DNA from: an uncultured Gammaproteobacteria bacterium
Lineage (GTDB): Bacteria > Patescibacteriota > Patescibacteriia > Magasanikbacterales > GWA2-37-8
Assembly (NCBI GenBank): GCA_964355175.1
Contig: CAYHBZ010000002.1
Location: forward strand, 396,537 to 460,536
Length of the DNA stretch: 64,000 nt
Direction of reading: 5' to 3'
Shown here: one piece after another, positions 1-64,000 of the stretch
How positions within the stretch are numbered: the first letter of the stretch is position 1
How the letters are laid out: each line of letters opens with the position of its first letter
Position numbers and translations under genes: made by a program
Notes under the pieces: model-generated
What the model saw: the letters and a program-made list of their open reading frames with translations, nothing else
Database searches by the model: none
Told to the model about the DNA's origin: nothing

Positions 1-1
1 T

Positions 2-574
2 TTGGGTACTACATTATTACTCCTGTTTGTGGAATGGAGTTTTTCCTGGGGTCTGGTAGCTTTGATCTATCTGATTTTTCCGTTTATCAGTTTTTGGCTG
101 TTACCGTCCAAGAGCCAGAACTTTTTGTCTTTTGTGCAAAAACCATATCGTCGTTGGCGATTTTGGATTACCTCTTTTGGGCTATATGGTATTTGGACCG
201 GCATATTTGCTTCGGTTTCTTTGCAGATTTTAAATATAAATTTTTGGTGGTTGTTAATTTCTGGCGCTGCCTTTACCGCCATAGTAAGTATGTGGTGGTG
301 GAAAGAGTATGGCATTGAGATGAAAGATAAATTGTGGTGGTGGGTCCTGGCAATCGGGGTATTCCTGTTGGAAATTTCCTGGGTTTTGTATTTATGGCCA
401 TTGGGATATTTTGTCAGCGCGCTGATGCTGGTGTGGCTGTGGTATGATATTTGGTTGATGGGCCGTTTTTATTTATTGCCAGCGGGCATTAATTGGAAGA
501 AACAAATTTCATTTTTCATTAGTAACGGGTTGTTGCTCTTGATTTTTTTGGCATTAATTGTTAAATGGAAGTAG
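2..574 (+). CDS. polytopic membrane protein, N-terminus outside window
   Basis: ORF open at window edge; Trp/Leu-rich translation with several hydrophobic helices; host-like AT-rich codons. Confidence 0.5.
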   Translation: MGTTLLLLFVEWSFSWGLVALIYLIFPFISFWLLPSKSQNFLSFVQKPYRRWRFWITSFGLYGIWTGIFASVSLQILNINFWWLLISGAAFTAIVSMWWWKEYGIEMKDKLWWWVLAIGVFLLEISWVLYLWPLGYFVSALMLVWLWYDIWLMGRFYLLPAGINWKKQISFFISNGLLLLIFLALIVKWK

Positions 575-607
575 TATCTTGAATCAACATTAGAAATTAT
601 AAATTTT

Positions 608-1669
608 ATGACCATCCCTCCACACATTCCCGCACCTAGTTGCAATATCTCTACTCACAAACAATGGCAGAATATCAGGGTCCTATTGTTGGCCGTAATT
701 TTCGGTTTGTTTGCTGGACTCACCGGAGCCGCTATTATGCTTGGTTGGATCTGGCCTAGTATTGGGGTGGGAGAAAGTTGGATTGGGACTTCTGATAATT
801 TGGTATCTTCTCGTGACACTCTGTCCGATAATGTGCGCGCCGAGAGTGAAGATCGTTTGGGCACGGTCTATCGTGAGGTGGCCAGTAGCGGCGGACTGAA
901 TTATCTCAGTAATGACAAAAAAATCGGTGAAGCGGTTTTTATTTCCAGTGATGGTTGGATGGCGATGTATTATCCAAATTTTGACGGTAATTATAAAAAT
1001 TGGAAAGTGCTTTTGAAAAACGGCGCTTATATGGGTGTGCAAAAAGCGCTCCATGATAGCTATACCAATTTGGTATATTTAAAAGTTGCGGCCACTCAGG
1101 CCGGCGCTCAATTCAAGGTGGCCAATTTTAATGATCAGCTAAAATCCGGACAGGATATGTTTATCCACACTTCGGTCAATTGGCGTCATAGTTTTTTTAA
1201 TGATTACTCTGCCCAGGCTTTTGTTTATCCGCATTTGGATACCGCTCCGAGTATAGTGCTCAAGCTCAATGACAGCTTTGAAACCGGTAGCTGGGTAGTA
1301 GACAGCAGCGGTAAATTTGTTGGAGTAATGGCCGGCGGCAATAATGTGTTGCCAAATAATTATCTGACTACGGTATTGTCGACAGTATTGAGCAATCAAA
1401 AAATATTTTATCGCACTTTGGGAGTAAGCGGTTGGTTTTCTATTGAACAGCCGATAGTGGTGGGCTCCGAACGCCTCAACGGTTTTGCCGTATCTAAAAT
1501 TATCAGTGCCAAGGAACTAAAAGTAGGGGATGTTATTATGTCTATAAACGGACAGCTAGTGTCGCCAGATAATTTGTGGTATAATATTAACAATTATCAA
1601 AGTGTTAAATTACAAGTTTGGCGCAAAGGTAAGCTAATCGAGTTAGTGGAAACTACTAAACAAATTTAG
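608..1669 (+). CDS. membrane-anchored PDZ-domain protein with degenerate trypsin/HtrA-like core
   Basis: N-terminal TM (VLLLAVIFGLFAGLTGAAIML); C-terminal PDZ-like GFAVSKII..VGDVIMSINGQLV; no clear GNSGG catalytic motif. Confidence 0.5.
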   Translation: MTIPPHIPAPSCNISTHKQWQNIRVLLLAVIFGLFAGLTGAAIMLGWIWPSIGVGESWIGTSDNLVSSRDTLSDNVRAESEDRLGTVYREVASSGGLNYLSNDKKIGEAVFISSDGWMAMYYPNFDGNYKNWKVLLKNGAYMGVQKALHDSYTNLVYLKVAATQAGAQFKVANFNDQLKSGQDMFIHTSVNWRHSFFNDYSAQAFVYPHLDTAPSIVLKLNDSFETGSWVVDSSGKFVGVMAGGNNVLPNNYLTTVLSTVLSNQKIFYRTLGVSGWFSIEQPIVVGSERLNGFAVSKIISAKELKVGDVIMSINGQLVSPDNLWYNINNYQSVKLQVWRKGKLIELVETTKQI

Positions 1670-1690
1670 TTTTTAATTTTTTGCTTTTTT

Positions 1691-2296
1691 ATGTTTGAAA
1701 TTTTGAGCCGTAGTTTTAAATTGATTTTAACTTGGGGAATTTTGGCGGCGGTATTATCGGCTGGTATTAGTTTGCTTTTTCCTTGGAAATATAGCGCGGA
1801 AAGTCAGGTGCTGATTATTTCACGCGATCGTACTGGTGTAGATCCATATACTCAATCCAAATCGGCTGAACGCATCGGTGATAACCTCACTCAGGTAATG
1901 CAGACAGCTGATTTTATGCAGAAAGTGATGGAAACACCCAACACCGCTTTTGACAAATCCCGTTGGCAGAATATGACTGATCGCAAAATGCGTAAACAGT
2001 GGAAACAAGATGTAGTTGGAGAGATGCAGTATGGTAGTAGTATTATGAAAGTGACTGTATATAGTACCAAAGATGATGTGTTGCCTTTGGCCAATTCGGT
2101 CACCGGTGCTGTGGTCACTCATGGTTGGGAATATGTCGGCGGTGATGTGGCTCTAAAAACTGTCAGCGCGCCACTCGTGTCCCGTTGGATTGCGAAACCA
2201 AATATTATTTTGAATGGACTTCTTGGATTTTTGGCCGGTGTAATTTTATCTTCGGCCTGGGTTATTAAATATCAGCGCCATTTGTTTGGCCGTTAA
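1691..2296 (+). CDS. Wzz/chain-length-determinant-like bitopic membrane protein
   Basis: TM at both N- and C-termini flanking a ~140 aa soluble domain, the architecture of short Wzz-like proteins. Confidence 0.4.
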   Translation: MFEILSRSFKLILTWGILAAVLSAGISLLFPWKYSAESQVLIISRDRTGVDPYTQSKSAERIGDNLTQVMQTADFMQKVMETPNTAFDKSRWQNMTDRKMRKQWKQDVVGEMQYGSSIMKVTVYSTKDDVLPLANSVTGAVVTHGWEYVGGDVALKTVSAPLVSRWIAKPNIILNGLLGFLAGVILSSAWVIKYQRHLFGR

Positions 2297-2309
2297 TTTA
2301 AATTATTTT

Positions 2310-2636
2310 ATGACGGACCAGAATATCTCAAACGAACAATCCGACGCGCAATTATTGGGCGCCAAGCTTGGTTTATTTATTTCCTCAATGCCAATTGACG
2401 ACGCGGCCAAAGCTTCGATGGTAGAAGCGGCTCTTTTGATGAATGAACAAGAATTGACGGAATTCGTCAGCGCGCTCGAAACCCAATATGCTACTTTCAA
2501 AACCGAGGGTTTTAAAGAAGAATTAAAACAAAATTTGTCGGGAGTAAAGAATAAATTTGATGCCAAACGAGAAGCTCTGAAGAAAGAAGCTTTGGCCGAG
2601 ATGTCCGATTTGGAAAAAGAATTGGATAACTTATAA
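2310..2636 (+). CDS. hypothetical acidic helical protein
   Basis: ATG at 2310 inside ORF 2286..2636; tightly spaced with the next two genes (operon-like). Confidence 0.45.
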   Translation: MTDQNISNEQSDAQLLGAKLGLFISSMPIDDAAKASMVEAALLMNEQELTEFVSALETQYATFKTEGFKEELKQNLSGVKNKFDAKREALKKEALAEMSDLEKELDNL

Positions 2637-2642
2637 ATTTTT

Positions 2643-2834
2643 ATGGAGGAAAATGTTGATCAAACTAAAAAAGATTCCGACGAGCGTTACCAAAAGTTGG
2701 TACAAGCTTTTTTGGCGGTAGAGCAGGAATTAGATCAACTCAAATCCGAAGGTTTTAATATCAAACACGATATATTTAAAGCAATCGATCACAACAAAAA
2801 GAAAAAAATAATAGACTTCATAAGTAAATTATAA
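2643..2834 (+). CDS. hypothetical small coiled-coil protein
   Basis: 63-aa ORF, 6 nt after previous stop and 4 nt before giant gene. Confidence 0.4.
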   Translation: MEENVDQTKKDSDERYQKLVQAFLAVEQELDQLKSEGFNIKHDIFKAIDHNKKKKIIDFISKL

Positions 2835-2838
2835 TTTT

Positions 2839-5800
2839 ATGGCTAGAAGTAATGCGGCCAAAAACCCCGCGCTCGAAACAGCAACGCCACCAGTGGTGCT
2901 GGTGGAAGACCTAAAAGAAAAGGAAATAAAACAAAAAAAAGAAATGAAGTTGGAAAAGATTGAGAGTGTCTTTGACGCGGCGAAGGAAAGGGTGAAAGGA
3001 AAAGAAGACCACCTGGCGGCGATGCACGCGGAATTGGTAGGTTTGCTTAATCAGATCCCGGATAAGGAAAATGGGGATTTTACGGTGCGATTACATAGAT
3101 TCGCGGATAGATTTGGAACTATTAAAAACCATTTAGATAATATGGTAGCCGAAAGCCAATTGCCGGAATTGGAATCGGGTGCTTTTGCGCCAGTGGATGC
3201 GACGGAGTCGTCGCCGGTGTCAAAGAGCAATAGTCATATTTCGGAATTAAAAAATTTCAAAGATACTAGTGGTGCTATTTTAAATGGGGCTGTAAATGAA
3301 AAAATAAAAGATAAACCGATTTTTCGCGGCAGCATGGTGTTTAAAAATGGTGACCATTATGTTGGTTTCTCTATTCTCTCAGCTGACGGATCTTATAAAT
3401 TTCACGGTGAAGGTTCTCTAGAAAAGGATGGGGGTAAGATGGCGCTTGAAGGTTTTTTTCAAAATGGCAAATTAAAAAATGGCCATCTGATTGAAAAATT
3501 AGCAGATGGTAGAACAAGAGTGGTATTTGCTGAAAATGAAAAAGCTGCGCGAGTTGAAACTGGATATTTTAATAGCAACAATCAGTTGGAAGGAGTGGGA
3601 GAAATTATTGATCAAAAACACGGTGTTAAAGAGCGTGGAGATTTTGTGAACGGCGAGCTTCGTGATGGTTATGTGGTAGATCTGATAAGCGGTAAACCGT
3701 TGGAAAAATGGGAAAATGGCAAACAAGTCGAAGCGGGAGAAAATTTACCAGCCGAAATCACTAATTCGGAAAAAAGTTTTGACAGAAGACTGGCTGCCAG
3801 AGAAAAAGAAAGAGAAATCAAAGTCGAAGAAGTTTTTGAAGCAGTCTCCGGTCTAGATGGTTTGGTAAACTTTGAGGATGTTTCCAATCAGGTTTTAAAT
3901 GGGAAAATCACTCACACGCCTAAAAGCGAACATATTTTTGACGGAGAAATAAAATCCGACAGTAGAGGCTATAAATACCAAGGCCAGGCTATTTTGGAAA
4001 GTGACGGTGTTTTCAGATTCCACGGCCAAGGAAAGCGTACCGCTGAGATGGCTTATGCAGGAAAGGTAGAACAGGAAGGTGAATTTTCCTATGGAACTTT
4101 TTTGAACGGTGTAGGAATATATACTGGCCAAGATATGGGCTACGGTGCAGATAAAGTTACAGAAAAAATGGAAAATGGCAAGACTGTAGAAAGAGTATTT
4201 TATCTTGAAAAATACAAAGATAAAAAGGATGTATTATTTGCCGGTCAGATGTTTGAAAAAGAATTTTCCAAAGACAATCTATATGTCGGTGAATTCACTA
4301 TGCCTAATGGCTCCGTATATAAAGGAGAGGCCTTTAAAAATAAAAAAGGTCAATTTGAATTGGTGAGCGGAAAGTCAGAGAGAATAAAATCCGCTACAGT
4401 GATAGATAAGTTTAAAGATTTATTTAGATTTGGTAGAAATAAAAAAGAAGAATCAAAATTAGCTACAGCCGAAGTTCAATCGGAAGTTGAGGCAGAAGCA
4501 GAACAGGCTCCGGAAGTTGTGGGCGAACAAGCGTTTCTTCTCGTCACTCCTGGAGGAGAAAATTACGCACTTAAAGGTATCGCCACTGATCAATCCGACG
4601 GCAGTAGGAAATTTAATGGAGAAATAAAAAATATTGATAACGGTGGTGAAGAGACTGGCTTCCAATATTCTGGTGAAGCAATTCTTTCTAGTAACAATGA
4701 AATAACTTTTCATGGCAAAGGAAAAAAGAGTGGCGCCTTTTTTGATGAAACCGGTGAATGGAATATGGGTGAGTTGGAAAATGGTGAAATCCATTCTAAA
4801 GATGGAGAACTTTTGAAAAAATATGTAAATGGACAAGAGGTGGCCGTGACCAAACCAGCTGAGAAGTCCAAAGAAAAAAGTTGGATCGGTAAAAAGTTGG
4901 AATCAGCCAAAGAGTCTGTAGCTTCCGCGTACAATTTTGTCACTACCAAAGAAGGAGCAAGGTTATCCAACCAAGCGGCCTATAAAATTGCCACTGGTTT
5001 TGTTGGTATTAAAATTGGAACGGATATAGCTTTGGCGGCCTATGCTGGCGCTTTGAATAAAGTTGGTGAAAAGGATTGGTTTTCGGAAGCTTTTAAAAAA
5101 CGATTGAAAGAGGAAGCGGCTGTAGCCGGAGAGTATAGTGATGTCTATAAACATCTGGGTGGTAGGGAGCAGATAGCTGCTATCAAAGCTGGATTTGCCG
5201 AATTTATGTCGGCCGTAAATCCAGAAGAAAATGAGAATGTGGAATTGAATCTGGTAGACGAGAAATATTCCGCTCTCAAAGCAAAAATCGAATCCTCCAA
5301 TAGAATCAACCAAGAAGCCAAAGGAAAATTTTTGGCTAAATTGGAAGAGATAAACCAAAAATTTGATCACAGAAATGAAAAGTTGGATGAACAGGAAGTG
5401 GCGGAAGCTAGCGCTTATATGAAAGCCTATATCGTAAATGATACGGCTGCTATGCAGATTGCCAGAGATAGTATCAGTGGCGTGGCCAAAGCGGTGATGG
5501 TTGGTGCCAGTGGCGGTAGCAGTCTTCTTTTGGCAGGAGCTATCGGCAGGGTGATGGGTATGGCCACTACCAAAGTAGTGGAGCGTGCGCAAAAAAGCCG
5601 CAGATTCAATGAACAAGCGGCATTGGAAAACAAAAAGACATTTAACGCCGCCGAGGATATCAAAGCCGCTTTGCTTGAGACAATGCACGGTTTGACTTTT
5701 AGTAAATTTAACGCGGGTAAAGATGTAAAGACCGGCAAAGATCTGGACAAGAAAGCTCTCTTTGCCAATTTTGCTAAATCGTTTGGTAATGTATTGATAA

Positions 5801-7815
5801 GCGCCGGTGTGGTGCTTGGTTTGGAAGGCAAGACTATCGGCAGTGCAATAAATGAGCTTGTCCATAAAATTTCCGGAGATGGATCAAATGCGGAATTTGG
5901 TCGTCAGATGGCGCAAAATGTTTCAGCCAAGGTTGCGGAAGCTAAAGGTGTAAATCTGGGTAAAATACCAGATAATGCTCCGGTCGCTGCCGCAATTGCC
6001 GCCGCCGAAGCCAAAGCAGCTGCTGTGGCAGCGGGCACAGCTTCAGATCATGTAGCGTCCAATGGTTTGGAAAACTCCGCCGATACCGGCGCTGGTGAAA
6101 ATTCAGCTTTGGAGACTTTCTACCAAGAGCATCCAAAATTATCGAGTGATGCCAAAGCTTTTTTTGATGATCTTGTAAAACAACATACTAAATTAAACAA
6201 TCCTGATTTTCTCAAAAAACTTTGGGAAGTTTCTGGTAATTCTAAATCTTCGCTTGATATCACCGGTGCCAAAGTACAGACCGCTATTTTCACCGAGATT
6301 ATTCACAGTGAGGGCAAGGAAGCGGCCGTAGCTTATTTGAAAGATGAAACTCATTTGCACGGTTTGGCTTTGCAAAAATTAGGAAAAGATGGCGTTGAAG
6401 CTTTTGTGGAAAGATATCTCAAAGGTGATGCTGGTGTGCAAGCCAAGTTGGAAAATAAATTATATGGGGCCATGAAAGCTGATATTGATACCGATCTTAC
6501 AAACAAAGGTTTTATCCAGAGACACGGTGATGGATCGGTTCGGGATGTCGGTGCGGCTAAAGGCCGACATTTCTTTGGGGTTGGTAAAGACGGCAAGCCT
6601 GTATTAGACGATGGTAAGGTTTCTAGGTTTACCCATCACAGCCCTGAACATTCGGTGGCCGGAAGTGGTAAAACAGCTTTGGACAAAATAGTATCCGGTG
6701 AAAAGTTACCTAAAGTTGGTTTACATGAACAAAAAATTGGCATTGGTCCAAATATTCAAAAAGGAATTCCAACTGGTTGGGCCGCCGCTAGTGAAGCAGG
6801 TCCAAAAGGGCAGGCTATGGTAAATGGTTTTATGGATGAACAGGGCCATGGAAGATTTTTAATTCATTCTACTGATCCTGGATCAGAATTTGATGTGGAT
6901 AGAGACATGCGCATGGTGGATTCTAATAGCGGCAAAATTTTTGATCTCGATGGAAATCATGTCGGTTATCTAAATGCTCCGATGGCAGAGAATACTCCAA
7001 CACCAGTGTCCGCAACTCCAGGCAGAGCTAGTTGGTCTAGTGGTGGAAATGGTTCTGAAAAAGGTAACGCCACCCAAAATGTAGTCAGAGCAGAAAGATC
7101 TGTTGATCACGGCGGCGGCGGTGCTCCGAAAGAACAAGCGGTAGTAGCTCCTGCAGAACAAGAACCTGCTCCAGAAGAGAAGAAGCCAGTTCGAGAAACA
7201 AGAGCACAAGTAAAAGCTCCCGGTATTGAAGACATGCTAAAAGCCGAACAAACTCTACAAGAAGATATGAAAGTTGGTAAATCCGTGGAGGCTGAACCTG
7301 TTCCGGTGGTAAAAGAAATTACTTCATTGGAGGATGGGCGTGAGGCGATTGCGGCTTTAGAATATTTGGACGGCGAAGAAAAAACTCGTTTGAGTAATTT
7401 TAGTTACTTACTCCAATGGCAACATGATCTCTATGGTCAAAACGGTTCAACTTTGCGCAACATGCTGGAAGGACAGGATGCGTTTGGTACTCTTGGTAAA
7501 GATCAGATCAATAGTATGATGGCCGAGTTGGCTCATAATAATGAACTGGCCAGTCGAGAGTTTATGAGAGCAGTATCAGATCATCAGCCGTATGATAAAA
7601 TTATAGAAAAATTGAATGATAAGATGCCTGGTTACGCGATGTTCCATGATGAGGATAATGCCGGCTTTGTCGATAAGATTATAAAAACGGATCTTTCGCA
7701 AAATGCAGGCGAAAATAAGGCCGCTTTTAGAGATTTGGAACTGGCAAGAGTGAAAGAAATGGTGGATCAGGCCGAGGTAAACAAGCTAATGCAGGCTCGA
7801 CAGGCAAAAAGATAA
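2839..7815 (+). CDS. giant 1658-aa protein: MORN-like repeat modules, central hydrophobic/Ala-rich region, Pro/Glu-rich spacer, C-terminal helical domain
   Basis: Single uninterrupted ORF; three ~60-aa modules (F.GEIK..G..Y.G.AIL.SDG...FHG.GK) at about aa 165-215, 360-420 and 585-645. Confidence 0.8.
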   Translation: MARSNAAKNPALETATPPVVLVEDLKEKEIKQKKEMKLEKIESVFDAAKERVKGKEDHLAAMHAELVGLLNQIPDKENGDFTVRLHRFADRFGTIKNHLDNMVAESQLPELESGAFAPVDATESSPVSKSNSHISELKNFKDTSGAILNGAVNEKIKDKPIFRGSMVFKNGDHYVGFSILSADGSYKFHGEGSLEKDGGKMALEGFFQNGKLKNGHLIEKLADGRTRVVFAENEKAARVETGYFNSNNQLEGVGEIIDQKHGVKERGDFVNGELRDGYVVDLISGKPLEKWENGKQVEAGENLPAEITNSEKSFDRRLAAREKEREIKVEEVFEAVSGLDGLVNFEDVSNQVLNGKITHTPKSEHIFDGEIKSDSRGYKYQGQAILESDGVFRFHGQGKRTAEMAYAGKVEQEGEFSYGTFLNGVGIYTGQDMGYGADKVTEKMENGKTVERVFYLEKYKDKKDVLFAGQMFEKEFSKDNLYVGEFTMPNGSVYKGEAFKNKKGQFELVSGKSERIKSATVIDKFKDLFRFGRNKKEESKLATAEVQSEVEAEAEQAPEVVGEQAFLLVTPGGENYALKGIATDQSDGSRKFNGEIKNIDNGGEETGFQYSGEAILSSNNEITFHGKGKKSGAFFDETGEWNMGELENGEIHSKDGELLKKYVNGQEVAVTKPAEKSKEKSWIGKKLESAKESVASAYNFVTTKEGARLSNQAAYKIATGFVGIKIGTDIALAAYAGALNKVGEKDWFSEAFKKRLKEEAAVAGEYSDVYKHLGGREQIAAIKAGFAEFMSAVNPEENENVELNLVDEKYSALKAKIESSNRINQEAKGKFLAKLEEINQKFDHRNEKLDEQEVAEASAYMKAYIVNDTAAMQIARDSISGVAKAVMVGASGGSSLLLAGAIGRVMGMATTKVVERAQKSRRFNEQAALENKKTFNAAEDIKAALLETMHGLTFSKFNAGKDVKTGKDLDKKALFANFAKSFGNVLISAGVVLGLEGKTIGSAINELVHKISGDGSNAEFGRQMAQNVSAKVAEAKGVNLGKIPDNAPVAAAIAAAEAKAAAVAAGTASDHVASNGLENSADTGAGENSALETFYQEHPKLSSDAKAFFDDLVKQHTKLNNPDFLKKLWEVSGNSKSSLDITGAKVQTAIFTEIIHSEGKEAAVAYLKDETHLHGLALQKLGKDGVEAFVERYLKGDAGVQAKLENKLYGAMKADIDTDLTNKGFIQRHGDGSVRDVGAAKGRHFFGVGKDGKPVLDDGKVSRFTHHSPEHSVAGSGKTALDKIVSGEKLPKVGLHEQKIGIGPNIQKGIPTGWAAASEAGPKGQAMVNGFMDEQGHGRFLIHSTDPGSEFDVDRDMRMVDSNSGKIFDLDGNHVGYLNAPMAENTPTPVSATPGRASWSSGGNGSEKGNATQNVVRAERSVDHGGGGAPKEQAVVAPAEQEPAPEEKKPVRETRAQVKAPGIEDMLKAEQTLQEDMKVGKSVEAEPVPVVKEITSLEDGREAIAALEYLDGEEKTRLSNFSYLLQWQHDLYGQNGSTLRNMLEGQDAFGTLGKDQINSMMAELAHNNELASREFMRAVSDHQPYDKIIEKLNDKMPGYAMFHDEDNAGFVDKIIKTDLSQNAGENKAAFRDLELARVKEMVDQAEVNKLMQARQAKR

Positions 7816-7841
7816 AAAATCTATATTGTAGTAATCATAGT

Positions 7842-7867
7842 AAAATCCCCTAATGTAGGGGATTTTT
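7842..7867 (+). terminator. intrinsic terminator after giant gene
   Basis: AAAATCCCCTA-ATG-TAGGGGATTTTT hairpin plus T-run. Confidence 0.6.
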
Positions 7868-7925
7868 ATTATTATATATTTTTGGCTAATTTTAGCCAAA
7901 ATAATTGATTTATTGGCCATACCCC

Positions 7926-7954
7926 TTGACAAAATTCGTAGATGGTGCTATACT
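7926..7954 (+). promoter_or_regulatory. sigma70-like promoter upstream of cassette A
   Basis: TTGACA (7926-7931), 17-nt spacer, TATACT (7949-7954). Confidence 0.5.
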
Positions 7955-8072
7955 AATCAGTTAAAATCAAATTTAACACCACGAATTATTGCGCCAGGTT
8001 TTGAGAGAGGCCCTAGCAATACATATAGACAGCTAGGTTAATTCTCTCTCAAAGGAGAATTTTTTACTTGTC

Positions 8073-8084
8073 GTTCTTTACAAT
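8073..8084 (+). promoter_or_regulatory. GTTCTTTACAAT box, copy 1 (followed by long leader hairpin, about 8093-8140)
   Basis: Exact 12-mer shared with 8941-8952 and 10397-10408. Confidence 0.5.
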
Positions 8085-8245
8085 AAATAGTGCTGAGCCC
8101 ACATGAGATCAAGAATTTCTTGATTTGATGCGGGTTCAGTGCACACAGCATTGACGTCCTCCGCGATTTTGCGGATTCGTTCAGTGCTGCGTACTGCAGC
8201 CAGGTCACGCGCCCACCTCAGTGGCGTTTCGTTCAGGAGTTTCCG

Positions 8246-8779
8246 ATGACCACCGCAAAGCACCCCGATCCGAACCATCCGGACCCCGGCACCACCGAAG
8301 AGCCCGTCGTCGACAAGGCGAAGGGCGACACGGTGGTGACCACGACGACCACCACGAGCGTTTCGTCGGCCGAGCCCATCAAGGCAAAGCCGGTGGCGAC
8401 CACCGACACCACGGCTGGCAAGACGGCGACCCAAGAGCCCAAGAAGGGTGGCTGGCCGCTCGGGACCATCGCCGGAGCTGTCGTGCTCGGTCTTCTGCTC
8501 CTCGGCGGCGTCTACTGGTTCGGCAGCCACAACAGCAGCACGCCGGTCGTCCCGCCCATCGCGGTCGCCGGTTGCTGTCTTCCCCAGGCCACCGTCGCGA
8601 GCCCCTGCTGCCCGCAACCGCCGGCTCCGCCCCCGCCGCCCGCCCCCGTCGTCAAGAAGAAGACGGTCGGCGAGTGCGTCGCCCAAGCCGTCGCCGGCAT
8701 GGAGGTCGCCCATGAGGACGACCGCCTCGCCGCGATGGACGGCGCCCGCGAAGAATGCGAGGAAGAATACGGCAAGTAG
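8246..8779 (+). CDS. GC-rich cassette A: bitopic membrane protein (Thr/Pro-rich N-terminal region, one TM, Cys/Pro-rich C-terminal region), no recognised family
   Basis: AGGAG 6 nt before ATG; strong G/C at codon position 3 in this frame only; TM WPLGTIAGAVVLGLLLLGGVYWF preceded by KKGG. Confidence 0.65.
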   Translation: MTTAKHPDPNHPDPGTTEEPVVDKAKGDTVVTTTTTTSVSSAEPIKAKPVATTDTTAGKTATQEPKKGGWPLGTIAGAVVLGLLLLGGVYWFGSHNSSTPVVPPIAVAGCCLPQATVASPCCPQPPAPPPPPAPVVKKKTVGECVAQAVAGMEVAHEDDRLAAMDGAREECEEEYGK

Positions 8780-8940
8780 CCGTTCCTGTCTCGCGTCGCT
8801 ATGTCGGTTCGGCGGGCCCTCAGCAATGAGGGTCCGCCGGCCGACTGGCTCGAATAGGACCTTTGTAGATTCCACTAGGGAAACTCCAAAGGTCCCCTAG
8901 ATTACATTCTTTTGGAAACAAGAGGATGTTGATAGGAAAA

Positions 8941-8952
8941 GTTCTTTACAAT
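8941..8952 (+). promoter_or_regulatory. GTTCTTTACAAT box, copy 2 (TTGATA 12 nt upstream)
   Basis: Exact 12-mer; about 35 nt upstream also similar to the copy 3 region. Confidence 0.5.
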
Positions 8953-9196
8953 TAAAACCAACAAAATTTTTTCCCACCTAAAAAGAATTATTATTTATAG
9001 TAATTCACTCTCGGTGGGAAAAAGTGTGGCGGAAATTCCGTTGCATAGCCTCCGACAGAGTCCCAATTGGGGCAAGTGCCCCGCGTGCGGGCTACTCTGT
9101 TACAGCGACCATTTCTGGGAAGCTGACCGAACGGCCCGCACGGCCGGTGTTCCAGTGTCTTGGTTTCGTGGGGTGAAAGTCCCCTGGAGTACAGCG

Positions 9197-10192
9197 ATGA
9201 ACAAGAATTCGAAGTTCCACAACCTCAGCATCTTGCTGACCCTGGCCATGGGGATCATGGTCGCTTCCAATTCCTACGCCGACGTGGCCACGGCTCGCGC
9301 TCGTGCCGAAGCCGCTCGTAGCCAGGCCAATCGGGCTGAGGTGAAAGCGGTCGACGCACAGACTGCGGCCAACGCGGCCAAGACCGGCGCCACCAACGCC
9401 CAGACCGCGGCCGATCAGGCCAAGGTCGAAGCGACCGCGGTGGGCACCAAGGCGGCCACTGACCTCGCTACGGCGATCCGCGCCCTCAACGGTGCGGTCG
9501 GCGGTGCGCGTGCGGCAGCGGTCAACGGTGATCGTCAGCTCGAGCGCAAGTTCAAGGCGGAGGCCGAGCGCCTTCAGACCGAGATCGAAGCGCTCAAGAA
9601 GCGGGCGCAGCACGAGTGTGCGGCGTTCGATGACAAGGGCAGCCAGGCGGCCTGTCTGACCATGCTCGAGAAGATCAACGCCAAGAACGGCGAAGTCACC
9701 ATGCACGGGCAAGACAAGGACACGGAGGTCCAGATCGCCAAGGTGGGACAGCAGTCCAAGGTGGTCCAGGAGATCTTCGACAACGCAAACCAAAACATGG
9801 ACGCCATCAAGGCGATCCAAATGGGTTGCGTCAACCAGGCCTTCGTCGACAAGGACGGCGTCAGCAAGAGCAAGTGGGAATGCCCCAAGGACATGAAGCG
9901 CGGCCCGCAGTTGCGCTACGAGCTCACGAACGTCTCGAAGTACGGCGACCACAGCGTCGTCATCGAGCCGGCCGAGAGCGGTGGCAATTCCAAGTGGGGC
10001 AAAGTGCTCGGCTTCGGCGCCATCGGTGGTGCTGCTGGCGGTGCTCTTGGCTGGGCCTTCTTCCCGAACCATGAAACCATGGAAGATGGCAGCGTCATGC
10101 ACCGGAATTACACCGGTCTCGTCGCTGGCACGGCCATCGGTTTCGTGGTCACGGCGGTGGCCACCCTGGTCATCGAAGAACTGACCGAATAG
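9197..10192 (+). CDS. GC-rich cassette B: secreted Ala-rich coiled-coil protein with C-terminal Gly-rich hydrophobic anchors, no recognised family
   Basis: GGAG 7 nt before ATG 9197; signal-peptide-like MNKNSKFHNLSILLTLAMGIMVASNSYA; GC3-biased frame; 9014-9196 treated as 5' leader. Confidence 0.65.
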   Translation: MNKNSKFHNLSILLTLAMGIMVASNSYADVATARARAEAARSQANRAEVKAVDAQTAANAAKTGATNAQTAADQAKVEATAVGTKAATDLATAIRALNGAVGGARAAAVNGDRQLERKFKAEAERLQTEIEALKKRAQHECAAFDDKGSQAACLTMLEKINAKNGEVTMHGQDKDTEVQIAKVGQQSKVVQEIFDNANQNMDAIKAIQMGCVNQAFVDKDGVSKSKWECPKDMKRGPQLRYELTNVSKYGDHSVVIEPAESGGNSKWGKVLGFGAIGGAAGGALGWAFFPNHETMEDGSVMHRNYTGLVAGTAIGFVVTAVATLVIEELTE

Positions 10193-10396
10193 GTCAACGG
10201 GTGAGGAGATCACCCCAAAGGATTGCAAGTGTGTTGGTTCACTTGCGCCAAATCTCGGTGTAGCTTATCTTGTCCCGCATTCGCGGTACGAGAGAAAGTT
10301 CACTAAACCGGTGGCGTGAACGATGGCTCAAATAGAGCTGTCGGTCACGCCCCAACAACTATCTTCTGTTTTTCAAACAGGGGATTGAGTTGGTAA

Positions 10397-10408
10397 GTTC
10401 TTTACAAT
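10397..10408 (+). promoter_or_regulatory. GTTCTTTACAAT box, copy 3 (TTGAGT 12 nt upstream; followed by hairpin, about 10426-10476)
   Basis: Exact 12-mer. Confidence 0.5.
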
Positions 10409-10641
10409 TTATTTCGTTAGATTTTCTCATACAGGACATAGGATATTTTTTGTATCTTGTGTCCTGTGTGAGAAGCCCCCAGTGGGGGTTGCCTGGGTGA
10501 AAACCCGACTAGGTCGGGGCGTTCGCTCCGGCAATTCCTCACTAGGGTGGTAAAAACGCCATCCGGACGGGTCAACTTCGACCTTTTCGGTAAAGTAGCA
10601 GTGTCTTTCTTTGTCCGCCCTTTAGTGGGCCGGAGGTTCTG

Positions 10642-12063
10642 ATGCGTAACCGGTTTCAATTGGTCGCGACTCTCGCGATGGCGGCTGCAGCCTGTGCAGC
10701 GTGTGGTGTCATCGAACATCCGGCCGATGCGGTCGTGATCGTGGTCGAAAAAGACGCCAGCAGCCAGGATGTCCAGCAGGACAACGGTCCGGCGCAGCAG
10801 CCCGAGATCGCGCAGACGGCCGACATCGCGCAGGACAACGGTCCGGCGACGAAGCCTGAGTGCGCGGTCGACAGCGACTGCGACGACAAGAACCCCTGCA
10901 CGACGGACGTCTGCGGCAGCAACGCCTGCGTCCACGTGGCCAACTCGGTCTCGTGCGACGACGGCAACGCCTGCACCAGCAACGACAAGTGCGGCTCCGA
11001 GAAGTGCTCGGGTGACCAGAAGGTCTGCGACGACAACAACCCCTGCACCGACGACGGCTGCGTCAGCGACGGCACCTGCCTGCACGGCGTCAACATCGTC
11101 AACTGCGACGACAGCGACGCCTGCACGGAAAAGGACCAGTGCGCCAACGGTAAGTGCGTCGGCCAGGTGAAGTCGTGCGACGACAAGGACAACTGCACGA
11201 CGGAATCGTGTGACAAGCTCAACGGGTGCTCGTCCACTCCGGTCGTCTGCCAGGACGCCGGGGATCCGTGCACGACGGAATCGTGCGACAAGGCAACGGG
11301 CAAGTGCTCGTCCACCACCGACTGCGACGACAAGGACGTCACCACGTTGGATGCCTGTGAACCGCTGCTCGAGACCGTGGGAATGGAGAAATGCCTCCAC
11401 ATCAAGATGCAGACCAAGTGCACCAAGAATGCGGATTGCGACGAGGACGGCGATCCGTGTTCGTTCGAGTTCTGTTCCCAGATCGGCTACTGCGCCAGCA
11501 AGTGGAAGTTGTGCGATGACGGAGACTACTGCACCCAGGACGAATGCGTCCCTCAGGCCGACTACGCCTGGTGCAAGAGCACTCAATACTCATGCGACGA
11601 CTACAACGCCTGCACGCTGGACTCCTGCACCAACGGCTACTGCCAACACAAGGGCAACGCCGCCATGTGCGACGACAAGGACTCCACCACCGCCGACTCG
11701 TGCAACCCTTCCCAGGGCTGCGTCAACACGCCGATTCCTCAACCCGGCGTGCCGAGCTCGACTCCTCCCTCGAATCCCTCGACCTGTGCGGCCTGGGGAG
11801 CGTGGATTTACTTGCCCACGGGCAACTGGCGCGGCGGCTATGACCTGACCGGTTCGTCTTCGCAAGAAACGGACCTGACAATCAGCGTCGACCAGTGGTA
11901 CGGCTTCAGCAACGCTCATTCTGTGTGGGCGTGGCTCAAGCCGTGGGGCAGTGCGGTACCGGCAAGCGTCAAGTGCACTGATCGGTGTGGTGTGGTCTTC
12001 CCCGCGAAGATCAGTGCCATGGCGGGTGGCTTCATCGCCATCTGCAGCACCGACCAGAAGTAG
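10642..12063 (+). CDS. GC-rich cassette C: Cys-rich repeat lipoprotein/secreted protein (tandem C-D-D-x-N-x-C-T-x-D-x-C units, Dicty_CTDC-like)
   Basis: GGAGG 5 nt before ATG; N-terminus MRNRFQLVATLAMAAAACAAC (signal/lipobox-like); 12 or more repeats of ~24 aa with spaced Cys; unrelated ~120-aa Trp-rich C-terminal domain. Confidence 0.75.
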   Translation: MRNRFQLVATLAMAAAACAACGVIEHPADAVVIVVEKDASSQDVQQDNGPAQQPEIAQTADIAQDNGPATKPECAVDSDCDDKNPCTTDVCGSNACVHVANSVSCDDGNACTSNDKCGSEKCSGDQKVCDDNNPCTDDGCVSDGTCLHGVNIVNCDDSDACTEKDQCANGKCVGQVKSCDDKDNCTTESCDKLNGCSSTPVVCQDAGDPCTTESCDKATGKCSSTTDCDDKDVTTLDACEPLLETVGMEKCLHIKMQTKCTKNADCDEDGDPCSFEFCSQIGYCASKWKLCDDGDYCTQDECVPQADYAWCKSTQYSCDDYNACTLDSCTNGYCQHKGNAAMCDDKDSTTADSCNPSQGCVNTPIPQPGVPSSTPPSNPSTCAAWGAWIYLPTGNWRGGYDLTGSSSQETDLTISVDQWYGFSNAHSVWAWLKPWGSAVPASVKCTDRCGVVFPAKISAMAGGFIAICSTDQK

Positions 12064-12330
12064 GCGGGGCTCAGGGGGTCTAACGGAAAAAGTTTTTGCT
12101 CTTTGGTAAAAGCAAACGGAAGGAGGTGTTCCTTTCGATAGGCCATTTCGGCCACCCATGCCAGAGGCGAGCGATCGCTAAAGGCTGGTCAACTAGGGGT
12201 GGTGTTGCTTCACCGCACACCACCCCGACCATCTCTAGCTCACAATATCTGTTGTGATCTGAAGATGGAAATAGCAATATGTCCATGACAAAAATACCAC
12301 CCTTCTCTCGGGCGGTTTTTTGTTTTTTAA

Positions 12331-12356
12331 GATTCCTCGCTACGCTCGGAATGACA
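12331..12356. repeat. REP-like element, half site (GATTCCTCGCTACGCTCGGAATGACA)
   Basis: Reverse-complement orientation of the GTCATTCCGAG...GAGGAATC family seen five more times. Confidence 0.6.
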
Positions 12357-12358
12357 AC

Positions 12359-13741
12359 TTAGACCTTGGCACTCCAATAACCCCATACTGCCCACCACCA
12401 CCAGATCACCGGGGTGTGGTGAAGCATGTTATCAGAAGCACTCAAAGTGAGATAAACAAAGATGCTAGTGATGAATACAAAATTTGTCCAAGCATTTTTT
12501 TTGCCCCATTTTATTTCTCGATAAAGTAAACTGATAAAAATTCCAATATACAGAGCTAGGCCTATAAGTCCGGATTCAAACCCAATTTTGAGATAATCAT
12601 TATGGGCCTCGGAAGTGGAGTCCCAGATGTTTTCCACCCCTTTATTATCATCCCAAACTTTGGCAAAGCTACCATAGCCGTAGCCAGTGAGAGGGTGTTT
12701 GCTCCAAAGTGGAATTACTTTATTAAAAAGATCCGCGCGCCAAGAGATAGAGTCGGCTTCCATGTTGCGGCTGGTCATACGGGCCACGAGCGGGCTTTGC
12801 TGTAGGTTTACATTTAGGGTAGTTTTGAGCCAATAATTTATTGGGAAGAATAGTCCATACAATATTAAAATTCCGGCGGTAAAAATAATGGTTTTTTCGC
12901 GAGCATATTTGAGGCCAATAGCCAATAAAAATATGGCCAAACCAATCCAGGCAATGCGGGTATAGGTAAGAGCGATAGCTACGGCCAAGAATACCATGGT
13001 CAAAACATATAGTTCACCTTTGGATTCTTTAAATAAATTTGGTTTAAATTTGAGCAGTTTGCTGGCGTGCTCTAGGTAATTATGATATTTATGAAACAAA
13101 AATATAAATAAAATTAGGGAAAAAGTGGCTAGGATATTGGGGTGGGCGAAAGTGCCATAGATGCGATTGGGGGTGCCGTCGATATCCATGCCGGTTTTGG
13201 TAATAAACTGGTAAATAGCCAGTAAGAATGTGGCAATGCCGGAAGAAATAAACAACCAAAAGAAAATTTTATCAAAAAATTCACCGTGTTTGCGGCGTAA
13301 AATATAGCTCATTCCAAACAGGGCAAATAGGTTGGCGCCTTTGAGAGTTTCGGTGATAGTGGCCATTGTATCAAAGCTCCAGAAAAAAGTGGCGCCACTC
13401 CAGACTATAAAAGCTATCCATATTCCGGTCAAAGGAACATTTTTAAATTCGCTAAAATGTTTGTAAAAAAATATTACGGACCAGGCTAATAGTAACAATG
13501 ATACGGCCGCGTTGAGATTGAGGTGAATGGCGTTGTAGGAAAAAATGACATAGTCGCGCCAGTAGTCCATGGTCGGGCGGGCTAGCAATAGGGTGAGTAG
13601 GGCATAGTCGCCAAAGAACTTGTAGAGTACGATGACCACGATGGCCAAGAGGGCTAGGATATCGCCGCCGGTGGTGGGATTGAAAATGGTAAAAATTAGT
13701 AGTCCGCCGATGAGCCACTGGGTAAGGGAGAGCTTGTTCAT
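12359..13741 (-). CDS. O-antigen ligase/Wzy-like polytopic membrane protein
   Basis: 460 aa, 10 or more TM helices with a large loop in the C-terminal half, typical of the Wzy_C/O-antigen ligase family. Confidence 0.6.
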   Translation of the reverse strand: MNKLSLTQWLIGGLLIFTIFNPTTGGDILALLAIVVIVLYKFFGDYALLTLLLARPTMDYWRDYVIFSYNAIHLNLNAAVSLLLLAWSVIFFYKHFSEFKNVPLTGIWIAFIVWSGATFFWSFDTMATITETLKGANLFALFGMSYILRRKHGEFFDKIFFWLFISSGIATFLLAIYQFITKTGMDIDGTPNRIYGTFAHPNILATFSLILFIFLFHKYHNYLEHASKLLKFKPNLFKESKGELYVLTMVFLAVAIALTYTRIAWIGLAIFLLAIGLKYAREKTIIFTAGILILYGLFFPINYWLKTTLNVNLQQSPLVARMTSRNMEADSISWRADLFNKVIPLWSKHPLTGYGYGSFAKVWDDNKGVENIWDSTSEAHNDYLKIGFESGLIGLALYIGIFISLLYREIKWGKKNAWTNFVFITSIFVYLTLSASDNMLHHTPVIWWWWAVWGYWSAKV

Positions 13742-13804
13742 AATTGGGGTTAAGTGATTTGATTATAGCATAAATTTAAGGTAAAATATAGTAGTATATA
13801 AATT

Positions 13805-13828
13805 GTCATTCCCGTGTAAACGGGAATC
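13805..13828. repeat. REP-like element variant (GTCATTCCCGTGTAAACGGGAATC)
   Basis: Hairpin variant of the same family; generates the spurious TTG-start N-terminus MSFPCKRESK of ORF 13803. Confidence 0.55.
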
Positions 13829-13841
13829 TAAAATTAATGTT

Positions 13842-14840
13842 ATGTCCCATACCAAAATGCCGATTGACTGCGTGGTAGCGCTCACCTACAACTGTAACGC
13901 CCGCTGTACCATGTGTGATATTTGGAAAATAAAAAACTCTCCGGAATTGACTTTGGAAGATTTGGCCAAATTGCCCGACTCATTGCGTGATGTGAATATT
14001 TCGGGCGGTGAAACTTTTTTGCGTAAAGATTTGCCGGAAATTGTGGCCGTGATTAAAAAAGCTTGCCCGAAAGCGCGTCTGGTAATTTCATCCAATGGAT
14101 TTTTGCCGCCGGTGGTAGATAAGGCGATGGACAAAATTCTCAAAATCGCGCCGGATATTGGCGTGGCGATTTCTATTGATGGTATGGGTAAGATGCATGA
14201 TGAAATGCGCGGCACTCCGGGCGGATTTGATCGCTGTATGGAAACCATTCGTATTCTGAAATCCAAAGGCATGACCAACTTGCGCTTGGCTTTTACTATT
14301 ACCGAATACAATGCGGAACATTTTCCGCTAGTGTATGATCTGTCTCAGGAGCTCGGCATTCAATTCACACACAGTTTTGCTCAAAGCAGTGAATTTTATT
14401 TTGGCGGCAAACAAAATATTAATAATCCGCCGCGTGAATTGTTGGTGAAAGGCTATACGCATATTATTCGCAGTGAGCTCAAAAGCTGGAATGTGAAGCG
14501 CTGTTTGCGTGCCTTTTTTGCCAGCGGTATGTTTCGGTTTATTACGAGCAAAAATCCGGTGCTCGATAATGCGCCGGGTCGTGACTTTTTCTTTTTGGAT
14601 CCGGCCGGTGATATTTATCCGTCCGTAGTGCACAATTTTATTTTGGGTAATATTCGCAAGGTAGATAATTTTCGAGAATTTTGGCTGAACCCTGACACCG
14701 ATGAGCGCCGTAAAAAGGTAGATGCGCTCAAAGTACCGGTATGGATGATCTGCACCGCGCGTACGGCTCTATACAATCATCCGTTTGCCGTAGGTTGGTG
14801 GATTTTTAGACATAAATTTTTTGGATTTAATATTCAGTAA
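13842..14840 (+). CDS. radical SAM enzyme
   Basis: CNARCTMC (CxxxCxxC) near N-terminus; ATG 13842 downstream of the REP element. Confidence 0.75.
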   Translation: MSHTKMPIDCVVALTYNCNARCTMCDIWKIKNSPELTLEDLAKLPDSLRDVNISGGETFLRKDLPEIVAVIKKACPKARLVISSNGFLPPVVDKAMDKILKIAPDIGVAISIDGMGKMHDEMRGTPGGFDRCMETIRILKSKGMTNLRLAFTITEYNAEHFPLVYDLSQELGIQFTHSFAQSSEFYFGGKQNINNPPRELLVKGYTHIIRSELKSWNVKRCLRAFFASGMFRFITSKNPVLDNAPGRDFFFLDPAGDIYPSVVHNFILGNIRKVDNFREFWLNPDTDERRKKVDALKVPVWMICTARTALYNHPFAVGWWIFRHKFFGFNIQ

Positions 14841-14847
14841 CAACAAT

Positions 14848-14902
14848 GTCATTCCGAGTGTAAGGAGGAATCTTTAAGATTCCTCACTTTGTTCGGGATG
14901 AC
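14848..14902. repeat. REP-like element, full palindrome (two inverted half sites)
   Basis: GTCATTCCGAGTGTAAGGAGGAATC-TTTAA-GATTCCTCACTTTGTTCGGGATGAC. Confidence 0.65.
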
Positions 14903-14911
14903 AAATTATAT

Positions 14912-16108
14912 ATGAAAATAGTATTGGTCAATAAATTTTGGTTTTCTCGCGGGGGAGCGGAAAAGGTGGCTATCCTTACCAAGGAGCTACTGGAGCAAGC
15001 CGGTCATACGGTGGAAGTTTTTGGTATGCGTCACCAAGATAATTTATTTGAGAATAAATATTTTACCGATTTTATAGATTACAATCAGGCTTCTTTTTGG
15101 CAGAAAATAAAATTTGCCGGCCGAACGATATATAATTTTCAAGCCGCGCGCAATTTCGAAAAGTTGTTGAGTGACTTTCAGCCGGATGTTGTACACTTCC
15201 ATAATATTTACCATCAGCTATCTTGCTCAATTATTGGTGTGGCCAAAAAGATGAATATCAAAACGGTAATGACTTTGCATGATTATAAATTAATTAGTCC
15301 AAACTATAATCTTTATCATCACGGTGGCGTGTCGGCGGAGTGTGTGGGTGGAAAATATTATCGTTGTTTACTTCATAATTGTATGGAGGATAGGGCACAG
15401 AGTGTGTTGGCTACTATAGAAGCATATTTTGTGGACCTGATGGGGTATAAAAAAATGGTTGGAAAATATTTGAGCCCTAGTGATTTTCTGCGTACCAAAT
15501 TTATCAACGCGGGATTTGATAGTGATGAAATACAAGTCTTGCCAAACCCACTGAGGGCCAATGAATTTGTTTTGGCGGGAGCGACTTCAGATTATGTCGG
15601 CTATATTGGGCGCTTGGCACCGGAAAAAGGGGTAGAATATTTATTGCAGGCCGCTGAGCTTTTGCCTGATATTGATTTCAAAATTGCCGGGGCCGGGCCA
15701 AGCCGAAAATATTTAGAAAATCTAATTGAGAAAAATAAAATTAGTAATGTGGAATTGGTAGGACAAAAACACGGAGCGGATTTGCAGAATTTTATTTTGC
15801 AGTCCCGTCTGCTAGCTGTGCCATCGGTATGGCATGAAAACGCGCCGATGAGCGTGGTGGAAGCCAAGGCACACGGCAAAGTGGTAGTGGCCTTTGCGAT
15901 GGGCGGAATTTCTGAAATTTTACCGCCGGAATTATTGGTAAAACCAAAAAATGTTTCCGAGTTGGCGCAAAAAATAAAAACTTGGTATGAAGCCGGCCCA
16001 GAAAGATTATTGGATATGGGCAAGGAATTACAAGCTCAGGCGAAACAAAATAACAGTCCGGAAGTGTATTTGGAAAGATTGTTGAAAGTTTATAAAGATG
16101 AAAAATAA
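14912..16108 (+). CDS. glycosyltransferase, GT4/GT-B family
   Basis: 398 aa; N-terminal KFWFSRGGAEKV and C-terminal E..P.SVVEA..G.VVV motifs typical of GT4. Confidence 0.8.
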   Translation: MKIVLVNKFWFSRGGAEKVAILTKELLEQAGHTVEVFGMRHQDNLFENKYFTDFIDYNQASFWQKIKFAGRTIYNFQAARNFEKLLSDFQPDVVHFHNIYHQLSCSIIGVAKKMNIKTVMTLHDYKLISPNYNLYHHGGVSAECVGGKYYRCLLHNCMEDRAQSVLATIEAYFVDLMGYKKMVGKYLSPSDFLRTKFINAGFDSDEIQVLPNPLRANEFVLAGATSDYVGYIGRLAPEKGVEYLLQAAELLPDIDFKIAGAGPSRKYLENLIEKNKISNVELVGQKHGADLQNFILQSRLLAVPSVWHENAPMSVVEAKAHGKVVVAFAMGGISEILPPELLVKPKNVSELAQKIKTWYEAGPERLLDMGKELQAQAKQNNSPEVYLERLLKVYKDEK

Positions 16109-18095
16109 ACTGATACTCTATAGGTCAGCCGTCGCGATATTTTTGGGGATTTTTATCTCAGTTTTTTGTTATTTCAATTCGTATGTTTATGGTGCTCCAA
16201 TTTTGGCCAACTATATTTTGGGTACATTGCCACAAGATAGCGACTCGATTGCCCAGCTGGCCAAATTTGATTTGCTCATAGTTTCCGCCGAGCAGGGAGT
16301 GGTGCGCAAAGCAGTTTTGCAAAAAGTGCGTGAACTAAATCCAAAAATAATTTTGTTGGCCTATGTGCCGTCGCAAAGCACCAATGATTCCTGGAAAGAA
16401 TATCCGGCCAATACTTTGTATGGAAATTTTCAGATGAATGATAACTGGTGGCTACGTGATACGGCCGGCCGTCAGATTTCTGATTGGCCGCGTCTGCACA
16501 ATGTTGATCTTAGTCAGGGTTGGTCCGATTACCTGATTGGTTATGTAAAAAATAATATTTTATCTCAAGGACTTTGGGATGGAATATTTTATGATATGTT
16601 TTATGACAGTATTGCGGATAGAAATCATGGCGATATTGATCTCAATCGTGATGGCATGAGAGATGATGCGAGTTGGGCCAACGCGCAGTGGGTGAGTAGG
16701 ATGAGTTATTTGCTCAGCGCCAGCCAACAGCGCCTCGGAGTGAAATATATTATGATCAATGGAAATTCGATTCCTTCTTTGCAAAGTATGGCCAATGGCC
16801 GTATGTATGAAAATTATCCGACTCCGTGGGAAGTTGGTGGTAGTTGGACCGGTATTATGACCGGTCTCAAACGCAATCAGTCGCTCAACGCCAAACCTCA
16901 GCTCTATGTCTTCAATGCTAATACGGCCAATACCGGCAATCAAAAAGATTATCGTCGGATGCGCTTTGGTTTTGCCAGCAGTTTGATGCTAGACAATGTT
17001 TATTTTAGTTTTGATTACGGGGATAGAGATCACAATCAGATCTGGTGGTATGATGAGTATGGTGTAGGGCTGGGAAATTCCGTTGCCAATCCAATTTCCC
17101 AAAACGGTCAGGTGCAATTTAATGCCAGCGATATTTGGCGTCGTGATTATGAGCATGGTATTGCTTTGGTCAATCCTAGTGGCAACACTCAGACGATTGA
17201 TCTAGGAAATGAGTACGAAAAAATTATCGGCAAACAAGATGCTTTTACCAACAACGGTGAAATCACTTCCAATGTTACTATTCCGGCTCGTGATGGATTA
17301 ATAATGCTCAAAACTTCCCAAACTTTACAAAATGTTTCTTTTAAAAATGGTAGTTTTGTCAGATTCTTTGATATGTTTGGCAAAAGAGCGCGTAACGGTT
17401 TTTTTGCCTTTGAAGATAGTAGTCCCGGTGGCGCAATAGTTTTTCGTGGGGATTTAAATAATGACAATACGGTAGAAAAGGTAATGTCTTCCCAGGGTAG
17501 ATTTCAAATTTTTAATACAGCGGGTCAGATTTGGTATGATAATTATCCATACAATGGTAATTATAATTCTGATCTTCGGTTTGCGGTAGGCCAGAGTTTT
17601 GGTCAAGAAAATCAGATATTAATTTCTCCGGCATCGGGTGGCAAGGCGGTTTTGTATAATTATCACGGGGGTGTGCTAAAGGATGATTTCTACCCTTTTG
17701 GTGCCAAATATAAAATGGGTTTTTATGGCGGTTTGGGACATTTTGATAGCTTGGACAGCTGGCAAATGGTTTTTGGATCAGGGGGAAAACAGGCTGGAGT
17801 AGTGCTTATTTATGATACCCAGGCAAACAAAGTGAAACAAAAGTTCTATCCTTTCAGTATAAAGTACTTGGGAGCGGTGAAAATTGCTGTCGGTAATTTG
17901 ACCGGTGACACCCATTCGGAAATAGTAGCTATGGCTAAGATTGGCCATAAAAATATTGTTCGAGTCTTTGATATGAAAGGTAAACAACTCTCTGAGTTTT
18001 CCGTCGGCGGTCCATTTGATGGGGGTGACCTAAATATCTATACTTCGGATATAAATTTCGATGGTTTCTCAGAACTGGTAATAGTAGGGGAATAG
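16098..18095 (+). CDS. exported protein: putative glycoside-hydrolase-like (GHL15-type) N-terminal domain plus FG-GAP/VCBS-like C-terminal repeats
   Basis: Signal anchor; N-terminal half resembles the hypothetical glycosyl hydrolase-like family; C-terminal D.N.D...E repeats. Confidence 0.45.
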   Translation: MKNKLILYRSAVAIFLGIFISVFCYFNSYVYGAPILANYILGTLPQDSDSIAQLAKFDLLIVSAEQGVVRKAVLQKVRELNPKIILLAYVPSQSTNDSWKEYPANTLYGNFQMNDNWWLRDTAGRQISDWPRLHNVDLSQGWSDYLIGYVKNNILSQGLWDGIFYDMFYDSIADRNHGDIDLNRDGMRDDASWANAQWVSRMSYLLSASQQRLGVKYIMINGNSIPSLQSMANGRMYENYPTPWEVGGSWTGIMTGLKRNQSLNAKPQLYVFNANTANTGNQKDYRRMRFGFASSLMLDNVYFSFDYGDRDHNQIWWYDEYGVGLGNSVANPISQNGQVQFNASDIWRRDYEHGIALVNPSGNTQTIDLGNEYEKIIGKQDAFTNNGEITSNVTIPARDGLIMLKTSQTLQNVSFKNGSFVRFFDMFGKRARNGFFAFEDSSPGGAIVFRGDLNNDNTVEKVMSSQGRFQIFNTAGQIWYDNYPYNGNYNSDLRFAVGQSFGQENQILISPASGGKAVLYNYHGGVLKDDFYPFGAKYKMGFYGGLGHFDSLDSWQMVFGSGGKQAGVVLIYDTQANKVKQKFYPFSIKYLGAVKIAVGNLTGDTHSEIVAMAKIGHKNIVRVFDMKGKQLSEFSVGGPFDGGDLNIYTSDINFDGFSELVIVGE

Positions 18096-18125
18096 CAGTT
18101 ATTTTAGCGGGTATTTGCTTGCATA

Positions 18126-18154
18126 TTGACAGGCGCTGGTTTTTTTGATTTAAT
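18126..18154 (+). promoter_or_regulatory. sigma70-like promoter of cassette D
   Basis: TTGACA, 17-nt spacer, TTTAAT; same hexamers as cassette E promoter. Confidence 0.55.
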
Positions 18155-18306
18155 AATAAGTCGTTTGTTCTTTATTTGGCAGGATAATTTTGGATTAAAA
18201 TTTTTAATTCAGAGTTATCGTGCCAACTTTCTCAATGCGTGTCGGCGAAATGCGTCGATATGTAAAGAGAGGTGCGAGAGCCTACATGGTAGGCAGGAGA
18301 GCAGGA

Positions 18307-19122
18307 ATGGCAGACAGCAGCCACAACGTTACTCAGGTCGGCATCACCGTCGGGCCGCCCAACGCCGATCTCGGCAGTGTGGTGGTTCGTCAGGAGGCGG
18401 CCAGGGCGGATCTCAATGAGCGGCGTACGCATCTCAGCTTGGTTGTCAAGCCCTCGGTCGATGATCTGGTCGCGCGGCTGAATGTCGAGCGGCAGGAAGT
18501 CGACCGCATCGGCGCGCTGGTCGATGCGGTAGAGCGCGAACAGGCGAAGAGCGTCAAGCACTTCGAATCGACGCTCGGCGGGCAGGCGCGGCTCTGGAAG
18601 AAGGGTTTCGACGCCCATGAGCGCTCGATCTTCTGGGTCAAGCTCCTCGGCGTCGTCGGCCTGGTCCTGGTCGGTATCGTCCTGGTCCTGAACCTGTCGT
18701 CCTCCTCGGACATCTCCACGGCCAAGTCGGAAGCCATCTCGGCCAAGACCACCGTGGCGGAGTTCAAGAAGGCCACCCAAGGCGAGGTCGTCAAGATCAA
18801 GAAGAGGCTCGATGCCAACAAGCTCGACATGGATCAGCTCAAGGATCAGATCAAGGTCGTCGGGCTCAAGGCTGACAAGAGCGTCGTCACTCGCATGGGC
18901 GAAGAGCTCAAAGAAGCCAACATCGAGCAGGACGGTCGGATCCAGGACATCGCCACCGCGATCATGGGCAAGGCCGACATAGCCGATCTCAAGAGCGTGA
19001 GGAGCGCAGTCGCGCAGGTTCGCCGGGCCAACGGCAAGGTGAACACGAAGATGACCAGGCTCGAAGCTCAGGTCCTGGAGCTCAAGGCCCAACTCCAGGC
19101 CCAACAGCCCAAGACCATGTAG
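18307..19122 (+). CDS. GC-rich cassette D: bitopic membrane protein with extracytoplasmic coiled coil, no recognised family
   Basis: AGGAGA 6 nt before ATG 18307; TM WVKLLGVVGLVLVGIVLVLNL; heptad-like K/D/L-rich C-terminal half; GC3-biased frame. Confidence 0.65.
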   Translation: MADSSHNVTQVGITVGPPNADLGSVVVRQEAARADLNERRTHLSLVVKPSVDDLVARLNVERQEVDRIGALVDAVEREQAKSVKHFESTLGGQARLWKKGFDAHERSIFWVKLLGVVGLVLVGIVLVLNLSSSSDISTAKSEAISAKTTVAEFKKATQGEVVKIKKRLDANKLDMDQLKDQIKVVGLKADKSVVTRMGEELKEANIEQDGRIQDIATAIMGKADIADLKSVRSAVAQVRRANGKVNTKMTRLEAQVLELKAQLQAQQPKTM

Positions 19123-19185
19123 TCCGTTCCCGATCTGTTCGGGCACTTGTAGTTTAGCCTTGATTTCTGAAGGCAAAAGCTCGGT

Positions 19186-19300
19186 GAGGACGCAAAATCC
19201 CCCCAAGGGTGTGTCGTTTACTCGACACTACCTGCTTAGTTCGCAAAAAATTGTTTGCTGAGCAGAATAAAAAATCCGCTATTATGGTGGATTTTTTAAT
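19186..19300 (+). repeat. 3' repeat R1, copy 1 (three hairpins, the last a terminator)
   Basis: About 80% identical to 20118-20238; bulged hairpin GGTGTGTCG-TTTACT-CGACACTACC; ends AAAAAATCCGC...GGTGGATTTTTT. Confidence 0.6.
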
Positions 19301-19330
19301 CTAAAATATGCTGTTTTTAGGTCAGTAGTA

Positions 19331-19359
19331 TTGACAAAGTAGGATTTTTATGTTTTAAT
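19331..19359 (+). promoter_or_regulatory. sigma70-like promoter of cassette E
   Basis: TTGACA, 17-nt spacer, TTTAAT. Confidence 0.55.
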
Positions 19360-19504
19360 AGTTCATTAGATTGTTCTTTTTAATCAATTCGCGCGACAAT
19401 TATAAATTAAAATTTTTCAATTTATAATCGTCGTGCGAATTTCAGTTTATCAATGACGGCCAGTCGGAGGTTCCGATTGGTTCAGCTCTTTCTGCGAGGT
19501 GAGC

Positions 19505-20074
19505 ATGGTTGATTTCAATCCCCCGGATCCAGTGGATCCAGAGAAGAAAAAGAAGCCTTCGTCGGCTGTGGAGACAGACCACAATTGGGAAGCCTGGGCC
19601 AACGATAATTCGGTCGATGACGGCAGTCATCCTCTGCCTGGTGAAGCCGAATACGTCGGACGGTCCGACCTTCCCATGACACGGGCACAGAAAGAGCGCA
19701 TCGCCGCGATCGTAGTCGGTACGGCCTTCCTGGTGTTGGTTTTCTTTGTCATCAATTTCGCTATCGGCAACAAGCTCAAGCATTCTGAAGCGGCCTCGTC
19801 CAACGAGGCTGGCAAGCAGAGCGCTCAGGCAAGTGCCGAAGTAGAATTGAAGGCAGAAGAAGCCGCCTCAGAGCAGGATCATACGGTCTCGCTGCCGGAT
19901 CACGCTTCGCAGGAAGATGATCTGGACGATGCTCGCGCGACCATCAAGGTCGTCGGTTTGGAGAAACGGCGCGTTCGAGATCCAGAGATGGAGCGGATCG
20001 CCGCAACCATCAAGATCGTGCCACTGCGTGTCAGTCCTGTCGCGGTACCGCTTCCAGCGGCCGCTACTCAGTAG
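19505..20074 (+). CDS. GC-rich cassette E: bitopic membrane protein with acidic C-terminal region, no recognised family
   Basis: GAGGTG just before ATG 19505; TM IAAIVVGTAFLVLVFFVINFAIG preceded by RAQKER; GC3-biased frame. Confidence 0.6.
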   Translation: MVDFNPPDPVDPEKKKKPSSAVETDHNWEAWANDNSVDDGSHPLPGEAEYVGRSDLPMTRAQKERIAAIVVGTAFLVLVFFVINFAIGNKLKHSEAASSNEAGKQSAQASAEVELKAEEAASEQDHTVSLPDHASQEDDLDDARATIKVVGLEKRRVRDPEMERIAATIKIVPLRVSPVAVPLPAAATQ

Positions 20075-20117
20075 TAGTCAAACATACTTTGAACCTAAAA
20101 GTGTGTGAGACTCCTGA

Positions 20118-20238
20118 ACAGGACAAAAAATCCCCAAAAGGGTGTGCCGACTGAAAAGTCGGCACTACCTGCTTAATCAATAAAACATTGTTTATTGAGC
20201 AGAATAAAAAATTCACTTTGAAAGGTGGATTTTTTAAT
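20118..20238 (+). repeat. 3' repeat R1, copy 2
   Basis: Same three-hairpin layout as 19186-19300; stem 1 differs by paired substitutions (GGTGTGCCGAC / GTCGGCACTACC). Confidence 0.6.
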
Positions 20239-20245
20239 TAGTTTT

Positions 20246-21136
20246 TTATTGTCCGGTAATTAGGCACGCTACCGGTCCGTTAAATTTCCAATTATTTTTT
20301 ATGGCTTGATGTAATCCTGCCACGGCCAAAGCGCTGTTGGGTGAAAGTTTTATTTTTTCTGTTCTAGATGTCAGTTGTATTGCTGAGGTTATTTCTGTAT
20401 TGCCGGCTACCCAACCAAACCCACGATTTTGTTTTAACGCTTTTAGTACGGCTGGTTTTCTGAGTGCGATTTTATCCACTATCGCTGTTGCCAGAGATTC
20501 ATTTTCTATTTCACAGCGTAATTGTGAAAAATTTTGCGCCATTGGATGTACTGATGCGGTCTGTACTATATGTATCTGAATTTTTAATTTTAATTTTTTA
20601 AATCCTTCGTCGAGACCCAGAGCGGTAGTACCAGAAGAAGTCGGCACAAACACCGCGGACAGGTTTTTTATTTTGGATAATTCTTTGGCCAGTTCAAAAT
20701 ATCCAAGTAGAGCGATGTCATCGGTCGATTGACGCAGCCATAGCGCTCGATTATTTTTTTCTAACTGAAAAGCGGATTGTTTGGGTTTTTTTATTTGGGT
20801 CAGAGTGATATTTCTATCCACTAGTTTTTGTAATTTTTTTAGTTTGGCTAAATCTATTTTTTCACCCACAAAGATTTGCAGAGTAATTTTATTTTTACTT
20901 TTCTGGTTCAGTTTTTTGATATAGAACGCGCTGGCGAGAGCCGCGTTGCCGGAAGACGAAACTACAAAATCCTTTGTCCCTGTTTTGAGGTGAGCATCAA
21001 TCATGATTGGCAAAGAGCGGCCCTTGTGTGACAGTAGCGGGTGTAGATCTTCACGCTTAAAATACAGCGGCTGTGAGAGGCCGATGGTCTGGGCTAATTT
21101 GGGATGTTTGGTTTGGGGAGTGAGCATACTTGCCAA
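20246..21136 (-). CDS. PLP-dependent enzyme, Trp-synthase beta-like fold (threonine synthase/cysteine synthase-like)
   Basis: LLSHKGRS (Lys) and VSSSGNAALA motifs typical of PALP-family enzymes. Confidence 0.55.
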   Translation of the reverse strand: MASMLTPQTKHPKLAQTIGLSQPLYFKREDLHPLLSHKGRSLPIMIDAHLKTGTKDFVVSSSGNAALASAFYIKKLNQKSKNKITLQIFVGEKIDLAKLKKLQKLVDRNITLTQIKKPKQSAFQLEKNNRALWLRQSTDDIALLGYFELAKELSKIKNLSAVFVPTSSGTTALGLDEGFKKLKLKIQIHIVQTASVHPMAQNFSQLRCEIENESLATAIVDKIALRKPAVLKALKQNRGFGWVAGNTEITSAIQLTSRTEKIKLSPNSALAVAGLHQAIKNNWKFNGPVACLITGQ

Positions 21137-21193
21137 AAGGCTAATTTTATGGTATGATTATGTTCGTTTCTCTTATATATTAATCTAATCTTT

Positions 21194-21358
21194 ATGTTAC
21201 TAGTTTGTCCAGAATGCAAGAACCAAATTGATTTGGTTTCCTACCCGGATCTAGAAGTGGGTCATGTGGTAGAATGTGAAATGTGTGGAATCACTTTAGA
21301 AGTGAACAATATGGACGGTGATCAGGTACAGGCTGGAATCGTAGACGAAGGTAAATAA
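21194..21358 (+). CDS. LysW-like zinc-ribbon carrier protein (54 aa)
   Basis: MLLVCPECKNQIDL...GHVVECEMCGITLEV...; CxxC...CxxC ribbon plus acidic tail; below the ORF-track length cutoff. Confidence 0.45.
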   Translation: MLLVCPECKNQIDLVSYPDLEVGHVVECEMCGITLEVNNMDGDQVQAGIVDEGK

Positions 21359-21366
21359 ACTTTTGG

Positions 21367-21397
21367 AAATCCCTCGACTTAGTCGGGGGATTTTTTT
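21367..21397 (+). terminator. intrinsic terminator with CGACTTAGTCG core
   Basis: AAATCCCTCGACTTAGTCGGGGGATTTTTTT. Confidence 0.6.
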
Positions 21398-21415
21398 ATT
21401 TACAAACACTCTGTT

Positions 21416-21964
21416 TTATTCCGGGAATAATATTTTTTTGAATTCACCGAGTTTTTTATCCGCCTTTAGTTTGTTCAGATAAAATGATAGCCAATTGCGG
21501 CGCCAATCGCTGGTATAAAATTCCACGAATTCTTCAAAGGACATTTCTACCAATTTTATTTTTTCACCGTTGTCCAATTTTGGTTCGGATACTTTTTCAC
21601 AATCGTGGGCAATATATAGGTGCATATCCCAATCCATTTTTACCAAAGGCTGACAGCTATGGAAAAGTTTCCATTTTTTGCTGGCCAGTCCGGACTCTTC
21701 TTTTAATTCTCTTTTAGCGGCTTTGAGTGCCGGTTCATTTTTTTCACAGCGACCGCCTAGCAGTGATAATCCGCGTTTGATACCGGGCTGGGCTTCGTCG
21801 GCCATGATTATTTTATTACCTTTGATAGGAATTACTTGTACCGTATCCACTCGGCTAATCATTTCAAAAGTGGCGGTAGAGCCGTCAAACATTTTTTGCG
21901 GCCATTGGTAAATATCAAATATTTCTCCGGAAAATACCTTTTTGGCTTTTTTAGGTAACTTCAT
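21416..21964 (-). CDS. NUDIX hydrolase
   Basis: Nudix box GGRCEKNEPALKAAKRELKEESGL. Confidence 0.8.
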   Translation of the reverse strand: MKLPKKAKKVFSGEIFDIYQWPQKMFDGSTATFEMISRVDTVQVIPIKGNKIIMADEAQPGIKRGLSLLGGRCEKNEPALKAAKRELKEESGLASKKWKLFHSCQPLVKMDWDMHLYIAHDCEKVSEPKLDNGEKIKLVEMSFEEFVEFYTSDWRRNWLSFYLNKLKADKKLGEFKKILFPE

Positions 21965-21969
21965 AAAAT

Positions 21970-23331
21970 TTATTTTATAACTTCTTCAATCATTCCGCGG
22001 AAACTATGACTGCCCATAAAGACGACAGCGTCATCTGGGCCAGGATTAGTTCTCAGGTAGTTTACCAGATCGGCATCATTTTCTATATAGCGCGTGTTGG
22101 TGTGGGTTTTGGCAATTATTTCGGCTAGTCCTGGTCCGTCTATGCTGCCTGGAGTTTTTACGGTGGTGAGGCGGGGGATTATTACTTCGTCGGCGCCATT
22201 AAAATGATTATCATATTCCGGAAAAGATTCGCTTTGGCGATTGCCGGTGTTGGGCTCAAATACGGCAAAAACTTTCCCTGGATAAATATTTTTGAGATTA
22301 TTTAAAATGGCTTGGGCCTTGGCGGGTGAGTGGGCAATATCATCATAGACATCCGCACTGTTTACAGTGGCGCCGCGTTTTTCTAGGCGTCGCTTTATTC
22401 CTTTAAAATTTTTAATTGCTTCAATGATGCGTTTTGGCTCTACTCCTAGTTCTTTGGCCATGATAAAAACCCCACAAATATTTTTAGCTGTAAAATCTCC
22501 CAGCATTGGCGAAGATAAATTAAAGTATTCGCCAAAATTTTCAATAGTAAAATCAACACTATTTTTAGTTTGGCTAATGTCTTCGTACATGTAGTTACTG
22601 TCGGTCGCGCCGTATTTTACTACCGGAGCCTTGGCGCCGGAAATTATTTTGCGAATATTTTCTTCGTCAATATTAGCGACTATCAAACCGGTTTCTGGTA
22701 CGGAAGCAATTAATTTTTCAAAGGCCTCTAAATATGATTCTTCGGTGGGGTAGACATCGGCGTGGTCCCATTTGATGCCGGTAAGCAAGAGGTGGGTAGG
22801 TTTGTAGGAAAAAAATTTGGCGCGCAGATCATCGCGACTGGTTTTGTATTCGTCACCTTCAATCACACTATATTCGCCACCCAAATCATCGGCGCTCAGA
22901 TCTAGAGAACTGGAAATCCCACCAAACATATAGGCTGGATCCAAGTTGGCTTCTTTGAGCACATAGGCGAGCATGGCGGTGGTGGTGGTCTTGCCATAAG
23001 TACCGGCACAGACGATAGAATTTTCTCTGATCAGATTTTGAGCGATTAATTCCGGATAAGAAACATGAGGAATGTTGTTCGCCAAAACATATTGCAATTC
23101 TGGATTATTGCTTCCAGCAACATTGCCCACTACTACCAAATCAGGTGTACCCATTTTTTCTGTGTGCCAGCCCGGATAGTATTCAATCTTATGTTCATTG
23201 AGGTGGGTTGAAACCGGCGGATAAAAACCAACATCACTGCCAGTGACTTTCCAACCTTTTTTCTGCCACAAAATCGCCAAGGCACTCATCCCAACTCCGC
23301 AGATACCGATAAAGTGTATGTGTTTGTTCAT
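21970..23331 (-). CDS. Mur ligase family protein (Mpl/MurC-type)
   Basis: HFIGICGVGMSALA N-terminal Rossmann motif and GTYGKTTTT P-loop. Confidence 0.8.
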   Translation of the reverse strand: MNKHIHFIGICGVGMSALAILWQKKGWKVTGSDVGFYPPVSTHLNEHKIEYYPGWHTEKMGTPDLVVVGNVAGSNNPELQYVLANNIPHVSYPELIAQNLIRENSIVCAGTYGKTTTTAMLAYVLKEANLDPAYMFGGISSSLDLSADDLGGEYSVIEGDEYKTSRDDLRAKFFSYKPTHLLLTGIKWDHADVYPTEESYLEAFEKLIASVPETGLIVANIDEENIRKIISGAKAPVVKYGATDSNYMYEDISQTKNSVDFTIENFGEYFNLSSPMLGDFTAKNICGVFIMAKELGVEPKRIIEAIKNFKGIKRRLEKRGATVNSADVYDDIAHSPAKAQAILNNLKNIYPGKVFAVFEPNTGNRQSESFPEYDNHFNGADEVIIPRLTTVKTPGSIDGPGLAEIIAKTHTNTRYIENDADLVNYLRTNPGPDDAVVFMGSHSFRGMIEEVIK

Positions 23332-23717
23332 AATTCATTTGTTGAGGCCAGTAGTTTTATTTGTTTTTTATAGATTAGTACTGGAACTAATATCACTAGC
23401 ACTGGTGTTGTCAATAAAAATATTATGTATATTATTGCTGGAAAACCTTTTAGATGTACAATGGGTAGTACAGGTAATAAAATTAAATTATACTCAAAAT
23501 TGTTAAATAACGCCTGGCCAAAAGTACATTCGTTTGATTCTTCCTTTCCCCAATCATAACAAGAGTACGTATTATTTTTATTTAAATTAGATAATTTTTG
23601 AGAGTTTTTATTTGGCCAAGAAATTATTAACGCTACTGTAAAAAATATTATTAAAAATGAGGCAAATATTTTATAAATTATAATTTCAGTTGCCGCTAAA
23701 GCCTGTTTGTTTAACAT
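23328..23717 (-). CDS. hypothetical membrane protein
   Basis: 129 aa, two hydrophobic helices; start overlaps upstream stop. Confidence 0.4.
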   Translation of the reverse strand: MLNKQALAATEIIIYKIFASFLIIFFTVALIISWPNKNSQKLSNLNKNNTYSCYDWGKEESNECTFGQALFNNFEYNLILLPVLPIVHLKGFPAIIYIIFLLTTPVLVILVPVLIYKKQIKLLASTNEL

Positions 23718-24127
23718 AAAATTTTGTTTAAATCCCCATTTAAAACAGTCGGTTTCATCGCAATAATCTCTGTTTCGTAATAAGGCATTTTTGGAATTGG
23801 GTTCAAAAGATAAATTGGTTTTTTCAAAATATACGCAAAACCCATTTCTAAAAAACTATTACCGCCAATGTATCCAGGGATGTCGTGTTTTTCAATATTT
23901 AACACCAAAACTTTGTCGCATTTTTCAATTACACTCCAATGTTCGCGCATCGCGTCTTTTTCGTATTTGTGAAACAATTTTAATTTTTCTTGTTCGTCTT
24001 CACTTAGTCCCAAATATTGATTATTGAAACTAGAAGCAAACGCCTCATGTCCGGCGGCACGAAAAAAATCTTCTGCCTCTCGAGCTTTCTGTGCGTGTTG
24101 CATGCTGTGACAAATCGCTATCCTCAT
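23711..24127 (-). CDS. hypothetical protein, possibly nucleoside 2-deoxyribosyltransferase-like fold
   Basis: 138-aa ORF; pattern VLVLN...GYIGGNSFLEMGFAY..KPIYLL; weak recall only. Confidence 0.3.
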   Translation of the reverse strand: MRIAICHSMQHAQKAREAEDFFRAAGHEAFASSFNNQYLGLSEDEQEKLKLFHKYEKDAMREHWSVIEKCDKVLVLNIEKHDIPGYIGGNSFLEMGFAYILKKPIYLLNPIPKMPYYETEIIAMKPTVLNGDLNKILC

Positions 24128-24128
24128 A

Positions 24129-24830
24129 TTATTTCAACTCTTTCTTCAGGCTGGCCAAATCCGCATGCCAGCTATTACCATCAAACCACTCCAATCCAGC
24201 AAATTGCAATTTGTAAGTGTCAGTGGGGCGAGAAGCAGAGCCGAGATAAATATATTTTTTATCAGCTTCTTGCGCCAGGACTATAGCTTTGAGCATCATG
24301 CCTAGGCCTAAATTTTGGATTTTGGAATCCAAATGATAAAAAGGATAACAATAATGCAAAGTATTTTTGGTTTCCAGAGCAATACAATATCCAATAGGAT
24401 ATCCGTTGGCATGTTTATCGTCTGAATCTTTGAAAGCAATGTGTTTCAGTATCTTTATAGGAGCAAAATAATTCAGCACCCTGTTAAAATTACTTTTTTC
24501 TTTATCCGTAATCAATTCTTTTATTTTTTGAGCGGAAAAAGTTTTCTCACCAAATTTTCTGGAATAAAAATCTTTGCCAAGTTTGTGGATAGTCCAGTCG
24601 TAGTCAGGATAGGGAATAATACTAGCGCTTATTTCCACGCTCTCCACATGTTTGAGTACCCGGCGATTTTCACTATTCAGTTTAAATTTATCCAAATTAA
24701 TTCTCAAACTACGCGTCTGATACATATCACCCCTGCCAGTACGAGTAAACAAAAATCCCTCATCATAAAGAGTCTCAATATTTTTATCAGAAAAATCGTC
24801 AATGGTTTTTGTCTTCCAAGTCAGGTACAT
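24129..24830 (-). CDS. putative aminoacyl-tRNA-protein transferase (ATE/Bpt-like) / GNAT-fold protein
   Basis: ATG at 24830 chosen because 24841-24872 belongs to a palindromic repeat arm; motif recall is weak. Confidence 0.4.
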   Translation of the reverse strand: MYLTWKTKTIDDFSDKNIETLYDEGFLFTRTGRGDMYQTRSLRINLDKFKLNSENRRVLKHVESVEISASIIPYPDYDWTIHKLGKDFYSRKFGEKTFSAQKIKELITDKEKSNFNRVLNYFAPIKILKHIAFKDSDDKHANGYPIGYCIALETKNTLHYCYPFYHLDSKIQNLGLGMMLKAIVLAQEADKKYIYLGSASRPTDTYKLQFAGLEWFDGNSWHADLASLKKELK

Positions 24831-24840
24831 ATTTATCAGA

Positions 24841-25008
24841 ATTATTAGACGGTATTTTTTTACATTGAACAAGCGAGGAAATAATTTGTGAGCCGTGAGG
24901 CGTGGCTAGCCCTGCTGTTTGAGGAGCCGAGCGACGAGTTCAGGGCTAGAGCCGAGTGGGTTGCAAATTATCCGAGCGGTTCACTGTAAAAAAATACCGT
25001 CTAATAAT
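24841..25008. repeat. palindromic GC-cored intergenic element E1
   Basis: Perfect 24-bp terminal inverted repeat (24841-24864 / 24985-25008); ~100-nt core homologous to 35968-36066. Confidence 0.65.
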
Positions 25009-25028
25009 TCGCAACTATGTAACTGTAA

Positions 25029-26141
25029 CTAGTAAAACACCGCCCAAATCCCCACAACCACCATAAAAGCATGAATAATCCAAAACCGCATCACAATCTT
25101 TTCTTCACTCCACCCCTTAAATTCAAAATGATGGTGCAACGGCGCCATTTTAAACAAGCGTTTTCCCAGCAAGCGGCGTGACATTATTTGTAAAATGACA
25201 ACCGCGGTTTCCAAATAAAAAATAAAACCAAAAAATGGAATGAATAAAGTTTTATCAATCGCGATCATATTTATCGCCAGCAATGCGCCTAATCCGAGCG
25301 ACCCCACATCGCCCATCTGAAAGCGTGCCGGTTTGACATTGAAATAAGTGTAAGCTAAAAGTGCTCCTGCCACCGTGGCATTGAGCGGTGCAAAAGCGGT
25401 GCGGCCTTCAATCCAGCTCACTACGGTAAGACCAACAAAAGTAATAATCAAAGATCCGCCAGCCAAACCATCCAGACCGTCCGCGATATTCACGGCGTTG
25501 GCCGTAAACATTACAAAGAAAATAATCAAAGGAATAATCAGCCAACTGACATCGAGGCGACCATCAAATGGTACGGCCATGGTATGCCAATGATTGTCTA
25601 ATTTAGTGTATACCCACCACGCCGCCACCGCGCCGGCGGCAAATTGTAATAATAATTTTTCATGCACCTGGACACCGCGTCCCGGATGTGAACCGAGGAT
25701 ATGAGCGAATCTTTTAAATACCGCCCATGGCAAAGTGATGATATGCCATAATCTGGTATACCAATGACGATGGACCTTGATCAGGGTAAAAGTTTGAGAA
25801 AGGGTGCGAAGACGACGCTTGGCCCCAAAAGTATTGAGCAGATCATCGGCCGCGCCGAGCAATGCGGCGATACCCATCACGCCTATTGGTACATAGGTAT
25901 ATTTACGACTCCAATTGAAAAGCATGGTGATGGCGGTGACTACTATTATTACCAGCAGCCCGCCCATTATTGGTGTGCCTACTTTTACTTGTCGGTCGCC
26001 ATAGAGAGTGAAATCATATTCAGAGCGACGGGTAATTTTGAATTTATAAAGTAATTTGGTCAGCAAGGGTGCCAACAAAAAAGAGAGGGCGCAAGCCCCG
26101 ATAAAAAACAGTAAAGATGTTTCTAAAAGACTAATAGACAT
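25029..26141 (-). CDS. mraY: phospho-N-acetylmuramoyl-pentapeptide transferase
   Basis: NAVNIADGLDGLAGG and PLHHHFEFKGWSE motifs. Confidence 0.9.
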   Translation of the reverse strand: MSISLLETSLLFFIGACALSFLLAPLLTKLLYKFKITRRSEYDFTLYGDRQVKVGTPIMGGLLVIIVVTAITMLFNWSRKYTYVPIGVMGIAALLGAADDLLNTFGAKRRLRTLSQTFTLIKVHRHWYTRLWHIITLPWAVFKRFAHILGSHPGRGVQVHEKLLLQFAAGAVAAWWVYTKLDNHWHTMAVPFDGRLDVSWLIIPLIIFFVMFTANAVNIADGLDGLAGGSLIITFVGLTVVSWIEGRTAFAPLNATVAGALLAYTYFNVKPARFQMGDVGSLGLGALLAINMIAIDKTLFIPFFGFIFYLETAVVILQIMSRRLLGKRLFKMAPLHHHFEFKGWSEEKIVMRFWIIHAFMVVVGIWAVFY

Positions 26142-26190
26142 GGCTAAATATTAGCTTAAATTCAAGGAAAAATCAAGTTTTTGCGAAAAA

Positions 26191-27483
26191 CTAATCACTC
26201 CACTCCTTGGTTTGGCGCACCAATAATTTGGGAGCGTCGAGTGGTTCGGCCATCACTTCTTTGACAATTTTTTCCATGCGCATGCTCTGGGATCCTTTGA
26301 TGAGTACCACATCGCCTTGATTTAATTTTTCTTGAAGAAATTTTCCGGCCGTTTTGCTATCGGCAAAAGAGGCAATTTGATTATCATCCATTCCGGCTTC
26401 GCGCGCGGCGATAGCCGTATGTTTACTGGATTCGCCCACGGTAATCAGGAAATCTATTCCTAGTTCGGCAGTCTTTAAACCCACTTCACGATGAGTATTT
26501 TCCGTTTCTGATCCGAGTTCCAACATATCCGCCAACACCGTAATGCGTTTACCACCATCGTGGGGGGTGATTTTTGATAAAGTATAGAGCGCCGATTTTA
26601 CCGGCTCCGGACTGGAATTGTAGGTATCGTCGATGAGTAAAGTGTTTTTAATTCCATTGATAATGCACATGTGTCCAGGCAGTGGCTCTATTTTTCGAAG
26701 TGCGATAGCGGCTTCTACTACATTAATACCTAAGATATGTCCGACTGCTACCGCGGACAAAGCCGAAGGAATAAGGTGGACAGCGATTGCTCCCGGTAAA
26801 AACATCGGAACAATATTGCCGTCGTAATTTAGTTTGAAATTTAAGCCCGATGGCCAGCCGGTTTTTTCGTCGATAATAATATTGATATCAGTAGCCTGGA
26901 AAGTAGCACCATCTTTAAAACCAAAAGTGACCACTTCGGCTTTGGTGGTATTGCCATTTTGCATTACCATGTCATTGTCATAATTTAAAACCGCAAAACC
27001 ATCGCGTTGTAAATGTGAAATGATAATACGTTTTTCTTGAGCGATTTTTTTAATGGTTTTGAAAGTCTCGGTATGAGCGTGAGAAATATAAGTAAGCACA
27101 CCAATTTTACAAGGAGCAAGTTCGGTAAGGTAAGCAATATCTCCCGGTTTGTCAGCGCCCATTTCCAATACCAAAATTTCGGGATAATTTTTGTCGGTAA
27201 CGAGAAGCAGCTCAATGGCTTTTATTATCACCATTATCCAGCCGAACACTGAGCTATTTGGAGATTTTTCTACGCCAATAATTGCCAGCGGTATGCCAAT
27301 TTCGTTGTTGTAATTTTTAAAACTTTTGCGAACATTAAATTTGCTTTTCAAAACTAAATAGATTGCTTCCTTGGATGAAGATTTTCCAATCGAGCCGGTA
27401 ATGCCAATCACATCTGGATGATATTTCTGGATAATTTTTTTGGAGAGTGATCGTAGTATCAAATTTAAGAAATTTCTAAACAT
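26191..27483 (-). CDS. murF: UDP-MurNAc-tripeptide--D-Ala-D-Ala ligase
   Basis: Mur ligase P-loop GITGSIGKSS; position between PBP gene and mraY. Confidence 0.8.
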   Translation of the reverse strand: MFRNFLNLILRSLSKKIIQKYHPDVIGITGSIGKSSSKEAIYLVLKSKFNVRKSFKNYNNEIGIPLAIIGVEKSPNSSVFGWIMVIIKAIELLLVTDKNYPEILVLEMGADKPGDIAYLTELAPCKIGVLTYISHAHTETFKTIKKIAQEKRIIISHLQRDGFAVLNYDNDMVMQNGNTTKAEVVTFGFKDGATFQATDINIIIDEKTGWPSGLNFKLNYDGNIVPMFLPGAIAVHLIPSALSAVAVGHILGINVVEAAIALRKIEPLPGHMCIINGIKNTLLIDDTYNSSPEPVKSALYTLSKITPHDGGKRITVLADMLELGSETENTHREVGLKTAELGIDFLITVGESSKHTAIAAREAGMDDNQIASFADSKTAGKFLQEKLNQGDVVLIKGSQSMRMEKIVKEVMAEPLDAPKLLVRQTKEWSD

Positions 27484-27499
27484 ATTCTATAGGGTTATT

Positions 27500-29227
27500 T
27501 TATTTATCATTTGGTACCGCGTAGTATTGCAGAGCAAAAGTAAGTAGATCACGAAATATTGGTAGGGTAGTCTGCTCCGCCCACTGACGCTGGGGCTCTT
27601 CATATTTTACCACCAAAACAAATTGTGGGTTAGAGGCGGGTGCAAAACCAGCAAAGGTGTGGTTGGTGCGATCCACACTATATTTGCCCGCTTCGGCAAT
27701 TTGAGCGGTACCGGTTTTGCCGGCCACATAATAGCCAGGGATCTTGGCAGCGCGGTAATGGTTTTCCACCACTGATACTAGCATACCACTAACTAACTTG
27801 GCAGTGCGAGCCGAGATTACGGATTCGGAAGTCAAAGGGGAAGTGATTTCTTTTTTCCCATCGGGATAGTGCACTTCCGAAATGATATATGGTTTTGGCA
27901 TGAGGCCTTGGTTCGCTATAGCAGAATAAGCGGAAGCGAGTTGCAATGGAGTAGCGGTGAGACCCTGGCCAAATGATCCTACGGCGGCATAGATCTGACC
28001 TTTTTTGTCCAGCGAAGAAATATCCGCACCAGATTCAGGAGATAGTTCAATGCCGGTTTTTTGGCCAAAGCCAAATTTTTTAGCGTAATCAGACAAGCGT
28101 TCGTGACCAAGTTTATCGGCCACAAACATCATCCCGGTATTTACCGAGTTTTCCAAGACCTGAGTCATATTTATAGTGCCGTAACATTTATTTTGAGCGT
28201 TGCGAATTGGGAAGCCGCCATACACGCGCACGCACGGATCGGTAAAAGTGGTGTTGGGTGAAATCAGGCCGAGGTCTATGCCGGCCGACATAGTGATAGG
28301 TTTAAAAACCGATCCTGGTTCATAAGGAGTAAAAATAGCGGTGTTGTTGTACTGTCGAATATCTTTTACTTGTGAATAATCGTTCGGATTAAAATCCGGC
28401 AGACTGCACATCGCTAGGATAGCGCCGGTCTTTGGATTCATCATTACCAGTGACGCGCTTTTGGCTTGGTATTCTTCCAAACCTTTTTGTAATAGCAAAC
28501 AAGCTTTGTATTCTAGGCTACGGTCTATGGTTAGCACTATGTCCGCGCCGTCTTGAGCGTTCACTTGAGAATGGTCTGACATGGCTACCAAACTACCAAA
28601 AGCGCCGCGTTCACCAATGGCAAAACCTTTGCGTCCGGATAAAATTTTATTCCAATAACCTTCGGTGCCGTAGCTGCCGATTTGTTCGGTGCCGCTGTCG
28701 TCTAGTCGGCAAAAGCCCAAAATTGGACCGGCTAAATTTTGTTCGGGATAATAACGGTATTCCTGTTCGTTGGCATAAATTCCCGGTAATTTTTCCGTTT
28801 TTAATTTTTCGTAAGTATCACTATCAATTTTTTTGGCAACCGGTTCGTAGAGGTCGTTACTTTTGGATAATTTTTTATTTAAAATTTCTCGATCGGTTTC
28901 TGGCAAGTTTAATATTTTTATTAATTTGTCCACGGTCATGGCTATCTCTTCCGGTTTTATATTTTTGGGTATAGCATAAATTAGATAATATTGGCGATTG
29001 ATAGCCGCCGGGAAAAGAGTTTTGGTGCGAGTATCTTGGAAAAATATTTCTCCGCGTTTGGGGTGAAGTTGTTTGTAAATTTCATGGCTGTTTAGTGCCA
29101 GAGTGTGATAATAATTATATTGTACTATTTGCAACAAAAATAATTTGATAATTATTATCAAAGCTACCGCTAAAAAGAAAACAGCGATAAAACGTAAACG
29201 GTTATCAGTTTTTTCTTTGTGCGTCAT
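27500..29227 (-). CDS. class B penicillin-binding protein (FtsI/PBP2-type transpeptidase)
   Basis: N-terminal TM; SVFKP (SxxK), SVN (SxN) and KTGT motifs. Confidence 0.85.
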   Translation of the reverse strand: MTHKEKTDNRLRFIAVFFLAVALIIIIKLFLLQIVQYNYYHTLALNSHEIYKQLHPKRGEIFFQDTRTKTLFPAAINRQYYLIYAIPKNIKPEEIAMTVDKLIKILNLPETDREILNKKLSKSNDLYEPVAKKIDSDTYEKLKTEKLPGIYANEQEYRYYPEQNLAGPILGFCRLDDSGTEQIGSYGTEGYWNKILSGRKGFAIGERGAFGSLVAMSDHSQVNAQDGADIVLTIDRSLEYKACLLLQKGLEEYQAKSASLVMMNPKTGAILAMCSLPDFNPNDYSQVKDIRQYNNTAIFTPYEPGSVFKPITMSAGIDLGLISPNTTFTDPCVRVYGGFPIRNAQNKCYGTINMTQVLENSVNTGMMFVADKLGHERLSDYAKKFGFGQKTGIELSPESGADISSLDKKGQIYAAVGSFGQGLTATPLQLASAYSAIANQGLMPKPYIISEVHYPDGKKEITSPLTSESVISARTAKLVSGMLVSVVENHYRAAKIPGYYVAGKTGTAQIAEAGKYSVDRTNHTFAGFAPASNPQFVLVVKYEEPQRQWAEQTTLPIFRDLLTFALQYYAVPNDK

Positions 29228-29228
29228 G

Positions 29229-30233
29229 TTAACTGATATTTTTTAGGAAATCTTTTAAGACCAGTTCTGGCTTTGCTCCGTTCCAAACAATTTCATGGAC
29301 AACTTTGGCTAGCGGCATGGTGACGCGGTATTTTTTGGCCAAAGCCAAAACGGTTTTGCAAGTTTCGACACCCTCTACGGTTTGGCCGATAGCTTTGGCA
29401 GCTTGTTCTTTGTTTAAATATTTTGGCAAACAGGCGCCAAAGCGACGGTTGCGGGAATGCTCGGACATCGCGGTGCCGATGAGATCGCCGAGTCCGGCCA
29501 AATCATAGACGGTTTTTTCGTGTCCGCCCATTTTTTTCACCAAGGTGGAAATTTCTTTGAGGGCGGAAACAAAAATTGCGGCCTTGGTATTCATCGGATA
29601 GTCATAACAGTCGCACAATCCGATAGCGATAGCATAAACATTTTTGAGAGAGCCGGCTACTTCGGTGCCAACCAAATCATCACTTTTTATCAGACGCAAA
29701 TTATCATTTTCCAAAACTTTTTTGGTGAGCGCGACGGCGGATTTGGCGCCGGCAATATTCATGGCGGTAAAATAATTTTTTACCATGTCGGTCGCTACGG
29801 CCGGACCGGAAATTACCACAATATTATTTCGCAGGTTGGATGGTAAATTGCGAGATATTATTTTGGAGACAGTGGATAGACTCATGCTGTCGAGCCCTTT
29901 GGAAGCATTAACGCAGACAGTTTTTTTGGAAAGATAAGGGGAAATTTTTTTTGTCACCTCGCCAATAAATCCACTCGGCACGGCTAAAAATATTATGTCA
30001 GTTTTGGAAACAGCAGTGAATAATTCTTTTTCTACTTTGATGTTTTTGGATAATTTTATTCCCGGTAAATATTTTTTATTTTCACCAGTTTGGCTGATCT
30101 GATTTAGTGGTTCTACATCACCTTCGTAGTTCCATAGTCTTGCTACGAAGCCATTGTTGGCAATTATATTTGCCAAAGCGGTGCCCATGTTGCCGGCACC
30201 GAGCACAGTGACTGAAATATTTTTTGTTGCCAT
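29229..30233 (-). CDS. gpsA: NAD(P)H-dependent glycerol-3-phosphate dehydrogenase
   Basis: VTVLGAGNMGTALA dinucleotide fold and overall GpsA-like sequence. Confidence 0.85.
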   Translation of the reverse strand: MATKNISVTVLGAGNMGTALANIIANNGFVARLWNYEGDVEPLNQISQTGENKKYLPGIKLSKNIKVEKELFTAVSKTDIIFLAVPSGFIGEVTKKISPYLSKKTVCVNASKGLDSMSLSTVSKIISRNLPSNLRNNIVVISGPAVATDMVKNYFTAMNIAGAKSAVALTKKVLENDNLRLIKSDDLVGTEVAGSLKNVYAIAIGLCDCYDYPMNTKAAIFVSALKEISTLVKKMGGHEKTVYDLAGLGDLIGTAMSEHSRNRRFGACLPKYLNKEQAAKAIGQTVEGVETCKTVLALAKKYRVTMPLAKVVHEIVWNGAKPELVLKDFLKNIS

Positions 30234-30242
30234 ATTAGATTT

Positions 30243-31292
30243 TTAAACTTTATCTTTATTGGCCAACTGTCCGCAGGCGGCGGCGATATCCAGACCTTGT
30301 GAACGACGCACGGTGCAGACAATATCTTTGTCGTTCATTTTTTGTTGCCAATGTTTGATGGTTTCCATCGGAGTGGTACCAAAAAAATCATTACTGCTAG
30401 CCGGATTGTAAGGGATCAGGTTCACGCGTACGGAGCCCATTTTGTGAACTAGTTTTATGAGAGCGTCGAGATTTTTTGGAAAATCGTTGACGCCACCAAG
30501 CATGATATATTCAATGCCGATAAAATGCGTGCGACTAGGAAAGGCTTTGTGATAACGGCGCGCCCAGTCTACCAAAAATTCCAAAAAGTCACTGCGGTTG
30601 GAAGGCATGATGGAAGTACGGTTTTCGTTGATGGCGCTGTGGAGTGACAAAGCAAAACGGACCGGTGGCCAATTTTTATCATCTACCATTTTGTCCATCG
30701 TAGTGGCCAAGCCGACGGTGGATACTGTAATTTTGCGTGGACCCATTTTGGCGGCCTTGATCAAAATATTAATAGCCTGTTTTACATTGTTATAATTTAA
30801 GAGTGGCTCACCTTGGCCCATAAAAACAATGTTATCTACTTCACCTTCGTTATTTTTCCATAGTATTTGTTGCCAGTAGCGCATCTGATCCACAATTTCG
30901 CGATAAGTAAGATTGCGCGCAAAACCCATTTTACCGGTAGCACAAAAAGTACAGGCCATCGGACAGCCAACTTGAGACGATACACAAATAGTATAGCGCG
31001 GACGATCCCCAGGAATCATTTTTTTGCTCACACGCGGCATCAGCACACTCTCGATTACTTTGCCGTCACTAAATTCTAGCAAGGCTTTGCGAGTGCCGTC
31101 GATTTTGCTCTGCAATAATACTTTTTCTTTTACTGTCACCCAAGGAATGTCCTTGAGCTTGGCGCGTAGATCTTTGGATAGGGTAGTGATCTCTTCAAAC
31201 GAATTTATTTTTTTATCAAACCAGGATAAATAAATTTGTTGGCGGCGAAAGGCCGGTTCGTCTTTGAGGATTTCTTCTAAATTATCGTTCAT
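30243..31292 (-). CDS. rlmN: 23S rRNA/tRNA adenine-C2 methyltransferase (radical SAM)
   Basis: CPMACTFCATG cluster motif and RlmN-like N-terminal domain. Confidence 0.85.
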   Translation of the reverse strand: MNDNLEEILKDEPAFRRQQIYLSWFDKKINSFEEITTLSKDLRAKLKDIPWVTVKEKVLLQSKIDGTRKALLEFSDGKVIESVLMPRVSKKMIPGDRPRYTICVSSQVGCPMACTFCATGKMGFARNLTYREIVDQMRYWQQILWKNNEGEVDNIVFMGQGEPLLNYNNVKQAINILIKAAKMGPRKITVSTVGLATTMDKMVDDKNWPPVRFALSLHSAINENRTSIMPSNRSDFLEFLVDWARRYHKAFPSRTHFIGIEYIMLGGVNDFPKNLDALIKLVHKMGSVRVNLIPYNPASSNDFFGTTPMETIKHWQQKMNDKDIVCTVRRSQGLDIAAACGQLANKDKV

Positions 31293-33793
31293 ATTTTTTT
31301 AGGTCTTAAGGCCAATCCGGTCAAGATCATAGCGGATATGGAAATGGTGATTAAAGCTAAGAATTGATTTTGATTTATTTTTACAAGGTGAAATATTTCT
31401 CTGAGCTGTGGTATCGACATTATGAGCGTGAGAGCTATGATTGTTAGTACCCAAATGCTCATCAACAGGAAATTATGTTTTATTTGTTCCCATTCGCGGG
31501 TGACCATTATTAGTGTGACCTGGGTGATGGTGAGCGAGGCAAAAGTAAAGGTGCGGGCCATATCAGTATCATGTCTATAAAGGGCGTGGTAGCAGTAAAA
31601 ACTAGCCGCCACGGCCGTGATAGCCAATCCTTGAATAATAACTTTTTTAAATAGTTTGGGATTTATTAGCGGTTCTTTAATTGGTCGGGGTTTTTCGGTC
31701 ATGAGGCCTTTGCGGGCTCGATCGCGTTCAAATCCTATTACGGAAGCGGGGTCGCAGAATAATTCCAGGAATACTACATTGATAGGGAAGAAGACCAATG
31801 GTTCGCCCAGGATCAGAGGAAATATAGCCATAGCCACTATCGGAATATGAAAAGAAAATAAAAAGACAAAAGCTTGGCGCAGATTATCATAGATGCGACG
31901 TCCTTCTTGTATGGCACTGACGATAGTATTGAAATTATCATCAAGTAAAACTATGCCGGCAGCGGCCCGAGCCACTTCGGTGCCTTTTTCGCCCATAGCG
32001 ATACCGATGTTGGCTTTTTTTAGAGCAGGGGCATCGTTCACTCCATCGCCGGTCATGGCTACAATTTCACCTTGTTTTTGCAGAGCTTCCACAATTTGAT
32101 ATTTTTGTTCCGGTTTGACACGAGAAAAAATATCGTGGTTTCGGACAATTTCGTCGAATTGATCGGCGGAAATATTTTCCAATTCATGGCCGATAATTAT
32201 TTTTTCGTTGTGTTTTAGTCCAATAGACACGGCGATATTTTTGGCGGTCAGATGATTATCACCGGTAATCATGATTACACGGATGCCGGCTTTTTGACAG
32301 ATGTCGATAGCTTCCTTCACATTAGCGCGCGGCGGATCGCTCATCGCTAGCAAGGCCACAAATTCCAGATCATATTTTTCAATTTGTTTTTTGTCTCCCA
32401 GATTTTTTTGGGCAATCGCGATTACGCGGTAGCCTTGTTCAGCCAAAGCTTCGTATTTTTTTTGGATTTCATCTTTTTCGATGACGGATAAATTTGATTT
32501 GGCAATAATAGATTCGGGAGCGCCGGCACTATATTGAACTGAAATTTTTTCAGGATTTTGAAATAGGTGATGAAGAGTCTTGGTGGTGGATTCAAAGGGG
32601 TGGGTCTCGAGATGAGCGTGTTCGTTGAAATGGTTGGTGGTATCAATGCCGAGACTGGTGGCAAATCTCTGCACTTCTACTTCCATCGGATCGGCGGCGA
32701 TGCGTTCGAGCGACAATAGAGTTATTTTCATTAATTCCTTTAGATCTTCTCTGTTGGTCGCAAAATCTTTTTTACTATAGTTTTTATTTTGATAAAAAAT
32801 TTCTTCCAAAGACATTTTGCCTTCAGTGAGCGTGCCGGTCTTGTCGGTGCAAATTACGGTAGCCGATCCCAAAGTTTCTACCATCGCCATTTCGCGCACC
32901 AAAGCTTTTTGTTTGGTCATGCGCCATACGCCCATGATGAGAAATACACTGAACACAATCGGAAATTCTTCCGGTATCAGAGCCATAGCCAAAGTGACCG
33001 AGCCGAGTAGTCCATTTACCAAAGAAGTTTTTAAAGCAATTAAAATACCGACCAAAAAAGAGGTGCTGATGGCGATGATAGCCACGCTCTTTATTAGTCG
33101 GCGAATATTTTTTTGTAGAGGAGTGTCCAAGCGTTCGATATTTTCCAATAAATTTCCCAGTTTGCCATAGGCAGTATGGGCGGCCGTGTCGGTGACCAAC
33201 AGGTAACCTTCGCCTTGAGCGATTAAAGTTCCTTGAAAAAGTTTATTTTCTTCGGTTATTTTTTGCAGGTCTTGGGTGGAATTTTTGGAAACTACTATCG
33301 ATTCACCGGTTAGCATTGATTCGTCTACCAATAAACCGACCGAATCTAGCAAAACACCGTCCGCCGGAGCTTTGTCGCCGGCATTTAGATACACCAGATC
33401 ACCCGGTACTAAATTTTTTATTTCAGTTTTTTGGATTTTTTCATCGCGAAATACGCGGCAAAAATCTACTACAATTTTATCCAATGCTTCGATGGCTTTG
33501 TCCGTGCGTCTTTCTTGAATAAATTCAATAATTAAAATTGGAACAATTGAAACCAGCAATATGATGGTATCCACATGGTCGCCCAAAAAAAGATAGGCCA
33601 AAGCGGCTATAAACAATAACAAGATCATCGGCTCGGAAATTATCTTGGCCAGACGCTTGAAACTACTTTGTTTTTTCTTGGCGGGACGCAAATTCAGACC
33701 GTATTTTGCCAAGGCAATTTTATATTGCTCAGAAGACAGGCCTTTGTATTTTGTTTTTAACGCTAAAACTGCTTCCAAAATTTCGGTATTCAT
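31289..33793 (-). CDS. cation-transporting P-type ATPase (type II-like)
   Basis: DKTGTLT, MITGDN and GDGVNDAPAL motifs; 834 aa. Confidence 0.9.
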   Translation of the reverse strand: MNTEILEAVLALKTKYKGLSSEQYKIALAKYGLNLRPAKKKQSSFKRLAKIISEPMILLLFIAALAYLFLGDHVDTIILLVSIVPILIIEFIQERRTDKAIEALDKIVVDFCRVFRDEKIQKTEIKNLVPGDLVYLNAGDKAPADGVLLDSVGLLVDESMLTGESIVVSKNSTQDLQKITEENKLFQGTLIAQGEGYLLVTDTAAHTAYGKLGNLLENIERLDTPLQKNIRRLIKSVAIIAISTSFLVGILIALKTSLVNGLLGSVTLAMALIPEEFPIVFSVFLIMGVWRMTKQKALVREMAMVETLGSATVICTDKTGTLTEGKMSLEEIFYQNKNYSKKDFATNREDLKELMKITLLSLERIAADPMEVEVQRFATSLGIDTTNHFNEHAHLETHPFESTTKTLHHLFQNPEKISVQYSAGAPESIIAKSNLSVIEKDEIQKKYEALAEQGYRVIAIAQKNLGDKKQIEKYDLEFVALLAMSDPPRANVKEAIDICQKAGIRVIMITGDNHLTAKNIAVSIGLKHNEKIIIGHELENISADQFDEIVRNHDIFSRVKPEQKYQIVEALQKQGEIVAMTGDGVNDAPALKKANIGIAMGEKGTEVARAAAGIVLLDDNFNTIVSAIQEGRRIYDNLRQAFVFLFSFHIPIVAMAIFPLILGEPLVFFPINVVFLELFCDPASVIGFERDRARKGLMTEKPRPIKEPLINPKLFKKVIIQGLAITAVAASFYCYHALYRHDTDMARTFTFASLTITQVTLIMVTREWEQIKHNFLLMSIWVLTIIALTLIMSIPQLREIFHLVKINQNQFLALITISISAMILTGLALRPKKI

Positions 33794-34000
33794 ATCGGAT
33801 ATTCTATCAGAAATAAGGGTATTTTACAAGGAATAAAAAATACCCTACCAAAGGTAAAGTATTTTTATAATAATGCCTATTTTACCGAGATCTCCTGTTA
33901 AATTTTTACCAATATATTTGATAAAGATTTAGCATTGGGAGATCTTGGTGGACCGCGACCTCCCAACGCCAGACTTGCGTCGGTCTGTCGGTAGGCGAGT

Positions 34001-34354
34001 CTACCAGGCGCCCATGGGCTGAGACGTAGGCTTGGCGACTTCCAGTTCCTGGGCCGTGGCCAGACGCGCTCCGGCACAGGTGCCCAGCACCCACTGGATC
34101 ACGAGCAGGTCACCGACCTTGGTCTCCTTGGGGACGAACAACGGGAAGCCGCTGCGGTCCTCGTCGGCTCCGCGCTTGTGTTCGTTCTCTGCGAAGTAGC
34201 GATGGCCGCTCTTGTCGCTACGTCCGAGCACGTAGAAGATCGGAGTCTCCGGATGCTGGTCGGCGTTGTTGCTGTCGCGACGGATGAGTTTGCCTTGGGG
34301 TACAAAGATACCGACACCGGTTTCGAGCCGGAAGACACCGTGAAAGATAAGCAT
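34001..34354 (-). CDS. GC-rich cassette F: 117-aa soluble protein, no recognised family
   Basis: AAGGA 6 nt before ATG; GC3-biased frame on minus strand; own promoter and leader hairpin. Confidence 0.6.
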   Translation of the reverse strand: MLIFHGVFRLETGVGIFVPQGKLIRRDSNNADQHPETPIFYVLGRSDKSGHRYFAENEHKRGADEDRSGFPLFVPKETKVGDLLVIQWVLGTCAGARLATAQELEVAKPTSQPMGAW

Positions 34355-34401
34355 TGATTGTCCTTGAGTTGCATCAACCGAAACGCTCGGCTGATATGAT
34401 G

Positions 34402-34430
34402 TATATACACTGATTTTAGCAAAAAGTCAA
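34402..34430 (-). promoter_or_regulatory. sigma70-like promoter of cassette F
   Basis: Minus strand TTGACT (34430-34425), 17-nt spacer, TATATA (34407-34402). Confidence 0.5.
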
Positions 34431-34502
34431 TGGTAAATTGGTTTTTTGAGATAATAAAATAAAAAATCCCCTATTTTATTAGGAGATTTTAGTTTTAATT
34501 TT

Positions 34503-35906
34503 TTAAGAAAAATATTTTTTTTCCAGCGATTTTATTTTTTCACTCAGTTGGTCTATGGAAAGTGGTGGATTAATCTGAGATTTTTCTAGTAACTCGATTA
34601 TTGTTTTTAGCAGTTGTTTGGCGCCGGGTATAATATGATTATTACGATCTTCCGCGTATGATAAGCGCAGATAGCCACTTCCGCCACTGCCAAAATCGCT
34701 GCCTGGTATGGCCGCAAAGCCTTTTTCTTGTAGTAGCCAGCGGCTGAAATCTTTATCATTTTTTATTTTTAGATCTTCAGCCACATATTTTAATTTCAAA
34801 ATGTTTTCAATATTTGGAAACAAATAAAAAGCGCCCTCGGCTTGATTTGGTAAGATAAAAGGGGAGAGCAGTGAGAGAGATTCGAATAAAAATTTACCTT
34901 TTTTCTCGTACTCGGCAAAATCGGTTTGTAAAATTGGTTCAATTTTTTCGCGTACCGATGGATAGTGGCATCCGTCCAAATCGACATCGCCAAAAATCGT
35001 GCCCGCCACAATCTGGTTGGCGCGACTGACACAACTCCATTTATTTACTGCGAGTTGTCCGAAAATTTCTATGAGCCACTCGGGTGCTATCACAAATCCC
35101 ACACGCCAGCCGGTCATCGCATAATTTTTGGAACAACCATTGAGATTGATAGTAAAATCAAGCATGCCCGGCACCGATAAAATGCTAAAATGCTTGCGAC
35201 CGTCAAAAGTAATTTGATCGTAAATGTCATCAAACACCACCATGAAGCGATATTTTTTGGCCAGTTCGGCCACAGCGCGCAATTTTTCTTCGCCCATCAT
35301 CATGCCGGTCGGATTTTGCGGCGTGTTGAGAAAAAGTAATTTTATATTTTTATTTTCCAATAAGATTTTTTCCAAATCCGATACATTAAAATCCAAAGTT
35401 TTATCATCCGGATTTTGTCGGGCTGTCCATTCCAAAGGTTTTTTGCGCGTATAAAAATTAGAGAGCGAAGCGTAGATAGGATACGAAGGATTTTGGACAA
35501 TAATTTGATCATCTTTATTCACCAAAGCTTGCAAAGATAATTCAATTGCCGGTTTGCCGCCCGGTTCAAGCAAAATATTTTCTTTTTTAATTTCCACCCC
35601 ACGCGTAGTCGTCCAAAATCGCGCAATGTTTTCGCGCACCTGCGGATACCCCAAGAAATGCCCATATTTGGTCTGCTTATCTCGAAGAGCCTGAATCGCC
35701 ACCTCAATAATCGGTTCCGGAGTCTTTGGACCAGTATCCCCAATATGAAATTTATAAACAGTCAAAAACTTTTTCGAAGCCTCCACTTTCGCCACCTCCA
35801 CCCCAAAAGCAAACGAAGATTCATCCCCCAAAAAATTCAAATCACGATTATAATCCACCTTCGGAGACATTTCATCATTATTCAAAAATTTCGCAGACAA
35901 TTTCAT
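34503..35906 (-). CDS. class I/II aminotransferase
   Basis: NTPQNPTG and SKNYAMTGWRVG (PLP Lys) motifs; ATG at 35906. Confidence 0.8.
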   Translation of the reverse strand: MKLSAKFLNNDEMSPKVDYNRDLNFLGDESSFAFGVEVAKVEASKKFLTVYKFHIGDTGPKTPEPIIEVAIQALRDKQTKYGHFLGYPQVRENIARFWTTTRGVEIKKENILLEPGGKPAIELSLQALVNKDDQIIVQNPSYPIYASLSNFYTRKKPLEWTARQNPDDKTLDFNVSDLEKILLENKNIKLLFLNTPQNPTGMMMGEEKLRAVAELAKKYRFMVVFDDIYDQITFDGRKHFSILSVPGMLDFTINLNGCSKNYAMTGWRVGFVIAPEWLIEIFGQLAVNKWSCVSRANQIVAGTIFGDVDLDGCHYPSVREKIEPILQTDFAEYEKKGKFLFESLSLLSPFILPNQAEGAFYLFPNIENILKLKYVAEDLKIKNDKDFSRWLLQEKGFAAIPGSDFGSGGSGYLRLSYAEDRNNHIIPGAKQLLKTIIELLEKSQINPPLSIDQLSEKIKSLEKKYFS

Positions 35907-35927
35907 ATCCAATTTAAAGTATAAAGA

Positions 35928-36104
35928 AAATAAATATTTCCCCTGAACGAGCCGCTGAAAATCCGAGCAAATAATTTGTGAGCCGACGAGGCGTCTCTGG
36001 CCGTGCTGTTTGAGGAGCCGCGCGACGAGTTCACGGCCAGAGTCTCGACGGGTTGCAAATTATGCGAAGATTTTCACAGGCGAGAGAAGGGGAAATATTT
36101 ATTT
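35928..36104. repeat. palindromic GC-cored intergenic element E2
   Basis: 16-bp perfect outer inverted repeat (35928-35943 / 36089-36104); core homologous to E1 with paired substitutions. Confidence 0.65.
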
Positions 36105-38324
36105 GATAATAGCACGAAGAATTTTAGATTCAATTTCCGGCGGAGTCAAATGCGCCAATTCATAAACCTCATCCACATTCCCAGACTTCAAATAAGTATC
36201 AATACAAATAGAGCGCTTCTCATAATTCTTCGGCAACATGAAAGGATACAAAAATCCTTTCCAGCCATTGTGCAAAGCCACCACCAATTCACGCTCATGA
36301 TCCGGCAAAATTTGTTGAGCCACGCGCTCGTTGGTATGGCGTAGTTCTTCAAATAACTCCGGAGAAGTGACGCAAATAATTTTTACATCATAATCTTTTT
36401 CCAAATTTGGCAGAATCTCCAGAGTGTTAAACAGCATATGCGCGCCACAAATCGCCAATACAGTTTTTTGTTGGCCGTTTTCTTTGAAAGGTTTGTAAAC
36501 ATAGGCGCCCCAAGTGGCCGCGATAGCTGGCGGCACATCACCGCCGCGTTTGATTACCGGAGTATCCGGACGCATGGCCGAGAGCGCGATTGGTTCACCT
36601 TTTTCTAGAGCATAAAATAACATTTCTACCATTTCATTGGCATCCATTGGTTTGTATACTTTTATTCCTGGAATAGCATTATACAAACTCATCCAGTACA
36701 AACCCTGATGAGTAGGGCCGTCTTCACCAGTTTCCGGGCCGTCATGGGCCGCGTACATTATGAAGAAGCCTTTGTGAGCGGGGAAGAGATGGTTGTTAAT
36801 TACCGCCAAGCGCACACAGTTGGCTATCATGGTAGTGAACACAGCATAAGTACCAAATACGGAAATAGGATGAAATCCGCCCGGCAAAATATCCTGGGTC
36901 AAAGTCGCGCTCATCATCGCCATGTTTTGCTCGGCAATACCAAAGCGAATACCGCGACCCAAAGGATTTTTTGGCGTAATTAAGCCATAGACATTTTCCG
37001 CTGCCGCCGTGAGTACGGATCCGGAAAGATCGCCCGCACCGGCATAAAAAAAGGCGGTTTGAGTCATGAGCCATTTATACCACGCGCCCGCGGCTTTGCG
37101 AGTCGCTACTTTTGACCCCTCTTCAAAAATTAATTCCGGTGGCAAAGTTTCCGGGCGGCGCACGGAGGTGGGATTTACCAAGGCGCGTCCGTTTAGAGCC
37201 AGAGCCATTTGGCGTACCAATTCAGATTCCGGTTTTATTTTTTTAGCGGCAATATCCAATTTTTCCAAAACATATTTTTCATCTTCCGGTGAAATATTTT
37301 TTAGGATCACTTCAATATCTTTTATCGCTTCACCTTTTATTCCCGGAATATCAAAGCCGAGATTTTTCATGACTTCGATGTATTCTTCATGTTTTATCGG
37401 AGCACCGTGACTGGCCGCGGTATTTTCTTTACTGCCATATAATTTACCTTTTAGCGTGTGGCAAATTATTACCGTTGGTCTGTTATTATTAAAAATTTTT
37501 GGTGCGAGGCGATAGGCGTACATTACTTCAAGTACATTATGTCCATCTACTTCGATCATATTCCAGCCCATGCCACGCCAATGATCAATATAAGTAGAAT
37601 TCATCGCTTCTTCTATCGGGCCATCAATACCAAAATGGTTGTAATCCAAACTGACGATCATATTATCCGTACCGGTAGCGGCCAAGACATTGCGGGCTTC
37701 ATAAGTCATACCTTCTTCGCTTTCGGCGTCACCCATCATTACATATACTTTAGTTGGCAAGCCACAAGATTTGTGGACTATTGCCATACCGCCGGCCCCA
37801 GAAAAGCCGTGACCAGATGGGCCGGTAGAGGTGTCGGCTAAGGGATAATGGCCCTCAGCGTGGCCTTGTGGGCCATCAGTGTGGCGAAAGCGTAAAAGAT
37901 GTTCTGGGAAAACCGGCTGAACCACCGCTTCCGAAAATTGTCGGCCACTGCGGCGTAGAATTTCATAGATTAGAGAATTCATCGCGAAAAGACCGGGCGT
38001 ACAATGTCCCGCGCTCCAAATAATACGATCGCGTCCGGAATTTTTAGGATTGATTGGGTCAAAAGCTAAATTTTCTCCCAGCACCAAAGCCAATAGTTGC
38101 TCTACTTTGCCGCTACTGCCACCGGGATGTCCGCTTTGACCAGCTTCGACCGCCACAAAAATAAAAGCACGCAAAATCTGAGCCAAATGTTGCAGTCGCT
38201 TCACATCTACTCCGGGAAGATCCGTTAAATCTGTGCCGGATAAATTTATGTAGTTTCCGTTTACCCTGTTTTTATCTTTGGAAAATTTTTTCCAATCTTT
38301 TTCTTCAAACAAATTCAAACTCAT
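36099..38324 (-). CDS. tkt: transketolase (741 aa)
   Basis: SGHPGGS thiamine-diphosphate motif region and full-length transketolase-like sequence. Confidence 0.85.
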   Translation of the reverse strand: MSLNLFEEKDWKKFSKDKNRVNGNYINLSGTDLTDLPGVDVKRLQHLAQILRAFIFVAVEAGQSGHPGGSSGKVEQLLALVLGENLAFDPINPKNSGRDRIIWSAGHCTPGLFAMNSLIYEILRRSGRQFSEAVVQPVFPEHLLRFRHTDGPQGHAEGHYPLADTSTGPSGHGFSGAGGMAIVHKSCGLPTKVYVMMGDAESEEGMTYEARNVLAATGTDNMIVSLDYNHFGIDGPIEEAMNSTYIDHWRGMGWNMIEVDGHNVLEVMYAYRLAPKIFNNNRPTVIICHTLKGKLYGSKENTAASHGAPIKHEEYIEVMKNLGFDIPGIKGEAIKDIEVILKNISPEDEKYVLEKLDIAAKKIKPESELVRQMALALNGRALVNPTSVRRPETLPPELIFEEGSKVATRKAAGAWYKWLMTQTAFFYAGAGDLSGSVLTAAAENVYGLITPKNPLGRGIRFGIAEQNMAMMSATLTQDILPGGFHPISVFGTYAVFTTMIANCVRLAVINNHLFPAHKGFFIMYAAHDGPETGEDGPTHQGLYWMSLYNAIPGIKVYKPMDANEMVEMLFYALEKGEPIALSAMRPDTPVIKRGGDVPPAIAATWGAYVYKPFKENGQQKTVLAICGAHMLFNTLEILPNLEKDYDVKIICVTSPELFEELRHTNERVAQQILPDHERELVVALHNGWKGFLYPFMLPKNYEKRSICIDTYLKSGNVDEVYELAHLTPPEIESKILRAIIK

Positions 38325-38680
38325 ACGGTAATTGTATACTCTTTGCCTTCACGCACTTTGCGTTTATCTTTTTTATCTTTTTCGCGTTGCATTACTTTGT
38401 GTTTTTTTAGCTCACTTTCCAGATAATCGCGTACTTTGTCTATCGCTTTGTAAACATCTTTTTCATTTTTGGAAGCAAACAGGTCGTTGCCCGGCACTTC
38501 CAGTTTACATTCGCATATAAAAATTTTTCCTTTCAAGTGGTGGTTGGTTTCTAAACCCACTCGTACTTGAGCGCGCATTATTTTATCGTAAAATTTATCC
38601 AAACCATTAATTTTCTTTTCTACGTATTCTTGAATAGAGGAGGTGAGCTCGATTCCTTTGCCGGTAATTTGGATTTGCAT
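38321..38680 (-). CDS. hpf: ribosome hibernation promoting factor / RaiA family
   Basis: MQIQITGKGIELT..I.EYV.KK...L.KF, typical of HPF. Confidence 0.8.
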   Translation of the reverse strand: MQIQITGKGIELTSSIQEYVEKKINGLDKFYDKIMRAQVRVGLETNHHLKGKIFICECKLEVPGNDLFASKNEKDVYKAIDKVRDYLESELKKHKVMQREKDKKDKRKVREGKEYTITV

Positions 38681-38708
38681 AGCATTAGGGCTAGTGAATT
38701 AAAACTTT

Positions 38709-39650
38709 TTATTGGACTATTTCTACTTCCGGTTCGATATTTAATTTAAACTTATTATACGCTTTTTCTTTCATTATTTCAACAATTTTTAGCACATCTT
38801 CCTGTTTGGCGTTGTTGAAGTTGATCACGAAGTTTCCATGTTCGTCGGATACTTTGGCGCCGCCGATGGTGAGGCCTTTGAGATCCAGTTGTTCCATTAC
38901 CCAGCCCACCGGTATCATACCGCGTTCACGGAATAGCTCTGGTAATTCTTCTTTATTTCCCGGCCATTTGGATATTTGGATATTTTTGAAGAAACTTCCG
39001 GCTGATGGGGTATGTGGGTAGCGTCCGGATCTTTGCTTCATATAGGTAGTGGCGCGTTGCATTATTTCTTTTTTGTCGCCAGGCTTCAGCTTGAACCAAG
39101 CGCGTAGTACAATGTCACCATTAAATTTGAAATGACTTTCGCGGTAATCAAATCCACACTCGGAATTTTGTAATTCAATCACTTCGCCGTCACGCCAGAT
39201 CTGTACTTTTTCCATACAGGTGGCAATATTTTTGCCCATGGCTCCGGCATTGCCGCGCACCGCTCCGCCTACCGTACCTGGCACGCCCACGCCCCATTCC
39301 AGTCCTTCTAGGCTATGAGCCAGAGATAAATTTATTAGAGTACCAAAGCCTACCCCAGCATCGGACATGATGGTGGTGTCGTCTGCCATCTCTACTTTTT
39401 TGGTTTGAATTTTTACGGTGACGCCCTCGATATCTCGGTCCGGCATGAGTAAATTACTACCGCCTCCCAAGATAAAAAAGTCTACGCCATTATTTTTGAG
39501 ATAATTCAGCAAGCCAACCAATTTTTCGGTATCGGTCACGGTGACCAACCGCTGGGCCATTTCTCCCACCGCAAAAGTAGTCATTTTTTTGAAAGATACG
39601 TTGGTCTTTACGTCACCAAAATTTTGTAATTCTTTGTACAGGTCATCCAT
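38709..39650 (-). CDS. murB: UDP-N-acetylenolpyruvoylglucosamine reductase
   Basis: FAD-binding ILGGGSNLL motif and MurB-like C-terminus. Confidence 0.85.
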   Translation of the reverse strand: MDDLYKELQNFGDVKTNVSFKKMTTFAVGEMAQRLVTVTDTEKLVGLLNYLKNNGVDFFILGGGSNLLMPDRDIEGVTVKIQTKKVEMADDTTIMSDAGVGFGTLINLSLAHSLEGLEWGVGVPGTVGGAVRGNAGAMGKNIATCMEKVQIWRDGEVIELQNSECGFDYRESHFKFNGDIVLRAWFKLKPGDKKEIMQRATTYMKQRSGRYPHTPSAGSFFKNIQISKWPGNKEELPELFRERGMIPVGWVMEQLDLKGLTIGGAKVSDEHGNFVINFNNAKQEDVLKIVEIMKEKAYNKFKLNIEPEVEIVQ

Positions 39651-39695
39651 AGTATATAATTGCCAAAAGGTGGTTATTTTAGTATAATCTCCTAT

Positions 39696-40901
39696 ATGCC
39701 ATTTTCTCTAAAACAGCCAATAATTTATGTAGCGCGGGATCTAGAGCGAACTCTGGGATTACCTCTGAGTACCCCTGGCAACTATATTATCTCAAATTTT
39801 ACTTCCTTTGCCAATAGTTTGGCCAGAGGGCATAAAAATGTTTTATTAATCAAAAATAAGGCGCTTTTGGATACCAGGGATCTGCTCACACATCCAAAGG
39901 CCGAGAAGTTTATCGCGGGTTTAAAAAATCCCGGGATTTTGGTTTTTAAAAATACGCCACTATTGGAAAAAATCTGTGTTCAAAAAGGATACCGACTGCT
40001 AAATCCTAGTGCTGAGCTGGCCAATACCGTGGAAGAAAAAGTCACTCAGGTAAAGTGGCTGGGAAATTTGAGAAAATTTTTGCCACCGCATGAAATAAAA
40101 CCATCCAAAGAAATAAAATGGAAAGGTAAGAAATTTATTTTACAATTTAACCATGCCCATACCGGCAACGGCACTTTGCTCATTACCAATGAAAATCAGC
40201 TCAAAGAAGTGCAAAAAAATTTTCCCGACCGACCGGTGCGCGTGACCAAATATATCGATGGTATTATGCTTACCAATAATAATGTGGTGGCCGATAAAAA
40301 AATATTGTGTGGAAACATCAATGTGCAACTCACCGGCATTCTTCCTTTTACTATTCGGCCGTTTGCCACTGTCGGCAATGATTGGGCCTATCCTCACAAA
40401 ATTTTAAATAACGCGCAAAAAAAGAGCTATGAAAAAATAGCCAAAGCCGTGGGGGAGAGATTGTATCAAAATAATTGGCGCGGGCTATTTGGGATTGATG
40501 TTATTTTTGAAAAAAGCACCGGCAAATTATTTTTAATTGAAATCAATGCGCGTCAACCGGCCAGCACCAGCTTTGAATCTATTTTGCAGATGAGAAAAAA
40601 TAAAATAGGGCTGACCACTTTTCAAGCGCATCTTTTGGCTGTGACCGGTATGAAAATCGGCGGCAAACTTACGACCATAAAAAATGGCGCCCAGATCACT
40701 CAAAAAGTTTTGGATAAAAAAATTGATAATAAAAAATTGAATAAGGAAGTGGCACGATTGCAGAAAGCAGGTTTTGGTGTATTTAAGTATGACAATACGG
40801 AAGTTGAATCGGATTTTGTGCGTATGCAATCGAACCAGGGGATTTTGGAAAGTGAAAATGTTTTAAATAGCGTCGGTAAGAAGCTAATATTGAATATATA
40901 A
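39696..40901 (+). CDS. ATP-grasp domain protein
   Basis: C-terminal GLFGIDVIFE...LFLIEINARQ ATP-grasp motif; ATG 39696 preferred over TTG 39660. Confidence 0.6.
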   Translation: MPFSLKQPIIYVARDLERTLGLPLSTPGNYIISNFTSFANSLARGHKNVLLIKNKALLDTRDLLTHPKAEKFIAGLKNPGILVFKNTPLLEKICVQKGYRLLNPSAELANTVEEKVTQVKWLGNLRKFLPPHEIKPSKEIKWKGKKFILQFNHAHTGNGTLLITNENQLKEVQKNFPDRPVRVTKYIDGIMLTNNNVVADKKILCGNINVQLTGILPFTIRPFATVGNDWAYPHKILNNAQKKSYEKIAKAVGERLYQNNWRGLFGIDVIFEKSTGKLFLIEINARQPASTSFESILQMRKNKIGLTTFQAHLLAVTGMKIGGKLTTIKNGAQITQKVLDKKIDNKKLNKEVARLQKAGFGVFKYDNTEVESDFVRMQSNQGILESENVLNSVGKKLILNI

Positions 40902-40920
40902 GAATGATACAGAATTTATT

Positions 40921-41718
40921 ATGTTATCTACAAAAGCTCAAAAAGTTTTAAATGATTATTTCAATCTTCCCTTTGAAGGTTTGTCTGGCGTGCGTTGTCC
41001 TTATTTTAATAATGCCCGCCTCAAACAGCGCGCGCAATTGCGGGTGTTGGTAGGCAAAGGATCCCCGGCCGAGATTGTGGAGGAGGCCAAAATTATTTCC
41101 GTGCAATACCATGCGGGATTATTTGATAAAGCCGGACATTGCTGTCTGCATAATGAGCACACCGGTGAAGAAATTACTGCGGAGCAATTGCGTAAATTTT
41201 TAATCGATAATAATCTGGGGATTGAATGTTCCGGTTTTATCACTCAGATTCTGCGCGCGCACTTTTTGGAAACCCGGGATGTGGATATAGCGCGTAAGTT
41301 TTTTATAGTTTCGCCGCGACATGTTTTCCGCTATTTTATTTCTCTTTTGCGCCCGGTAGAAAATATCGGTGTAAAACATTACAGCGATGATCGCAATACC
41401 AAGAAAATTTCTTGGAACGAGGCTCAAACCGGCGATGTGGTGGTAATGCTCGAAGCCGGTGCCAAAAATAACTTCAATCATATTTTGCTGATTACCGAAA
41501 AAACTGCTGATGTTATCAAATACGTCCATGCCCGCACCTGGGATAGTGAAGGCAGATATGGTCATGGCGTATCTCTAGGAGAAATAAAAATTTCCCAACC
41601 CGTCGGTTCGCTACTGGATCAGCGCTGGGTAGAGCAAGGATTGGAAGGAGAAAAAAATGAAACTTTTGTGGAAGCCAAGCAGGCAAAAATTTTGGAAGTA
41701 AGGAGAATAAGATACTAA
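40921..41718 (+). CDS. NlpC/P60-like (papain-fold) cysteine amidase, no signal peptide
   Basis: GIECSGFITQIL resembles the G-x-D-C-S-G catalytic Cys motif; downstream NHILLI His candidate. Confidence 0.45.
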   Translation: MLSTKAQKVLNDYFNLPFEGLSGVRCPYFNNARLKQRAQLRVLVGKGSPAEIVEEAKIISVQYHAGLFDKAGHCCLHNEHTGEEITAEQLRKFLIDNNLGIECSGFITQILRAHFLETRDVDIARKFFIVSPRHVFRYFISLLRPVENIGVKHYSDDRNTKKISWNEAQTGDVVVMLEAGAKNNFNHILLITEKTADVIKYVHARTWDSEGRYGHGVSLGEIKISQPVGSLLDQRWVEQGLEGEKNETFVEAKQAKILEVRRIRY

Positions 41719-41719
41719 T

Positions 41720-42946
41720 ATGGATAAGAGAAGATTTGTAGATATTAATGCCATCGGCATTGATCCCAACAAAGATGTAAGTAAAAAATTTGTAAATGTC
41801 GGTCCTTTAGAAATATTTTTTGGTAAAAAAGAACAAAAAATTACTCAAGCCGATGTTGCGGCCTATGCTCGAGAAATTTTGTCTGTTTGTAAAAGATTTG
41901 TCGATAGTAATCAGTCCGATTTAGGTATTTCTTTTTTGATTCATTCTCTATCTACCGATAAATTATTTGCCGATCTTGGATTTACCGCCACCTCACTGTT
42001 TTATTATCCCCGAAAGGAAGATTTTGAAGAGAATGCCGATGTCGCTTTAAACAGATTGCGCGCCGGGCTAATGGAAGAAATTAAAAAACAGCTTAATTCT
42101 AGTGAAGAATTTGCCAATTTGAATCAAGATGATATTTTCATGAAAAATTTTAGTGCCAGTGATTTTGGTGTAGAAAATGAGGTTGGAGAAATTACCAATA
42201 TTCCAGGGAAGCAATTTTATTTTAAAAGATTGAAGTTAAAAAATTTGGATAGAGAAGATTTGGAAAAACTTAATAGAAGCCGTTTAGAATTTTTGACCAA
42301 GGCTCAGGAAGATAAGAAAAAAGGTACATTGCCTCCATCTATTTTGCTTCCTCAGTCTGCCAGTCCCGAGTCCACTGAATTACTTAGTGTGAAGCGTGAA
42401 ATGTTTGTCTTGAATGATTTAATTCAAGTAATAAAAAGTAATAAAGGAATTGACCACAAAAAAGTGTTAGAGGATTTATCAGTGGCTGTCCAAATGATTT
42501 TGGATGCCGCGCGCGGCTGTCTTTATATTCAGGAGCAGGGTTTTGTTTTGATGGATATCGATCGATATAATATTGGTTATGATATGCAAGACAAACACGG
42601 GATTATGTTTGATTGGGATTGTATGGCCAAAATTGGCGATGAAATCGGGGATGATAGATTGCATAAAGCGCCTTTGTATAGGGATGATAAATTTAAGTAT
42701 GGTAAATATGCCCATGCTCAGGAAATGGTTTTTCAATTAGGTGTGGCCCTCAAAGAAGTCGCCAACCTGGGTAAAAATTATTTATCGGATAAAGTTTTTG
42801 GAGAGCTTTACGCTCTATCTTTAATGATGGTAAAATTTGATGGGAGAGAGGGGCAAACAGATGTCACACCTTTATCCTCCAAGATCGGTCAGCCCGATTT
42901 GAAGCGGGTAATAGAGGTGCTAGAGGAAAATCATAAGGAAATATAA
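41720..42946 (+). CDS. hypothetical protein, possibly protein-kinase-like fold
   Basis: VLMDIDRYNIGYD ... MFDWDCMAK resembles catalytic-loop and DFG-like spacing; weak. Confidence 0.35.
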   Translation: MDKRRFVDINAIGIDPNKDVSKKFVNVGPLEIFFGKKEQKITQADVAAYAREILSVCKRFVDSNQSDLGISFLIHSLSTDKLFADLGFTATSLFYYPRKEDFEENADVALNRLRAGLMEEIKKQLNSSEEFANLNQDDIFMKNFSASDFGVENEVGEITNIPGKQFYFKRLKLKNLDREDLEKLNRSRLEFLTKAQEDKKKGTLPPSILLPQSASPESTELLSVKREMFVLNDLIQVIKSNKGIDHKKVLEDLSVAVQMILDAARGCLYIQEQGFVLMDIDRYNIGYDMQDKHGIMFDWDCMAKIGDEIGDDRLHKAPLYRDDKFKYGKYAHAQEMVFQLGVALKEVANLGKNYLSDKVFGELYALSLMMVKFDGREGQTDVTPLSSKIGQPDLKRVIEVLEENHKEI

Positions 42947-42950
42947 TTTT

Positions 42951-43454
42951 ATGTCATTTTATTTTACTCTATTGGCCTGTGTAGTGTTGTTAGGGTTTAT
43001 TTTTTCACCATTGTTTTTGGGTGTGCCATTTTTGCCGACCCATCGTCGTCAAGCTCGCAAGATGATGGAGTTGGCAGAAATAAAGCCCGGTATGAAAGTG
43101 ATCGATTTGGGATCAGGGGCTGGCCGGCTGTTGTTTATGGCAGCGAATCAAGGGGCGACGGCTATTGGCTATGAACTCAATCCATTTTTGGTTATTTGGA
43201 CAAAACTAATGATTTTATTAAAAGGCAAAAGGGGACAAATAAAAGTTTTTTATAAATCAATTTATGACGCGGATATCGCTGATGCCGATGCTATCATGAT
43301 GTTTTTGTATCCACCTCACATGAAAAAATTGGAAAGTAAGATATTTAACGAGGCCAAGCCGGAAGTGAAGATACTATCATATGTTTTTCAATTCCACAAT
43401 TATACACCGATAGCCAATGAGCAGGGGATTTTTATTTATAAAAAAACACTATAA
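42951..43454 (+). CDS. class I SAM-dependent methyltransferase with N-terminal TM
   Basis: VIDLGSGAGRLL motif I. Confidence 0.6.
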   Translation: MSFYFTLLACVVLLGFIFSPLFLGVPFLPTHRRQARKMMELAEIKPGMKVIDLGSGAGRLLFMAANQGATAIGYELNPFLVIWTKLMILLKGKRGQIKVFYKSIYDADIADADAIMMFLYPPHMKKLESKIFNEAKPEVKILSYVFQFHNYTPIANEQGIFIYKKTL

Positions 43455-43541
43455 ATATTGACCAAACCGTTTTTTTGTTGTAGTATTTGGAAATATTTGG
43501 CCCGTGAGACACTTCGTGTCCGGTCGGGCCGGCATTCACTT

Positions 43542-43616
43542 GGCCCGTTCGTCTATCGGCTAGGACATGGCCTTCTCAAGGCTAGAAGAGGGGTTCGACT
43601 CCCCTACGGGCTACCA
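43542..43616 (+). tRNA. tRNA-Glu (anticodon CUC), CCA encoded
   Basis: Hand-folded cloverleaf: acceptor GGCCCGT/ACGGGCT, anticodon loop TTCTCAA, T-arm AGGGG-TTCGACT-CCCCT, 3' ACCA. Confidence 0.85.
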
Positions 43617-43617
43617 C

Positions 43618-43655
43618 AAAAACACTCTCCTTAAATAGGAGAGTGTTTTTGTTTT
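43618..43655 (+). terminator. intrinsic terminator after tRNA-Glu
   Basis: AAACACTCTCC-TTAAAT-AGGAGAGTGTTTTTGTTTT. Confidence 0.65.
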
Positions 43656-43737
43656 GAATTTTTTAACCAATGTGGTGTGGCACTGAAGACGGCCCGTGGA
43701 TTTTTTTTGGCTGGTTGTAAAAAAGTACAATGTATAT

Positions 43738-43977
43738 TTAGTTTCCGTTTGTCTGTTGTGTCGCCGGTGCTGGAGATGGTTGCGGAGTCGGCAATTGAAC
43801 GTTAATATTGGTAGTAGGTTTTTGCGTTGGTTTTTGGTAATTTCGTATCATAGGCAAACCGTAGGCGAAAAACACAAAAAAGAGAGAGGCTAAAATCAGA
43901 ATAGTAACCACAACGGCAGCCACTCCGGAAGAAGAATTATCGTTGCCTCCAGCTGGGGTATTTACTATAGTTGTCAT
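43738..43977 (-). CDS. small bitopic membrane protein (Pro/Thr/Gln-rich tail)
   Basis: 79-aa ORF with one TM, downstream of the ArsR gene on the same strand. Confidence 0.45.
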   Translation of the reverse strand: MTTIVNTPAGGNDNSSSGVAAVVVTILILASLFFVFFAYGLPMIRNYQKPTQKPTTNINVQLPTPQPSPAPATQQTNGN

Positions 43978-43997
43978 ATATTTTTAGTTAGAATAAA

Positions 43998-44336
43998 TTA
44001 AATTTGTTTTGCTATTTTTTCAGATTGCTGAATCGTTTTAATAACCAGCTTAACGATCGGGCTGCTGTGTTCAAGTTTGGCAAAAACTTTTTCCCCTTTC
44101 CTTTCCTTTTGGATAAGGTTGGTATTAGTTAAGATTCTCAAATGTTGCGACGCTAAAGATAAGGAAATGTCCAAAATTTGCGCGATATTAGTAATGGAAA
44201 GCTGTGGCTGTTTGAGGAGAATCCGAAACATTCGATATCGATTAACGTCGCTTAGAACTTTAAAGACCAGTGTCATTCTTTTGTCAGTTTCGCTAAATAT
44301 TTTACGATTTTTTAGAATTTCTTTTTTTTCAAGCAT
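43998..44336 (-). CDS. ArsR/SmtB-family transcriptional regulator
   Basis: Winged-helix pattern LSDVNRYRMFRILL...SITNIAQILDISLSLASQHLRIL. Confidence 0.75.
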   Translation of the reverse strand: MLEKKEILKNRKIFSETDKRMTLVFKVLSDVNRYRMFRILLKQPQLSITNIAQILDISLSLASQHLRILTNTNLIQKERKGEKVFAKLEHSSPIVKLVIKTIQQSEKIAKQI

Positions 44337-44682
44337 AGATGTTTAAATTTAATACTTGTTTAATATTTAAAGTGGACGCCTGATTGGATAACCTGTCAAG
44401 GATTCACATCGGTATGGTTGCTTTATTAGTGGAGTTTTTTTAATCTCAGAAAGCTTCACGTCTTTCCGTTGACTTTTCAAAATACTGTTATCATTGACAG
44501 GTTTCCGTTTTAGATATATAATTGAATAGTTAAACAAGTATTTAATTATAATTATCTATGCTCGATGATAAAGAATTGCGAAAAGCACGCCGGATACTGA
44601 GCAAAACTAATAAAAACATGGCGGTGGCATTAAAGATAGCATAAGAGAGTGGATTTAGTAGCTAATTAATTGAAATTATTAT

Positions 44683-45738
44683 ATGAAAAAAAGTAAAAAA
44701 ACAGCAGTGTTCTTTCTAGTAGCCCTTTCGTTCGCGCTTGGGCTTGTCGGTCCACTGGCCGCATTGGCTGGTCCAACCAAGATTGAACTTTTGTCGGCCG
44801 ATAATTTTGCCATCCTTGCCGGTTCCACCATTACCAACATTGGATCGAGCATCGTTGGCGGAGATCTTGGCTTGAGCCCGGGTACCGCGGTCACCGGGTT
44901 TCCACCGGGAATTGTGAACGGAACCCAGCATGTGGCTAATGCCGTTGCCGCTCAGGCGCAGTTAGATGTCACTACCGCTTATACGACAGCGCTTGGATTT
45001 GCGTCTATTTCCACTATACCAACCGAACTTGGCGGAACGACTAAAACCCCTGGTGTTTATGATTCCGCGGCTGGGACTTTTGGAATCACTGGTACACTAA
45101 CGCTCGACGGTGAGGGTGATGCGAACGCGGTGTTTATTTTTAAAACCGCTACCACTTTTATCATGGCCGCAGGGAGTAAGGTGGTTCTTGTGAACGGCGC
45201 GCAAGCGTGTAACATCGTTTGGCAAGTAGGTAGTTCAGCGACGCTTGGAACAAATTCTACGTTACAAGGCAGTATTCTAGCGTTTACTTCCGCCACGCTT
45301 AATACTGGCGCACATGTCCAAGGGCGAGTATTAGCTCGCAATGGCGCCGTTACTTTAGATTCTAGTACTGTTACCAAAGCTACTTGTGCTGTGCCTGTTG
45401 TGGAACCAATTGTGGTATCAGCGCCTCAGCCCACATCGACTCCTAATTTTTCGACATCCACTCCTACATCCGTGATAATACCATCGTTTTCAACTTCAAC
45501 ATCAATGCCAGCGCCCAGCACAACACCATTGGTATTCTCAGCCACTGTGACAGCTTCGCCTACACTGAATGTTGCTCCGCTTGTGTCTACATTTATTCCT
45601 GATTTTCCCAATACCGGTCTTTCTCCACAAGAGACAAGTATGTGGTGGGGTAGTCGATTGTTTGTCGCTAGCGCGCTTTTGATTTTGACTTTATTGTTGG
45701 TAATCTTAAAAAAACGTTCATCATCTTTGGGTGTTTAA
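44683..45738 (+). CDS. ice-binding-like (DUF3494) surface protein with sortase sorting signal
   Basis: Signal peptide; FAILAGSTITNIGSSIVGGDLGLSPGTAVTGFPPG motif; C-terminal FPNTG plus hydrophobic helix plus KKR. Confidence 0.75.
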   Translation: MKKSKKTAVFFLVALSFALGLVGPLAALAGPTKIELLSADNFAILAGSTITNIGSSIVGGDLGLSPGTAVTGFPPGIVNGTQHVANAVAAQAQLDVTTAYTTALGFASISTIPTELGGTTKTPGVYDSAAGTFGITGTLTLDGEGDANAVFIFKTATTFIMAAGSKVVLVNGAQACNIVWQVGSSATLGTNSTLQGSILAFTSATLNTGAHVQGRVLARNGAVTLDSSTVTKATCAVPVVEPIVVSAPQPTSTPNFSTSTPTSVIIPSFSTSTSMPAPSTTPLVFSATVTASPTLNVAPLVSTFIPDFPNTGLSPQETSMWWGSRLFVASALLILTLLLVILKKRSSSLGV

Positions 45739-45739
45739 T

Positions 45740-46342
45740 ATGTCTAGTCGTGTAAAGATGAGTCTCGTTGCCTTAGTTGTTTTTTTCTTCATTCTCGGCC
45801 TGTCTGTCTCTGAACTCTATACGAAGGTACCTTTGTCCGCAAATACGCTTGCAACCTCGACGCAGTTGATAGTCCCATCAGAGCAAACGCTTCTAGGCTT
45901 GCCGATACATCTCACGATCCCACGGATCCATGTCGATGCCTCCCTTGAATATGTTGGCCTCACAGCGACCGGGGCAGTGGATGTGCCAACAGTGCCAGCG
46001 AATCCAGCCTGGTACTCGCTGGGGCCGCGTCCGGGGCAAACTGGCAGTGCGGTGATTGTCGGGCATTTCGGCTGGAAAAAAGGGATGCCAGCGGTTTTTG
46101 ATGATTTGTCTACTCTGCGTAAGGGCGATAAGTTGTATGTCAAAAATGAACACGGAGCGACTACTACTTTTATAGTACGCGAGTTGCGAAGCTATAGCGC
46201 GCATGACAGTGCTGTGGAGGTATTTAGCTCTAGTGATGGGAAAGCGCATCTGAATTTGATCACCTGTGAAGGAACTTGGAATAAAATTGAGGAGAGTTAT
46301 TCAAAGCGACTGGTGGTATTTGCTGATTTAGAAGATAGATAA
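45740..46342 (+). CDS. sortase (class E/F-like)
   Basis: N-terminal TM; VIVGH His, LITCEG (TLxTC-type Cys) and C-terminal Arg; overlaps end of its likely substrate gene. Confidence 0.8.
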   Translation: MSSRVKMSLVALVVFFFILGLSVSELYTKVPLSANTLATSTQLIVPSEQTLLGLPIHLTIPRIHVDASLEYVGLTATGAVDVPTVPANPAWYSLGPRPGQTGSAVIVGHFGWKKGMPAVFDDLSTLRKGDKLYVKNEHGATTTFIVRELRSYSAHDSAVEVFSSSDGKAHLNLITCEGTWNKIEESYSKRLVVFADLEDR

Positions 46343-46439
46343 AATTTGATGGTTATTTTTAATAAAAGGTGTATAATAAAATATAGAGCTAGTGTTAATG
46401 GTTAAAGGTCGGAAATTTAATTTATTAACTTATAATTGT

Positions 46440-46595
46440 ATGATACAATTTTTTGATCCACCAGCAGAGGAATTGGAAAAAGAAGCTCGTGAACATACCA
46501 AAGAAACAGTAAAAGAAGCAGTAGAAGAAGGGGCTAAAGAAGGTAAAGAAGAAGGAGAAAGAGAAGCAAAAGATGATATCCATAATGAAGAATAA
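46440..46595 (+). CDS. small highly acidic Glu/Lys-rich protein (51 aa)
   Basis: ATG 46440 within ORF 46392..46595; followed by hairpin terminator; low-complexity product. Confidence 0.3.
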   Translation: MIQFFDPPAEELEKEAREHTKETVKEAVEEGAKEGKEEGEREAKDDIHNEE

Positions 46596-46765
46596 TGGAG
46601 AAAAATCTAAATAAAAAATCAGTCATATTGTGGCTGATTTTTTATTTTCTTAATTATAAGTATTGACAAAAATCCTAGCATTTTTTGACTAGGCACTTGA
46701 CCAATTTTCAAAAACCCCTTATAATTGTTATAGTAAATTTAATTATTAATTAATTTTATCCATAT

Positions 46766-47047
46766 ATGGCTAAAATGACAAAGTCAGCGATCATCGCTTC
46801 TCTTGCCGAATCCACTGGTTTGAGCAAGAAACAGGTAGACGGTTTACTCGGTGAAATGGCCACTTTGGCTTACAAGGAAGTCAAAAAGAGTGGTGAATTC
46901 GTAGTTCCAGGTTTGGGCAAATTGGTGAAAATCAAGAGAGCTGCTCGTCAGGGACGCAACCCAGCTACTGGTGAAACTATCCAGATTGCCGCCAAGACTG
47001 TGGTGAAATTCCGCGTTGCTAAGGCTGCCAAAGAAGCTGTATTGTAA
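46766..47047 (+). CDS. hup: DNA-binding protein HU
   Basis: Full-length HU pattern incl. RNPATGE..I; upstream TTGACC-17-TATAAT (46697-46725). Confidence 0.9.
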   Translation: MAKMTKSAIIASLAESTGLSKKQVDGLLGEMATLAYKEVKKSGEFVVPGLGKLVKIKRAARQGRNPATGETIQIAAKTVVKFRVAKAAKEAVL

Positions 47048-47062
47048 TTTTTACAACAATCA

Positions 47063-47093
47063 AAGAATCCCGACTAGTCGGGATTCTTTTTTT
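47063..47093 (+). terminator. intrinsic terminator after HU gene
   Basis: AAGAATCCCGACTAGTCGGGATTCTTTTTTT. Confidence 0.7.
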
Positions 47094-47134
47094 ATGGTAA
47101 AATCTTGTCACCGTTAATTTATAAAAATCATTTT

Positions 47135-47485
47135 ATGCAAGACCTACAGCAGATCTTCAATCACATTCAGGAAATCAAAAAAAAACAGAAAGATATTAAA
47201 GCCGCTTATCGTGATGCTTTGGCCGCCAGCAGTGAATATAAAAATTTAACCGACAAATCCAAAGAATTACGCGGGCGCAAAAAAGAAATTGAAATGTCGG
47301 TAAAGTCGGATTTTTCTAGTGAGTTTCAAAAATTGGATGATTACAAAGTAGATTTGGAATCAGATATGACCATGCTCTCGGATGCCGCTATGACCAAACT
47401 AATGAAAGGTGAGACGGTGCAGGTCACCGATGAGTATAATACTAATTACGAACCGGTATTCAGCGTGAAATTTAAAAAAGCATAA
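47135..47485 (+). CDS. hypothetical coiled-coil protein
   Basis: ATG 47135 within ORF 47105..47485. Confidence 0.45.
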   Translation: MQDLQQIFNHIQEIKKKQKDIKAAYRDALAASSEYKNLTDKSKELRGRKKEIEMSVKSDFSSEFQKLDDYKVDLESDMTMLSDAAMTKLMKGETVQVTDEYNTNYEPVFSVKFKKA

Positions 47486-47514
47486 TTGTCTTGGCAAAAT
47501 CGTAGTTAATATTT

Positions 47515-48708
47515 ATGAATAAACAAAAGTGGACCATTGCCTTTACGGTACTGATGGATGTGATTGGGCTTGGTATCGTATTGCCGTCGTTGCCTTTTTA
47601 TATTGCCAGATTTGGCGGCTCGGCCGTGGAAATTACTTATCTATTTGCCGCTTACGCGGTTTGTTCGTTTTTAAGTACGCCGATGTTGGGCGCACTTTCT
47701 GATCGTATTGGTCGTCGTCCGGTGTTGATGGCTAGCATTGGTAGTACGGCCATAGGTTGGCTGGTATTTGCTTCGGCCAAAGCTTTGCCGATTTTATTTT
47801 TGGGTCGCATTATTGATGGTTTGGCCGCCGGTAATTTTTCTACTGCCCAAAGTTATTTGGTGGATATATCCAAGGATGAAGTGGATAGAACCCATAATTT
47901 GGGAATGATTGGTGCTTTGTTTGGAATTGGATTTATTATTGGCCCAATACTTGGCGGTGTGCTGGGCGCTATTTCGCCATCGCTGCCTTTTTGGGTAGCG
48001 GGTGCTTTGGCTGGTTTGAATTTTATTGCCGCTTATTTCTTTTTGCCTGAAACCAATCACAATCGCAATACGGACAAGATGTCTATTAATCCTTTTCGTC
48101 CGATAGTGCGCGCTTGGGCTAATAAGCAGTTACTTCCTTATTTTATAGTTTGGTTTTTATTTGGCGTGGCCGTGTCGGGTGTTTTTTCAATAAACTCTAT
48201 TTATTTCGCGGATAGATTTGGTTTTAACGCCTTTACTATCGGTGTCATCATGGCGATACAGGGAGTAATTATGGCCGTAAACCAAGTGGTCTGGCTCAAG
48301 CGTTTCTGGCTGTATCGTTTCAAAGAGCCGCAGTTGGTATTGATGATGTTCTTGGCGTTTGCGGTTGGTTATGTTTTGATGGGAATGTATTATGCTATTT
48401 TCTTTTTTACCGGAATTTTATTTTCTGTTTTCGCGCAGTCCATTTTGCGGGCGGTGTTTACTAGCGAAGTAATTGGTTTGGCGGAGCCAAAAGTAAAAGG
48501 CGAAGTGATGGGTATTCTGGGTTCGGTGACATCTTTGGGAATGGTGGTGGGGCCACTGATTGCTGGTGTGGTTTATAGCTACCGAGATAATCTTTCTTTT
48601 ATAGCCAGCGCGGTCTATATGTTTATTGCTTTTGTAATAATTTATCGCCATCGTCAGAAATTGACCAATGTGGTGCCTGACGAAAATGCCGAAGTGAATG
48701 TAGTTTAA
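47515..48708 (+). CDS. MFS transporter
   Basis: 12-TM profile; GALSDRIGRRPV loop 2-3 motif. Confidence 0.8.
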   Translation: MNKQKWTIAFTVLMDVIGLGIVLPSLPFYIARFGGSAVEITYLFAAYAVCSFLSTPMLGALSDRIGRRPVLMASIGSTAIGWLVFASAKALPILFLGRIIDGLAAGNFSTAQSYLVDISKDEVDRTHNLGMIGALFGIGFIIGPILGGVLGAISPSLPFWVAGALAGLNFIAAYFFLPETNHNRNTDKMSINPFRPIVRAWANKQLLPYFIVWFLFGVAVSGVFSINSIYFADRFGFNAFTIGVIMAIQGVIMAVNQVVWLKRFWLYRFKEPQLVLMMFLAFAVGYVLMGMYYAIFFFTGILFSVFAQSILRAVFTSEVIGLAEPKVKGEVMGILGSVTSLGMVVGPLIAGVVYSYRDNLSFIASAVYMFIAFVIIYRHRQKLTNVVPDENAEVNVV

Positions 48709-48778
48709 ATTTAAACCTGCCATTTTGGCAGGTTTTTTAATAGTTGATCTTTGATTTTTTTAGGTATATTATAGAGCC

Positions 48779-49879
48779 ATGTCCAATTTTAGATTTAAAT
48801 TTTATCGGAATACTTCCGACGCTCTGGCCGCCATGCGTGAGGCGATTTTGGGCGCGCAAAAATCTATTTACTGGGAAATTTATACTTTGATAGATGACCA
48901 GGTCGGCGGTCAATTTTTGGATATACTATGCGACAAGGCCCGAGCTGGAATGGAAGTAAAGGTAATAGTGGATGGAATTGGGAGCTTTGAGCTGTCGCGT
49001 AGTGGCTTTGATCGTCTGTTGGCGGCAGGTGTGGATGTGGTTACTTATAATCCGTTATTTCGCGGCTGGTCTTTGCGTGGCTGGATGCGTTCTTTTTGGT
49101 ATAGGAACCATCGCAAAATTTTGGTGGTGGATGAAGATATAGTATTTATCGGCGGAGTAAATGTGGCTCATATGTATGCCGCTTGGGATGATCTGCATGT
49201 GCGTCTCACCGGCCGAGTGGTGTCGCCGCTATTGCGATCTTTTGCCCAATCCTATGTGCGCGGCGGGGGAGATAAAAATAAAGTCAAACATCTTTTGCGA
49301 CTGCCTTTTAAAAAAGAATGGGAAGAGTTTAAAAATCGCTATAGTTTTATTTTGAACTCACCTTTGCAAAATAAAAAGCCGCGCGCGCAAAAAGTTTTTT
49401 TTAATAGTTTGGCCAAAGCCAAAACACGTTTTAGTATCTTGACGCCGTATTTCGTGCCGGATAAAAGTTTTTTTAAATTGGTAAAAGAAGCCAAAGCGCG
49501 CGGGGTAGTGGTAGAATTATTTTTGCCTATTCGCCAGGATAAAAAATATTTGGAGTGGGTATTGGGTTTGTATTCTACTATCGCTCACAAAAAAGGCATT
49601 GATGTGTATCTTTCCGAGAAAATGCATCATGGCAAAGCAATGATTGCCGATGATGTGGTGGGTTTTATTGGGAGCACCAATTTTACCTATCGTAGTTTTT
49701 TTATCAACGATGAAGCTGGGATTGTTTTTCATGATACTGCCATGATTAGAGAGCTCAGTACTGTCTTTGAAGATTTGCGTCATACTAGTATCAAATTAAC
49801 TGAAAAAAATTATTTGCATCACGGTTGGCTAGGAAAAATTAAAGATTGGCTGGGTAAAAAATTTGGAGATTTAATATGA
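48779..49879 (+). CDS. phospholipase D/cardiolipin synthase-like protein
   Basis: Two HKD motifs (NHRKILVVDE; HHGKAMIADD). Confidence 0.75.
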   Translation: MSNFRFKFYRNTSDALAAMREAILGAQKSIYWEIYTLIDDQVGGQFLDILCDKARAGMEVKVIVDGIGSFELSRSGFDRLLAAGVDVVTYNPLFRGWSLRGWMRSFWYRNHRKILVVDEDIVFIGGVNVAHMYAAWDDLHVRLTGRVVSPLLRSFAQSYVRGGGDKNKVKHLLRLPFKKEWEEFKNRYSFILNSPLQNKKPRAQKVFFNSLAKAKTRFSILTPYFVPDKSFFKLVKEAKARGVVVELFLPIRQDKKYLEWVLGLYSTIAHKKGIDVYLSEKMHHGKAMIADDVVGFIGSTNFTYRSFFINDEAGIVFHDTAMIRELSTVFEDLRHTSIKLTEKNYLHHGWLGKIKDWLGKKFGDLI

Positions 49880-51129
49880 CAAACTTCGCGCCTTTACCGG
49901 ATAGAATGCGTCCGCAAAATTTTGAAGAATTCTTTGGGCAGGAAGAAATTGTGGGCAAAGGGAAAATGCTCAGGAATCTAATTGAATCGGATCAATTGTC
50001 TTCGATAATTCTTTGGGGACCGCCGGGAGTGGGCAAGACTACTTTGGCGCAAATTATTGCCAAACAAACCAAAGCCCATTTTGTTTCCATTTCGGCCGTA
50101 ATGGGCGGCAAAGACGAATTACGCAAAGCCGTGGAAGATGCCGAATATCATCGTCGTTTGGAAAATAAACGCACGGTCTTATTTATTGATGAAATCCATC
50201 GCTGGAACAAAGCTCAGCAGGACGCACTTTTGCCGTATGTAGAAAAAGGTTTAATAATTTTGATTGGCGCTACTACTGAAAATCCTTCTTTTGAAATTAT
50301 CGGCGCTTTGCTTTCGCGCTCGCGGGTTTTTATTTTGAAATATTTGGAGAAAAAAGATTTGGTAAAAATTATCAATCAAGCTTTGGCTGATAAAGAGCGG
50401 GGGCTTGGAAATCTGAATATTAAAATTGAGAAAAAAGAAATAGAGATGCTGGCGGATTTGGCTTCAGGTGACGCGCGCGCCGCGCTCAATAGTCTAGATT
50501 TGGCCGTGAAATCCAAAAGTAATGTCGCCAACAAAGCTGTCATCCCGAACAAAGTGAGGGATCTTATAAAAATTACCGCCGAAGACATCAAAGAGGCTCT
50601 ACAAAAAACTCATTTGGTTTTTGATAAAAAAGGCGAAGAGTTTTATAATCTAATTTCAGCCTTGCATAAAAGTATGCGTGGCAGTGACGCGAATGCGGCA
50701 ATTTATTGGCTCGCTCGCATGCTCGAGGGCGGAGCAGATCCACTATATATCGCGCGTCGGGTATTGCGTTTTGCCAGCGAAGATATTGGTATGGCTAATA
50801 GCGAAGCGATGATCCAGGCCAACGCCGCCTATGATGCCTGTCATAAAATTGGTTTTCCGGAATGCAGTGTGCATTTGGCACAGGCGGTAGTGTATTGCGC
50901 AAAATCCAAAAAATCTAATTTGCTATACAGTGCCTACAACGAAGCCAAAGTGGATGCGCTGGCCACTTCACATTTGGGTGTGCCTATCCATCTGCGCAAC
51001 GCGCCGACGAAATTTATGAAAGAGATTGGGTATGGCAAAGATTATAAATATAATCCGGATTTTGATGAGCCGGTGGAGCAGGATTATTTGCCGAAGGAAT
51101 TGAAAGGGAGGAAGTATTTCGGAAAATAG
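49876..51129 (+). CDS. rarA: replication-associated recombination protein A (AAA+ ATPase)
   Basis: [13 protein letters not shown] Walker [12 protein letters not shown] Walker B; contains an in-frame REP-like insert at 50539-50563. Confidence 0.85.
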
Positions 51130-51130
51130 C

Positions 51131-51329
51131 GATAAAAAAATAAAACAAAAAAATACCGTGCAATTTTTACCTGATAAAAGTTCGCATAATTGGCTATAAA
51201 TTTTCGTTACGGCTCTAAGGGTAGAGCCGTTGCCCTACGGGGCACCACTCAAATTTATTTAACGCCAATTAGGGGCTCACTTTTATGTGGTAAAAATTGC
51301 ACGGTATTTTTTTGTTTTATTTTTTTATC
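51131..51329. repeat. palindromic intergenic element E3 (41-bp perfect inverted repeat, branched GC-rich core)
   Basis: 51131-51171 is the exact reverse complement of 51289-51329; lies between convergent rarA and tsaE; right arm overlaps the tsaE stop. Confidence 0.65.
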
Positions 51330-51745
51330 GTTATTTTCCTCTGATTATCTTCGGAATGCTCGATGGTGATGGTTGTGGTTTTTTTGTCTTTTAATAGGTT
51401 GGCAATTTTTTCTGGCCATTCTATGATGCAGAGTGTGTCAGGCTTGCCGAGATAATCTTCTGCGCCAATTTCGATTAATTCTTGCTCGTCTTTCAGGCGG
51501 TAGGTATCAATGTGTACTAGAGTTTTTATTTTTTCTAAATCTACCGGATAGGTATTTAGTAGGGTGAAAGTGGGGCTGGTGATTTCATATTTTATTTTTA
51601 ATCCGATAGCCAAGCCTTTTACTAGGGTGGTTTTACCGGCGCCAAGCTCGCCTTCCAATAATAAAATATCGCCACCTTGTAGCTGGGTGGCTAATTTTTT
51701 ACCGAATTCAGTGGTTTCCTCGGTTGTTTTGGTGATTATTTCCAT
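51317..51745 (-). CDS. tsaE: tRNA t6A biosynthesis ATPase TsaE
   Basis: GELGAGKTTLVKG P-loop; 142 aa. Confidence 0.8.
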   Translation of the reverse strand: MEIITKTTEETTEFGKKLATQLQGGDILLLEGELGAGKTTLVKGLAIGLKIKYEITSPTFTLLNTYPVDLEKIKTLVHIDTYRLKDEQELIEIGAEDYLGKPDTLCIIEWPEKIANLLKDKKTTTITIEHSEDNQRKITIKK

Positions 51746-51785
51746 ATGGGGTCTGGCGGGTTGTAAGTTTTAGTTTAGAAAAAAA

Positions 51786-52001
51786 TTAATTTCTTTTTTT
51801 CAAAAACATTGTTTTTAATACAAGGGTGGTTTTTCCATCGCGGCATTCAATTGTTTCGGTGTCATCTGTAATTCGGATATTTTTAAAAACGGTTCCAATT
51901 TTATAAGTAGTGGAAGAACCTTTTAGTTTTAAATCTTTATTGAGTTGCACAGAATCGCCCTCATTTAGTACATTGCCGTTGCAATCTTTTGTTTCTGACA
52001 T
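51786..52001 (-). CDS. PhnA/YjdM C-terminal-domain-like small protein
   Basis: DCNGNVLNEGDSV..NKDLKLKGSS...KIGT..KNIRI pattern; ATG at 52001. Confidence 0.55.
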   Translation of the reverse strand: MSETKDCNGNVLNEGDSVQLNKDLKLKGSSTTYKIGTVFKNIRITDDTETIECRDGKTTLVLKTMFLKKRN

Positions 52002-52155
52002 AGGTTTATAATTAATTTTTATAAAAAATATCACTAATTTATGTCGTTATTGTGATACAAATACACTCTAGTGTCAAGTTTAACTTTTAGAATCATTAGG
52101 TTTGCTTTTTTGCCAAGTATTTTGTATAATAGCCACATCGTTTTTATAGAAATTT

Positions 52156-52455
52156 ATGTCTTTATCCATTGAAGAAGTACGAAAGATTGCTCTGTTGGCT
52201 CGTCTGAAATTGACTCCGGCCGAAGAAAAGCGTCACGCCGAAACCATTTCCACGGTTTTGGATTTTGTTGCCCAATTAAATGAAGTAGATACAGAGGGGG
52301 TAGAGCCGACCGCGCAGGTGACCGGGCTGGAGGATGTGTCGCGCGAAGATTTGTCGCGTGATTGTGCGCACAAAAAAGAACTTTTGGCGCAGATGCCGAT
52401 GGTAGAAAATAATCTATTAAAGGTGCCGGCTGTTTTTAAAGATAGTGAAGAGTAG
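52156..52455 (+). CDS. gatC: Asp/Glu-tRNA amidotransferase subunit C
   Basis: IEEVRKIALLARLKLTPAEE start typical of GatC; precedes gatA. Confidence 0.85.
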   Translation: MSLSIEEVRKIALLARLKLTPAEEKRHAETISTVLDFVAQLNEVDTEGVEPTAQVTGLEDVSREDLSRDCAHKKELLAQMPMVENNLLKVPAVFKDSEE

Positions 52456-52459
52456 ATTT

Positions 52460-53884
52460 ATGAAATTAAATGAACTTACAATTAAAGAAGCTCGCTCTGG
52501 TTTGGATAGCAAAAAATTTACAGCGGTAGAATTGACCGAGGCTTGTCTAAAAAGAATAAACGAAAGAAATAAAGAAATCAACGCGTTTATTACGGTGTCG
52601 GATGATTTGGCCCTAGGGCAAGCTCGCGCGGCAGATAAATTAATTAGCGCCGGGAAACAAATGCCGCTTACAGGTATTCCTTTTGCCGTGAAAGATGCTA
52701 TTTGTACCGCTGGTGTACGCTCTACCGCTTCGGCCAAAATTCTTGATACTTATACGCCGCCATATAATGCCACTGTAATTCAGAAAATTTTGGATCAGGG
52801 TGCGGTGATGATTGGTAAAACAAATTGTGATGCTTTTGGTCATGGAGCCAGTAATGAAAATAGTATGTATGGCTCGGTAGCCAATCCGCATGATCTGACC
52901 AAAGTATCCGGTGGTTCATCTGGCGGTTCAGCCGCGGCGGTGGCCGATAATATGTGTTTGTTTGCGATTGCCGAAGATACTGGTGGATCTATTCGTCAGC
53001 CGGCTAGTTTTTGTGGCATTGTGGGTTTGCGTCCTAGTTATGGTCGTAATTCTCGTTTTGGTATTATGCCGATGGCTTCTTCTTTTGATACTGTCGGTCC
53101 AATGACCAAAACCGTGGAGGATATGACCGTAGTAATGCAGGTGATGGCTGGACAAGATGAACTGGATGCTACGACCGTGCCAGAAATTGTGCCGGATTAT
53201 TCCGCAGAATTTGAAAAAGATATTACCGGTTTGCGCGTCGGTGTGCCACGAGAATATTTTGAAAATGAAAGTATCGACGCGGAAGTAAAACAAGCAATGG
53301 AGAAACAGATAAAAAATTTAGAATCGCAAGGTGCAAAAATTATTGATGTATCTTTGCCAATGACCAAATACGCCATTTCTGTTTATTATATTCTGGTGCC
53401 GAGCGAAGATAGCTCTAATTTGGGACGCATGGATGGTGTGCGCTATGGTGTGCGCGCGGATGGAAAAGATTTATTGGATCTCTATGCCAATAGTCGCGAG
53501 CAGGGTTTTCCTGAAGAAGTAAAGCGTCGTATCTTAATCGGTACTTACGCTTTATCGGCCGGATATTATGATGCTTATTACAAAAAAGCTCAGCAGGTGC
53601 GTACTTTAATTCGTCGTGATTTTGATCGTGTGTTTAGTGAAGTGGATGTGTTGATCACGCCAACCTCACCATTTGCCGCTTTTAATATCGGTGAAAAATC
53701 CAGCGATCCTATGCAAATGTATTTGGCAGATGTGTTTGTGTCTCCGGCTTGTAGTGCCGGCATCCCGGGTATTTCCGTGCCCGCCGGTATGACCAAATCC
53801 GGTTTGCCTATAGGCGCTCAGATTATGGGGCCGCGTTTGAGCGAAGGTTTGGTAATGCGTGTTGCTAATAAAATTAAAATTTAA
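52460..53884 (+). CDS. gatA: Asp/Glu-tRNA amidotransferase subunit A
   Basis: Amidase signature GGSSGGSAAAVA; ATG 52460. Confidence 0.9.
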   Translation: MKLNELTIKEARSGLDSKKFTAVELTEACLKRINERNKEINAFITVSDDLALGQARAADKLISAGKQMPLTGIPFAVKDAICTAGVRSTASAKILDTYTPPYNATVIQKILDQGAVMIGKTNCDAFGHGASNENSMYGSVANPHDLTKVSGGSSGGSAAAVADNMCLFAIAEDTGGSIRQPASFCGIVGLRPSYGRNSRFGIMPMASSFDTVGPMTKTVEDMTVVMQVMAGQDELDATTVPEIVPDYSAEFEKDITGLRVGVPREYFENESIDAEVKQAMEKQIKNLESQGAKIIDVSLPMTKYAISVYYILVPSEDSSNLGRMDGVRYGVRADGKDLLDLYANSREQGFPEEVKRRILIGTYALSAGYYDAYYKKAQQVRTLIRRDFDRVFSEVDVLITPTSPFAAFNIGEKSSDPMQMYLADVFVSPACSAGIPGISVPAGMTKSGLPIGAQIMGPRLSEGLVMRVANKIKI

Positions 53885-53889
53885 TTTCT

Positions 53890-55311
53890 ATGCCAAAAGC
53901 CAAAGTAAAAACTTTTCCGCTGAAATCGCTAGGCACTATGCCGATGCCAGAGCCGCTTGAGGTGACCATGCCTATCATGACCATCACCTCGCCGACTGAG
54001 CGTATTTTGCCGCCGGAAAATTTTACTACGGCTGGTGAAGTGGTGAATTTTCGTGATAGTTGGAGAATTTTCAAAATTATCAGCGAGTTTATTGACGGCT
54101 ATGATTTTCTCAAACAATTCAAACGCGAAGTTACTATTTTAGGTTCGGCGCGTTTGCCAAAAAATGACCACTATTACAAAGAAGCACAGGAGCTCGGCTA
54201 TATGTTGGCCAAGCATGGCTTCACTACTATTACTGGTGGTGGTCCGGGCATCATGGAAGCCGCCAACCGTGGCGCGTTTGAAGGCGGCGGTGAAACTGTG
54301 GGTATTAATATCCAATTGCCATTTGAACAGCGCATCAATCCTTATGTGAAACATTCGGTCGGTTTTTATTATTTCTTTACTCGCAAGGTGATGCTCACTT
54401 CGCCGGCCAATGCCTTTGTGTTTTTCCCGGGCGGTTTTGGTACGCTTGATGAATTTTTTGAAGTAGTGGATTATATGGAGCTTGGCTATATGCCGAAGTC
54501 GCCGATAGTTTTGGTCGGTCGTACTTTTTGGGATCCGGTAATTAAATTTTTAAGAGAAAATTCTAGCGGTTTAGTGCACTGTGTATCGGAAGAAATTATC
54601 GATAGCTGGAAAGTAGCCCATACGGCGCAGGAAGCTTTTGAATTTATCAAGGATTCAGAAGACAGACCAAATGATTTTGATACTACCCCTGATCAAATCC
54701 AATCTAAAGGCGGGCCAGATTGGCGCGTATTTCGTATCATGGCCGAATTGGTAGATGGTTTTGAATTTTTGGCCACGATGAAAAATGAAGTCACTGTTTT
54801 TGGCACCAAAAGTATTTTACCAGGATCTTCGTACTATCAAGCCGCTCAGGCGACCGGAGAATTATTGGCAAAAAACGGATTCTCGGTTATTACCGGCGGG
54901 GGAGCCGGCACGATGGAAGCGGCCAACCGTGGCGCGTTTGAAGCGGGTGGTGAAAGTGTCGGTATGACTATTGTGCGTGAGAATGCTATTCAGAATAATA
55001 ATTATCTCACGAAATCAATTGGCTTTTCTTTTCCATTTGTGCGCAAATTAATTATTACCGCCCCTTCCAAAGCCTTTATATTTTTCCCGGGCGGTTTTGG
55101 TACGCTTCATCAATTATTTGAACTCCTTACTTTGCAAGAAACCGGGAAGATGCCTTTGACTCCGGTAATTTTGTTTGGCCGAGATTTTTGGCATCCAATG
55201 ATTGAATACTTCCATATGCTCTATGGTAACTTTAAGACCATCAGCATGGTAGATCAGAAATTGGTAAATGTTGTAGACAGGCCGGAAGAAATTTTGAGAT
55301 TTATCAAATAA
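53890..55311 (+). CDS. tandem-duplicated LOG/TIGR00730-family (Rossmann-fold nucleotide-binding) protein
   Basis: Two copies of GGGPG.MEAANRGA ... PGGFGTL(D/H)E within one 473-aa ORF. Confidence 0.75.
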   Translation: MPKAKVKTFPLKSLGTMPMPEPLEVTMPIMTITSPTERILPPENFTTAGEVVNFRDSWRIFKIISEFIDGYDFLKQFKREVTILGSARLPKNDHYYKEAQELGYMLAKHGFTTITGGGPGIMEAANRGAFEGGGETVGINIQLPFEQRINPYVKHSVGFYYFFTRKVMLTSPANAFVFFPGGFGTLDEFFEVVDYMELGYMPKSPIVLVGRTFWDPVIKFLRENSSGLVHCVSEEIIDSWKVAHTAQEAFEFIKDSEDRPNDFDTTPDQIQSKGGPDWRVFRIMAELVDGFEFLATMKNEVTVFGTKSILPGSSYYQAAQATGELLAKNGFSVITGGGAGTMEAANRGAFEAGGESVGMTIVRENAIQNNNYLTKSIGFSFPFVRKLIITAPSKAFIFFPGGFGTLHQLFELLTLQETGKMPLTPVILFGRDFWHPMIEYFHMLYGNFKTISMVDQKLVNVVDRPEEILRFIK

Positions 55312-55312
55312 T

Positions 55313-56116
55313 ATGATTCCATATTTCCAAGCCAATGCTTTTGCGATTGGGCCAATCACTATCCAAGTGTGGGGGTTGATGGTGTCACTTGGAATGTTGG
55401 TAGGATTGGTGATTTCTTATAAATATGCCCGTCGATATTTTTTGTCCGAACAGGTCATTTTGGATTTAGCGCTCTGGAGTATTATTGGCGGATTTATCAT
55501 GGCTCGAATTTTCCATATAATTTTTTACGCGCCGGATTATTATCTTTTACACCCGTCGGAAGTAATTTATTTTTGGCAGGGTGGAGCTTCGTCTATTGGT
55601 GGATTTGTCGGAGCCGCTTTGGCGATTTATATTTTTGCCAAAATAAAAAACTTTTCTTTTGTTGAGTTGCTGCCATATTTTGATGTGATGGCGGTGGGAT
55701 TGTGGATTGGATGGGCGATAGGGCGTATCGGCTGTTTCCTTATTCATGATCATCCAGGCACATTATCGCATTCGTTGTTGGCAGTGAGGTTTCCGGATGG
55801 CGCTCGATTTGATTTGGGTTTGTTTGATTCCATTTTAGCTTTTTTCATATTTTTTATTTCTGTTTTGTCTTTTAAAAAATTGGTTAAAATCCGTTATGGC
55901 CTGATATCCAAACTATCTTTTATGATATATGCTTTCGCGCGTTTTTGGTTAGATTTTCTGCGCGCATCGGATTTGAGTCAGTCTGATATGCGTTATGCCC
56001 ATCTCACGCCGGCGCAATGGGGGATGGCTGTGATTTTTATAGGATTGACTTTTTCTCTCTTTTTTGATAAAATCAAGTCCGATGTCATCCCGAATGAAAT
56101 GAGGGATCTTAAATAA
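55313..56116 (+). CDS. lgt: prolipoprotein diacylglyceryl transferase
   Basis: GRIGCFL motif and multi-TM profile; last 9 codons derive from a REP-like element. Confidence 0.85.
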   Translation: MIPYFQANAFAIGPITIQVWGLMVSLGMLVGLVISYKYARRYFLSEQVILDLALWSIIGGFIMARIFHIIFYAPDYYLLHPSEVIYFWQGGASSIGGFVGAALAIYIFAKIKNFSFVELLPYFDVMAVGLWIGWAIGRIGCFLIHDHPGTLSHSLLAVRFPDGARFDLGLFDSILAFFIFFISVLSFKKLVKIRYGLISKLSFMIYAFARFWLDFLRASDLSQSDMRYAHLTPAQWGMAVIFIGLTFSLFFDKIKSDVIPNEMRDLK

Positions 56117-56121
56117 TCACT

Positions 56122-56206
56122 GGAGAGGTCGCATAGTGGCCGAGTGCGCCGCCTTGGAAAGGCGGTATACCGCAAGGTATCGAGGGTTCAAATCCCTCTC
56201 TCTCCG
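56122..56206 (+). tRNA. tRNA-Ser (anticodon GGA), long variable arm, CCA not encoded
   Basis: Hand-folded: acceptor GGAGAGG/TCTCTCC, anticodon stem CCGCC/GGCGG with loop TTGGAAA, 16-nt variable arm, T-arm GAGGG-TTCAAAT-CCCTC. Confidence 0.85.
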
Positions 56207-56244
56207 CTGGGTCACGCTTATATGAGCAAAGGGTTCATATTCCA

Positions 56245-56276
56245 AAAACATCTCGACTAAGTCGGGATGTTTTTTT
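56245..56276 (+). terminator. intrinsic terminator after tRNA-Ser
   Basis: AAAACATCTCGACTAAGTCGGGATGTTTTTTT. Confidence 0.65.
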
Positions 56277-56405
56277 ACCAGATAAAAAAATAATTCTTCA
56301 TAAAAACACACCGTCGGGTGTGTTTTTATATTGACAAAAATGTATTTTTAGTATAGGCTCTAGCCTGATCGTTCTCGCGGATTTCTCGCGCTACAGGAGG
56401 ACATC

Positions 56406-56774
56406 ATGGCAGATTCTCTGCCGTTCCAAGAAGATCTGCGTAAGCCATTCCACATCTCAGTCTGCGACCGGATCGCTCTCTGCCTCACGGCAATGAGCAT
56501 CTCCGGTGGAAGGGAGATCCCGCTCGGCATCCAGGAGGTGACCAGAGACCTGGATCTCTTGGACAAGACCAAGGTCCCGGCCAAGGAACTGCCCAGTGTG
56601 ACAAAGGCCCTCTACGGCCTGCGGGTGATGTACGGCCCTCTCATGCCGACGGTTTCTCAGCGCCTGACCCAATCGATCGACCTCTTGGTCGTGTATCAAG
56701 AGGAGCTGGCCGAGGATGGCAAGCTGGATCGCGACCTCGTGTGGTTGCCGCCTGTCGTCGACCCGGTAGCCTAG
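56406..56774 (+). CDS. GC-rich cassette G: 122-aa soluble protein, no recognised family
   Basis: AGGAGG 5 nt before ATG; GC3-biased frame; TTGACA at 56331. Confidence 0.6.
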   Translation: MADSLPFQEDLRKPFHISVCDRIALCLTAMSISGGREIPLGIQEVTRDLDLLDKTKVPAKELPSVTKALYGLRVMYGPLMPTVSQRLTQSIDLLVVYQEELAEDGKLDRDLVWLPPVVDPVA

Positions 56775-56900
56775 CTGGTCTGTAGATTTTCACCCGGTCT
56801 TCGTCTATGTCCGGGTTGAGAGGTGTTCATACACCACTCCGTCCCGACTTAGTCGAGACGTGAATCACCGCAAGGTAGTGACGAGAACATCAGACATTCA

Positions 56901-56970
56901 GACTGTTCGCGCTCACTTAAGATTATAACTTGATTATAGTTTTAAGTGACGAACAGTCTTTTTGTTTTTT
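56901..56970 (+). terminator. long hairpin terminator of cassette G
   Basis: AGACTGTTCG..TCACTTAA-(AT-rich apex)-TTAAGTGACGAACAGTCT followed by TTTTTGTTTTTT. Confidence 0.6.
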
Positions 56971-57041
56971 CTAAAGGATATTTTATAGATACGGATGGCA
57001 ATACTTTTGGTTTGCATCAGCCGGATGAAAAGGCGGCATAA

Positions 57042-57070
57042 TTGACTTTTTTGAATTTAATCGCTAAAAT
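57042..57070 (+). promoter_or_regulatory. sigma70-like promoter of cassette H
   Basis: TTGACT, 17-nt spacer, TAAAAT. Confidence 0.55.
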
Positions 57071-57105
57071 GGTGTTCAGCCATTTTGGCTTTTTGGAGTT
57101 TCGCC

Positions 57106-57327
57106 ATGAGTGTAAAATATCGTCCGGGAACCGGCAGGGAGCCGCGCATCTTCCATGAGAGTATGGGCTTGCCCAGCCGGACGGTCGTTCAGATCGACTG
57201 GTGGACCTGTCCGAACCTGATCGTGAAGGATGAGCAGTTCGGAAATCGCGAACTCTGTGACTTTCAGAACCCGTCTTGGGAACACAAGTGCCAGGGTTGC
57301 GGTGCCGATCGTCCCGATAAGTCCTAG
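57106..57327 (+). CDS. GC-rich cassette H: 73-aa protein with RanBP2-like zinc-ribbon (WWTC...C-x3-N-x6-C-x2-C-GA-x-RP)
   Basis: TGGAG 7 nt before ATG 57106; GC3-biased frame; C-terminal motif shared with cassette I. Confidence 0.6.
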   Translation: MSVKYRPGTGREPRIFHESMGLPSRTVVQIDWWTCPNLIVKDEQFGNRELCDFQNPSWEHKCQGCGADRPDKS

Positions 57328-57335
57328 GAGGACTC

Positions 57336-57362
57336 ATGCGTATCCGCGCACCCCCGCCTTAA
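57336..57362 (+). CDS. putative arrest-type mini-ORF MRIRAPPP*
   Basis: Stop of cassette H embedded in TAGGAGGA; ATG 3 nt after the SD; 8 codons ending RAPPP-stop; homologous to 58764..58793. Confidence 0.4.
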   Translation: MRIRAPPP

Positions 57363-57387
57363 AAAAGGCACAGGGAAGTAGCGGAAT

Positions 57388-57453
57388 AAAAACCGCCGCC
57401 AACCTGTTTTGTTTCCAAATACAATTGGAGATGGGATAGGCTGGCGGTTTTTT
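57388..57453 (+). terminator. long hairpin terminator of cassette H
   Basis: AAAACCGCCGCCAACCTGTTTTGTTTCCAA...TTGGAGATGGGATAGGCTGGCGGTTTTTT. Confidence 0.6.
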
Positions 57454-57455
57454 GT

Positions 57456-57484
57456 TTGACTTCCAGAGAGGGATTTGATAGTTT
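57456..57484 (+). promoter_or_regulatory. sigma70-like promoter of cassette I
   Basis: TTGACT, 17-nt spacer, TAGTTT; -35 abuts the terminator T-run. Confidence 0.45.
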
Positions 57485-57523
57485 TGATGGGCGCAAATTT
57501 CGCGCCAACCAGTGAGGAACACA

Positions 57524-57925
57524 ATGACTTGTGGTCAACGTCGCAAACTGCGTCTTGATATGATCGTGGTCAAGGGCTGGAACGGTCGTCGCCTCTCCAA
57601 GGGGTGTCGGAAGTACATACGCCGTCACCTGCCTCTGGAATGGCAGGCGATCGAGGATCGTGCTCAACAGGAGCGTGAGCTGGTGCGGCAGATCGAGCTG
57701 CACAAGGCGGCTGCTCGCAACAAGCAGACGGCTACGCGGCCGAGCTTCTCCGCGCCGTCGTTCGCTACGGCGAAGCCTGCACCGGTGCCGGTCAAGCCTC
57801 CGCGGGATCCATGGTGGACCTGCAAGGCCGAAACCAAGGGAGGTTATTTCTCCGGCGCCTGCAACGAGCTGAACTACAGTAATACCTCCTGCACCTACTG
57901 TGGTGCGGCTCGCCCGGCAGCGTGA
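57524..57925 (+). CDS. GC-rich cassette I: 133-aa basic protein with C-terminal RanBP2-like zinc-ribbon
   Basis: GAGGA 5 nt before ATG 57524; C-terminus PWWTC..(11)..C-NEL-N-YSNTS-C-TY-C-GAARP, paralogous to cassette H tail. Confidence 0.6.
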   Translation: MTCGQRRKLRLDMIVVKGWNGRRLSKGCRKYIRRHLPLEWQAIEDRAQQERELVRQIELHKAAARNKQTATRPSFSAPSFATAKPAPVPVKPPRDPWWTCKAETKGGYFSGACNELNYSNTSCTYCGAARPAA

Positions 57926-57931
57926 GGAATC

Positions 57932-57958
57932 ATGCACTACTCCACCGGACCGCCTTGA
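57932..57958 (+). CDS. putative arrest-type mini-ORF MHYSTGPP*
   Basis: Stop of cassette I embedded in TGAGGA; ATG 3 nt after; 8 codons ending GPP-stop. Confidence 0.35.
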   Translation: MHYSTGPP

Positions 57959-57988
57959 AATATAGGTGGGCAGGGCGGAGGAAGATTA

Positions 57989-58053
57989 CATCGACCACCA
58001 AACTGCTTTGTATGAAAATTTTTTATATAGAGCAGAGTGGTCGATGTTTTTTT
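57989..58053 (+). terminator. long hairpin terminator of cassette I
   Basis: CATCGACCACCAAACTGCTTTGTAT...ATATAGAGCAGAGTGGTCGATGTTTTTTT. Confidence 0.6.
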
Positions 58054-58064
58054 ATTTGAAATAC

Positions 58065-58093
58065 TTGACAAAAGCTCTATTTTTGTCTATAAT
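58065..58093 (+). promoter_or_regulatory. consensus sigma70 promoter of cassette J
   Basis: TTGACA, 17-nt spacer, TATAAT. Confidence 0.6.
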
Positions 58094-58197
58094 CATTAGT
58101 TAATTAATGGTCATCATATGATGCACGCCCAAAGAGGTTGGTCGTGTTTCATACCGTGATCCGTTAAGGAACATGGGCAACTCGCGTAGGGGGAAAT

Positions 58198-58746
58198 ATG
58201 TTGGAAATCATTTTGGAACCGAAGCTCAAGAACAAGTTCCTGACCGCTCGGGTCAAGGCGCATTGCGGGGTCATGACATGGTCGTTTTGCACCGCTGAAG
58301 GCGGTGTGGCGATCATCGAAGCGTTCGTCCGCGAACGCGTCTGGGGCTGGCAGGAAACTCGTCCGCTCTGCCGCCAGATGGAAGCGACTTTCCCCAAGGA
58401 TGCCAGCAAGTTGGCCGCCTGGCTCAACATGTTCGAGTCCTCCTCGTGCGATGTGGCCGTTCAGCCCATCCATCTCGTGGATCAAGCCGGCGCTTCCCTC
58501 GCTATCAGTGGCAACCAGCTGCATGATGGTGTGGTCGCTACGATCGGTACGGCCGTCTGCATGCTGGATCACTACCTCGTTCGCGGGGTGTTGCGCAACG
58601 GCGACTGCATCTCCGCGACGCAGCAGATGCTCCAGGCTGGCATGACCGACGTCATTTCGGAAAAGGCGTTTCGTGCTTTGACCGGTGGCATTCCGCTGTC
58701 CGGTTTCAACGAGTACGACTACCGTCGGATGGTCGGTCAACTCTAG
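58198..58746 (+). CDS. GC-rich cassette J: 182-aa soluble Cys-containing protein, no recognised family
   Basis: GGGGG 4 nt before ATG; clear GC3-biased frame. Confidence 0.65.
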   Translation: MLEIILEPKLKNKFLTARVKAHCGVMTWSFCTAEGGVAIIEAFVRERVWGWQETRPLCRQMEATFPKDASKLAAWLNMFESSSCDVAVQPIHLVDQAGASLAISGNQLHDGVVATIGTAVCMLDHYLVRGVLRNGDCISATQQMLQAGMTDVISEKAFRALTGGIPLSGFNEYDYRRMVGQL

Positions 58747-58763
58747 TCAAAGAGGAGGAGAAC

Positions 58764-58793
58764 ATGGTTTCTATCCGTGCTCCGCCCCGATAA
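58764..58793 (+). CDS. putative arrest-type mini-ORF MVSIRAPPR*
   Basis: AGAGGAGGAG then 3 nt then ATG, 17 nt after cassette J stop; 9 codons containing IRAPP. Confidence 0.4.
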   Translation: MVSIRAPPR

Positions 58794-58824
58794 AGGGCGA
58801 TAGGAAGGAGTACGGAGACAAAGA

Positions 58825-58888
58825 AAGCCGCGCACCAACCTATTTTGTTTCTAAATTTTTGGAAATAGAATAGGGTGCGTGGCTTTTG
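58825..58888 (+). terminator. long hairpin terminator of cassette J
   Basis: AAAGCCGCGCACCAACCTATTTTGTTTCTAAAT...GGAAATAGAATAGGGTGCGTGGCTTTTGTTTT; homologous to 57388-57453. Confidence 0.6.
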
Positions 58889-58947
58889 TTTTCCCCTATA
58901 CAAAACCTCATTTTTTGTGTAGGATAAGGGTTGATAACTTAATCAAT

Positions 58948-59919
58948 ATGTACGAAATAGTCTTATTTTATAAATACATTCACATAGCCGATCCGGAAGC
59001 CTTGATGAAGGCTCAGCGACAGGTGTGTACCGACCTTGGTCTCAAAGGCCGTCTTATTATTGCTACCGAGGGAGTCAATGGTACTTTTGAAGGTACTAAA
59101 GAAAATATTGCCAAATATATTGCCATCCTCAAAAAAGATGAGCGTTTTAATAATATTCATTTTAAATTAAGTTCCGGTACGGGGGGTGCTTTTCCTAGAT
59201 TATCTATAAAAGTGCGCAATGAAATTGTGAGCTCTCATCTTGGTGAAAAAGATATTGATCCTCGCACTACGACTGGTAAATATCTACAAGCCGAAGAATT
59301 ACACGAATGGATCCATGGTGGCAAAGAATTTTATATCGTGGATATGCGTAATGATTATGAATTTGAAGTTGGCCGCTTTGCCGGTTCGATTTTGCCACCG
59401 CTGAAAAATTTTCGTGATTTATCTGGAATTTTGCCGTCTCTAAAAAGTCTCAAAGATAAAACTGTGCTTACGGTTTGTACTGGTGGTGTGCGCTGTGAAA
59501 AGGCGTCAGGGTTTTTGGTAGACAATGGTTTTGCCGATGTGTATCAGCTGTACGGTGGTATTGTGACTTATATGGAAAAATATCCAAATGAAGATTTTAA
59601 AGGCGCACTGTATGTTTTTGATGGTCGTGTCACCATGGGTTTTAATTTGACTGATCCAAAACACGAAGTGGTAGGGAAGTGTTGGTTGTGCAAAAATCCC
59701 GCTGAAAAATATTTGGATTGTGCCTTTTTACACTGTCGCGGCAAGCGTCACTTTCTCTGCTGTCAGAGTTGTGAAAAAACCAAACAAGGATATTGTGGCA
59801 CAATTTGTAAATTGAAAGAAAAATTAGGACCAGTATCGTTGACCATTGAACGTTTTTACTATAAAATAAGTAGTGTAATCAAAAAATACCATGTCCAAAA
59901 AAACCACTCTACAAATTAA
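58948..59919 (+). CDS. trhO: rhodanese-domain UPF0176/TrhO-family protein (tRNA U34 hydroxylase-like)
   Basis: N-terminal LFYKY..I.DPE...GL.GR.I.A.EG.NGT and CTGGVRCEKAS rhodanese loop; ATG 58948. Confidence 0.7.
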   Translation: MYEIVLFYKYIHIADPEALMKAQRQVCTDLGLKGRLIIATEGVNGTFEGTKENIAKYIAILKKDERFNNIHFKLSSGTGGAFPRLSIKVRNEIVSSHLGEKDIDPRTTTGKYLQAEELHEWIHGGKEFYIVDMRNDYEFEVGRFAGSILPPLKNFRDLSGILPSLKSLKDKTVLTVCTGGVRCEKASGFLVDNGFADVYQLYGGIVTYMEKYPNEDFKGALYVFDGRVTMGFNLTDPKHEVVGKCWLCKNPAEKYLDCAFLHCRGKRHFLCCQSCEKTKQGYCGTICKLKEKLGPVSLTIERFYYKISSVIKKYHVQKNHSTN

Positions 59920-60658
59920 AAATCTTCAAGCTTCAATCGATGGTATTAAAATTCTCAACGGTGTTTCTTTAAATGTCACTTCTGGTGAAGTGCATGTGAT
60001 AATGGGGCAAAATGGCTCTGGAAAATCCACTCTGCTTTCGGTACTCATGGGCCATCCTAGATATGATGTCGATGGCGGCAGTGTGATGCTCGACAAAAAA
60101 AATATTTTGAAAATGTCTCCGGATGAGCGTGCTCACGCTGGATTGTTTTTGGGTTTTCAGCATCCGCAAGTTGTGGCCGGTGTATCGTATGGAAATTTTT
60201 TGCGTACTGCTCGCAATACTGTAGCGACTGCCCGTGACAAAAAAGCCGCTGCAATTTCTCCAATGGATTTTTCCAAAGCCATGAAAGAAGAAATGGGCCG
60301 ATTAAAAATTGATCCAATTTTTATTTCTCGTTCTGTAAACGAAGGATTCTCGGGCGGTGAAAAGAAAAAATCCGAAGTGTTGCAGATGGCGATGCTCGAG
60401 CCCACAATCGCATTTTTAGATGAAATAGATTCTGGATTGGATATTGATGCTCTAAAAATTGTCGCCAAAGAATTAGTCGCACTTCATAAAAAACAAAAAA
60501 TGGCTTTGATTGTAGTAAGTCACAATCCAAAATTGATTGCGCTATTGTCTCCAAAAAAAGTACATGTAATGTCCAAAGGTAAAATAGTGAAAAGCGGTGG
60601 CAAAGATCTGGTAAAAAAAATTGAAAAAGGCGGCTACGACGCGTTTCTAAAAAAATAA
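59891..60658 (+). CDS. sufC: Fe-S cluster assembly ATPase
   Basis: GQNGSGKSTL Walker A, ABC signature FSGGEKKK; precedes sufB. Confidence 0.9.
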   Translation: MSKKTTLQIKNLQASIDGIKILNGVSLNVTSGEVHVIMGQNGSGKSTLLSVLMGHPRYDVDGGSVMLDKKNILKMSPDERAHAGLFLGFQHPQVVAGVSYGNFLRTARNTVATARDKKAAAISPMDFSKAMKEEMGRLKIDPIFISRSVNEGFSGGEKKKSEVLQMAMLEPTIAFLDEIDSGLDIDALKIVAKELVALHKKQKMALIVVSHNPKLIALLSPKKVHVMSKGKIVKSGGKDLVKKIEKGGYDAFLKK

Positions 60659-60667
60659 TTTTGGCCT

Positions 60668-62086
60668 ATGGCCGTACCTCAAAAAACCAAAAAGCTTCTT
60701 GCCAATACCGGTGACTCTTCCGCTTTTAGTTTCAAAACAGAAACTAAAAGTGTTTTTCAATCTCAGCGTGGTCTTACCGAGCGAGTGATTCGTGAAATTT
60801 CCGCTTTCAAAGATGAACCGCAGTGGATGCTCGACTATCGTCTCAAAGCCTATAAAATTTTTCTAGAAAAATCTATGCCGACTTGGGGCGCGGATTTATC
60901 CGGCATTGATTTTGAAAATATTCGCTACTATGTGCGTCCGCAAGATAAAGCCAAAACCAAATGGGAAGATGTCCCGTCTGAAATTAAAGATACTTTTGAA
61001 AAATTAGGCATCCCCGAAGCCGAAAGAAAATTTTTGGCTGGTGCGGGCGCGCAATTTGAATCGGAAATGGTATATCACTCGGTACAAGAAAGCCTTTCTA
61101 AACAAGGTGTGATTTTTGAGTCCACTGATGATGGGTTGAAAAATCATCCTGAACTTTTTAAAAAATATTTTGGTACAATTATTCCAGCGCATGATAATAA
61201 ATTTTCCGCACTCAATTCAGCGGTATGGTCCGGTGGATCTTTTATCTATATTCCCAAAGGTGTGCATGTAGAATTACCACTACAAGCATATTTCCGTATC
61301 AACACTGAAAACATGGGTCAGTTTGAGCGTACCTTAATTATTGCCGACGAAGGCAGTAGTGTGCACTATGTAGAAGGCTGTACCGCTCCGACTTATTCCT
61401 CTGATTCTCTACATAGCGCGGTGGTAGAAATTATTGTAAAAAAAGGCGCGCGTGTGCAATATACTACTATTCAAAATTGGTCTAGTAATGTTTATAATCT
61501 GGTGACTAAGCGTGCCTTTGCGCATGAAGACGCTGAGATGTTTTGGCTAGATTGTAATTTGGGATCCAAAGTGACGATGAAATATCCAAGCATTATTTTG
61601 GGAGGCCGTCGCGCCAAAGGTGAAATTCAGTCCTTGGCTTTTGCGGCGCACGGTCAACATCAGGATGCGGGTGGTAAAGTAATTCACTTGGCTCCGGATA
61701 CTAGCTCCACAATTATTTCCAAATCTATTTCCAAAGATAACGGTCGCTCTACTTATCGCGGACTCGTAAAAGTAGTGAAGGGTGCCACCAATGTAAAAAC
61801 TCGTGTGGTTTGTGACGCGCTCATGCTTGACGCGTCTTCTCGCTCCGATACCTATCCTACTATGGATATTAAAGAGCAAGATGTAGCCGTAGCGCACGAA
61901 GCCACTGTGGCCAAAATTGGCGAAGAAGAATTATTTTATCTCATGAGTCGTGGACTCACCGAAGAACAGGCGGCGACAATGATAGTAAATGGTTTTGCCG
62001 CTCCGATTGTAAAACAGTTGCCGATGGAATATGCGGTTGAGCTTAATCGTTTGTTGGCGCTGGAAATGACCGGATCAGTTGGATAA
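60668..62086 (+). CDS. sufB: Fe-S cluster assembly scaffold SufB
   Basis: 472 aa with conserved SufB C-terminal half (HEATV.KI.EE.LFYL.SRG). Confidence 0.9.
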
Positions 62087-62090
62087 TTTT

Positions 62091-62702
62091 ATGAAACAAG
62101 AAATTCGTTTTATTGAAACTATACCGGACGAAACTATTACCTTGGCTCCCAAGGCTGATTTAGTTTTGGTAGCACTGGTGACTAAAGGTTGGGAAGGTAC
62201 GCGTGAATTTAAAGTAGATGCTTCCGGGGAGGGAAGTATCTTTAGAGGAATATTTTTTGTGCTGGGAGAAAAGAGTGATTCCTTTTTGTTAAACATTACC
62301 ACTATTCATAGTGCCAACGATACTCTGATTCATACCCGCATGCGCGCGGCTCTCACCGATAGCGCGGTTTGTAATGTGTCGGGTGTAGCTAAAGTACAAG
62401 AAAAAATAATTGGCGCTGATTCGTATTTCTCTCACCATACATTATTGCTCTCGGGAAATTGCTCCGCTAAAGCGGCACCAAATTTGGAAATAAAAAGTGA
62501 TAGTGTAAAAGCCGGACATGCCGCCAGTGTGGGTAAAGTAGATGAAGAAGCTTTGTTCTATTTATTATCTCGTGGTATTAGCCGGAAAGACGCGAAAGCA
62601 TTATTGGTGCAAGGATTTTTTGAAACTGAAATGAGTGAGATTGAAGATGAATATATTAAAAGCGCTATTCGCGAAGCTCTCACTAAATTTCTTTTTAAAT
62701 AA
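62091..62702 (+). CDS. sufD: short SufD-like protein
   Basis: HAASVGKVDEEALFYLLSRGI motif; only about 200 aa; position between sufB and sufS. Confidence 0.6.
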   Translation: MKQEIRFIETIPDETITLAPKADLVLVALVTKGWEGTREFKVDASGEGSIFRGIFFVLGEKSDSFLLNITTIHSANDTLIHTRMRAALTDSAVCNVSGVAKVQEKIIGADSYFSHHTLLLSGNCSAKAAPNLEIKSDSVKAGHAASVGKVDEEALFYLLSRGISRKDAKALLVQGFFETEMSEIEDEYIKSAIREALTKFLFK

Positions 62703-62704
62703 TT

Positions 62705-63925
62705 ATGCCTCTCAATATCCAAAAAGATTTTCCAATTCTCAAACGCCGCATCAATGGCAAACGATTGGTGTATTTGGATAACGCCGCTACTTCTCAAAAA
62801 CCAAAAGTAGTTTTGGATGCTTTACAAAATTTTTATACTACGATGAATGCCAATATTCATCGCGGTGTGCATACATTGTCCGAAGAATCCACGGCCGCCT
62901 ACGAAGCGGTGCGTGAAAAAACTGCCAAATTTATCGGCGCTAAATCTGCCGGTGAAGTTGTATTTACCAAAAACGCGACCGAATCTATCAATTGTGTGGC
63001 CGTCAGCTGGGCCAAGAAAAATATTAGAAAAAGGGACGAGGTAATCGTGAGTGCGCTGGAGCACCATGCGAATCTAGTGCCGTGGCAAGAACTTTGCCGT
63101 GAAACTGGAGCGGTGCTAAAAATCATTCCATTGACCGAAGATTTTTTATTGGATATCGAAGGATTTCAAAAATTATTAAACCTCAATACTAAATTGGTTT
63201 GTGTCGCCGGTATGTCCAATGTTACCGGCAGTATTGTGCCAATAAAAGAAATTATTGAACTATCCCATGTTGTAGGAGCAAAAGTTCTAGTAGATGCTTC
63301 TCAAAGTATCGTGCATAGCGCGGTAAATGTGCAAAATATTGGTTGTGATTTCTTAGTTTTTTCTTCTCATAAAATGCTCGGCCCGATGGGAGTGGGTGTT
63401 TTATATATTAAAGAAAGTTTGATTGCCGCAATGGATCCGTATATGTACGGTGGTGATATGATTGAAACCGTAGATCAATATACTTCCAAATATAAAACTG
63501 ATTATTCCAAATTTGAAGCTGGTACACAAAATGTGGCGGATGTGATTGCTTTTGGTGCGGCTTTAGATTATCTTAAAAAAATTGGTATGAGCGCGATTGA
63601 AAAGCATGATCGTGAATTGCTTGTTTACGCCAAAACTCAATTTAGTAAATTTAAACAAGTAAAATTATTTAGTCCAAAAAATATTAAAAATTGCGGACCA
63701 GTATTATCGTTTGTAGTAGCTGGTGTGCATCCGCATGATATTGCTAGTGTATTTGATAGCGAAGGCGTGGCGATTCGTGCCGGTTTTCACTGTGCGGAGC
63801 CGCTAGTGCGTCGCTTGGGCGTGGCTTCTACTGCCAGAATGAGTTTTTATCTGTATAATACCAAAGCGGATGTCGATGTGGCCATGAAAGCTCTGCAAAA
63901 AACTCTTAAGATTTTTAAGGTTTAA
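62705..63925 (+). CDS. sufS: cysteine desulfurase, SufS type
   Basis: HKMLGP PLP-Lys motif and RAGFHCA active-site Cys region. Confidence 0.9.
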   Translation: MPLNIQKDFPILKRRINGKRLVYLDNAATSQKPKVVLDALQNFYTTMNANIHRGVHTLSEESTAAYEAVREKTAKFIGAKSAGEVVFTKNATESINCVAVSWAKKNIRKRDEVIVSALEHHANLVPWQELCRETGAVLKIIPLTEDFLLDIEGFQKLLNLNTKLVCVAGMSNVTGSIVPIKEIIELSHVVGAKVLVDASQSIVHSAVNVQNIGCDFLVFSSHKMLGPMGVGVLYIKESLIAAMDPYMYGGDMIETVDQYTSKYKTDYSKFEAGTQNVADVIAFGAALDYLKKIGMSAIEKHDRELLVYAKTQFSKFKQVKLFSPKNIKNCGPVLSFVVAGVHPHDIASVFDSEGVAIRAGFHCAEPLVRRLGVASTARMSFYLYNTKADVDVAMKALQKTLKIFKV

Positions 63926-63930
63926 TTGAT

Positions 63931-64000
63931 ATGGATCTTTATTCCGAAAATATTTTGGATCATTATCAAAATCCGCACAACAGCGGTGAAATTAGCGATC
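63931..64000 (+). CDS. sufU: SufU/IscU-like scaffold, 3'-truncated by window edge
   Basis: MDLYSENILDHYQNPHNSG N-terminus typical of SufU/NifU-like proteins. Confidence 0.6.
   Translation, partial: MDLYSENILDHYQNPHNSGEISD

Follow-up and report, generated by a model that had tools for sequence, protein, structure and literature searches.

The analysed window is a 64,000-nucleotide stretch of a contig of ~954 kb from a Candidatus Magasanikbacteria-like (CPR) genome. Four tandem units, designated cassettes G, H, I and J, lie between a tRNA-Ser(GGA) gene at the left edge of the locus (56122..56207, + strand, called by ARAGORN and Rfam), with lgt upstream, and trhO-sufCBDSU downstream. ORF calls confirmed these as the four same-strand units reported by the first-pass annotation, all on the + strand, with products of 122, 73, 133 and 182 aa, respectively. 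The cassette ORFs have a GC content of 0.56-0.62, compared to 0.38-0.49 for the spacers and 0.38-0.40 for lgt and trhO, and a GC3 of 0.68-0.77 versus 0.33-0.38 in the neighbouring genes; the high GC is confined to the ORFs, and the promoters and UTRs are not GC-rich. The proposal that the units are modular and self-contained is supported by the promoters and terminators that flank each ORF. As had also been claimed, no product is recognisable, profile searches of Pfam, PHROGs, PADLOC, NCBIfam and PDB being empty, and none has a TM segment, since no 19-residue window is TM-like (maximum KD 1.28).

The assertion that every cassette has a promoter of its own holds firmly for J and H, and less firmly for G and I. 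The perfect TTGACA-17-TATAAT previously placed ahead of J (58065..58093, +) was recovered by consensus scan, as was a promoter-like TTGACT-17-TAAAAT ahead of H (57042..57070, +; 10/12). For G, reading of the sequence identified TTGACA at 56331 followed, after a short spacer of 15 nt, by the poor -10 element TATAGG (56331..56357, +); this arrangement is absent from the consensus-scan list and is likewise kept in the relatives L006 and L133. The weak candidate for I, TTGACT-17-TAGTTT (57449..57477, +), was also read from the sequence, overlaps a T-run and falls under the scan threshold. The total of promoter-like sites in the region (four) is not above that of shuffles (3.0 +/- 2.0).

Cassette G (56406..56774, +) encodes an acidic, soluble protein predicted to form a four-helix bundle, a pLDDT of 85 being reached in one of five models, and the predicted structure has no match in PDB. 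It evolves fast, with 33% amino acid identity and a dN/dS of 0.64 relative to its L006 homologue, and a dN/dS of 0.54 relative to that of L133. Its 3' UTR (56775..56968, +) folds into several small hairpins as well as a hairpin terminator ~30 bp long (folding z of -4.7 for 56860-56985), and is more conserved than the ORF itself (82-93% versus 62-77% nucleotide identity). Between G and H lies the remaining 3' end of a native low-GC VOC/glyoxalase gene (56975..57041, +; ending in DTDGNTFGLHQPDEKAA and a stop codon), which is intact in relatives, where it lies in the middle of the array.

Cassette H (57106..57327, +) encodes 73 aa when counted from the ATG behind GGAG, or 80 aa from an alternative TTG start, and ends in a RanBP2-like zinc ribbon. 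Cassette I (57524..57925, +) encodes a basic protein (pI 10.1) with a coiled N-terminal half, a Pro/Ala linker and a C-terminal zinc ribbon. The suggested paralogy of the two tails is borne out by their alignment as WWTC...C..CGA.RP (BLASTP E=9e-4), and H weakly matches the Pfam RanBP2 zinc ribbon (E 0.003; score 17.2, below the 27-bit cutoff). Both tails share with the RanBP2-type zinc finger PF00641 the pattern W-x-C ... C-x3-N-x5/6-C-x2-C, although the cysteines of their first knuckle are separated by 12-15 residues rather than 2-4. Zinc ribbons of this type bind RNA in eukaryotes. The dN/dS is 0.29 for H and 0.37 for I, and the 5' flank of H is 92% identical in L006.

Cassette J (58198..58746, +) is preceded, in its 5' UTR, by a conserved hairpin of ~65 nt (58107..58170, +), and represents a rare family (six clusters among 1.84 billion representatives) for which structure prediction gave no confident fold. 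The cassette ORFs are real genes, and J is clearly under purifying selection, its dN/dS being 0.12-0.16 and the annotated frame having the lowest dN/dS of all six. J is vertically inherited, because its synonymous divergence (dS 0.50-0.63) is the same as that of its housekeeping neighbours trhO, sufC and sufB (0.65-0.86). J-family genes adjoin trhO-suf even at 35% identity. Polarisation of substitutions by parsimony, at a dS of ~0.6, yielded 18 GC-to-AT and 20 AT-to-GC synonymous third-position changes in J, whose GC3 is 0.75; the implied equilibrium GC3 is 0.72 for J as opposed to 0.36 for the flanking genes (binomial test against native rates, p=9e-6). The GC-rich codon composition of J is held at equilibrium, and J is therefore not decaying foreign DNA. 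Following the J terminator, a conserved stretch with a promoter-like TATACA-17-TAGGAT (58896..58947, +) was found by sequence comparison, which is also kept in L135, ahead of a gene other than trhO. Directly after this stretch stands the ATG at 58948, which, rather than the GTG at 58879, is most likely the start of trhO (323 aa).

In a comparison with close relatives (SufB and SufC 97-98% identical) and other genomes, the cassette content was found to vary: L006 possesses G'-VOC-H'-J' and no I, L132 only VOC-J, and L008 I'-J'. In L133 a G homologue follows a PhnB/VOC-type gene on a contig with no tRNA, in L135 a J-like cassette follows recQ, and in L034, an unrelated 33%-GC genome, a lone zinc-ribbon cassette is present. 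The non-coding scaffolds evolve more slowly than the ORFs inside them. For example, the 3' flank of J retains 88-96% identity versus 61-88% for its ORF, while in L134 an ORF of 39% amino acid identity is enclosed by flanks of 81-96% identity; G and H follow the same trend.

The 3' module noted in the first-pass annotation as common to H, I and J was confirmed, and consists of a Shine-Dalgarno (SD) sequence, a mini-ORF of 8-9 codons, a small hairpin (hairpin 1) and a long bulged hairpin terminator with a T-run, all on the + strand. The H mini-ORF, MRIRAPPP (57336..57362), has an SD (GGAGGA) that overlaps the H stop codon; its proline codons form the 5' arm of hairpin 1 (57343..57385), with the stop codon at the loop, and the terminator (57386..57460) scores 77.5 bits. 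That of I, MHYSTGPP with a UGA stop (57932..57958), has its SD (GAGGAA) at the I stop codon, and is followed by a hairpin 1 (57940..57980) in which CCGCCU pairs with AGGUGG, and by a terminator of 109 bits (57982..58058). The J mini-ORF, MVSIRAPPR (58764..58793), lies 5 nt downstream of its SD (GAGGAGGAG), ahead of hairpin 1 (58774..58816) and a terminator of 105 bits (58823..58895). G has no mini-ORF, and module model R1 matches its terminator region weakly, at 30 bits.

Approximately ten copies of the module were found, many of them closely related and perhaps representing 5-7 lineages, and its identity across relatives is 88-96%. The IRAPP codons of the H and J copies in the window and of those in L006, L008, L132, L134, L135 and L131 differ from one another solely by synonymous changes of the third base (Ile ATC/ATT, Arg CGC/CGT, Ala GCA/GCT/GCC, Pro CCC/CCG and Pro CCG/CCC/CCA). 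T-G-P-P-UGA of the TGPP type is invariant save for ACC/ACT and CCT/CCC, in contrast to the variable residues N-terminal to it. A strong SD is present at every RAPP or TGPP copy, and the ATG is replaced in L006 by GTG, still a start codon. In the module structure 97.5% of cells are paired, compensatory changes occur in 15/33 pairs, and slid controls give 41-51%. The I-type hairpin 1 of L034 shows a compensatory U-A to C-G change. Because hairpin 1 and the mini-ORF overlap, RNA structure could account for part of the conservation of the mini-ORF. A loose criterion, i.e., an SD and a short ORF with PP near its end, gives 3.5 +/- 2.2 matches in Markov-simulated windows, and the mini-ORF count alone is therefore not significant. 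The weight rests instead on the placement of the mini-ORFs, 6-18 nt past the main stop codon at three consecutive cassettes, on the IRAPP identity and on conservation in orthologues. Translated in all six frames, the 64 kb contain R[AG]PP only six times, and two of these are mini-ORFs, in both of which it lies one codon from the stop. The module accompanies unrelated ORFs in several genomes, and H' of L006 carries the I-type module, as does the L034 cassette. The mini-ORF is dispensable for cassette function, because it is absent from G, from the other GC-rich cassettes of the window, and from the distant J-like cassette of L137, which keeps the terminator and has lost the SD and IRAPP mini-ORF.

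The locus is neither one inserted island nor a demonstrable multi-gene system; in each cassette, a small lineage-specific ORF is accompanied by a promoter, a 5' UTR and a long terminator of its own. We consider that there is about an even chance that the locus is a variable array in which four moron-like cassettes stand independently of one another, and that the 3' module stalls ribosomes and thereby controls the mRNA of the cassette that carries it. Stalling on the mini-ORFs is what we infer from their sequence and from analogy with known arrest peptides. Ribosomes finishing the main ORF, or loading on the strong SD 6-18 nt past its stop codon, would translate the mini-ORF and stall on it, in the TGPP type at Pro-Pro-UGA. 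The parked ribosome would melt hairpin 1, standing at least about one ribosome length past the main stop codon, with ~35 nt between it and the terminator stem, and would control the fate of the cassette's mRNA in cis. It may shield the stretch from ORF to terminator against nucleases or, alternatively, queuing and collision with following ribosomes may limit how much of a possibly harmful small protein is made. A strict collision model is weakened by the variable distance, about 29-41 nt, that separates the stall site from the main stop codon. Ribosomes can lose very short peptidyl-tRNAs by drop-off, and the TGPP-type mini-ORF lacks the critical Arg, which counts against stalling. RAPP-type motifs block peptide-bond formation, an arrest not relieved by EF-P (PMC10951233, PMC12992588); it is robust, and proteomes are depleted of the motif (PMC12992588).

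An unlikely reading, but one to be taken seriously, is that the mini-ORF is untranslated, its ORF-like appearance a by-product, and the module purely an RNA element: an unusually long terminator, a protein or RNase binding or processing site, or a 3'-UTR-derived small RNA. Covariation strongly supports the hairpins, the CC-AAM-CU bulge and adjacent bases are invariant across types, the L137 terminator persists with no mini-ORF, the conserved and structured 3' UTR of G has none either, and an SD with a short ORF and PP arises by chance ~3.5 times per window. Nonetheless, IRAPP varies by synonymous changes alone, some of which disrupt pairs of hairpin 1, as where Ala GCU, GCA or GCC stands opposite an unchanged A. 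Moreover, every RAPP or TGPP copy has a start codon, whether ATG or its replacement GTG, a correctly spaced strong SD and a stop codon, and none departs from a peptide length of 8-9 codons.

Rather improbable is a leader-peptide transcription attenuator, in which ribosomes stalled on the proline codons would leave the G-rich 3' arm of hairpin 1 available for pairing with the terminator base, resulting in transcription readthrough into the next cassette or trhO-suf. A short ORF, hairpin and intrinsic terminator are indeed its classical architecture, the promoter-like site of trhO itself is weak, and in the I type GGUGG of the hairpin-1 3' arm pairs with CCGCC of the mini-ORF or CCACC of the terminator base. 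This alternative pairing amounts, however, to ~5 bp against a terminator of 25-30 bp, and has no counterpart in the H and J types. The module is not a leader for the downstream gene, because no antiterminator pairing is conserved, because the next gene in L034 is convergent, leaving nothing to read into, and because in the window and in L131 the next gene has its own promoter, those of J and of the gene after the L131 module being strong and past the terminator. The promoter-like element after the J terminator is, furthermore, kept even with a different downstream gene.

The earlier suggestion that the four cassettes act together as a single functional system, such as a toxin/immunity pair or a small regulatory set that binds nucleic acids, is in our view improbable. 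The units are tandem and on the same strand, the zinc ribbons of H and I are of a type that binds RNA in eukaryotes, I is strongly basic, G, H and I evolve fast like arms-race proteins, and J-family genes keep their place beside trhO-suf at low identity. Evidence against a functional link is nevertheless provided by the distribution of homologues, as near relatives hold differing subsets and lone cassettes occur in other contexts; by an individual promoter and strong terminator for each cassette; by the lack of PADLOC or TA-family matches; and by rates within the block that range widely, from a dN/dS of 0.12 to 0.64.

A recently acquired island or mobile element inserted at tRNA-Ser, with the GC content of a GC-rich donor, is highly improbable and already largely refuted. 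The adjoining tRNA gene, the 56-62% GC in a 40% genome and the orphan proteins had made this attractive, but the proposed tRNA-Ser integration hotspot was not substantiated: no att repeat, and no duplicated tRNA-Ser 3' fragment to mark one, is present in the window, no integrase or transposase was called within +/-10 kb of the locus, and the locus shows no similarity to phages, plasmids or viral contigs. In addition, relatives have the native VOC gene within the array, J is syntenic, as diverged as its neighbours and at GC3 equilibrium, only the ORFs are GC-rich, and no homologue in GC-rich organisms was found among 5.8 billion and 1.84 billion sequences. Equally hard to credit are integron-like cassettes with the long hairpin as an attC-like recombination site: the same imperfect, conserved-bulge hairpin follows unrelated ORFs across genomes and contexts, and H' of L006 shows exchange between modules, but no RYYYAAC/GTTRRRY core sites pair at the hairpin base (the AAC being an unpaired bulge), the cassettes have individual promoters and are interspersed with native genes, an integrase is lacking within the same +/-10 kb, the module has just three copies in 64 kb, and ordinary homologous recombination between two modules explains L006.

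Independent cassettes with a putatively stalling 3' end resemble several known systems, although no conserved 8-9-codon mini-gene with a stall motif between gene and terminator was found described in the literature. REP elements, reportedly located close to stop codons according to Liang, Rudd and Deutscher in 2015, influence translation termination and mRNA stability, while attC sites mark cassettes. Both are, like the module, conserved imperfect palindromes just 3' of ORFs; the module differs in its low copy number (three per 64 kb) and in having neither a REP GTAG head nor attC core sites, and no RAYT or IntI linked to it was seen at the locus. Phage morons, as defined by Hendrix and colleagues, are autonomous promoter-ORF-terminator units of deviant composition. 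The cassettes similarly comprise single small ORFs between a sigma-70-type promoter and a factor-independent terminator, unlike their neighbours in composition and variably present among relatives, but they are chromosomal rather than in a prophage, their GC deviation is restricted to the ORF and at equilibrium, and the scaffold is conserved while the ORF changes. Attenuators of the trp, his, erm and cat type also combine a short translated ORF with a hairpin and intrinsic terminator, and ribosome position would be expected to remodel the RNA in both cases; the module, however, is situated at the 3' end of the transcription unit with no conserved antiterminator, and the gene downstream has its own promoter or is convergent.

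For the AMD1 tail, a ribosome-queue idea was reportedly advanced by Yordanova et al. in 2018. There, translation of an arrest sequence past the main stop codon leaves a ribosome stalled at the mRNA 3' end, which can limit the output per mRNA, as may be the case here. The mammalian arrest site, 384 nt downstream, is entered by stop-codon readthrough (PMC13025110), whereas entry into the module would occur by SD-driven (re)initiation 6-18 nt past the stop. In comparison with the arrest peptides ApdA, ApdP and SecM (RAGP), the mini-ORFs, at 8-9 codons, have no secretion-sensing signal peptide or TM segment, are situated between a gene and its terminator rather than upstream of a regulated sec/yidC-type gene, and include a TGPP subtype with no Arg, arrest being predicted here from sequence. 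They share with these peptides a small size, an SD of their own and Arg-Ala-Pro-Pro 1-2 codons from the stop, IRAPP corresponding to the IRAGP of SecM with Gly replaced by Pro.

The four reading frames G, H, I and J lie on the same strand between a tRNA-Ser(GGA) gene (56122-56207) and trhO, the gene order called around J being gatCA, a double LOG protein, lgt, G-H-I-J and trhO-sufCBDSU. Of the named relatives, a Candidatus Magasanikbacteria MAG is the closest, which places the locus on a CPR/Patescibacteria chromosome. An identical copy of the J protein is encoded on a 953,736-bp ENA contig as well as on several Logan contigs. ORF calling and composition bear out the four same-strand, GC-rich ORFs reported in the first-pass annotation, i.e., G (56406-56774, 122 aa), H (57106-57327, 73 aa from the ATG behind GGAG), I (57524-57925, 133 aa) and J (58198-58746, 182 aa). 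Their GC content is 0.56-0.62, compared to 0.38-0.49 for the spacers and 0.38-0.40 for lgt and trhO, while their GC3 of 0.68-0.77 contrasts with 0.33-0.38 in neighboring genes. A long hairpin followed by a T-run closes each of the four units. The claim that each cassette has its own promoter holds for J, with a perfect TTGACA-17-TATAAT, and for H, with a promoter-like site matching at 10 of 12 positions, while for G and I only weaker candidates were read from the sequence. The start of trhO is most likely the ATG at 58948 (MYEIVLFYKY.., 323 aa) rather than the GTG at 58879 of the longest ORF, and a TATACA-17-TAGGAT element (58896-58923) is found behind J-type terminators even in locus L135, whose next gene is not trhO. 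Cassette G is bracketed by a 20-nt inverted repeat of 95% complementarity (56248-56267 and 56842-56861), one arm of which belongs to the terminator hairpin of tRNA-Ser and the other to a hairpin of the G 3' UTR; since the tRNA terminator differs in the relative L006, this repeat may be a local recombination scar.

It had been proposed that the cassettes form a functionally linked set, possibly of the toxin/immunity type, at a tRNA-Ser integration hotspot, none of which is upheld by the present analysis. Cassette content varies among relatives: L006 and L007 carry, in this order, tRNA-Ser, a G homologue, an intact low-GC VOC/glyoxalase gene, homologues of H and J, and trhO, with no I; L008 carries I and J homologues; and L132 has VOC, J and trhO with nothing in between. 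A G homologue with 67% identity stands behind a PhnB/VOC-type gene on a contig without tRNA, and the J-like cassette of L135 (40% identical) is situated between the 3' end of recQ and a gene other than trhO. Searches by tblastn against all fetched loci revealed no co-occurrence of G, H, I and J outside syntenic relatives. Toxin-antitoxin and defence systems are marked by fixed co-occurrence and known families, whereas here the content is variable and PADLOC returned no matches. A tRNA-integrated genomic island is marked by an att direct repeat and an integrase, neither of which was found: in the att search of the window the 3' 26-mer of tRNA-Ser occurs once at up to 3 mismatches, with no duplicate, and the genes called within +/-10 kb gave no Pfam match to an integrase. 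Furthermore, no similarity to the locus was detected in phage, plasmid and viral collections, nor were there matches to PHROGs. In this lineage the G terminator abuts the last ~70 nt (56975-57041, ..DTDGNTFGLHQPDEKAA-stop) of the VOC/glyoxalase gene, a low-GC gene whose intact form is seen in relatives (L006 821-1219; L132), indicating that most of the VOC gene was deleted.

No product is recognizable for any cassette, in line with the initial annotation: the four proteins gave no usable match in Pfam, PHROGs, PADLOC and NCBIfam, and a profile search of the J family against the PDB gave no match. Likewise, no TM-like stretch was found in any of the four products, agreeing with their description as lacking TM segments. 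Among 5.8 billion clustered proteins J has five relatives, and I and G have two each, while a J profile retrieved six clusters from 1.84 billion representatives. AlphaFold2 returned no confident model for J (pLDDT 34); for G, one of five models was predicted as a four-helix bundle (pLDDT 85), for which Foldseek found no PDB match with E below 0.9, and this predicted fold is uninformative. J is a real gene under constraint, with a dN/dS of 0.12-0.16 against two relatives and the lowest dN/dS of the six frames in the annotated one, so that, for J, the idea that a GC-rich ORF is really coding on the opposite strand or in another frame was rejected. The other three evolve fast (dN/dS 0.54-0.64 for G, 0.29 for H and 0.37 for I); the identity of G is 33% in L006, where SufB is 97% identical. 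H and I have a C-terminal four-cysteine ribbon in common (BLASTP E=9e-4), confirming their suggested paralogy in the zinc-ribbon tails. H scored 17.2 bits against the RanBP2-type zinc finger PF00641, below its cutoff of 27 bits, and I gave no match; in terms of the PF00641 pattern W-x-C-x(2-4)-C-x3-N-x6-C-x2-C, the second knuckle fits H and I, whereas the first contains an insert of 12-15 residues in both.

Selection, or a local bias such as gene conversion linked to recombination, keeps J in its GC-rich state. The dS of J against its orthologues is 0.50-0.63, which we regard as the same range as the 0.65-0.86 of trhO, sufC and sufB; J has thus diverged as far as these genes, indicating that it was inherited with them. 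When synonymous third-position singletons were polarized by parsimony across three genomes, J displayed 22 GC->AT versus 23 AT->GC changes (18 versus 20 with a fourth sequence as a check), while ~36 versus 9 would be expected under native rates (binomial p=9e-6). From the per-site rates, the equilibrium GC3 is 0.72 for J and 0.36 for the three flanking genes, the latter value being in agreement with their observed GC3. Parsimony in biased sequence is said to overcount common-to-rare changes, a point attributed to Eyre-Walker 1998, and such overcounting would work against the J result. GC1 and GC2 are also raised. The possibility that the GC content of J is a relic of a GC-rich donor is ruled out by the balanced changes and the equilibrium GC3 of 0.72. 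A search of the literature on GC-rich islets in Patescibacteria found nothing specific. Further islets of GC-rich (55-64%) ORFs are present in the 43%-GC window at 8.1-12.3 kb, 18.2-20.1 kb and 33.9-34.4 kb, whose products are for the most part secreted or membrane-bound, with an AT-rich promoter in front of each ORF and a long hairpin terminator behind it, and the GC-rich cassette phenomenon appears to be genome-wide. One of these ORFs (10642-12063) encodes a GC-rich secreted protein of 473 aa that is full of CxDxNxCTxDxC-type repeats, presumably akin to the Myxococcus-type cysteine-rich repeat.

Comparison of ORFs with their flanks points to expression scaffolds that stay stable while the coding sequence inside them would diverge fast or be swapped. 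Across five genomes J exhibits identities of 88-96% in its 3' flank, 73-88% in its 5' flank and 77-88% in its ORF, while in L134 a J ORF of 61-66% identity (39% at the protein level) resides inside flanks that are 81-96% identical. Similarly, the G 3' UTR is 82-93% identical versus 62-77% for the ORF, and the H 5' flank 92% versus 69%. The H homologue of L006 carries an I-type 3' module, which is exactly the arrangement expected from recombination between the H and I modules. J-like genes are located directly upstream of trhO-sufCBD even at 35% identity (two P0011 contigs), and the J family comprises two or more classes that are deeply diverged from each other (39% identity) yet occur in near-identical UTR scaffolds, which suggests allele replacement or diversifying selection in this family. 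The J 5' UTR contains a conserved hairpin of ~65 nt (58107-58170, TTAATTAATGGTCAT..TTCATACCGTGATCCGTTAAGG), found in all J-family cassettes including those with 31-40% protein identity, which may serve as a regulatory leader. The loop of the J 5' UTR and the bulge of the terminator are complementary over 8 nt, a pairing that was dropped since relatives do not conserve it. In the 18-20 kb islet, both cassettes (19190-19310 and 20130-20245) share a different conserved 3' UTR (aaaatcccc..agggtgtg..cactacctgcttag..ttgtttgctgagcagaataaaaaat.., then a short terminator), representing a second 3'-module family.

The 3' mini-ORF/terminator module previously ascribed to H, I and J is indeed common to them, with the same four elements directly behind their stop codons. 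A strong SD sequence, overlapping the main stop codon in the case of H and I and placed a few bases further downstream in J, precedes the mini-ORFs MRIRAPPP-stop (H, from 57336), MHYSTGPP-stop (I, from 57932) and MVSIRAPPR-stop (J, from 58764). The Pro codons form the 5' arm of a small first hairpin, after which follows a 25-30-bp terminator hairpin with a conserved 3-nt bulge (CC-AAM-CU) and a T-run. Within the window such mini-ORFs occur only behind H, I and J; a loose mini-ORF search, however, gives 3.5 +/- 2.2 matches in simulated sequence, so that it is the placement and conservation of the mini-ORFs, rather than their number, that carry the argument. The mini-ORFs of relatives read MVSIRAPPQ, MYSIRAPPR, MVSIRAPPR, MNIRAPPR, MRYSTGPP and MKHPTGPP. 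In all copies of the RAPP type (as in H and J), the IRAPP codons differ only by synonymous third-position changes (ATC/ATT, CGC/CGT, GCA/GCT/GCC, CCC/CCG, CCG/CCC/CCA), and the start codon changes once from ATG to GTG, while in the TGPP type (as in I) T-G-P-P-UGA is fixed except for ACC/ACT and CCT/CCC, and the first residues vary freely. The hairpins covary, with 97.5% of cells paired and compensatory changes at 15 of 33 pairs, as opposed to 41-51% pairing in slid controls, this conservation being drawn from a small number of independent copies. In the window, a covariance model of the module recovers three copies and no more, together with a weak match (30 bits) to the G terminator, and it detects no further copies in the other loci. 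Rfam, at gathering and E-value thresholds, returned only tRNAs and sub-threshold generic hairpins, and no family for the module.

Pattern scans located the module also behind unrelated GC-rich ORFs in other low-GC genomes. For example, MRTTTGPP-stop stands on a 33%-GC contig (L034) behind a solitary gene for a 79-aa protein that combines a TM segment and a zinc ribbon, and MNIRAPPK-stop stands behind the gene for a membrane protein of 133 aa in L131 and L130. The first, loose pattern (~33 bits) yielded L034 as the one true match among the matches listed for genome contigs after filtering; a tighter pattern yielded two true loci and one chance locus in metagenome contigs, and there was no match in viral contigs. 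The mini-ORF is not indispensable, because a J-like cassette of 31% identity (L137) has kept the terminator and lost the mini-ORF, and because G has none. L131 contains two more GC-rich cassettes (2679-2912 and 3159-3482, up to 67% GC), one of them followed by an SD and the mini-ORF MRTTLCS-stop, which may be a decayed module copy since its first four residues match those of MRTTTGPP in L034. In the window, downstream of a GC-rich minus-strand ORF (34001-34354), a long minus-strand hairpin (33872-33983, CCACCAAGATCTCC/GGAGATCTCGG) encodes in its 5' arm a frame reading ..GGRGPPR.., in which RGPP is the strongest published arrest core; the module model matches this hairpin weakly (17.5 bits), which is possibly a degenerate relative of the module.

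RAPP is an arrest motif known from the literature. Arrest at RAPP and RGPP is robust and EF-P does not relieve it, and bacterial proteomes are strongly depleted of the motif (PMC12992588). When the window is translated in six frames, R[AG]PP occurs only six times, two of these being the H and J mini-ORFs, where the motif stands one codon from the stop. IRAPP differs from the IRAGP of SecM in one residue. The peptides of 8-9 residues would fit wholly inside the exit tunnel. In E. coli, Pro-Pro followed by UGA reportedly terminates poorly, as credited to Hayes et al. 2002. Either on completing the main ORF or after fresh loading at the SD, a ribosome would translate the mini-ORF and stall there. 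Compared to the P site of a ribosome terminating on the main ORF, the stalled P site would lie further downstream by 29 nt in H, 30-33 nt in I and 41 nt in J; it would be ~35 nt upstream of the terminator stem, and the footprint of the stalled ribosome would cover the 5' arm of the first hairpin. A long-lived ribosome would thereby be parked on the mRNA of the same cassette, at its 3' end, where it could either protect the stretch from ORF to terminator against nucleases or cause following ribosomes to queue or collide and so limit output; the evidence favors neither option. A ribosome queue limiting output is said to have been the idea of Yordanova et al. 2018 for the AMD1 tail. Collision with a fixed spacing was ruled out as a general rule by the spacing of 29-41 nt. 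A classical leader-peptide attenuator, by which the module would govern the next gene, is unlikely, because that gene is convergent in L034, because it has its own promoter both in L131 and in the window, and because a conserved antiterminator/terminator pairing is absent, the I type offering just a 5-bp GGUGG/CCACC and the H and J types none.

Taken together, we put forward as a tentative and rather doubtful reading that this CPR clade keeps small, fast-evolving genes in conserved non-coding expression scaffolds, which would combine a maintained, ORF-only GC-rich codon regime with a 3'-terminal arrest device. The former would consist of an ORF-restricted GC3 of ~0.72 beside 0.36, kept by selection on mRNA or decoding or by recombination-linked biased conversion; in the latter, the SD-driven IRAPP/TGPP mini-ORF and the bulged terminator would park a ribosome and so meter mRNA life or output. 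Both properties would be undescribed. To our knowledge, the RAPP arrest peptides described so far all act as sensors upstream of a gene that they switch on. A conserved RAPP mini-ORF between gene and terminator would, if true, put programmed stalling in bacteria to a new use, the control of a message from its 3' end. A GC3 of ~0.72 in J, 200 bp from genes at an equilibrium of 0.36 and over a dS of ~0.6, challenges the view of GC-rich islets as un-ameliorated foreign DNA, and makes the locus a clean natural system for studying what sets local base composition. Conserved UTR scaffolds with changing ORFs furthermore point to a lineage-specific protein pool in episymbiotic CPR bacteria, possibly involved in host or phage interaction.

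With regard to known systems, the cassettes resemble phage morons by analogy of architecture, as a promoter, a single ORF, an intrinsic terminator and a composition unlike that of the neighbors are all present; morons, however, sit in a prophage or phage genome, whereas the cassettes are flanked by lgt, tRNA-Ser, trhO and suf, with no PHROG matches. Integron gene cassettes are promoterless, contiguous and IntI-linked, whereas these have their own promoters and, in relatives, an interspersed VOC gene, the attC cores R''(RYYYAAC)/R'(GTTRRRY) are absent (the AAC/AAA of the module being an unpaired bulge without a GTT partner), and no integrase was among the Pfam matches of the genes called within +/-10 kb. 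As for RAPP-like arrest peptides, the R-A/G-P-P core near the C-terminus is present in H and J, while the I type, xxxTGPP-stop, has no Arg. Such peptides are encoded upstream of, and co-transcribed with, the gene they regulate and bear an N-terminal signal or TM segment for force-dependent release, whereas the module runs into a 25-30 bp terminator and a T-run and its mini-ORFs have no such segment. Since the mini-ORFs thus depart from the defining arrangement of that family, being neither upstream of a regulated gene nor equipped with a localization signal, the module is regarded as a variant that probably puts the same stalling chemistry in a new place. In the tentative reading given above, it would act as a bacterial counterpart, at the end of the message, of the eukaryotic AMD1 3' stall (PMC13025110).

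Follow-up and report, generated by a model that had tools for sequence, protein, structure and literature searches.

Candidate leader-peptide attenuators with minimal RAPP/RGPP-type open reading frames at the 3' ends of orphan genes in Candidatus Magasanikbacteria

The window, i.e. the whole stretch of 64,000 nucleotides analysed here, belongs to a member of Candidatus Magasanikbacteria (CPR), whose AT-rich genome carries GC-rich orphan-gene cassettes. The orphan genes H (57106-57327), I (57524-57925) and J (58198-58746) lie on the forward strand, and each of them is followed on the same strand by a very short open reading frame (mini-ORF) with its own Shine-Dalgarno (SD) sequence. The stop codon TAG of H (57325-57327) is located inside tAGGAGGactcATG and overlaps the SD AGGAGG (57326-57331), which leaves a gap of 4 nt to the ATG at 57336; the mini-ORF encodes MRIRAPPP, ends with a TAA at 57362 and has its R-A-P-P codons at 57345-57356. 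The SD GAGGA of I (57924-57928) also overlaps the stop of its orphan gene (TGA, 57923-57925, inside TGAGGAatcATG), and the mini-ORF at 57932-57958 encodes MHYSTGPP, with the T-G-P-P codons at 57944-57955 and without Arg. For J, the SD AGGAGG (58753-58758) begins 6 nt past the TAG stop (58744-58746) and ends 5 nt before the ATG, the distance from stop to ATG being 17 nt, and the mini-ORF (58764-58793) encodes MVSIRAPPR with R-A-P-P codons at 58776-58787; its known orthologues read MVSIRAPPQ, (GTG)VSIRAPPQ, MYSIRAPPR and MVSIRAPP, each directly followed by a stop codon. Direct reading of the sequence together with the ORF listing confirmed the three SD-led mini-ORFs that a preliminary description of this DNA had reported. 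It had also aligned the nucleotide sequences of H and J, and indeed ATC CGC GCA CCC CCG and ATC CGT GCT CCG CCC differ in third codon positions only.

The 64-kb window contains, on either strand, no ORFs of 4-14 codons other than the mini-ORFs of H, I and J that combine an SD with Pro-Pro within the last three residues. Neither RAPP nor RGPP nor TGPP occurs in its ordinary proteins (13,900 aa examined). Both strands of ~450 kb of fetched DNA gave 969 SD-preceded short ORFs (a count that includes duplicate loci), and every [A/G]PP among them belonged to a copy of one 3' module. Stop-codon read-through, which would make the mini-ORF a C-terminal extension of the orphan protein, was ruled out, as the frame offset between main ORF and mini-ORF is 0, 1 or 2.

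The module comprises ~130-150 nt. Relatives provided 11 further distinct copies, which gives 14 distinct sequences in six lineages, and the copies sit behind at least five unrelated GC-rich orphan genes, with the SD overlapping the stop codon of the upstream gene in most of them. The modules of two loci (L019 and L021), no part of which is present in the window, were found by a terminator-only DNA pattern and were therefore not selected for carrying an ORF. An HMM of the terminator family matched module copies only when run over ~170 kb of related DNA, and the ORF was present in every copy having upstream sequence. When a genome collection was scanned with the terminator pattern, 9 of 12 matches were due to chance, and the 16 loci obtained from JGI metagenome contigs were all chance matches in unrelated DNA. 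With Rfam 15 the window yields only two tRNAs at the gathering threshold; sub-threshold matches at 56700-59000 are terminator-like and far below the cut-off (SpF43, 33 bits vs 70; DUF3800-IX, 20 bits vs 37). A homologue search with the I protein returned the protein itself and one partial relative and nothing more, and to judge from this search the cassette genes are true orphans. Pfam assigned to nine cassette proteins only Dicty_CTDC repeats (C) and a weak RanBP zinc ribbon (H). Three loci (L041, L044 and L048) have no cassette at the corresponding site.

The SD is kept in all 14 copies at 3-5 nt from an ATG or GTG, and all of them retain a reading frame of 7-12 codons, whose ATG start changes only to GTG. 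The predicted peptides are MRIRAPPP in the H lineage, MVSIRAPPR/Q, VVSIRAPPQ (GTG start), MYSIRAPPR and MVSIRAPP in the J lineage, MHYSTGPP, MRYSTGPP, MKHPTGPP and MKISTGPPNSGG in the I lineage, MPKIRGPP in K, MSARAPPPL in M, and MFIRGPPW and MSIRGPP in N. Their constant part is x-[A/G]-P-P, with [A/G]PP present in 14 of 14 copies; five of the six lineages have (I)R[A/G]PP and the I lineage has TGPP, while RGPP appears in three further copies of two lineages (K_L019, N_L039 and N_L046). The term proline-terminated, by which the mini-ORFs had been characterized, does not capture what is conserved: Pro-Pro-stop is found in 7 of the 14 copies, and PP may be followed by R, Q, P, PL, W or NSGG.

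Within the four-codon core all four third positions are variable, and R/T and A/G are the only exchanges that involve a first or second position. Inside orthologue groups the core has undergone five synonymous and no non-synonymous changes. Inside the ORF, length varies by entire codons, through loss of TGG in N_L046 and a change of CGA to TGA in L047, and 1-nt indels are located outside of it. The earlier proposal of selection on the peptide is borne out by the 11 additional distinct copies, all of which keep start, frame and motif; frame conservation in further homologous 3' modules had been named as the point on which this proposal could fail, and the indels inside the ORF keep the frame. 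In the J group, divergence amounts to 25-45% at 4-fold sites of the adjacent gene, 3-17% in the mini-ORF, 5-20% in the next 38 nt and 3-10% in the terminator. The spacer around SD and start is the fastest-evolving part of the module (12-39% divergence). The comparison indicates that purifying selection acts on the whole module and that the mini-ORFs are conserved coding units under peptide-level selection, which presumably are translated.

The preliminary description had set up a conserved RNA structure as the alternative to a conserved peptide; this structure is also real, and peptide and RNA are both conserved. In H, the C-rich codons (segment 1) pair with the purine-rich AAGGCACAGGGAAGUAGCGG (57365-57384, segment 2) in a hairpin 1 at 57343-57385, with the stop codon at the loop, and an intrinsic terminator follows at 57393-57453, composed of a 5' arm (segment 3, 57393-57420), a 3' arm (segment 4, 57424-57447) and a U tract (57448-57453). 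CCUGU of segment 3 is complementary to both ACAGG in segment 2 and AUAGG in segment 4. The hairpin 1 of I (57940-57984) pairs CUCC.CC...CCGCCU with AGGUGG....GG.GGAG, segment 2 being 57964-57984; its terminator (57989-58053) has arms at 57989-58018 and 58021-58046 and a U tract at 58047-58053, and CUGC of segment 3 is complementary to GCAG, which is found in both segment 2 and segment 4. Hairpin 1 of J (58774-58815) consists of the outer helix CCGUGCUCC/GGAGUACGG and the inner helix CGCCC/GGGCG with the stop codon in the loop, and AUAGG of its segment 2 (58795-58815) is exposed in an internal loop. The J terminator occupies 58827-58892 (5' arm 58827-58856, 3' arm 58858-58883, U tract 58884-58892), and the stretch GCCGCGCACCAACCUAU of segment 3 can pair with AUAGGAAGGAGUACGG of segment 2. 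Hairpin 1 and terminator fold well below shuffled sequences (whole-module z of -5.5 to -9.8), and the arms of hairpin 1, as read from per-sequence folds only, covary (CCGCCU/AGGUGG, CCGCCA/UGGCGG, CCGCUCU/AGAGCGG, CGCCC/GGGCG, GCCUU/AAGGC).

For each of the 13 sequences tested, RNAduplex returned the same collinear helix between segments 2 and 3, in which YAGG pairs with CCUR, followed by GG pairing with CC and so on. The key pair of this helix is UA in eight and CG in five sequences with zero mismatches, and the neighbouring pair is GC in five, AU in four and GU in three. With windows anchored by hand, the 2:3 covariation score is 0.333, compared to 0.21 for shuffled sequences (0 of 500 reach the observed value) and at most 0.163 when the windows are slid, and is comparable to that of the terminator helix. 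An unsupervised MAFFT/RNAalifold run on the nascent segment recovered nothing, with segment 2 misaligned, and in energy the 2:3 duplexes do not surpass those formed by dinucleotide-shuffled segment 2 (mean z -1.0). Segment 3 is matched better by segment 2 than by segment 4 in H, I_L008 and M. If a ribosome mask is placed at the predicted arrest site and segment 4 is absent, a 2:3 pairing of 10-16 bp is obtained for 11 of the 13 sequences; hairpin 1 shares 4-13 nucleotides of segment 2 with the 2:3 helix, likewise in 11 of 13, and in several copies this helix is also the minimum-energy fold without ribosome. The sequence comparison thus indicates that the 1:2, 2:3 and 3:4 pairings are conserved and covarying. 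The terminator (-22 to -39 kcal/mol) persists in the full-length minimum-energy folds despite the ribosome mask. A thermodynamic switch was ruled out, since the masked full-length fold still holds the whole terminator, and any switch must therefore be kinetic. Two further candidates were rejected: a stalled ribosome would not block the terminator sterically, its leading edge being ~25-30 nt upstream of the stem, and no cistron initiates after the SD-like segment 2, which lacks a following start codon in every copy.

The layout corresponds to that of a leader attenuator, with a short SD-led ORF before a terminator, the stall codons in segment 1 and the stop near the 1/2 loop. A competing 2:3 helix with covariation is present as well, as seen with hand-anchored windows, with duplex energies like those of shuffles and as part of a kinetic switch only. 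However, the element follows an ORF instead of lying in a 5' leader, and a promoter-like -35/-10 pair is located directly after each of the three terminators of the window modules. In the promoter scan, the pairs of H and J reach consensus, J with a perfect TTGACA-17-TATAAT; the pair of I was read by eye and is not reported by the scan. TrhO has retained its own promoter in relatives without the cassette. Since the downstream units have promoters of their own, read-through is not needed for their expression.

On balance, we lean towards reading the module as a leader-peptide (ribosome-mediated) transcription attenuator, in which a minimal RAPP/RGPP arrest ORF would be the leader and would be coupled to the stop of the orphan gene. 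The strong SD/ATG could be used by a ribosome that finishes the orphan gene and re-initiates, or by a fresh ribosome. Stalled on the mini-ORF, the ribosome would cover segment 1, whose C-rich codons otherwise are in hairpin 1 with the purine-rich segment 2. The freed segment 2 could then pair with segment 3, the 5' arm of the terminator, and thereby delay or prevent the terminator helix 3:4, so that RNA polymerase would read into the next unit. If segment 1 carries no ribosome, both hairpin 1 and the terminator would form and the transcript would end. We infer translation of the ORF, ribosome arrest, its effect on termination and any modulating signal; candidates for the latter would be simple coupling of transcription to translation, the supply of prolyl-tRNA, or rescue of the PTC by a factor such as an ABCF protein. 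The preliminary description did not recognize the arrangement. Its logic is nevertheless recognizable, with the mini-ORF as leader of an attenuator-like four-segment 1:2/2:3/3:4 RNA between transcription units. In this sense the mini-ORF, too, precedes something: the terminator and, after it, the next unit.

From the ApdA/ApdP literature, the ribosome is predicted to arrest in H while CCC (57351-57353) occupies the P site and CCG (57354-57356) the A site, and in J with CCG (58782-58784) in the P site. In H, I, M and N the predicted P site lies 26-31 nt past the orphan-gene stop, approximately one ribosome footprint. From the arrest position to the mini-ORF stop there are only 3-9 nt in most copies (18 nt in I_L039), and therefore a stalled and a terminating ribosome would differ by dwell time, not by position. 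The claim that the mini-ORFs carry the RAPP arrest motif is correct for H and J, which have the core with Ile before Arg, but not for I, whose TGPP without Arg is not RAPP. More generally, the core R-(A/G)-P-(P/G) with invariant Arg is present in H and J in the window and in K, M and N in relatives, with Ile or Ala before Arg across these lineages, and is absent from the I mini-ORF (57932-57958), all four I-type copies having T-G-P-P. Arg is irreplaceable in every RAPP-type peptide tested (ApcA, ApdA, ApdP and SecM). Among arrest cores, RAPP and RGPP tolerate the widest range of contexts; the change from Ala to Gly strengthens arrest, and RGPP is both the strongest known variant and the most depleted tetrapeptide in bacterial proteomes. 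It has been published, however, that RAPP alone is insufficient and that the neighbouring N-terminal segment is required, although in ApdP only five residues before RAPP matter (126-130). The mini-ORFs have only 3-4 residues, fMet included, ahead of Arg, and ribosome arrest at them is therefore no more than plausible. A dependence on EF-P, as had been suggested, would apply at most to the Pro-Pro component, because EF-P reportedly does not relieve RAPP/RGPP arrests.

The same attenuator layout could work with a leader that is not RAPP-specific, the pause resulting from two or three consecutive Pro codons and being sensitive to EF-P or prolyl-tRNA. That [A/G]-P-P is the only element common to the six lineages, the I lineage having TGPP without Arg, is consistent with such a leader, as are the copies in which a stop follows Pro-Pro (7 of 14) and the larger N-terminal context required by known RAPP arrests. 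However, a plain Pro sensor needs neither R nor A/G and usually has more Pro codons, whereas Arg is retained in five of six lineages with synonymous change only (CGC/CGT) and with Ile or Ala before it, and the two cores present, RAPP and RGPP, are precisely those with the strongest arrest, RGPP also being the tetrapeptide that bacterial proteomes avoid most. We regard this explanation as unlikely. The possibility that no antitermination takes place deserves even less credit in our view: here, an arrested ribosome or hairpin 1 would cover the ~60 nt from stop to terminator and stabilize the mRNA or tune the output, and the 2:3 complementarity would be a folding intermediate or incidental. It would agree with a terminator that is intact in every full-length fold, with or without ribosome mask, with the promoters of the downstream units, and with the position of the P site in H, I, M and N, which leaves termination of the next ribosome unblocked. 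It leaves unexplained the 2:3 covariation with zero mismatches, which in three copies is stricter than the match to segment 4, and we know of no precedent for mRNA stabilization by a ribosome stalled at the 3' end.

That the module is an RNA element only, either a double-hairpin 3' UTR/terminator or a small RNA derived from the 3' UTR, with the mini-ORF as by-product of a C-rich stem arm, appears highly improbable. The Pro codons do form the 5' arm of a GC-rich hairpin with covarying arms, and the whole module including its non-coding parts is conserved above synonymous sites, but SD and start are kept in 14 of 14 copies in the midst of the fastest-evolving spacer. The exchange of ATG for GTG only, the three-base periodicity of core variation and the in-frame indels also argue against a by-product, and the third-position changes of the Ala codon (U/A/C) break a stem pair without compensation. 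Moreover, no stronger arrest core than this motif is known, and the ordinary proteins of the window lack it.

The attenuator reading can be compared to several known systems. RAPP-type peptides (ApdA, ApdP, ApcA, SecM, CruR and the RAPP/RGPP uORFs of Streptomyces) have the C-terminal core R-A/G-P-P in common with the mini-ORFs, and ApdP (QSKCI-RAPP) and SecM (GIRAGP) also the Ile before Arg. They are likewise conserved at the peptide rather than the nucleotide level, and the motif adjoins a stall-sensitive mRNA hairpin. So far, RAPP/RGPP arrest peptides are known as secreted or membrane proteins of considerable size whose genes precede the one that they control. They have 30-300 aa with a signal peptide or membrane segment, are released by force or ligand and unmask the SD of a downstream cistron, whereas the mini-ORFs have 7-12 codons and no targeting signal, and precede an intrinsic terminator with no start codon after the SD-like segment 2. 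The coupling to an upstream orphan-gene stop and the one lineage without Arg are further differences.

The attenuators trpL, hisL, pheL and thrL likewise have a short SD-led ORF with stall codons in segment 1 and the stop at the 1/2 loop, and competing 1:2, 2:3 and 3:4 helices that end in a U-tract terminator. Attenuators of this type sense charged tRNA via runs of cognate codons and form part of the 5' leader of biosynthetic operons without a further promoter. The modules differ from them by an arrest motif in the stall codons, by the position of the element after an ORF, by the downstream promoters and by a terminator that is far more stable than 2:3. In mgtL and mgtP of Salmonella, which are 5' leaders of Mg2+ transporter/virulence operons and respond to proline supply or EF-P, Pro codons in a short leader ORF also slow the ribosome and thus choose between stem-loops that set whether transcription continues, but unlike the modules neither has a RAPP core or is coupled to an upstream gene. 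The rph-pyrE and pyrBI attenuators of E. coli, like the modules, are located where an ORF ends: an intrinsic terminator comes directly past the upstream frame, and its efficiency is set by how closely the ribosome that completes this frame follows RNA polymerase. There the ribosome blocks the terminator hairpin sterically and the signal is UTP-dependent polymerase pausing, whereas the modules have a separate arrest mini-ORF, ~40 nt ahead of the terminator stem, whose effect would be exerted via an alternative helix. Leaders of 6-20 codons with nascent-chain stall and control of termination are represented by vmlR, lmo0919, TnaC and SpeFL, of which TnaC and SpeFL act on Rho. The msrD/mef leaders combine a leader ORF of 6-20 codons with a nascent-chain-dependent stall and control of transcription termination in the same way. 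All of these depend on a drug or metabolite that binds in the tunnel, whereas the motif of the modules would arrest without ligand.

A core with only 3-4 leading residues, kept in at least six lineages of the module in uncultured Patescibacteria, is a testable candidate for a minimal arrest sequence. If correct, the attenuator reading would add an undescribed use of RAPP, in which the motif governs an intrinsic terminator behind a gene and does not unmask a ribosome-binding site. The modules also show that frames of 7-12 codons, which gene callers miss, are recognizable by comparative data alone, and they provide a handle on expression and insulation of GC-rich orphan-gene cassettes in an AT-rich genome. 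As a more tentative idea, which we hold to be possible but doubtful, a nascent chain of 6-7 residues (fMet-x-x-I-R-A/G-P) may be enough for RAPP-type arrest, and CPR bacteria may use it as a ligand-free sensor for a ribosome that follows the polymerase, the terminator of the cassette being made dependent on translation. Such a sensor would be a Rho-independent polarity or insulation device on insertable gene cassettes, fused to the stop of a newly acquired orphan gene.

The preliminary description placed three short RAPP-type or proline-rich reading frames (mini-ORFs) behind the orphan-gene cassettes H, I and J at 57325-58793 of the window, and direct reading of the sequence confirmed them. 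In cassette H (57106-57327) the stop TAG (57325-57327) lies within tAGGAGGactcATG, and the mini-ORF MRIRAPPP-stop runs from the ATG at 57336 to 57362. The stop TGA of cassette I (57524-57925) occupies 57923-57925 within TGAGGAatcATG and is followed by MHYSTGPP-stop at 57932-57958. Behind cassette J (58198-58746; stop TAG 58744-58746), AGGAGG stands 5 nt ahead of the ATG at 58764, where MVSIRAPPR-stop begins (58764-58793). Among the ORFs of 4-14 codons on both strands of the window, exactly these three combine an SD with PP in the last three residues. RAPP, RGPP and TGPP are absent from the window's ordinary proteins (13,900 aa), and of the 969 short ORFs with an SD that the fetched DNA contains as a whole, only those in copies of this 3' module include APP or GPP.

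Further copies of the module, which comprises the mini-ORF, a first hairpin (hairpin 1) and an intrinsic terminator, were reached by three routes: the contigs that carry J orthologues (74-86% protein identity), a 20-nt pattern of the terminator hairpin only, blind to the mini-ORF and run against one genome per species, and the orthologues of the flanking TrhO gene. The terminator-only scan returned two new modules (L019 and L021) from other Magasanikbacteria MAGs, where they follow unrelated ORFs of high GC, and the TrhO route led to L039, which holds two modules, and L046. With the window included, we obtained 14 distinct module sequences in six lineages, namely H (MRIRAPPP), J (MVSIRAPPR, MVSIRAPPQ, (GTG)VSIRAPPQ, MYSIRAPPR, MVSIRAPP), I (MHYSTGPP, MRYSTGPP, MKHPTGPP, MKISTGPPNSGG) and, from relatives, K (L019; MPKIRGPP), M (L021; MSARAPPPL) and N (L039, MFIRGPPW; L046, MSIRGPP). 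At least five mutually unrelated protein families precede them. In ∼170 kb of related DNA a terminator-family profile matched these module copies only, and every profile copy with upstream sequence to inspect carries a mini-ORF.

The window is a bacterial chromosome segment of ∼40% GC with GatCA, Lgt, a TrhO-like rhodanese, a SUF operon and tRNAs, and its relatives are annotated as Candidatus Magasanikbacteria of the Patescibacteria/CPR group. Three islands of 55-62% GC (8000-12200, 18100-20250 and 56300-58900) each consist of a string of plus-strand orphan genes, and those examined (H, I and J) each have a promoter-like region of high AT on one side and a long terminator hairpin on the other. 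H and I have a RanBP-like zinc-ribbon C-terminus in common, and J is unrelated to either. The 56.3-58.9 kb island begins directly after a tRNA gene (56122-56206), and whole cassettes are present or absent at this site: none in L048, L044 and L041, J alone in L010, I-like and N cassettes in L039. Beside cassettes G and H, a glyoxalase-family gene has been truncated in the window's genome to a C-terminal remnant (56946-57041, ending in DTDGNTFGLHQPDEKAA-stop); relatives have it complete in the same place (L008 821-1219, L039 8097-8495). In L008 (1284-1640, compared with window 57106-58060) an H-like zinc-ribbon gene leads directly into the I-type module MKHPTGPP-stop, with no I gene, which suggests recombination between the homologous H/I zinc-ribbon 3' ends or a duplication in the window's lineage. 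All J orthologues keep the ∼100-nt 5' UTR of cassette J (58094-58197), a possible structured leader that includes CATACCGTGATCCGTTAAGGAACATGG as well as the palindrome GGTCATCATATGA.

Elsewhere in the window, cassette C (10642-12063) encodes a 473-aa lipoprotein-like protein with CDDxxxC-type cysteine repeats (Pfam Dicty_CTDC, E 5e-25), a fold type known chiefly from slime moulds. Cassettes D and E end in a different shared 3' module (19222-19297 and 20159-20234; 75% identity over 76 nt; TCGRCACTACCTGCTTA...GAGCAGAATAAAAAAT...GGTGGATTTTT) without a mini-ORF, a second family of 3' ends. The motif YTGTAGWTT (TTGTAGATT, TTGTAGTTT, CTGTAGATT) occurs soon after the stops of cassettes A, D and G (approximately 8866-8874, 19147-19155 and 56789-56797), which carry no RAPP module. 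Two GC-rich 55-nt copies (24897-24951 and 35988-36042; consensus GAGGCGTS.CTRGCC.TGCTGTTTGAGGAGCCG.GCGACGAGTTCA.GGC.AGAG) are 87% identical and lie 11 kb apart in AT-rich DNA.

By several independent criteria, the mini-ORF peptide is under selection. An SD (AGGAGG, GAGGA or AGGAG) is located 3-5 nt from the start in all 14 copies, even though no part of the module evolves faster than the spacer from orphan-gene stop to start (J group, 12-39% divergence). The start codon is ATG in 13 copies and GTG in one. Across the lineages all four third positions of the core vary (codon 1, CGC/CGT or ACC/ACT; codon 2, GCA/GCT/GCC or GGA/GGT; codon 3, CCC/CCG/CCA; codon 4, CCG/CCC/CCT/CCA), first and second positions differ only for R/T and A/G, and the core changes inside orthologue groups are five synonymous and no non-synonymous ones. 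Codons 2-4 and the last codon vary freely (V/Y, H/R/K, Y/H/I, S/P, F/S, R/Q). The preliminary description had named loss of the frame in additional copies as counting against its claim; we looked for it in the added copies, and the frame held. Length differences inside the mini-ORF are whole codons (TGG lost in the N module of L046, CGA to TGA in L047), the I module of L039 has lost its stop and extends in frame by four codons, and single-base indels were found outside the mini-ORF. A read-through tail of the main ORF is ruled out, since the two frames are offset by 0, 1 or 2.

The RNA of the module is under selection as well. Divergence within the J group is 25-45% at four-fold sites of the neighbouring gene, 3-17% in the mini-ORF, 5-20% in the next 38 nt and 3-10% in the terminator. 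As wholes, the three window modules fold with z-scores of -5.5 to -9.8 relative to dinucleotide shuffles. In hairpin 1 the C-rich codons (segment 1, the coding arm) pair with the purine-rich stretch after the stop (segment 2), the stop codon lying at or near the loop; the second folded element, the terminator, combines a U tract and a long hairpin, with segments 3 and 4 as its 5' and 3' arms. Inner hairpin arms covary (GCCUU/AAGGC, CCGCCU/AGGUGG, CCGCCA/UGGCGG, CCGCUCU/AGAGCGG, CGCCC/GGGCG).

Segment 2 is complementary to both segment 1 and segment 3. Unguided RNAduplex returned the same collinear 2:3 helix in 13 of 13 sequences tested, composed of xYAGG/CCURx, GG/CC across an AA/AA loop, and a G-rich run paired to the C-rich base of the terminator. 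At a variable position C of segment 2 stands with G of segment 3 in H, M, the I modules of the window and L008 and the N module of L039, and U with A in four J sequences (L047 was left out of this alignment), the I modules of L006 and L039, K and the N module of L046, giving eight UA, five CG and no mismatch; the neighbouring pair is GC in five, AU in four, GU in three and mismatched in one. The covariation score, computed on windows anchored by hand, is 0.333 vs 0.21 in shuffles (0/500 as high) and at most 0.163 with the partner slid; an unsupervised alignment misaligned segment 2 and recovered no covariation. Segments 2/3/4 read GCAG/CUGC/GCAG in the window's I module vs GUAG/CUAC/GUAG in that of L006, and a triple change likewise separates the N modules of L039 and L046; such changes in orthologue pairs would be expected of a terminator/antiterminator pair. 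Segment 3 is matched better by segment 2 than by the terminator's own 3' arm in H, M and the I module of L008.

With segment 4 omitted as not yet transcribed, and with the footprint of a ribosome stalled where arrest is predicted (first Pro codon in the P site) masked, a 2:3 helix of 10-16 bp forms in 11/13 sequences, and hairpin 1, folded before segment 3 exists, uses 4-13 of the same segment 2 nucleotides, also in 11/13. As modelled, the topology is that of a leader-peptide attenuator, with 1:2 as anti-antiterminator, 2:3 as antiterminator and 3:4 as terminator. Full-length minimum-energy structures retain the terminator (-22 to -39 kcal/mol) with a masked ribosome or none, so that any switch must be kinetic, like that of other attenuators. 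Even without a ribosome, several copies have the 2:3 helix as their best nascent-RNA fold, and 2:3 duplex energies are no better than those obtained when the G-rich segment 2 is shuffled (mean z -1.0).

We lean, by a modest degree, towards a leader-peptide-type attenuator driven by arrest at R-A/G-P-P in the mini-ORF. Because the orphan-gene stop overlaps the mini-ORF SD in 8 of the 14 copies, a ribosome completing the orphan gene may re-initiate at the overlapping SD/ATG; it would then translate six or seven codons and arrest at the core. Its presence on segment 1 would block hairpin 1, segment 2 would pair with segment 3, a pairing shown by covariation, and RNA polymerase would pass the U tract. 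Were segment 1 free of ribosomes, both hairpin 1 and the terminator would form, and the transcript would end. In lineages H, I, M and N the predicted arrest P site lies 26-31 nt past the orphan-gene stop (H: 57325-57353), about one ribosome footprint, so that a terminating ribosome would just abut the arrested one; in J and K the distance is 37-42 nt. As this motif needs no ligand to arrest, the simplest signal would be translation keeping pace with transcription; a rescue factor and the supply of prolyl-tRNA are alternatives. Simple steric blocking of the terminator is ruled out, as the leading edge of the stalled ribosome is ∼25-30 nt from the stem.

For the core, the literature on RAPP-type arrest states that Arg is irreplaceable and that Ala to Gly is tolerated or strengthening; RAPP and RGPP are active in several different N-terminal contexts and refractory to EF-P, and RGPP is the most depleted tetrapeptide of bacterial proteomes. 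In ApdP only the five residues ahead of RAPP (QSKCI) matter, and the same authors report that the RAPP core alone is insufficient. In the mini-ORFs fMet and two or three residues precede the core, often with Ile last, as in ApdP and SecM, so that arrest is plausible. For the I lineage (TGPP) the canonical RAPP mechanism should not apply, and the fallback there is a pause of the polyproline or Pro-Pro-stop kind. A promoter-like -35/-10 pair directly follows each window terminator (H, I and J); those of H and J reach consensus in a promoter scan, J with a perfect TTGACA-17-TATAAT, and that of I was read by eye and is absent from the scan output. Since the next units have such pairs and the same TrhO promoter is kept in relatives without a cassette, read-through is not required for genes downstream to be expressed.

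A generic pause at the proline codons within the same four-segment layout is an unlikely account of the element, and one that would dispense with a specific arrest. Somewhat less probable is a parked ribosome that shields the mRNA or tunes it, with no antitermination involved. An element acting as RNA only is very improbable: in J orthologues the Ala third position (U, A or C) disrupts a stem pair, uncompensated, which coding explains and an RNA-only model does not.

The attenuator reading combines two known systems, as we infer that the element operates in the manner of a leader-peptide attenuator, with a core of the RAPP arrest family; tests of membership assigned it neither to the RAPP arrest peptides nor to the classical attenuators. 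Unlike the former, the mini-ORFs have no targeting signal and unmask no downstream cistron, and those of one lineage (I) lack the Arg. Unlike the latter, the module is not part of a 5' leader, and genes downstream of it are served by promoters of their own. A literature search found no paper on arrest ORFs so short, so placed or encoded in Patescibacteria. We take the intercistronic rph-pyrE attenuator to be the nearest precedent for the position of the module, and mgtL and mgtP to be the closest counterparts of the sensor. The function is what we infer from strong comparative evidence, which makes the question of a minimal arrest peptide directly testable.

Follow-up and report, generated by a model that had tools for sequence, protein, structure and literature searches.

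Two neighbouring short genes, here called H and I, end in cysteine-rich tails that look alike, which raises the question whether the tails share an ancestor and, if so, to which known fold they belong. An earlier note on this DNA had described both tails as RanBP2/NZF-like zinc ribbons with an unusually long first spacer, carried by otherwise unrelated proteins. Below, the window denotes the whole 64 kb stretch of DNA that was analysed. H and I adjoin within an island of high GC content; the surrounding Magasanikbacteria (CPR) genome has ~40% GC.

Gene H (57106..57327, plus strand) starts with the ATG at 57106, 7 nt downstream of a GGAG Shine-Dalgarno sequence, and its stop codon ends at 57327. 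It encodes 73 aa with an acidic to neutral pI of 6.7; the range across the H-type proteins, i.e., H and its homologues P0004 (70% identity), P0005 and P0009, is 4.6-6.7. H contains exactly four Cys (codons at 57208, 57256, 57289 and 57298), as does every H-type protein. Its zinc-ribbon-like tail (57196..57315, plus strand; residues 31-70, DWWTC...CGADRP) is spaced W-T-C-x15-C-x3-N-x6-C-x2-C-G-A-x-R-P, i.e., a 15-residue insertion (PNLIVKDEQFGNREL; 57211..57255, plus strand) lies between Cys1 and Cys2. The length of 15 is kept in 4/4 H-type proteins, together with the pattern x3-[VI]-V-x-[DE]-E...E-[PL], and residues 39-41 and 48-50 form strands in a low-confidence AlphaFold2 (AF2) model. The dN/dS of the tail is 0.15-0.22, while residues 1-28 show ~0.5-1.5, noisy estimates from a short segment. 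Judged by these ratios, purifying selection in H is confined to the tail. Since only the ribbon appears constrained, H may be viewed as a stand-alone zinc-ribbon mini-protein with a freely evolving N-terminal extension. In its general description, it resembles the one-domain zinc-finger micro-proteins of Haloferax volcanii (PMC6562870), which are likewise stand-alone, ~70 residues or fewer and recognisable by one four-Cys module only; their two C(P)xCG-like motifs have normal knuckle spacing, and their partners are generally unknown.

Gene I (57524..57925, plus strand) runs from the ATG at 57524, 5 nt downstream of a GAGGA Shine-Dalgarno sequence, to a stop codon ending at 57925 and encodes a basic protein of 133 aa (pI 10.15). 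Its orthologue P0002 is 69% identical (dN/dS 0.36), and the differences between the two fall 23/18/40 on the three codon positions, i.e., with a third-position bias. The N-terminal region (57524..57733, plus strand; residues 1-70, pI 11.2, 18 K+R) is predicted by AF2 to be helical (residues 3-16 and 26-70, pLDDT up to 92) and is without a family match in Pfam, NCBIfam, PHROG and PADLOC. Nucleic-acid binding by this region is putative, the pI of 11.2 and the predicted long helix being its sole basis. A Pro/Ala/Ser-rich linker (57734..57805, plus strand; residues 71-94), read from the sequence, shows low pLDDT and no secondary structure in the AF2 model. It is followed by the zinc-ribbon-like tail (57806..57916, plus strand; residues 95-131, DPWWTC...CGAARP), which is spaced W-T-C-x12-C-x3-N-x5-C-x2-C-G-A-x-R-P. 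Its four Cys (codons at 57821, 57860, 57890 and 57899) are all kept in P0002. The insertion between Cys1 and Cys2 (KAETKGGYFSGA; 57824..57859, plus strand) comprises 12 residues, with strands placed at residues 103-105 and 108-110 by a low-confidence AF2 model.

Both tails are present exactly as the earlier note had quoted them. In a six-frame translation of the 64 kb window, the regular expression W.C.{2,25}C.{3}N.{4,8}C..C has exactly two matches, one in H and one in I, and the same holds for the motif C..CG[AS].[RK]P. A pairwise BLASTP comparison of H and I gives E = 9e-4. When an HMM of the H family is run against 1426 six-frame segments of the window, H ranks first and I second (E = 0.02), with the next segment at E of at least 1.4. 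Aligning the H family to the I family by hhalign yields Prob 92.4% (E = 5.2e-7) with the four Cys and the Asn in register. This all-Cys register was obtained from hhalign and not from MAFFT, whose tail alignments showed one long gap before Cys3 and misaligned Cys2 of the I-type sequences. By sequence comparison, the tails of H and I are homologous.

Among the six known members, the alignment of further homologues, proposed earlier as a check, shows no variation at the Trp preceding C1, the four Cys, the Asn or the Gly that follows C4. The Trp motif reads W-T-C, W-V-C or W-N-C in 6/6 family members, and both the C-x3-N after the second Cys and the C-x2-C of the second pair are invariant in 6/6 sequences. 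The four H-type proteins have N-x6-C, with x5 in I and x4 in P0002, and the first Cys pair is separated by x15 in H, P0004, P0005 and P0009 and by x12 in I and P0002. That is, the long gap between Cys1 and Cys2 is real, while the 11-16 residues first given for it have to be corrected to 15 (H) and 12 (I). Upstream of the tail, BLASTP found no similarity between H and I, in agreement with the claim that the N-termini are unrelated. Of the suggested domain shuffling, common ancestry of tails that sit on different N-termini is plausible, but a recent recombination between them is not demonstrable because the longest shared identical run is 11 nt. Gene I is missing from two related loci.

To which family the tails belong was assessed with PF00641 (Zn_ribbon_RanBP; gathering score 27 bits). 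Native sequences score 17.6 (H), 20.4 (P0005) and 12.9 bits (P0009) over profile positions 10-30 only, i.e., the second half, and native I is without a match; no native family sequence reaches the Pfam gathering score. After loop excision, i.e., with only two residues left in silico between C1 and C2, scores for the H-type tails are 30.3 (H), 29.6 (P0005), 26.7 and 21.6 bits, the matches spanning profile positions 3-30 and PF00641 being the best family for each; the I-type tails score 13.4 (I) and 13.0 bits. The excision is guided by the hypothesis tested, such that any W-x-C...C-x3-N...C-x2-C sequence gains score at the set spacing. For a trimmed profile of the six tails, the twelve best PDB matches are all RanBP2-type fingers (E down to 2.8e-4), with RBM10, Nup153, TRABID, RBM5, FUS and MDM2 at the top, and hhalign relates the native H-type sequences to a set of RanBP2 fingers with Prob 93.8%. 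An exhaustive search covering 1.84 billion proteins, whose sensitivity may have suffered from a profile built on the flawed MAFFT alignment, also retrieved the classical RanBP2 repeat protein P0008 (E = 3.2e-4). These profile comparisons support the RanBP2-type zinc ribbon as the best known-family match of the tails, which depart from it in the first Cys pair. For I the link is weaker and draws mainly on its likeness to H. With regard to the claimed RanBP2/NZF likeness and the zf-RanBP and zinc-ribbon HMM search suggested for it, the likeness holds for H-type tails once the loop is excised, stays below threshold for the native sequences and, for I taken by itself, amounts to 13.4 bits after trimming and no native match.

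The residue patterns can be compared with the RanBP2 consensus W-x-C-x2-4-C-x3-N-x6-C-x2-C (PMC6384913). Tails and RanBP2 fingers (PF00641; e.g., 2mxv of RBM10, 3gj5 of Nup153, the 5af6 NZF of TRABID/ZRANB1, RBM5 and 6g99 of FUS) have in common the W-x-C start, C-x3-N, C-x2-C, a basic residue and then Pro at the end, and a module size of ~30 residues, for the tails counted outside the insertion. The N-x6-C of these fingers is present in H-type tails, whereas I-type tails have N-x5-C or N-x4-C. Unlike RanBP2 fingers, the tails have 15 (H-type) or 12 (I-type) residues instead of 2-4 within the first Cys pair, carry a second Trp before C1 and occur as a single C-terminal copy in a CPR bacterium. 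Ubiquitin-binding NZF fingers carry T-F, where H-type tails have D-F. RNA-binding RanBP2 fingers have an aromatic residue at position 17, directly after the conserved Asn (PMC6384913). This position is Pro in H-type tails, Tyr in I and Phe in P0002; despite the Tyr/Phe of I and P0002, the Arg residues found at positions 19 and 20 of the RNA-binding fingers are absent. For H, the acidic pI and the Pro at position 17 argue against RNA binding.

Descent of the tails from generic bacterial or archaeal zinc ribbons (Zn_Ribbon_1 / DZR; CPxCG...FCxxCGAxL), which would make the RanBP2 likeness a matter of similarity and not of ancestry, is possible, if somewhat unlikely. The likeness to eukaryote-type RanBP2 fingers would then reflect only the spacing and the few structural residues that such ribbons all have in common. 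The host of H and I is bacterial, and in the exhaustive search the bacterial triple zinc-ribbon protein P0006 obtained a better E-value (4.1e-7) than P0008 (3.2e-4). The repeats of P0006, which itself matches PF00641 with 44.8 bits, carry C-x3-N-P-x5-C-x2-C-G-A as the tails do. More generally, such ribbons share with the tails four Cys in two pairs, a C-x3-N-P-x5/6-C-x2-C-G-A second half, in which the C-G-A following Cys4 is typical of bacterial ribbons, and the frequent occurrence as a short tail at the end of prokaryotic proteins that are otherwise not related. On the other hand, neither native nor trimmed tails of H and I match Zn_Ribbon_1, and at E <= 10 native H and I match neither Zn_Ribbon_1 (PF13240) nor DZR (PF12773). 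DZR is matched by trimmed P0005 only, with 18.2 bits (cutoff 27.3) compared to 29.6 bits for PF00641. The tails also have the W-x-C and R-P of RanBP2 fingers and no CPxCG first knuckle; Trp-Trp precedes C1 in contrast to Zn_Ribbon_1 / DZR ribbons, and C-G-A is followed by Arg-Pro where bacterial ribbons usually have a hydrophobic residue.

Given these comparisons, H and I read as two small proteins of the cytoplasm with a common tail of ~40 residues, ancient and lineage-restricted, which is most likely a single Zn(Cys)4 ribbon of RanBP2 type; we give this reading a probability of about 0.55. Judged by their motifs, the tails look like a split-knuckle form of the known RanBP2-type fold, such that their novelty is modest. 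The tight first knuckle (C-x2-4-C) would be opened by a beta-hairpin of 12-15 residues with Cys1 and Cys2 at the base of the lengthened first hairpin; the second half (C-x3-N-x5/6-C-x2-C-G-A-x-R-P) is canonical. Through its conserved Trp and Asn side chains and the inserted hairpin, the ribbon could offer a small binding surface to a partner, either a protein or a single-stranded nucleic acid. In I, a Pro/Ala linker would connect the ribbon to a preceding long, strongly basic helix, which might add polyanion binding to this surface. Zinc binding, hairpin geometry and any binding function of the tails are what we infer here.

Structure prediction, also proposed in the earlier note, gave no confident fold for the tails. 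AF2 reached a pLDDT of 43 for H (from a 2-sequence alignment) and 58 for I, with less than 50 in both tails, a confidence at which the Cys geometry is not inspectable, and a Foldseek comparison of the models with the PDB returned no usable match. Nevertheless, the two low-confidence models independently place a two-stranded hairpin within the insertion. The missing confident fold and a Cys1-Cys2 distance of 12-15 residues, unlike any knuckle, would fit an alternative without a common zinc site: the four Cys could pair as two disulfides, hold a different cofactor or be targets of modification, and the ribbon likeness would be superficial. The combination of a variable N-terminus with a Cys-rich C-terminus in a small protein is also loosely reminiscent of peptide-natural-product precursors. 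We consider this quite improbable: since H and I lack a signal peptide or membrane segment, they are presumably cytoplasmic and disulfides unlikely; a modifying enzyme is not encoded nearby, and the non-Cys signature residues of RanBP2 fingers (Trp, Asn, Gly and Arg-Pro) are conserved as well.

H and I are real, conserved coding genes. Their GC3 is 0.69 in both cases compared to 0.33-0.43 in host genes, and both ORFs are retained in independent assemblies. That they are unexpressed, i.e., that long ORFs are a by-product of stop-poor GC-rich DNA and the shared motif arose by chance, is highly improbable: long ORFs do occur here in several frames of GC-rich stretches (e.g., 57359-57937, minus strand) and the differences between H and its copy in L008 are spread nearly evenly over the codon positions of the whole gene (13/12/15), but the plus-strand frames show the coding pattern GC1 > GC2 < GC3, which the antisense ORFs lack, the tail is under purifying selection although synonymous sites are near saturation, the Shine-Dalgarno sequences of both genes are correctly spaced, the ORFs with all Cys are retained at 33-70% identity across four to six lineages, and the motif occurs in none of the window's remaining 1424 six-frame segments. 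A non-coding GC-rich RNA was also considered and rejected; the Rfam matches are two tRNAs only, and the codon-position signals favour coding.

The family is narrowly distributed. Among 1.84 billion proteins, the exhaustive search recovered no more than four clusters of H type and two of I type, and word-index protein searches returned near-identical sequences plus one relative of ~70% each for H and I. The one named homologue record is from Magasanikbacteria, and the homologues that could be located lie in syntenic loci or have DNA-homologous flanks. Searches with the H family and the neighbouring protein J found no further loci in GTDB genomes and IMG/VR, and DNA pattern scans for the flank modules recovered only L001 and L010 again. 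The neighbouring proteins G and J are without a family match and provide no functional context; for none of G, H, I and J did PHROGs, NCBIfam or PADLOC return a meaningful match, and our literature search on GC-rich islands in Magasanikbacteria and on bacterial zf-RanBP domains found nothing relevant. An integrative element at the tRNA-Ser was rejected, as a second copy of the tRNA 3' end was not found in the 64 kb window. The GC-rich genes seem to have been inherited vertically without GC decay.

The 3' flanks follow a common pattern, i.e., each cassette shows a Shine-Dalgarno-led mini-ORF of 8-9 codons and then a covarying long terminator hairpin. After H, a mini-ORF encoding MRIRAPPP (57336..57362, plus strand; GAGGA Shine-Dalgarno sequence) starts 8 nt past the stop codon; in L008 and L009 it reads MRIRAPPPY, with two synonymous changes. 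It is followed by a long hairpin with a T-run that resembles an intrinsic terminator (57393..57453, plus strand; folding z-score -5.5) and shows compensatory changes in 15/30 pairs among nine copies. The mini-ORF after I (57932..57958, plus strand; GAGGA Shine-Dalgarno sequence) starts 6 nt past the stop codon and encodes MHYSTGPP, with MRYSTGPP in L001 and MKRSTGPP in L010. Its long hairpin with T-run (57989..58053, plus strand), seen by folding and covariation, precedes a perfect TTGACA-17-TATAAT promoter of the next gene (58065-58093). The mini-ORF after J encodes MVSIRAPPR.

RAPP is a documented arrest motif that is EF-P-resistant and depleted from proteomes (PMC12992588); known arrest peptides of this type are ApdA, ApdP and CruR (PMC10951233, PMC12992588). 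Peptides of this type carry R-A-P-P or R-G-P-P near the C-terminus. The mini-ORFs after H and J place I-R-A-P-P beside the stop codon, while the one after I has TGPP instead of RAPP. The known arrest peptides are small proteins with a localisation signal, destined for secretion or the membrane; they span tens to hundreds of residues, and their genes lie upstream of the regulated one. The mini-ORFs, in contrast, comprise 8-9 codons and sit between stop codon and terminator, the post-I copy ahead of a separate promoter. A classic leader-peptide attenuator was discarded: with the mini-ORF masked as if covered by a ribosome, the terminator hairpin stays intact in all three flanks.

A wider reading, which we regard as unlikely, takes the ribbon genes as parts of novel Magasanikbacteria cassettes, the mini-ORFs as the shortest RAPP-type stalling elements and the ribbon as a dedicated component of the system. 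Such cassettes would consist of short genes with GC3 of ~0.7, inherited vertically in a 40% GC genome with undecayed GC content. Their 3' module would comprise a Shine-Dalgarno sequence, a mini-ORF of 8-9 codons ending in RAPP/GPP, a small hairpin that covers the Pro codons, and the long terminator. The mini-ORFs might then act at gene 3' ends, where they could affect termination, the stability of the mRNA or read-through into the cassette that follows and the Suf operon.

If the split-knuckle interpretation of the tails is true, a RanBP2-type ribbon tolerates a hairpin of 12-15 residues within its first knuckle, and H would be a clean minimal stand-alone ribbon of ~40 residues under selection. 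First-knuckle spacing is normally taken as defining the RanBP2 family, and profile searches would therefore overlook split-knuckle domains. This may be relevant for the annotation of CPR small proteins, most of which are without an assigned function. The flank context may outweigh the tails in interest. It raises the questions why the cassettes remain GC-rich within an AT-rich genome and whether RAPP mini-ORFs of 8-9 codons stall ribosomes at gene ends.

Genome GC in the window is ~40% and rises to 55-70% in several short islands, located at about 8.0-12.2 kb, 18.1-20.1 kb and 56.3-58.8 kb. The third starts just 3' of a tRNA-Ser(GGA) gene (56122-56207), ends before a rhodanese-family gene and the Suf operon, and holds four short plus-strand genes with AT-rich spacers between them: G (56406-56774, 122 aa), H (57106-57327, 73 aa), I (57524-57925, 133 aa) and J (58198-58746, 182 aa). 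H and I are real genes. In the plus-strand cassette frames, GC follows the coding pattern GC1 > GC2 < GC3 (GC3 0.69-0.77), which is absent from the overlapping antisense ORFs; correctly spaced Shine-Dalgarno sequences precede both genes, and identical or related copies are present in several independent assemblies. Gene I, found on a 954 kb contig in one assembly, has a 'Candidatus Magasanikbacteria' MAG protein as its nearest named relative. Compared with a 69% orthologue, its codon-position differences are 23/18/40, i.e., biased to the third position, with a dN/dS of 0.36. For H, residues 1-28 are weakly constrained (dN/dS about 0.5-1.5) and tail residues 29-70 show a dN/dS of 0.15-0.22 with synonymous sites near saturation. 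That is, H is essentially a tail with an unconstrained N-terminal extension.

Elsewhere in the window, the 473-aa product of GC-rich gene 10642-12063 is lipoprotein-like and Cys-rich and contains four Dicty_CTDC repeats (PF00526, 87 bits). The GC-rich genes near it (8246-8779, 9014-10192, 18220-19122 and 19499-20074) encode signal or membrane segments and matched no Pfam family. At 44683-46342, where GC is slightly raised (0.48), a sortase gene (PF04203) comes after a gene for a secreted Ice_binding-like protein (PF11999, 203 bits) that carries a membrane anchor at its C-terminus.

The two tails, found in the sequence exactly as the earlier note quoted them, have the spacing W-T-C-x15-C-x3-N-x6-C-x2-C-G-A-D-R-P (H) and W-T-C-x12-C-x3-N-x5-C-x2-C-G-A-A-R-P (I). 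A six-frame translation of the window (64 kb) contains just two instances each of the full motif and of the ending C-x2-C-G-A-x-R-P. Pairwise BLASTP of H and I gives E = 9e-4, and in a search of 1426 six-frame segments with an HMM built from the four H-type proteins, I comes second (E = 0.02, next segment at least 1.4). Comparing both families with hhalign yields a probability of 92.4% (E = 5.2e-7) with the four Cys and the Asn all in register and gaps of 3 residues in the loop between the first and second Cys and of 1 residue before Cys3. This reproduces the register proposed initially, which a MAFFT alignment of the tails did not recover. The longest identical DNA run between the tails is 11 nt, i.e., the W-W-T-C codons. 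By these comparisons, the similarity of the H and I tails is real but old.

Word-index searches of 5.8 billion clusters returned, beyond identical proteins, one roughly 70% relative each for H and I. An exhaustive HMMER search of the tail profile against 1.84 billion representatives found seven proteins in total: three of H-type (P0004, P0005, P0009), one of I-type (P0002), a bacterial triple zinc-ribbon protein (P0006), a classical RanBP2-finger repeat protein (P0008) and an unrelated Cys-repeat protein (P0007). Invariant in 6/6 known family members are the four Cys, the Trp before the first, the Asn, the Ser at Asn+2 and the Gly after the fourth Cys. H-type proteins all contain four Cys and no more, and no annotation was found on any family member. 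The tails are a rare, clade-restricted and selectively constrained four-Cys module.

We consider this module best described as a zinc ribbon of RanBP2-like type whose first knuckle is split. Native sequences score below the gathering score of 27 bits for PF00641 (Pfam Zn_ribbon_RanBP), with 17.6 bits for H, 20.4 for P0005 and 12.9 for P0009, and these matches span profile positions 10-30 alone; native I has no PF00641 match. Among PDB sequences, the native H tail matches the FUS finger alone (E = 0.69), and the untrimmed H profile reaches a best E of 0.34. As a direct test of the initial idea of an overlong first spacer, we shortened the loop to two residues in silico. This trimming is guided by the hypothesis, but the scoring residues (Trp, Cys, Asn, Gly, Arg-Pro) are native all the same, and the loop-cut H-type tails match PF00641 over positions 3-30 with 30.3, 26.7, 29.6 and 21.6 bits, it being the best family of each. 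Loop-cut I-type tails reach at most 13.4 and 13.0 bits. The top twelve PDB matches of the six-trimmed-tail profile are fingers of RBM10, Nup153, TRABID/ZRANB1, RBM5, FUS and MDM2 (E down to 2.8e-4). Against a small RanBP2 finger alignment, hhalign reports 93.8% for native H-type tails (Cys2 to Arg-Pro segment) and 61.6% for I-type tails.

Neither tail has the C-x(2,4)-C spacing that defines RanBP2 fingers, and we thus do not file them as PF00641 members. RNA-binding RanBP2 fingers carry an aromatic residue at one position where H-type tails have Pro and I-type tails Tyr or Phe. Descent from generic bacterial zinc ribbons is also conceivable, since P0006 has the matching pattern C-x3-N-P-x5-C-x2-C-G-A; P0006 also matches PF00641. 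We class the tails as a derived variant that most likely functions like a PF00641 finger. That they bind zinc is suggested by their resemblance to the family and by the invariance of the four Cys. AlphaFold2 models have an overall pLDDT of 43 (H) and 58 (I) with both tails below 50, i.e., at unusable confidence, and a Foldseek search with them found nothing. Both low-confidence models independently place a two-stranded hairpin within the insertion (H 39-41 and 48-50, I 103-105 and 108-110), as is expected if the insertion just extends the first beta-hairpin of the ribbon.

Upstream of the tail, the N-termini of the acidic H-type proteins have at most a weak H-E-S-x-G-L-P patch in common and are otherwise variable. 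The basic region of I (pI 11.2) has predicted helices at 3-16 and 26-70 (AlphaFold2, pLDDT up to 92), is followed by a Pro/Ala/Ser linker and gave no match in family searches; judging by charge alone, a candidate nucleic-acid binder is a reasonable guess. One old module on two unrelated N-termini would be compatible with partial duplication or fusion. No event of the domain shuffling suggested in the earlier note is demonstrated. Overall, the interpretation given in that note is supported in part.

Judging by related loci, this site is a hot spot for the gain and loss of genes. Gene I is absent from L010 and L011, where the H-type gene runs directly into the spacer found 3' of I in the window; the gene orders are H' - unrelated low-GC 356-aa gene (no known family) - rhodanese and glyoxalase - H' - J', respectively. 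Gene I is thus a presence/absence cassette, either inserted beside H or deleted in other lineages. In locus L008, tRNA-Ser and the G promoter are separated by 1.3 kb of low-GC DNA (110-1450) with a 98-aa ORF and a PF06983 (3-demethylubiquinone-9 3-methyltransferase-like) gene. Immediately 5' of the H promoter, the window holds a C-terminal remnant (56946-57041, ending in DGNTFGLHQPDEKAA and a stop) of a VOC/glyoxalase-like gene, which in L011 is full-length (732-1194, interrupted by Ns) 5' of the H homologue. Most of this gene appears to have been replaced by the G cassette and its terminator. G is also bracketed by an inverted pair, in which 20 nt of a terminator-like palindrome after tRNA-Ser (56248-56267) are 95% complementary to 56842-56861.

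Mini-ORFs led by a strong Shine-Dalgarno sequence start 6-17 nt past the stop codons of three cassette genes: 57336-57362 (MRIRAPPP) after H, 57932-57958 (MHYSTGPP) after I and 58764-58793 (MVSIRAPPR) after J. Mini-ORFs of this kind, 8-9 codons long, number 3/550 in the window and are kept in L001, L008, L009 and L010, in part via synonymous changes. Each overlaps a small hairpin and is followed 3' by a long imperfect hairpin of about 26 bp and a T-run (57393-57453 after H, 57989-58053 after I, about 58826-58890 after J, and about 150-217 in L011). Compared with shuffled sequence, the long hairpins fold much more stably (z = -5.5 to -9.2), and they show compensatory changes in 15/30 pairs among nine copies. 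They are likely to be intrinsic terminators that are reused as a module. Directly after the post-I terminator, a perfect sigma-70 consensus promoter (TTGACA-17 nt-TATAAT, 58065-58093) lies 5' of J. The flanks after H and J match at 91/111 nt (82% identity), which makes the 3' module an independent repeated unit; it also follows J, a gene without a zinc-ribbon tail. Two of the three mini-ORFs contain RAPP, a documented EF-P-resistant arrest motif that is underrepresented in bacterial proteomes (PMC10951233, PMC12992588). Known RAPP arrest peptides are secretory or membrane proteins and far longer than the 8-9 codons here. A classic attenuator is unlikely, since the downstream terminator stays closed in folding calculations when the mini-ORF is masked.

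Divergence of the cassette genes is in step with that of the flanking host genes. Between the window and L001, I and J have a dS of 0.50-0.63, compared with 0.69-0.86 in rhodanese, SufC and SufB; for L010, H shows 1.12 and host genes 1.0-1.2, with identical synteny in the loci compared. Cassette GC3 is 0.67-0.75 in L001, L008 and L010 and 0.56 in L011, compared with 0.31-0.44 in neighbouring genes. This suggests that the cassettes of the 56-59 kb island are inherited vertically without amelioration. The maintenance of their GC, together with the RAPP mini-ORF/terminator modules, may be more surprising than the tails themselves.
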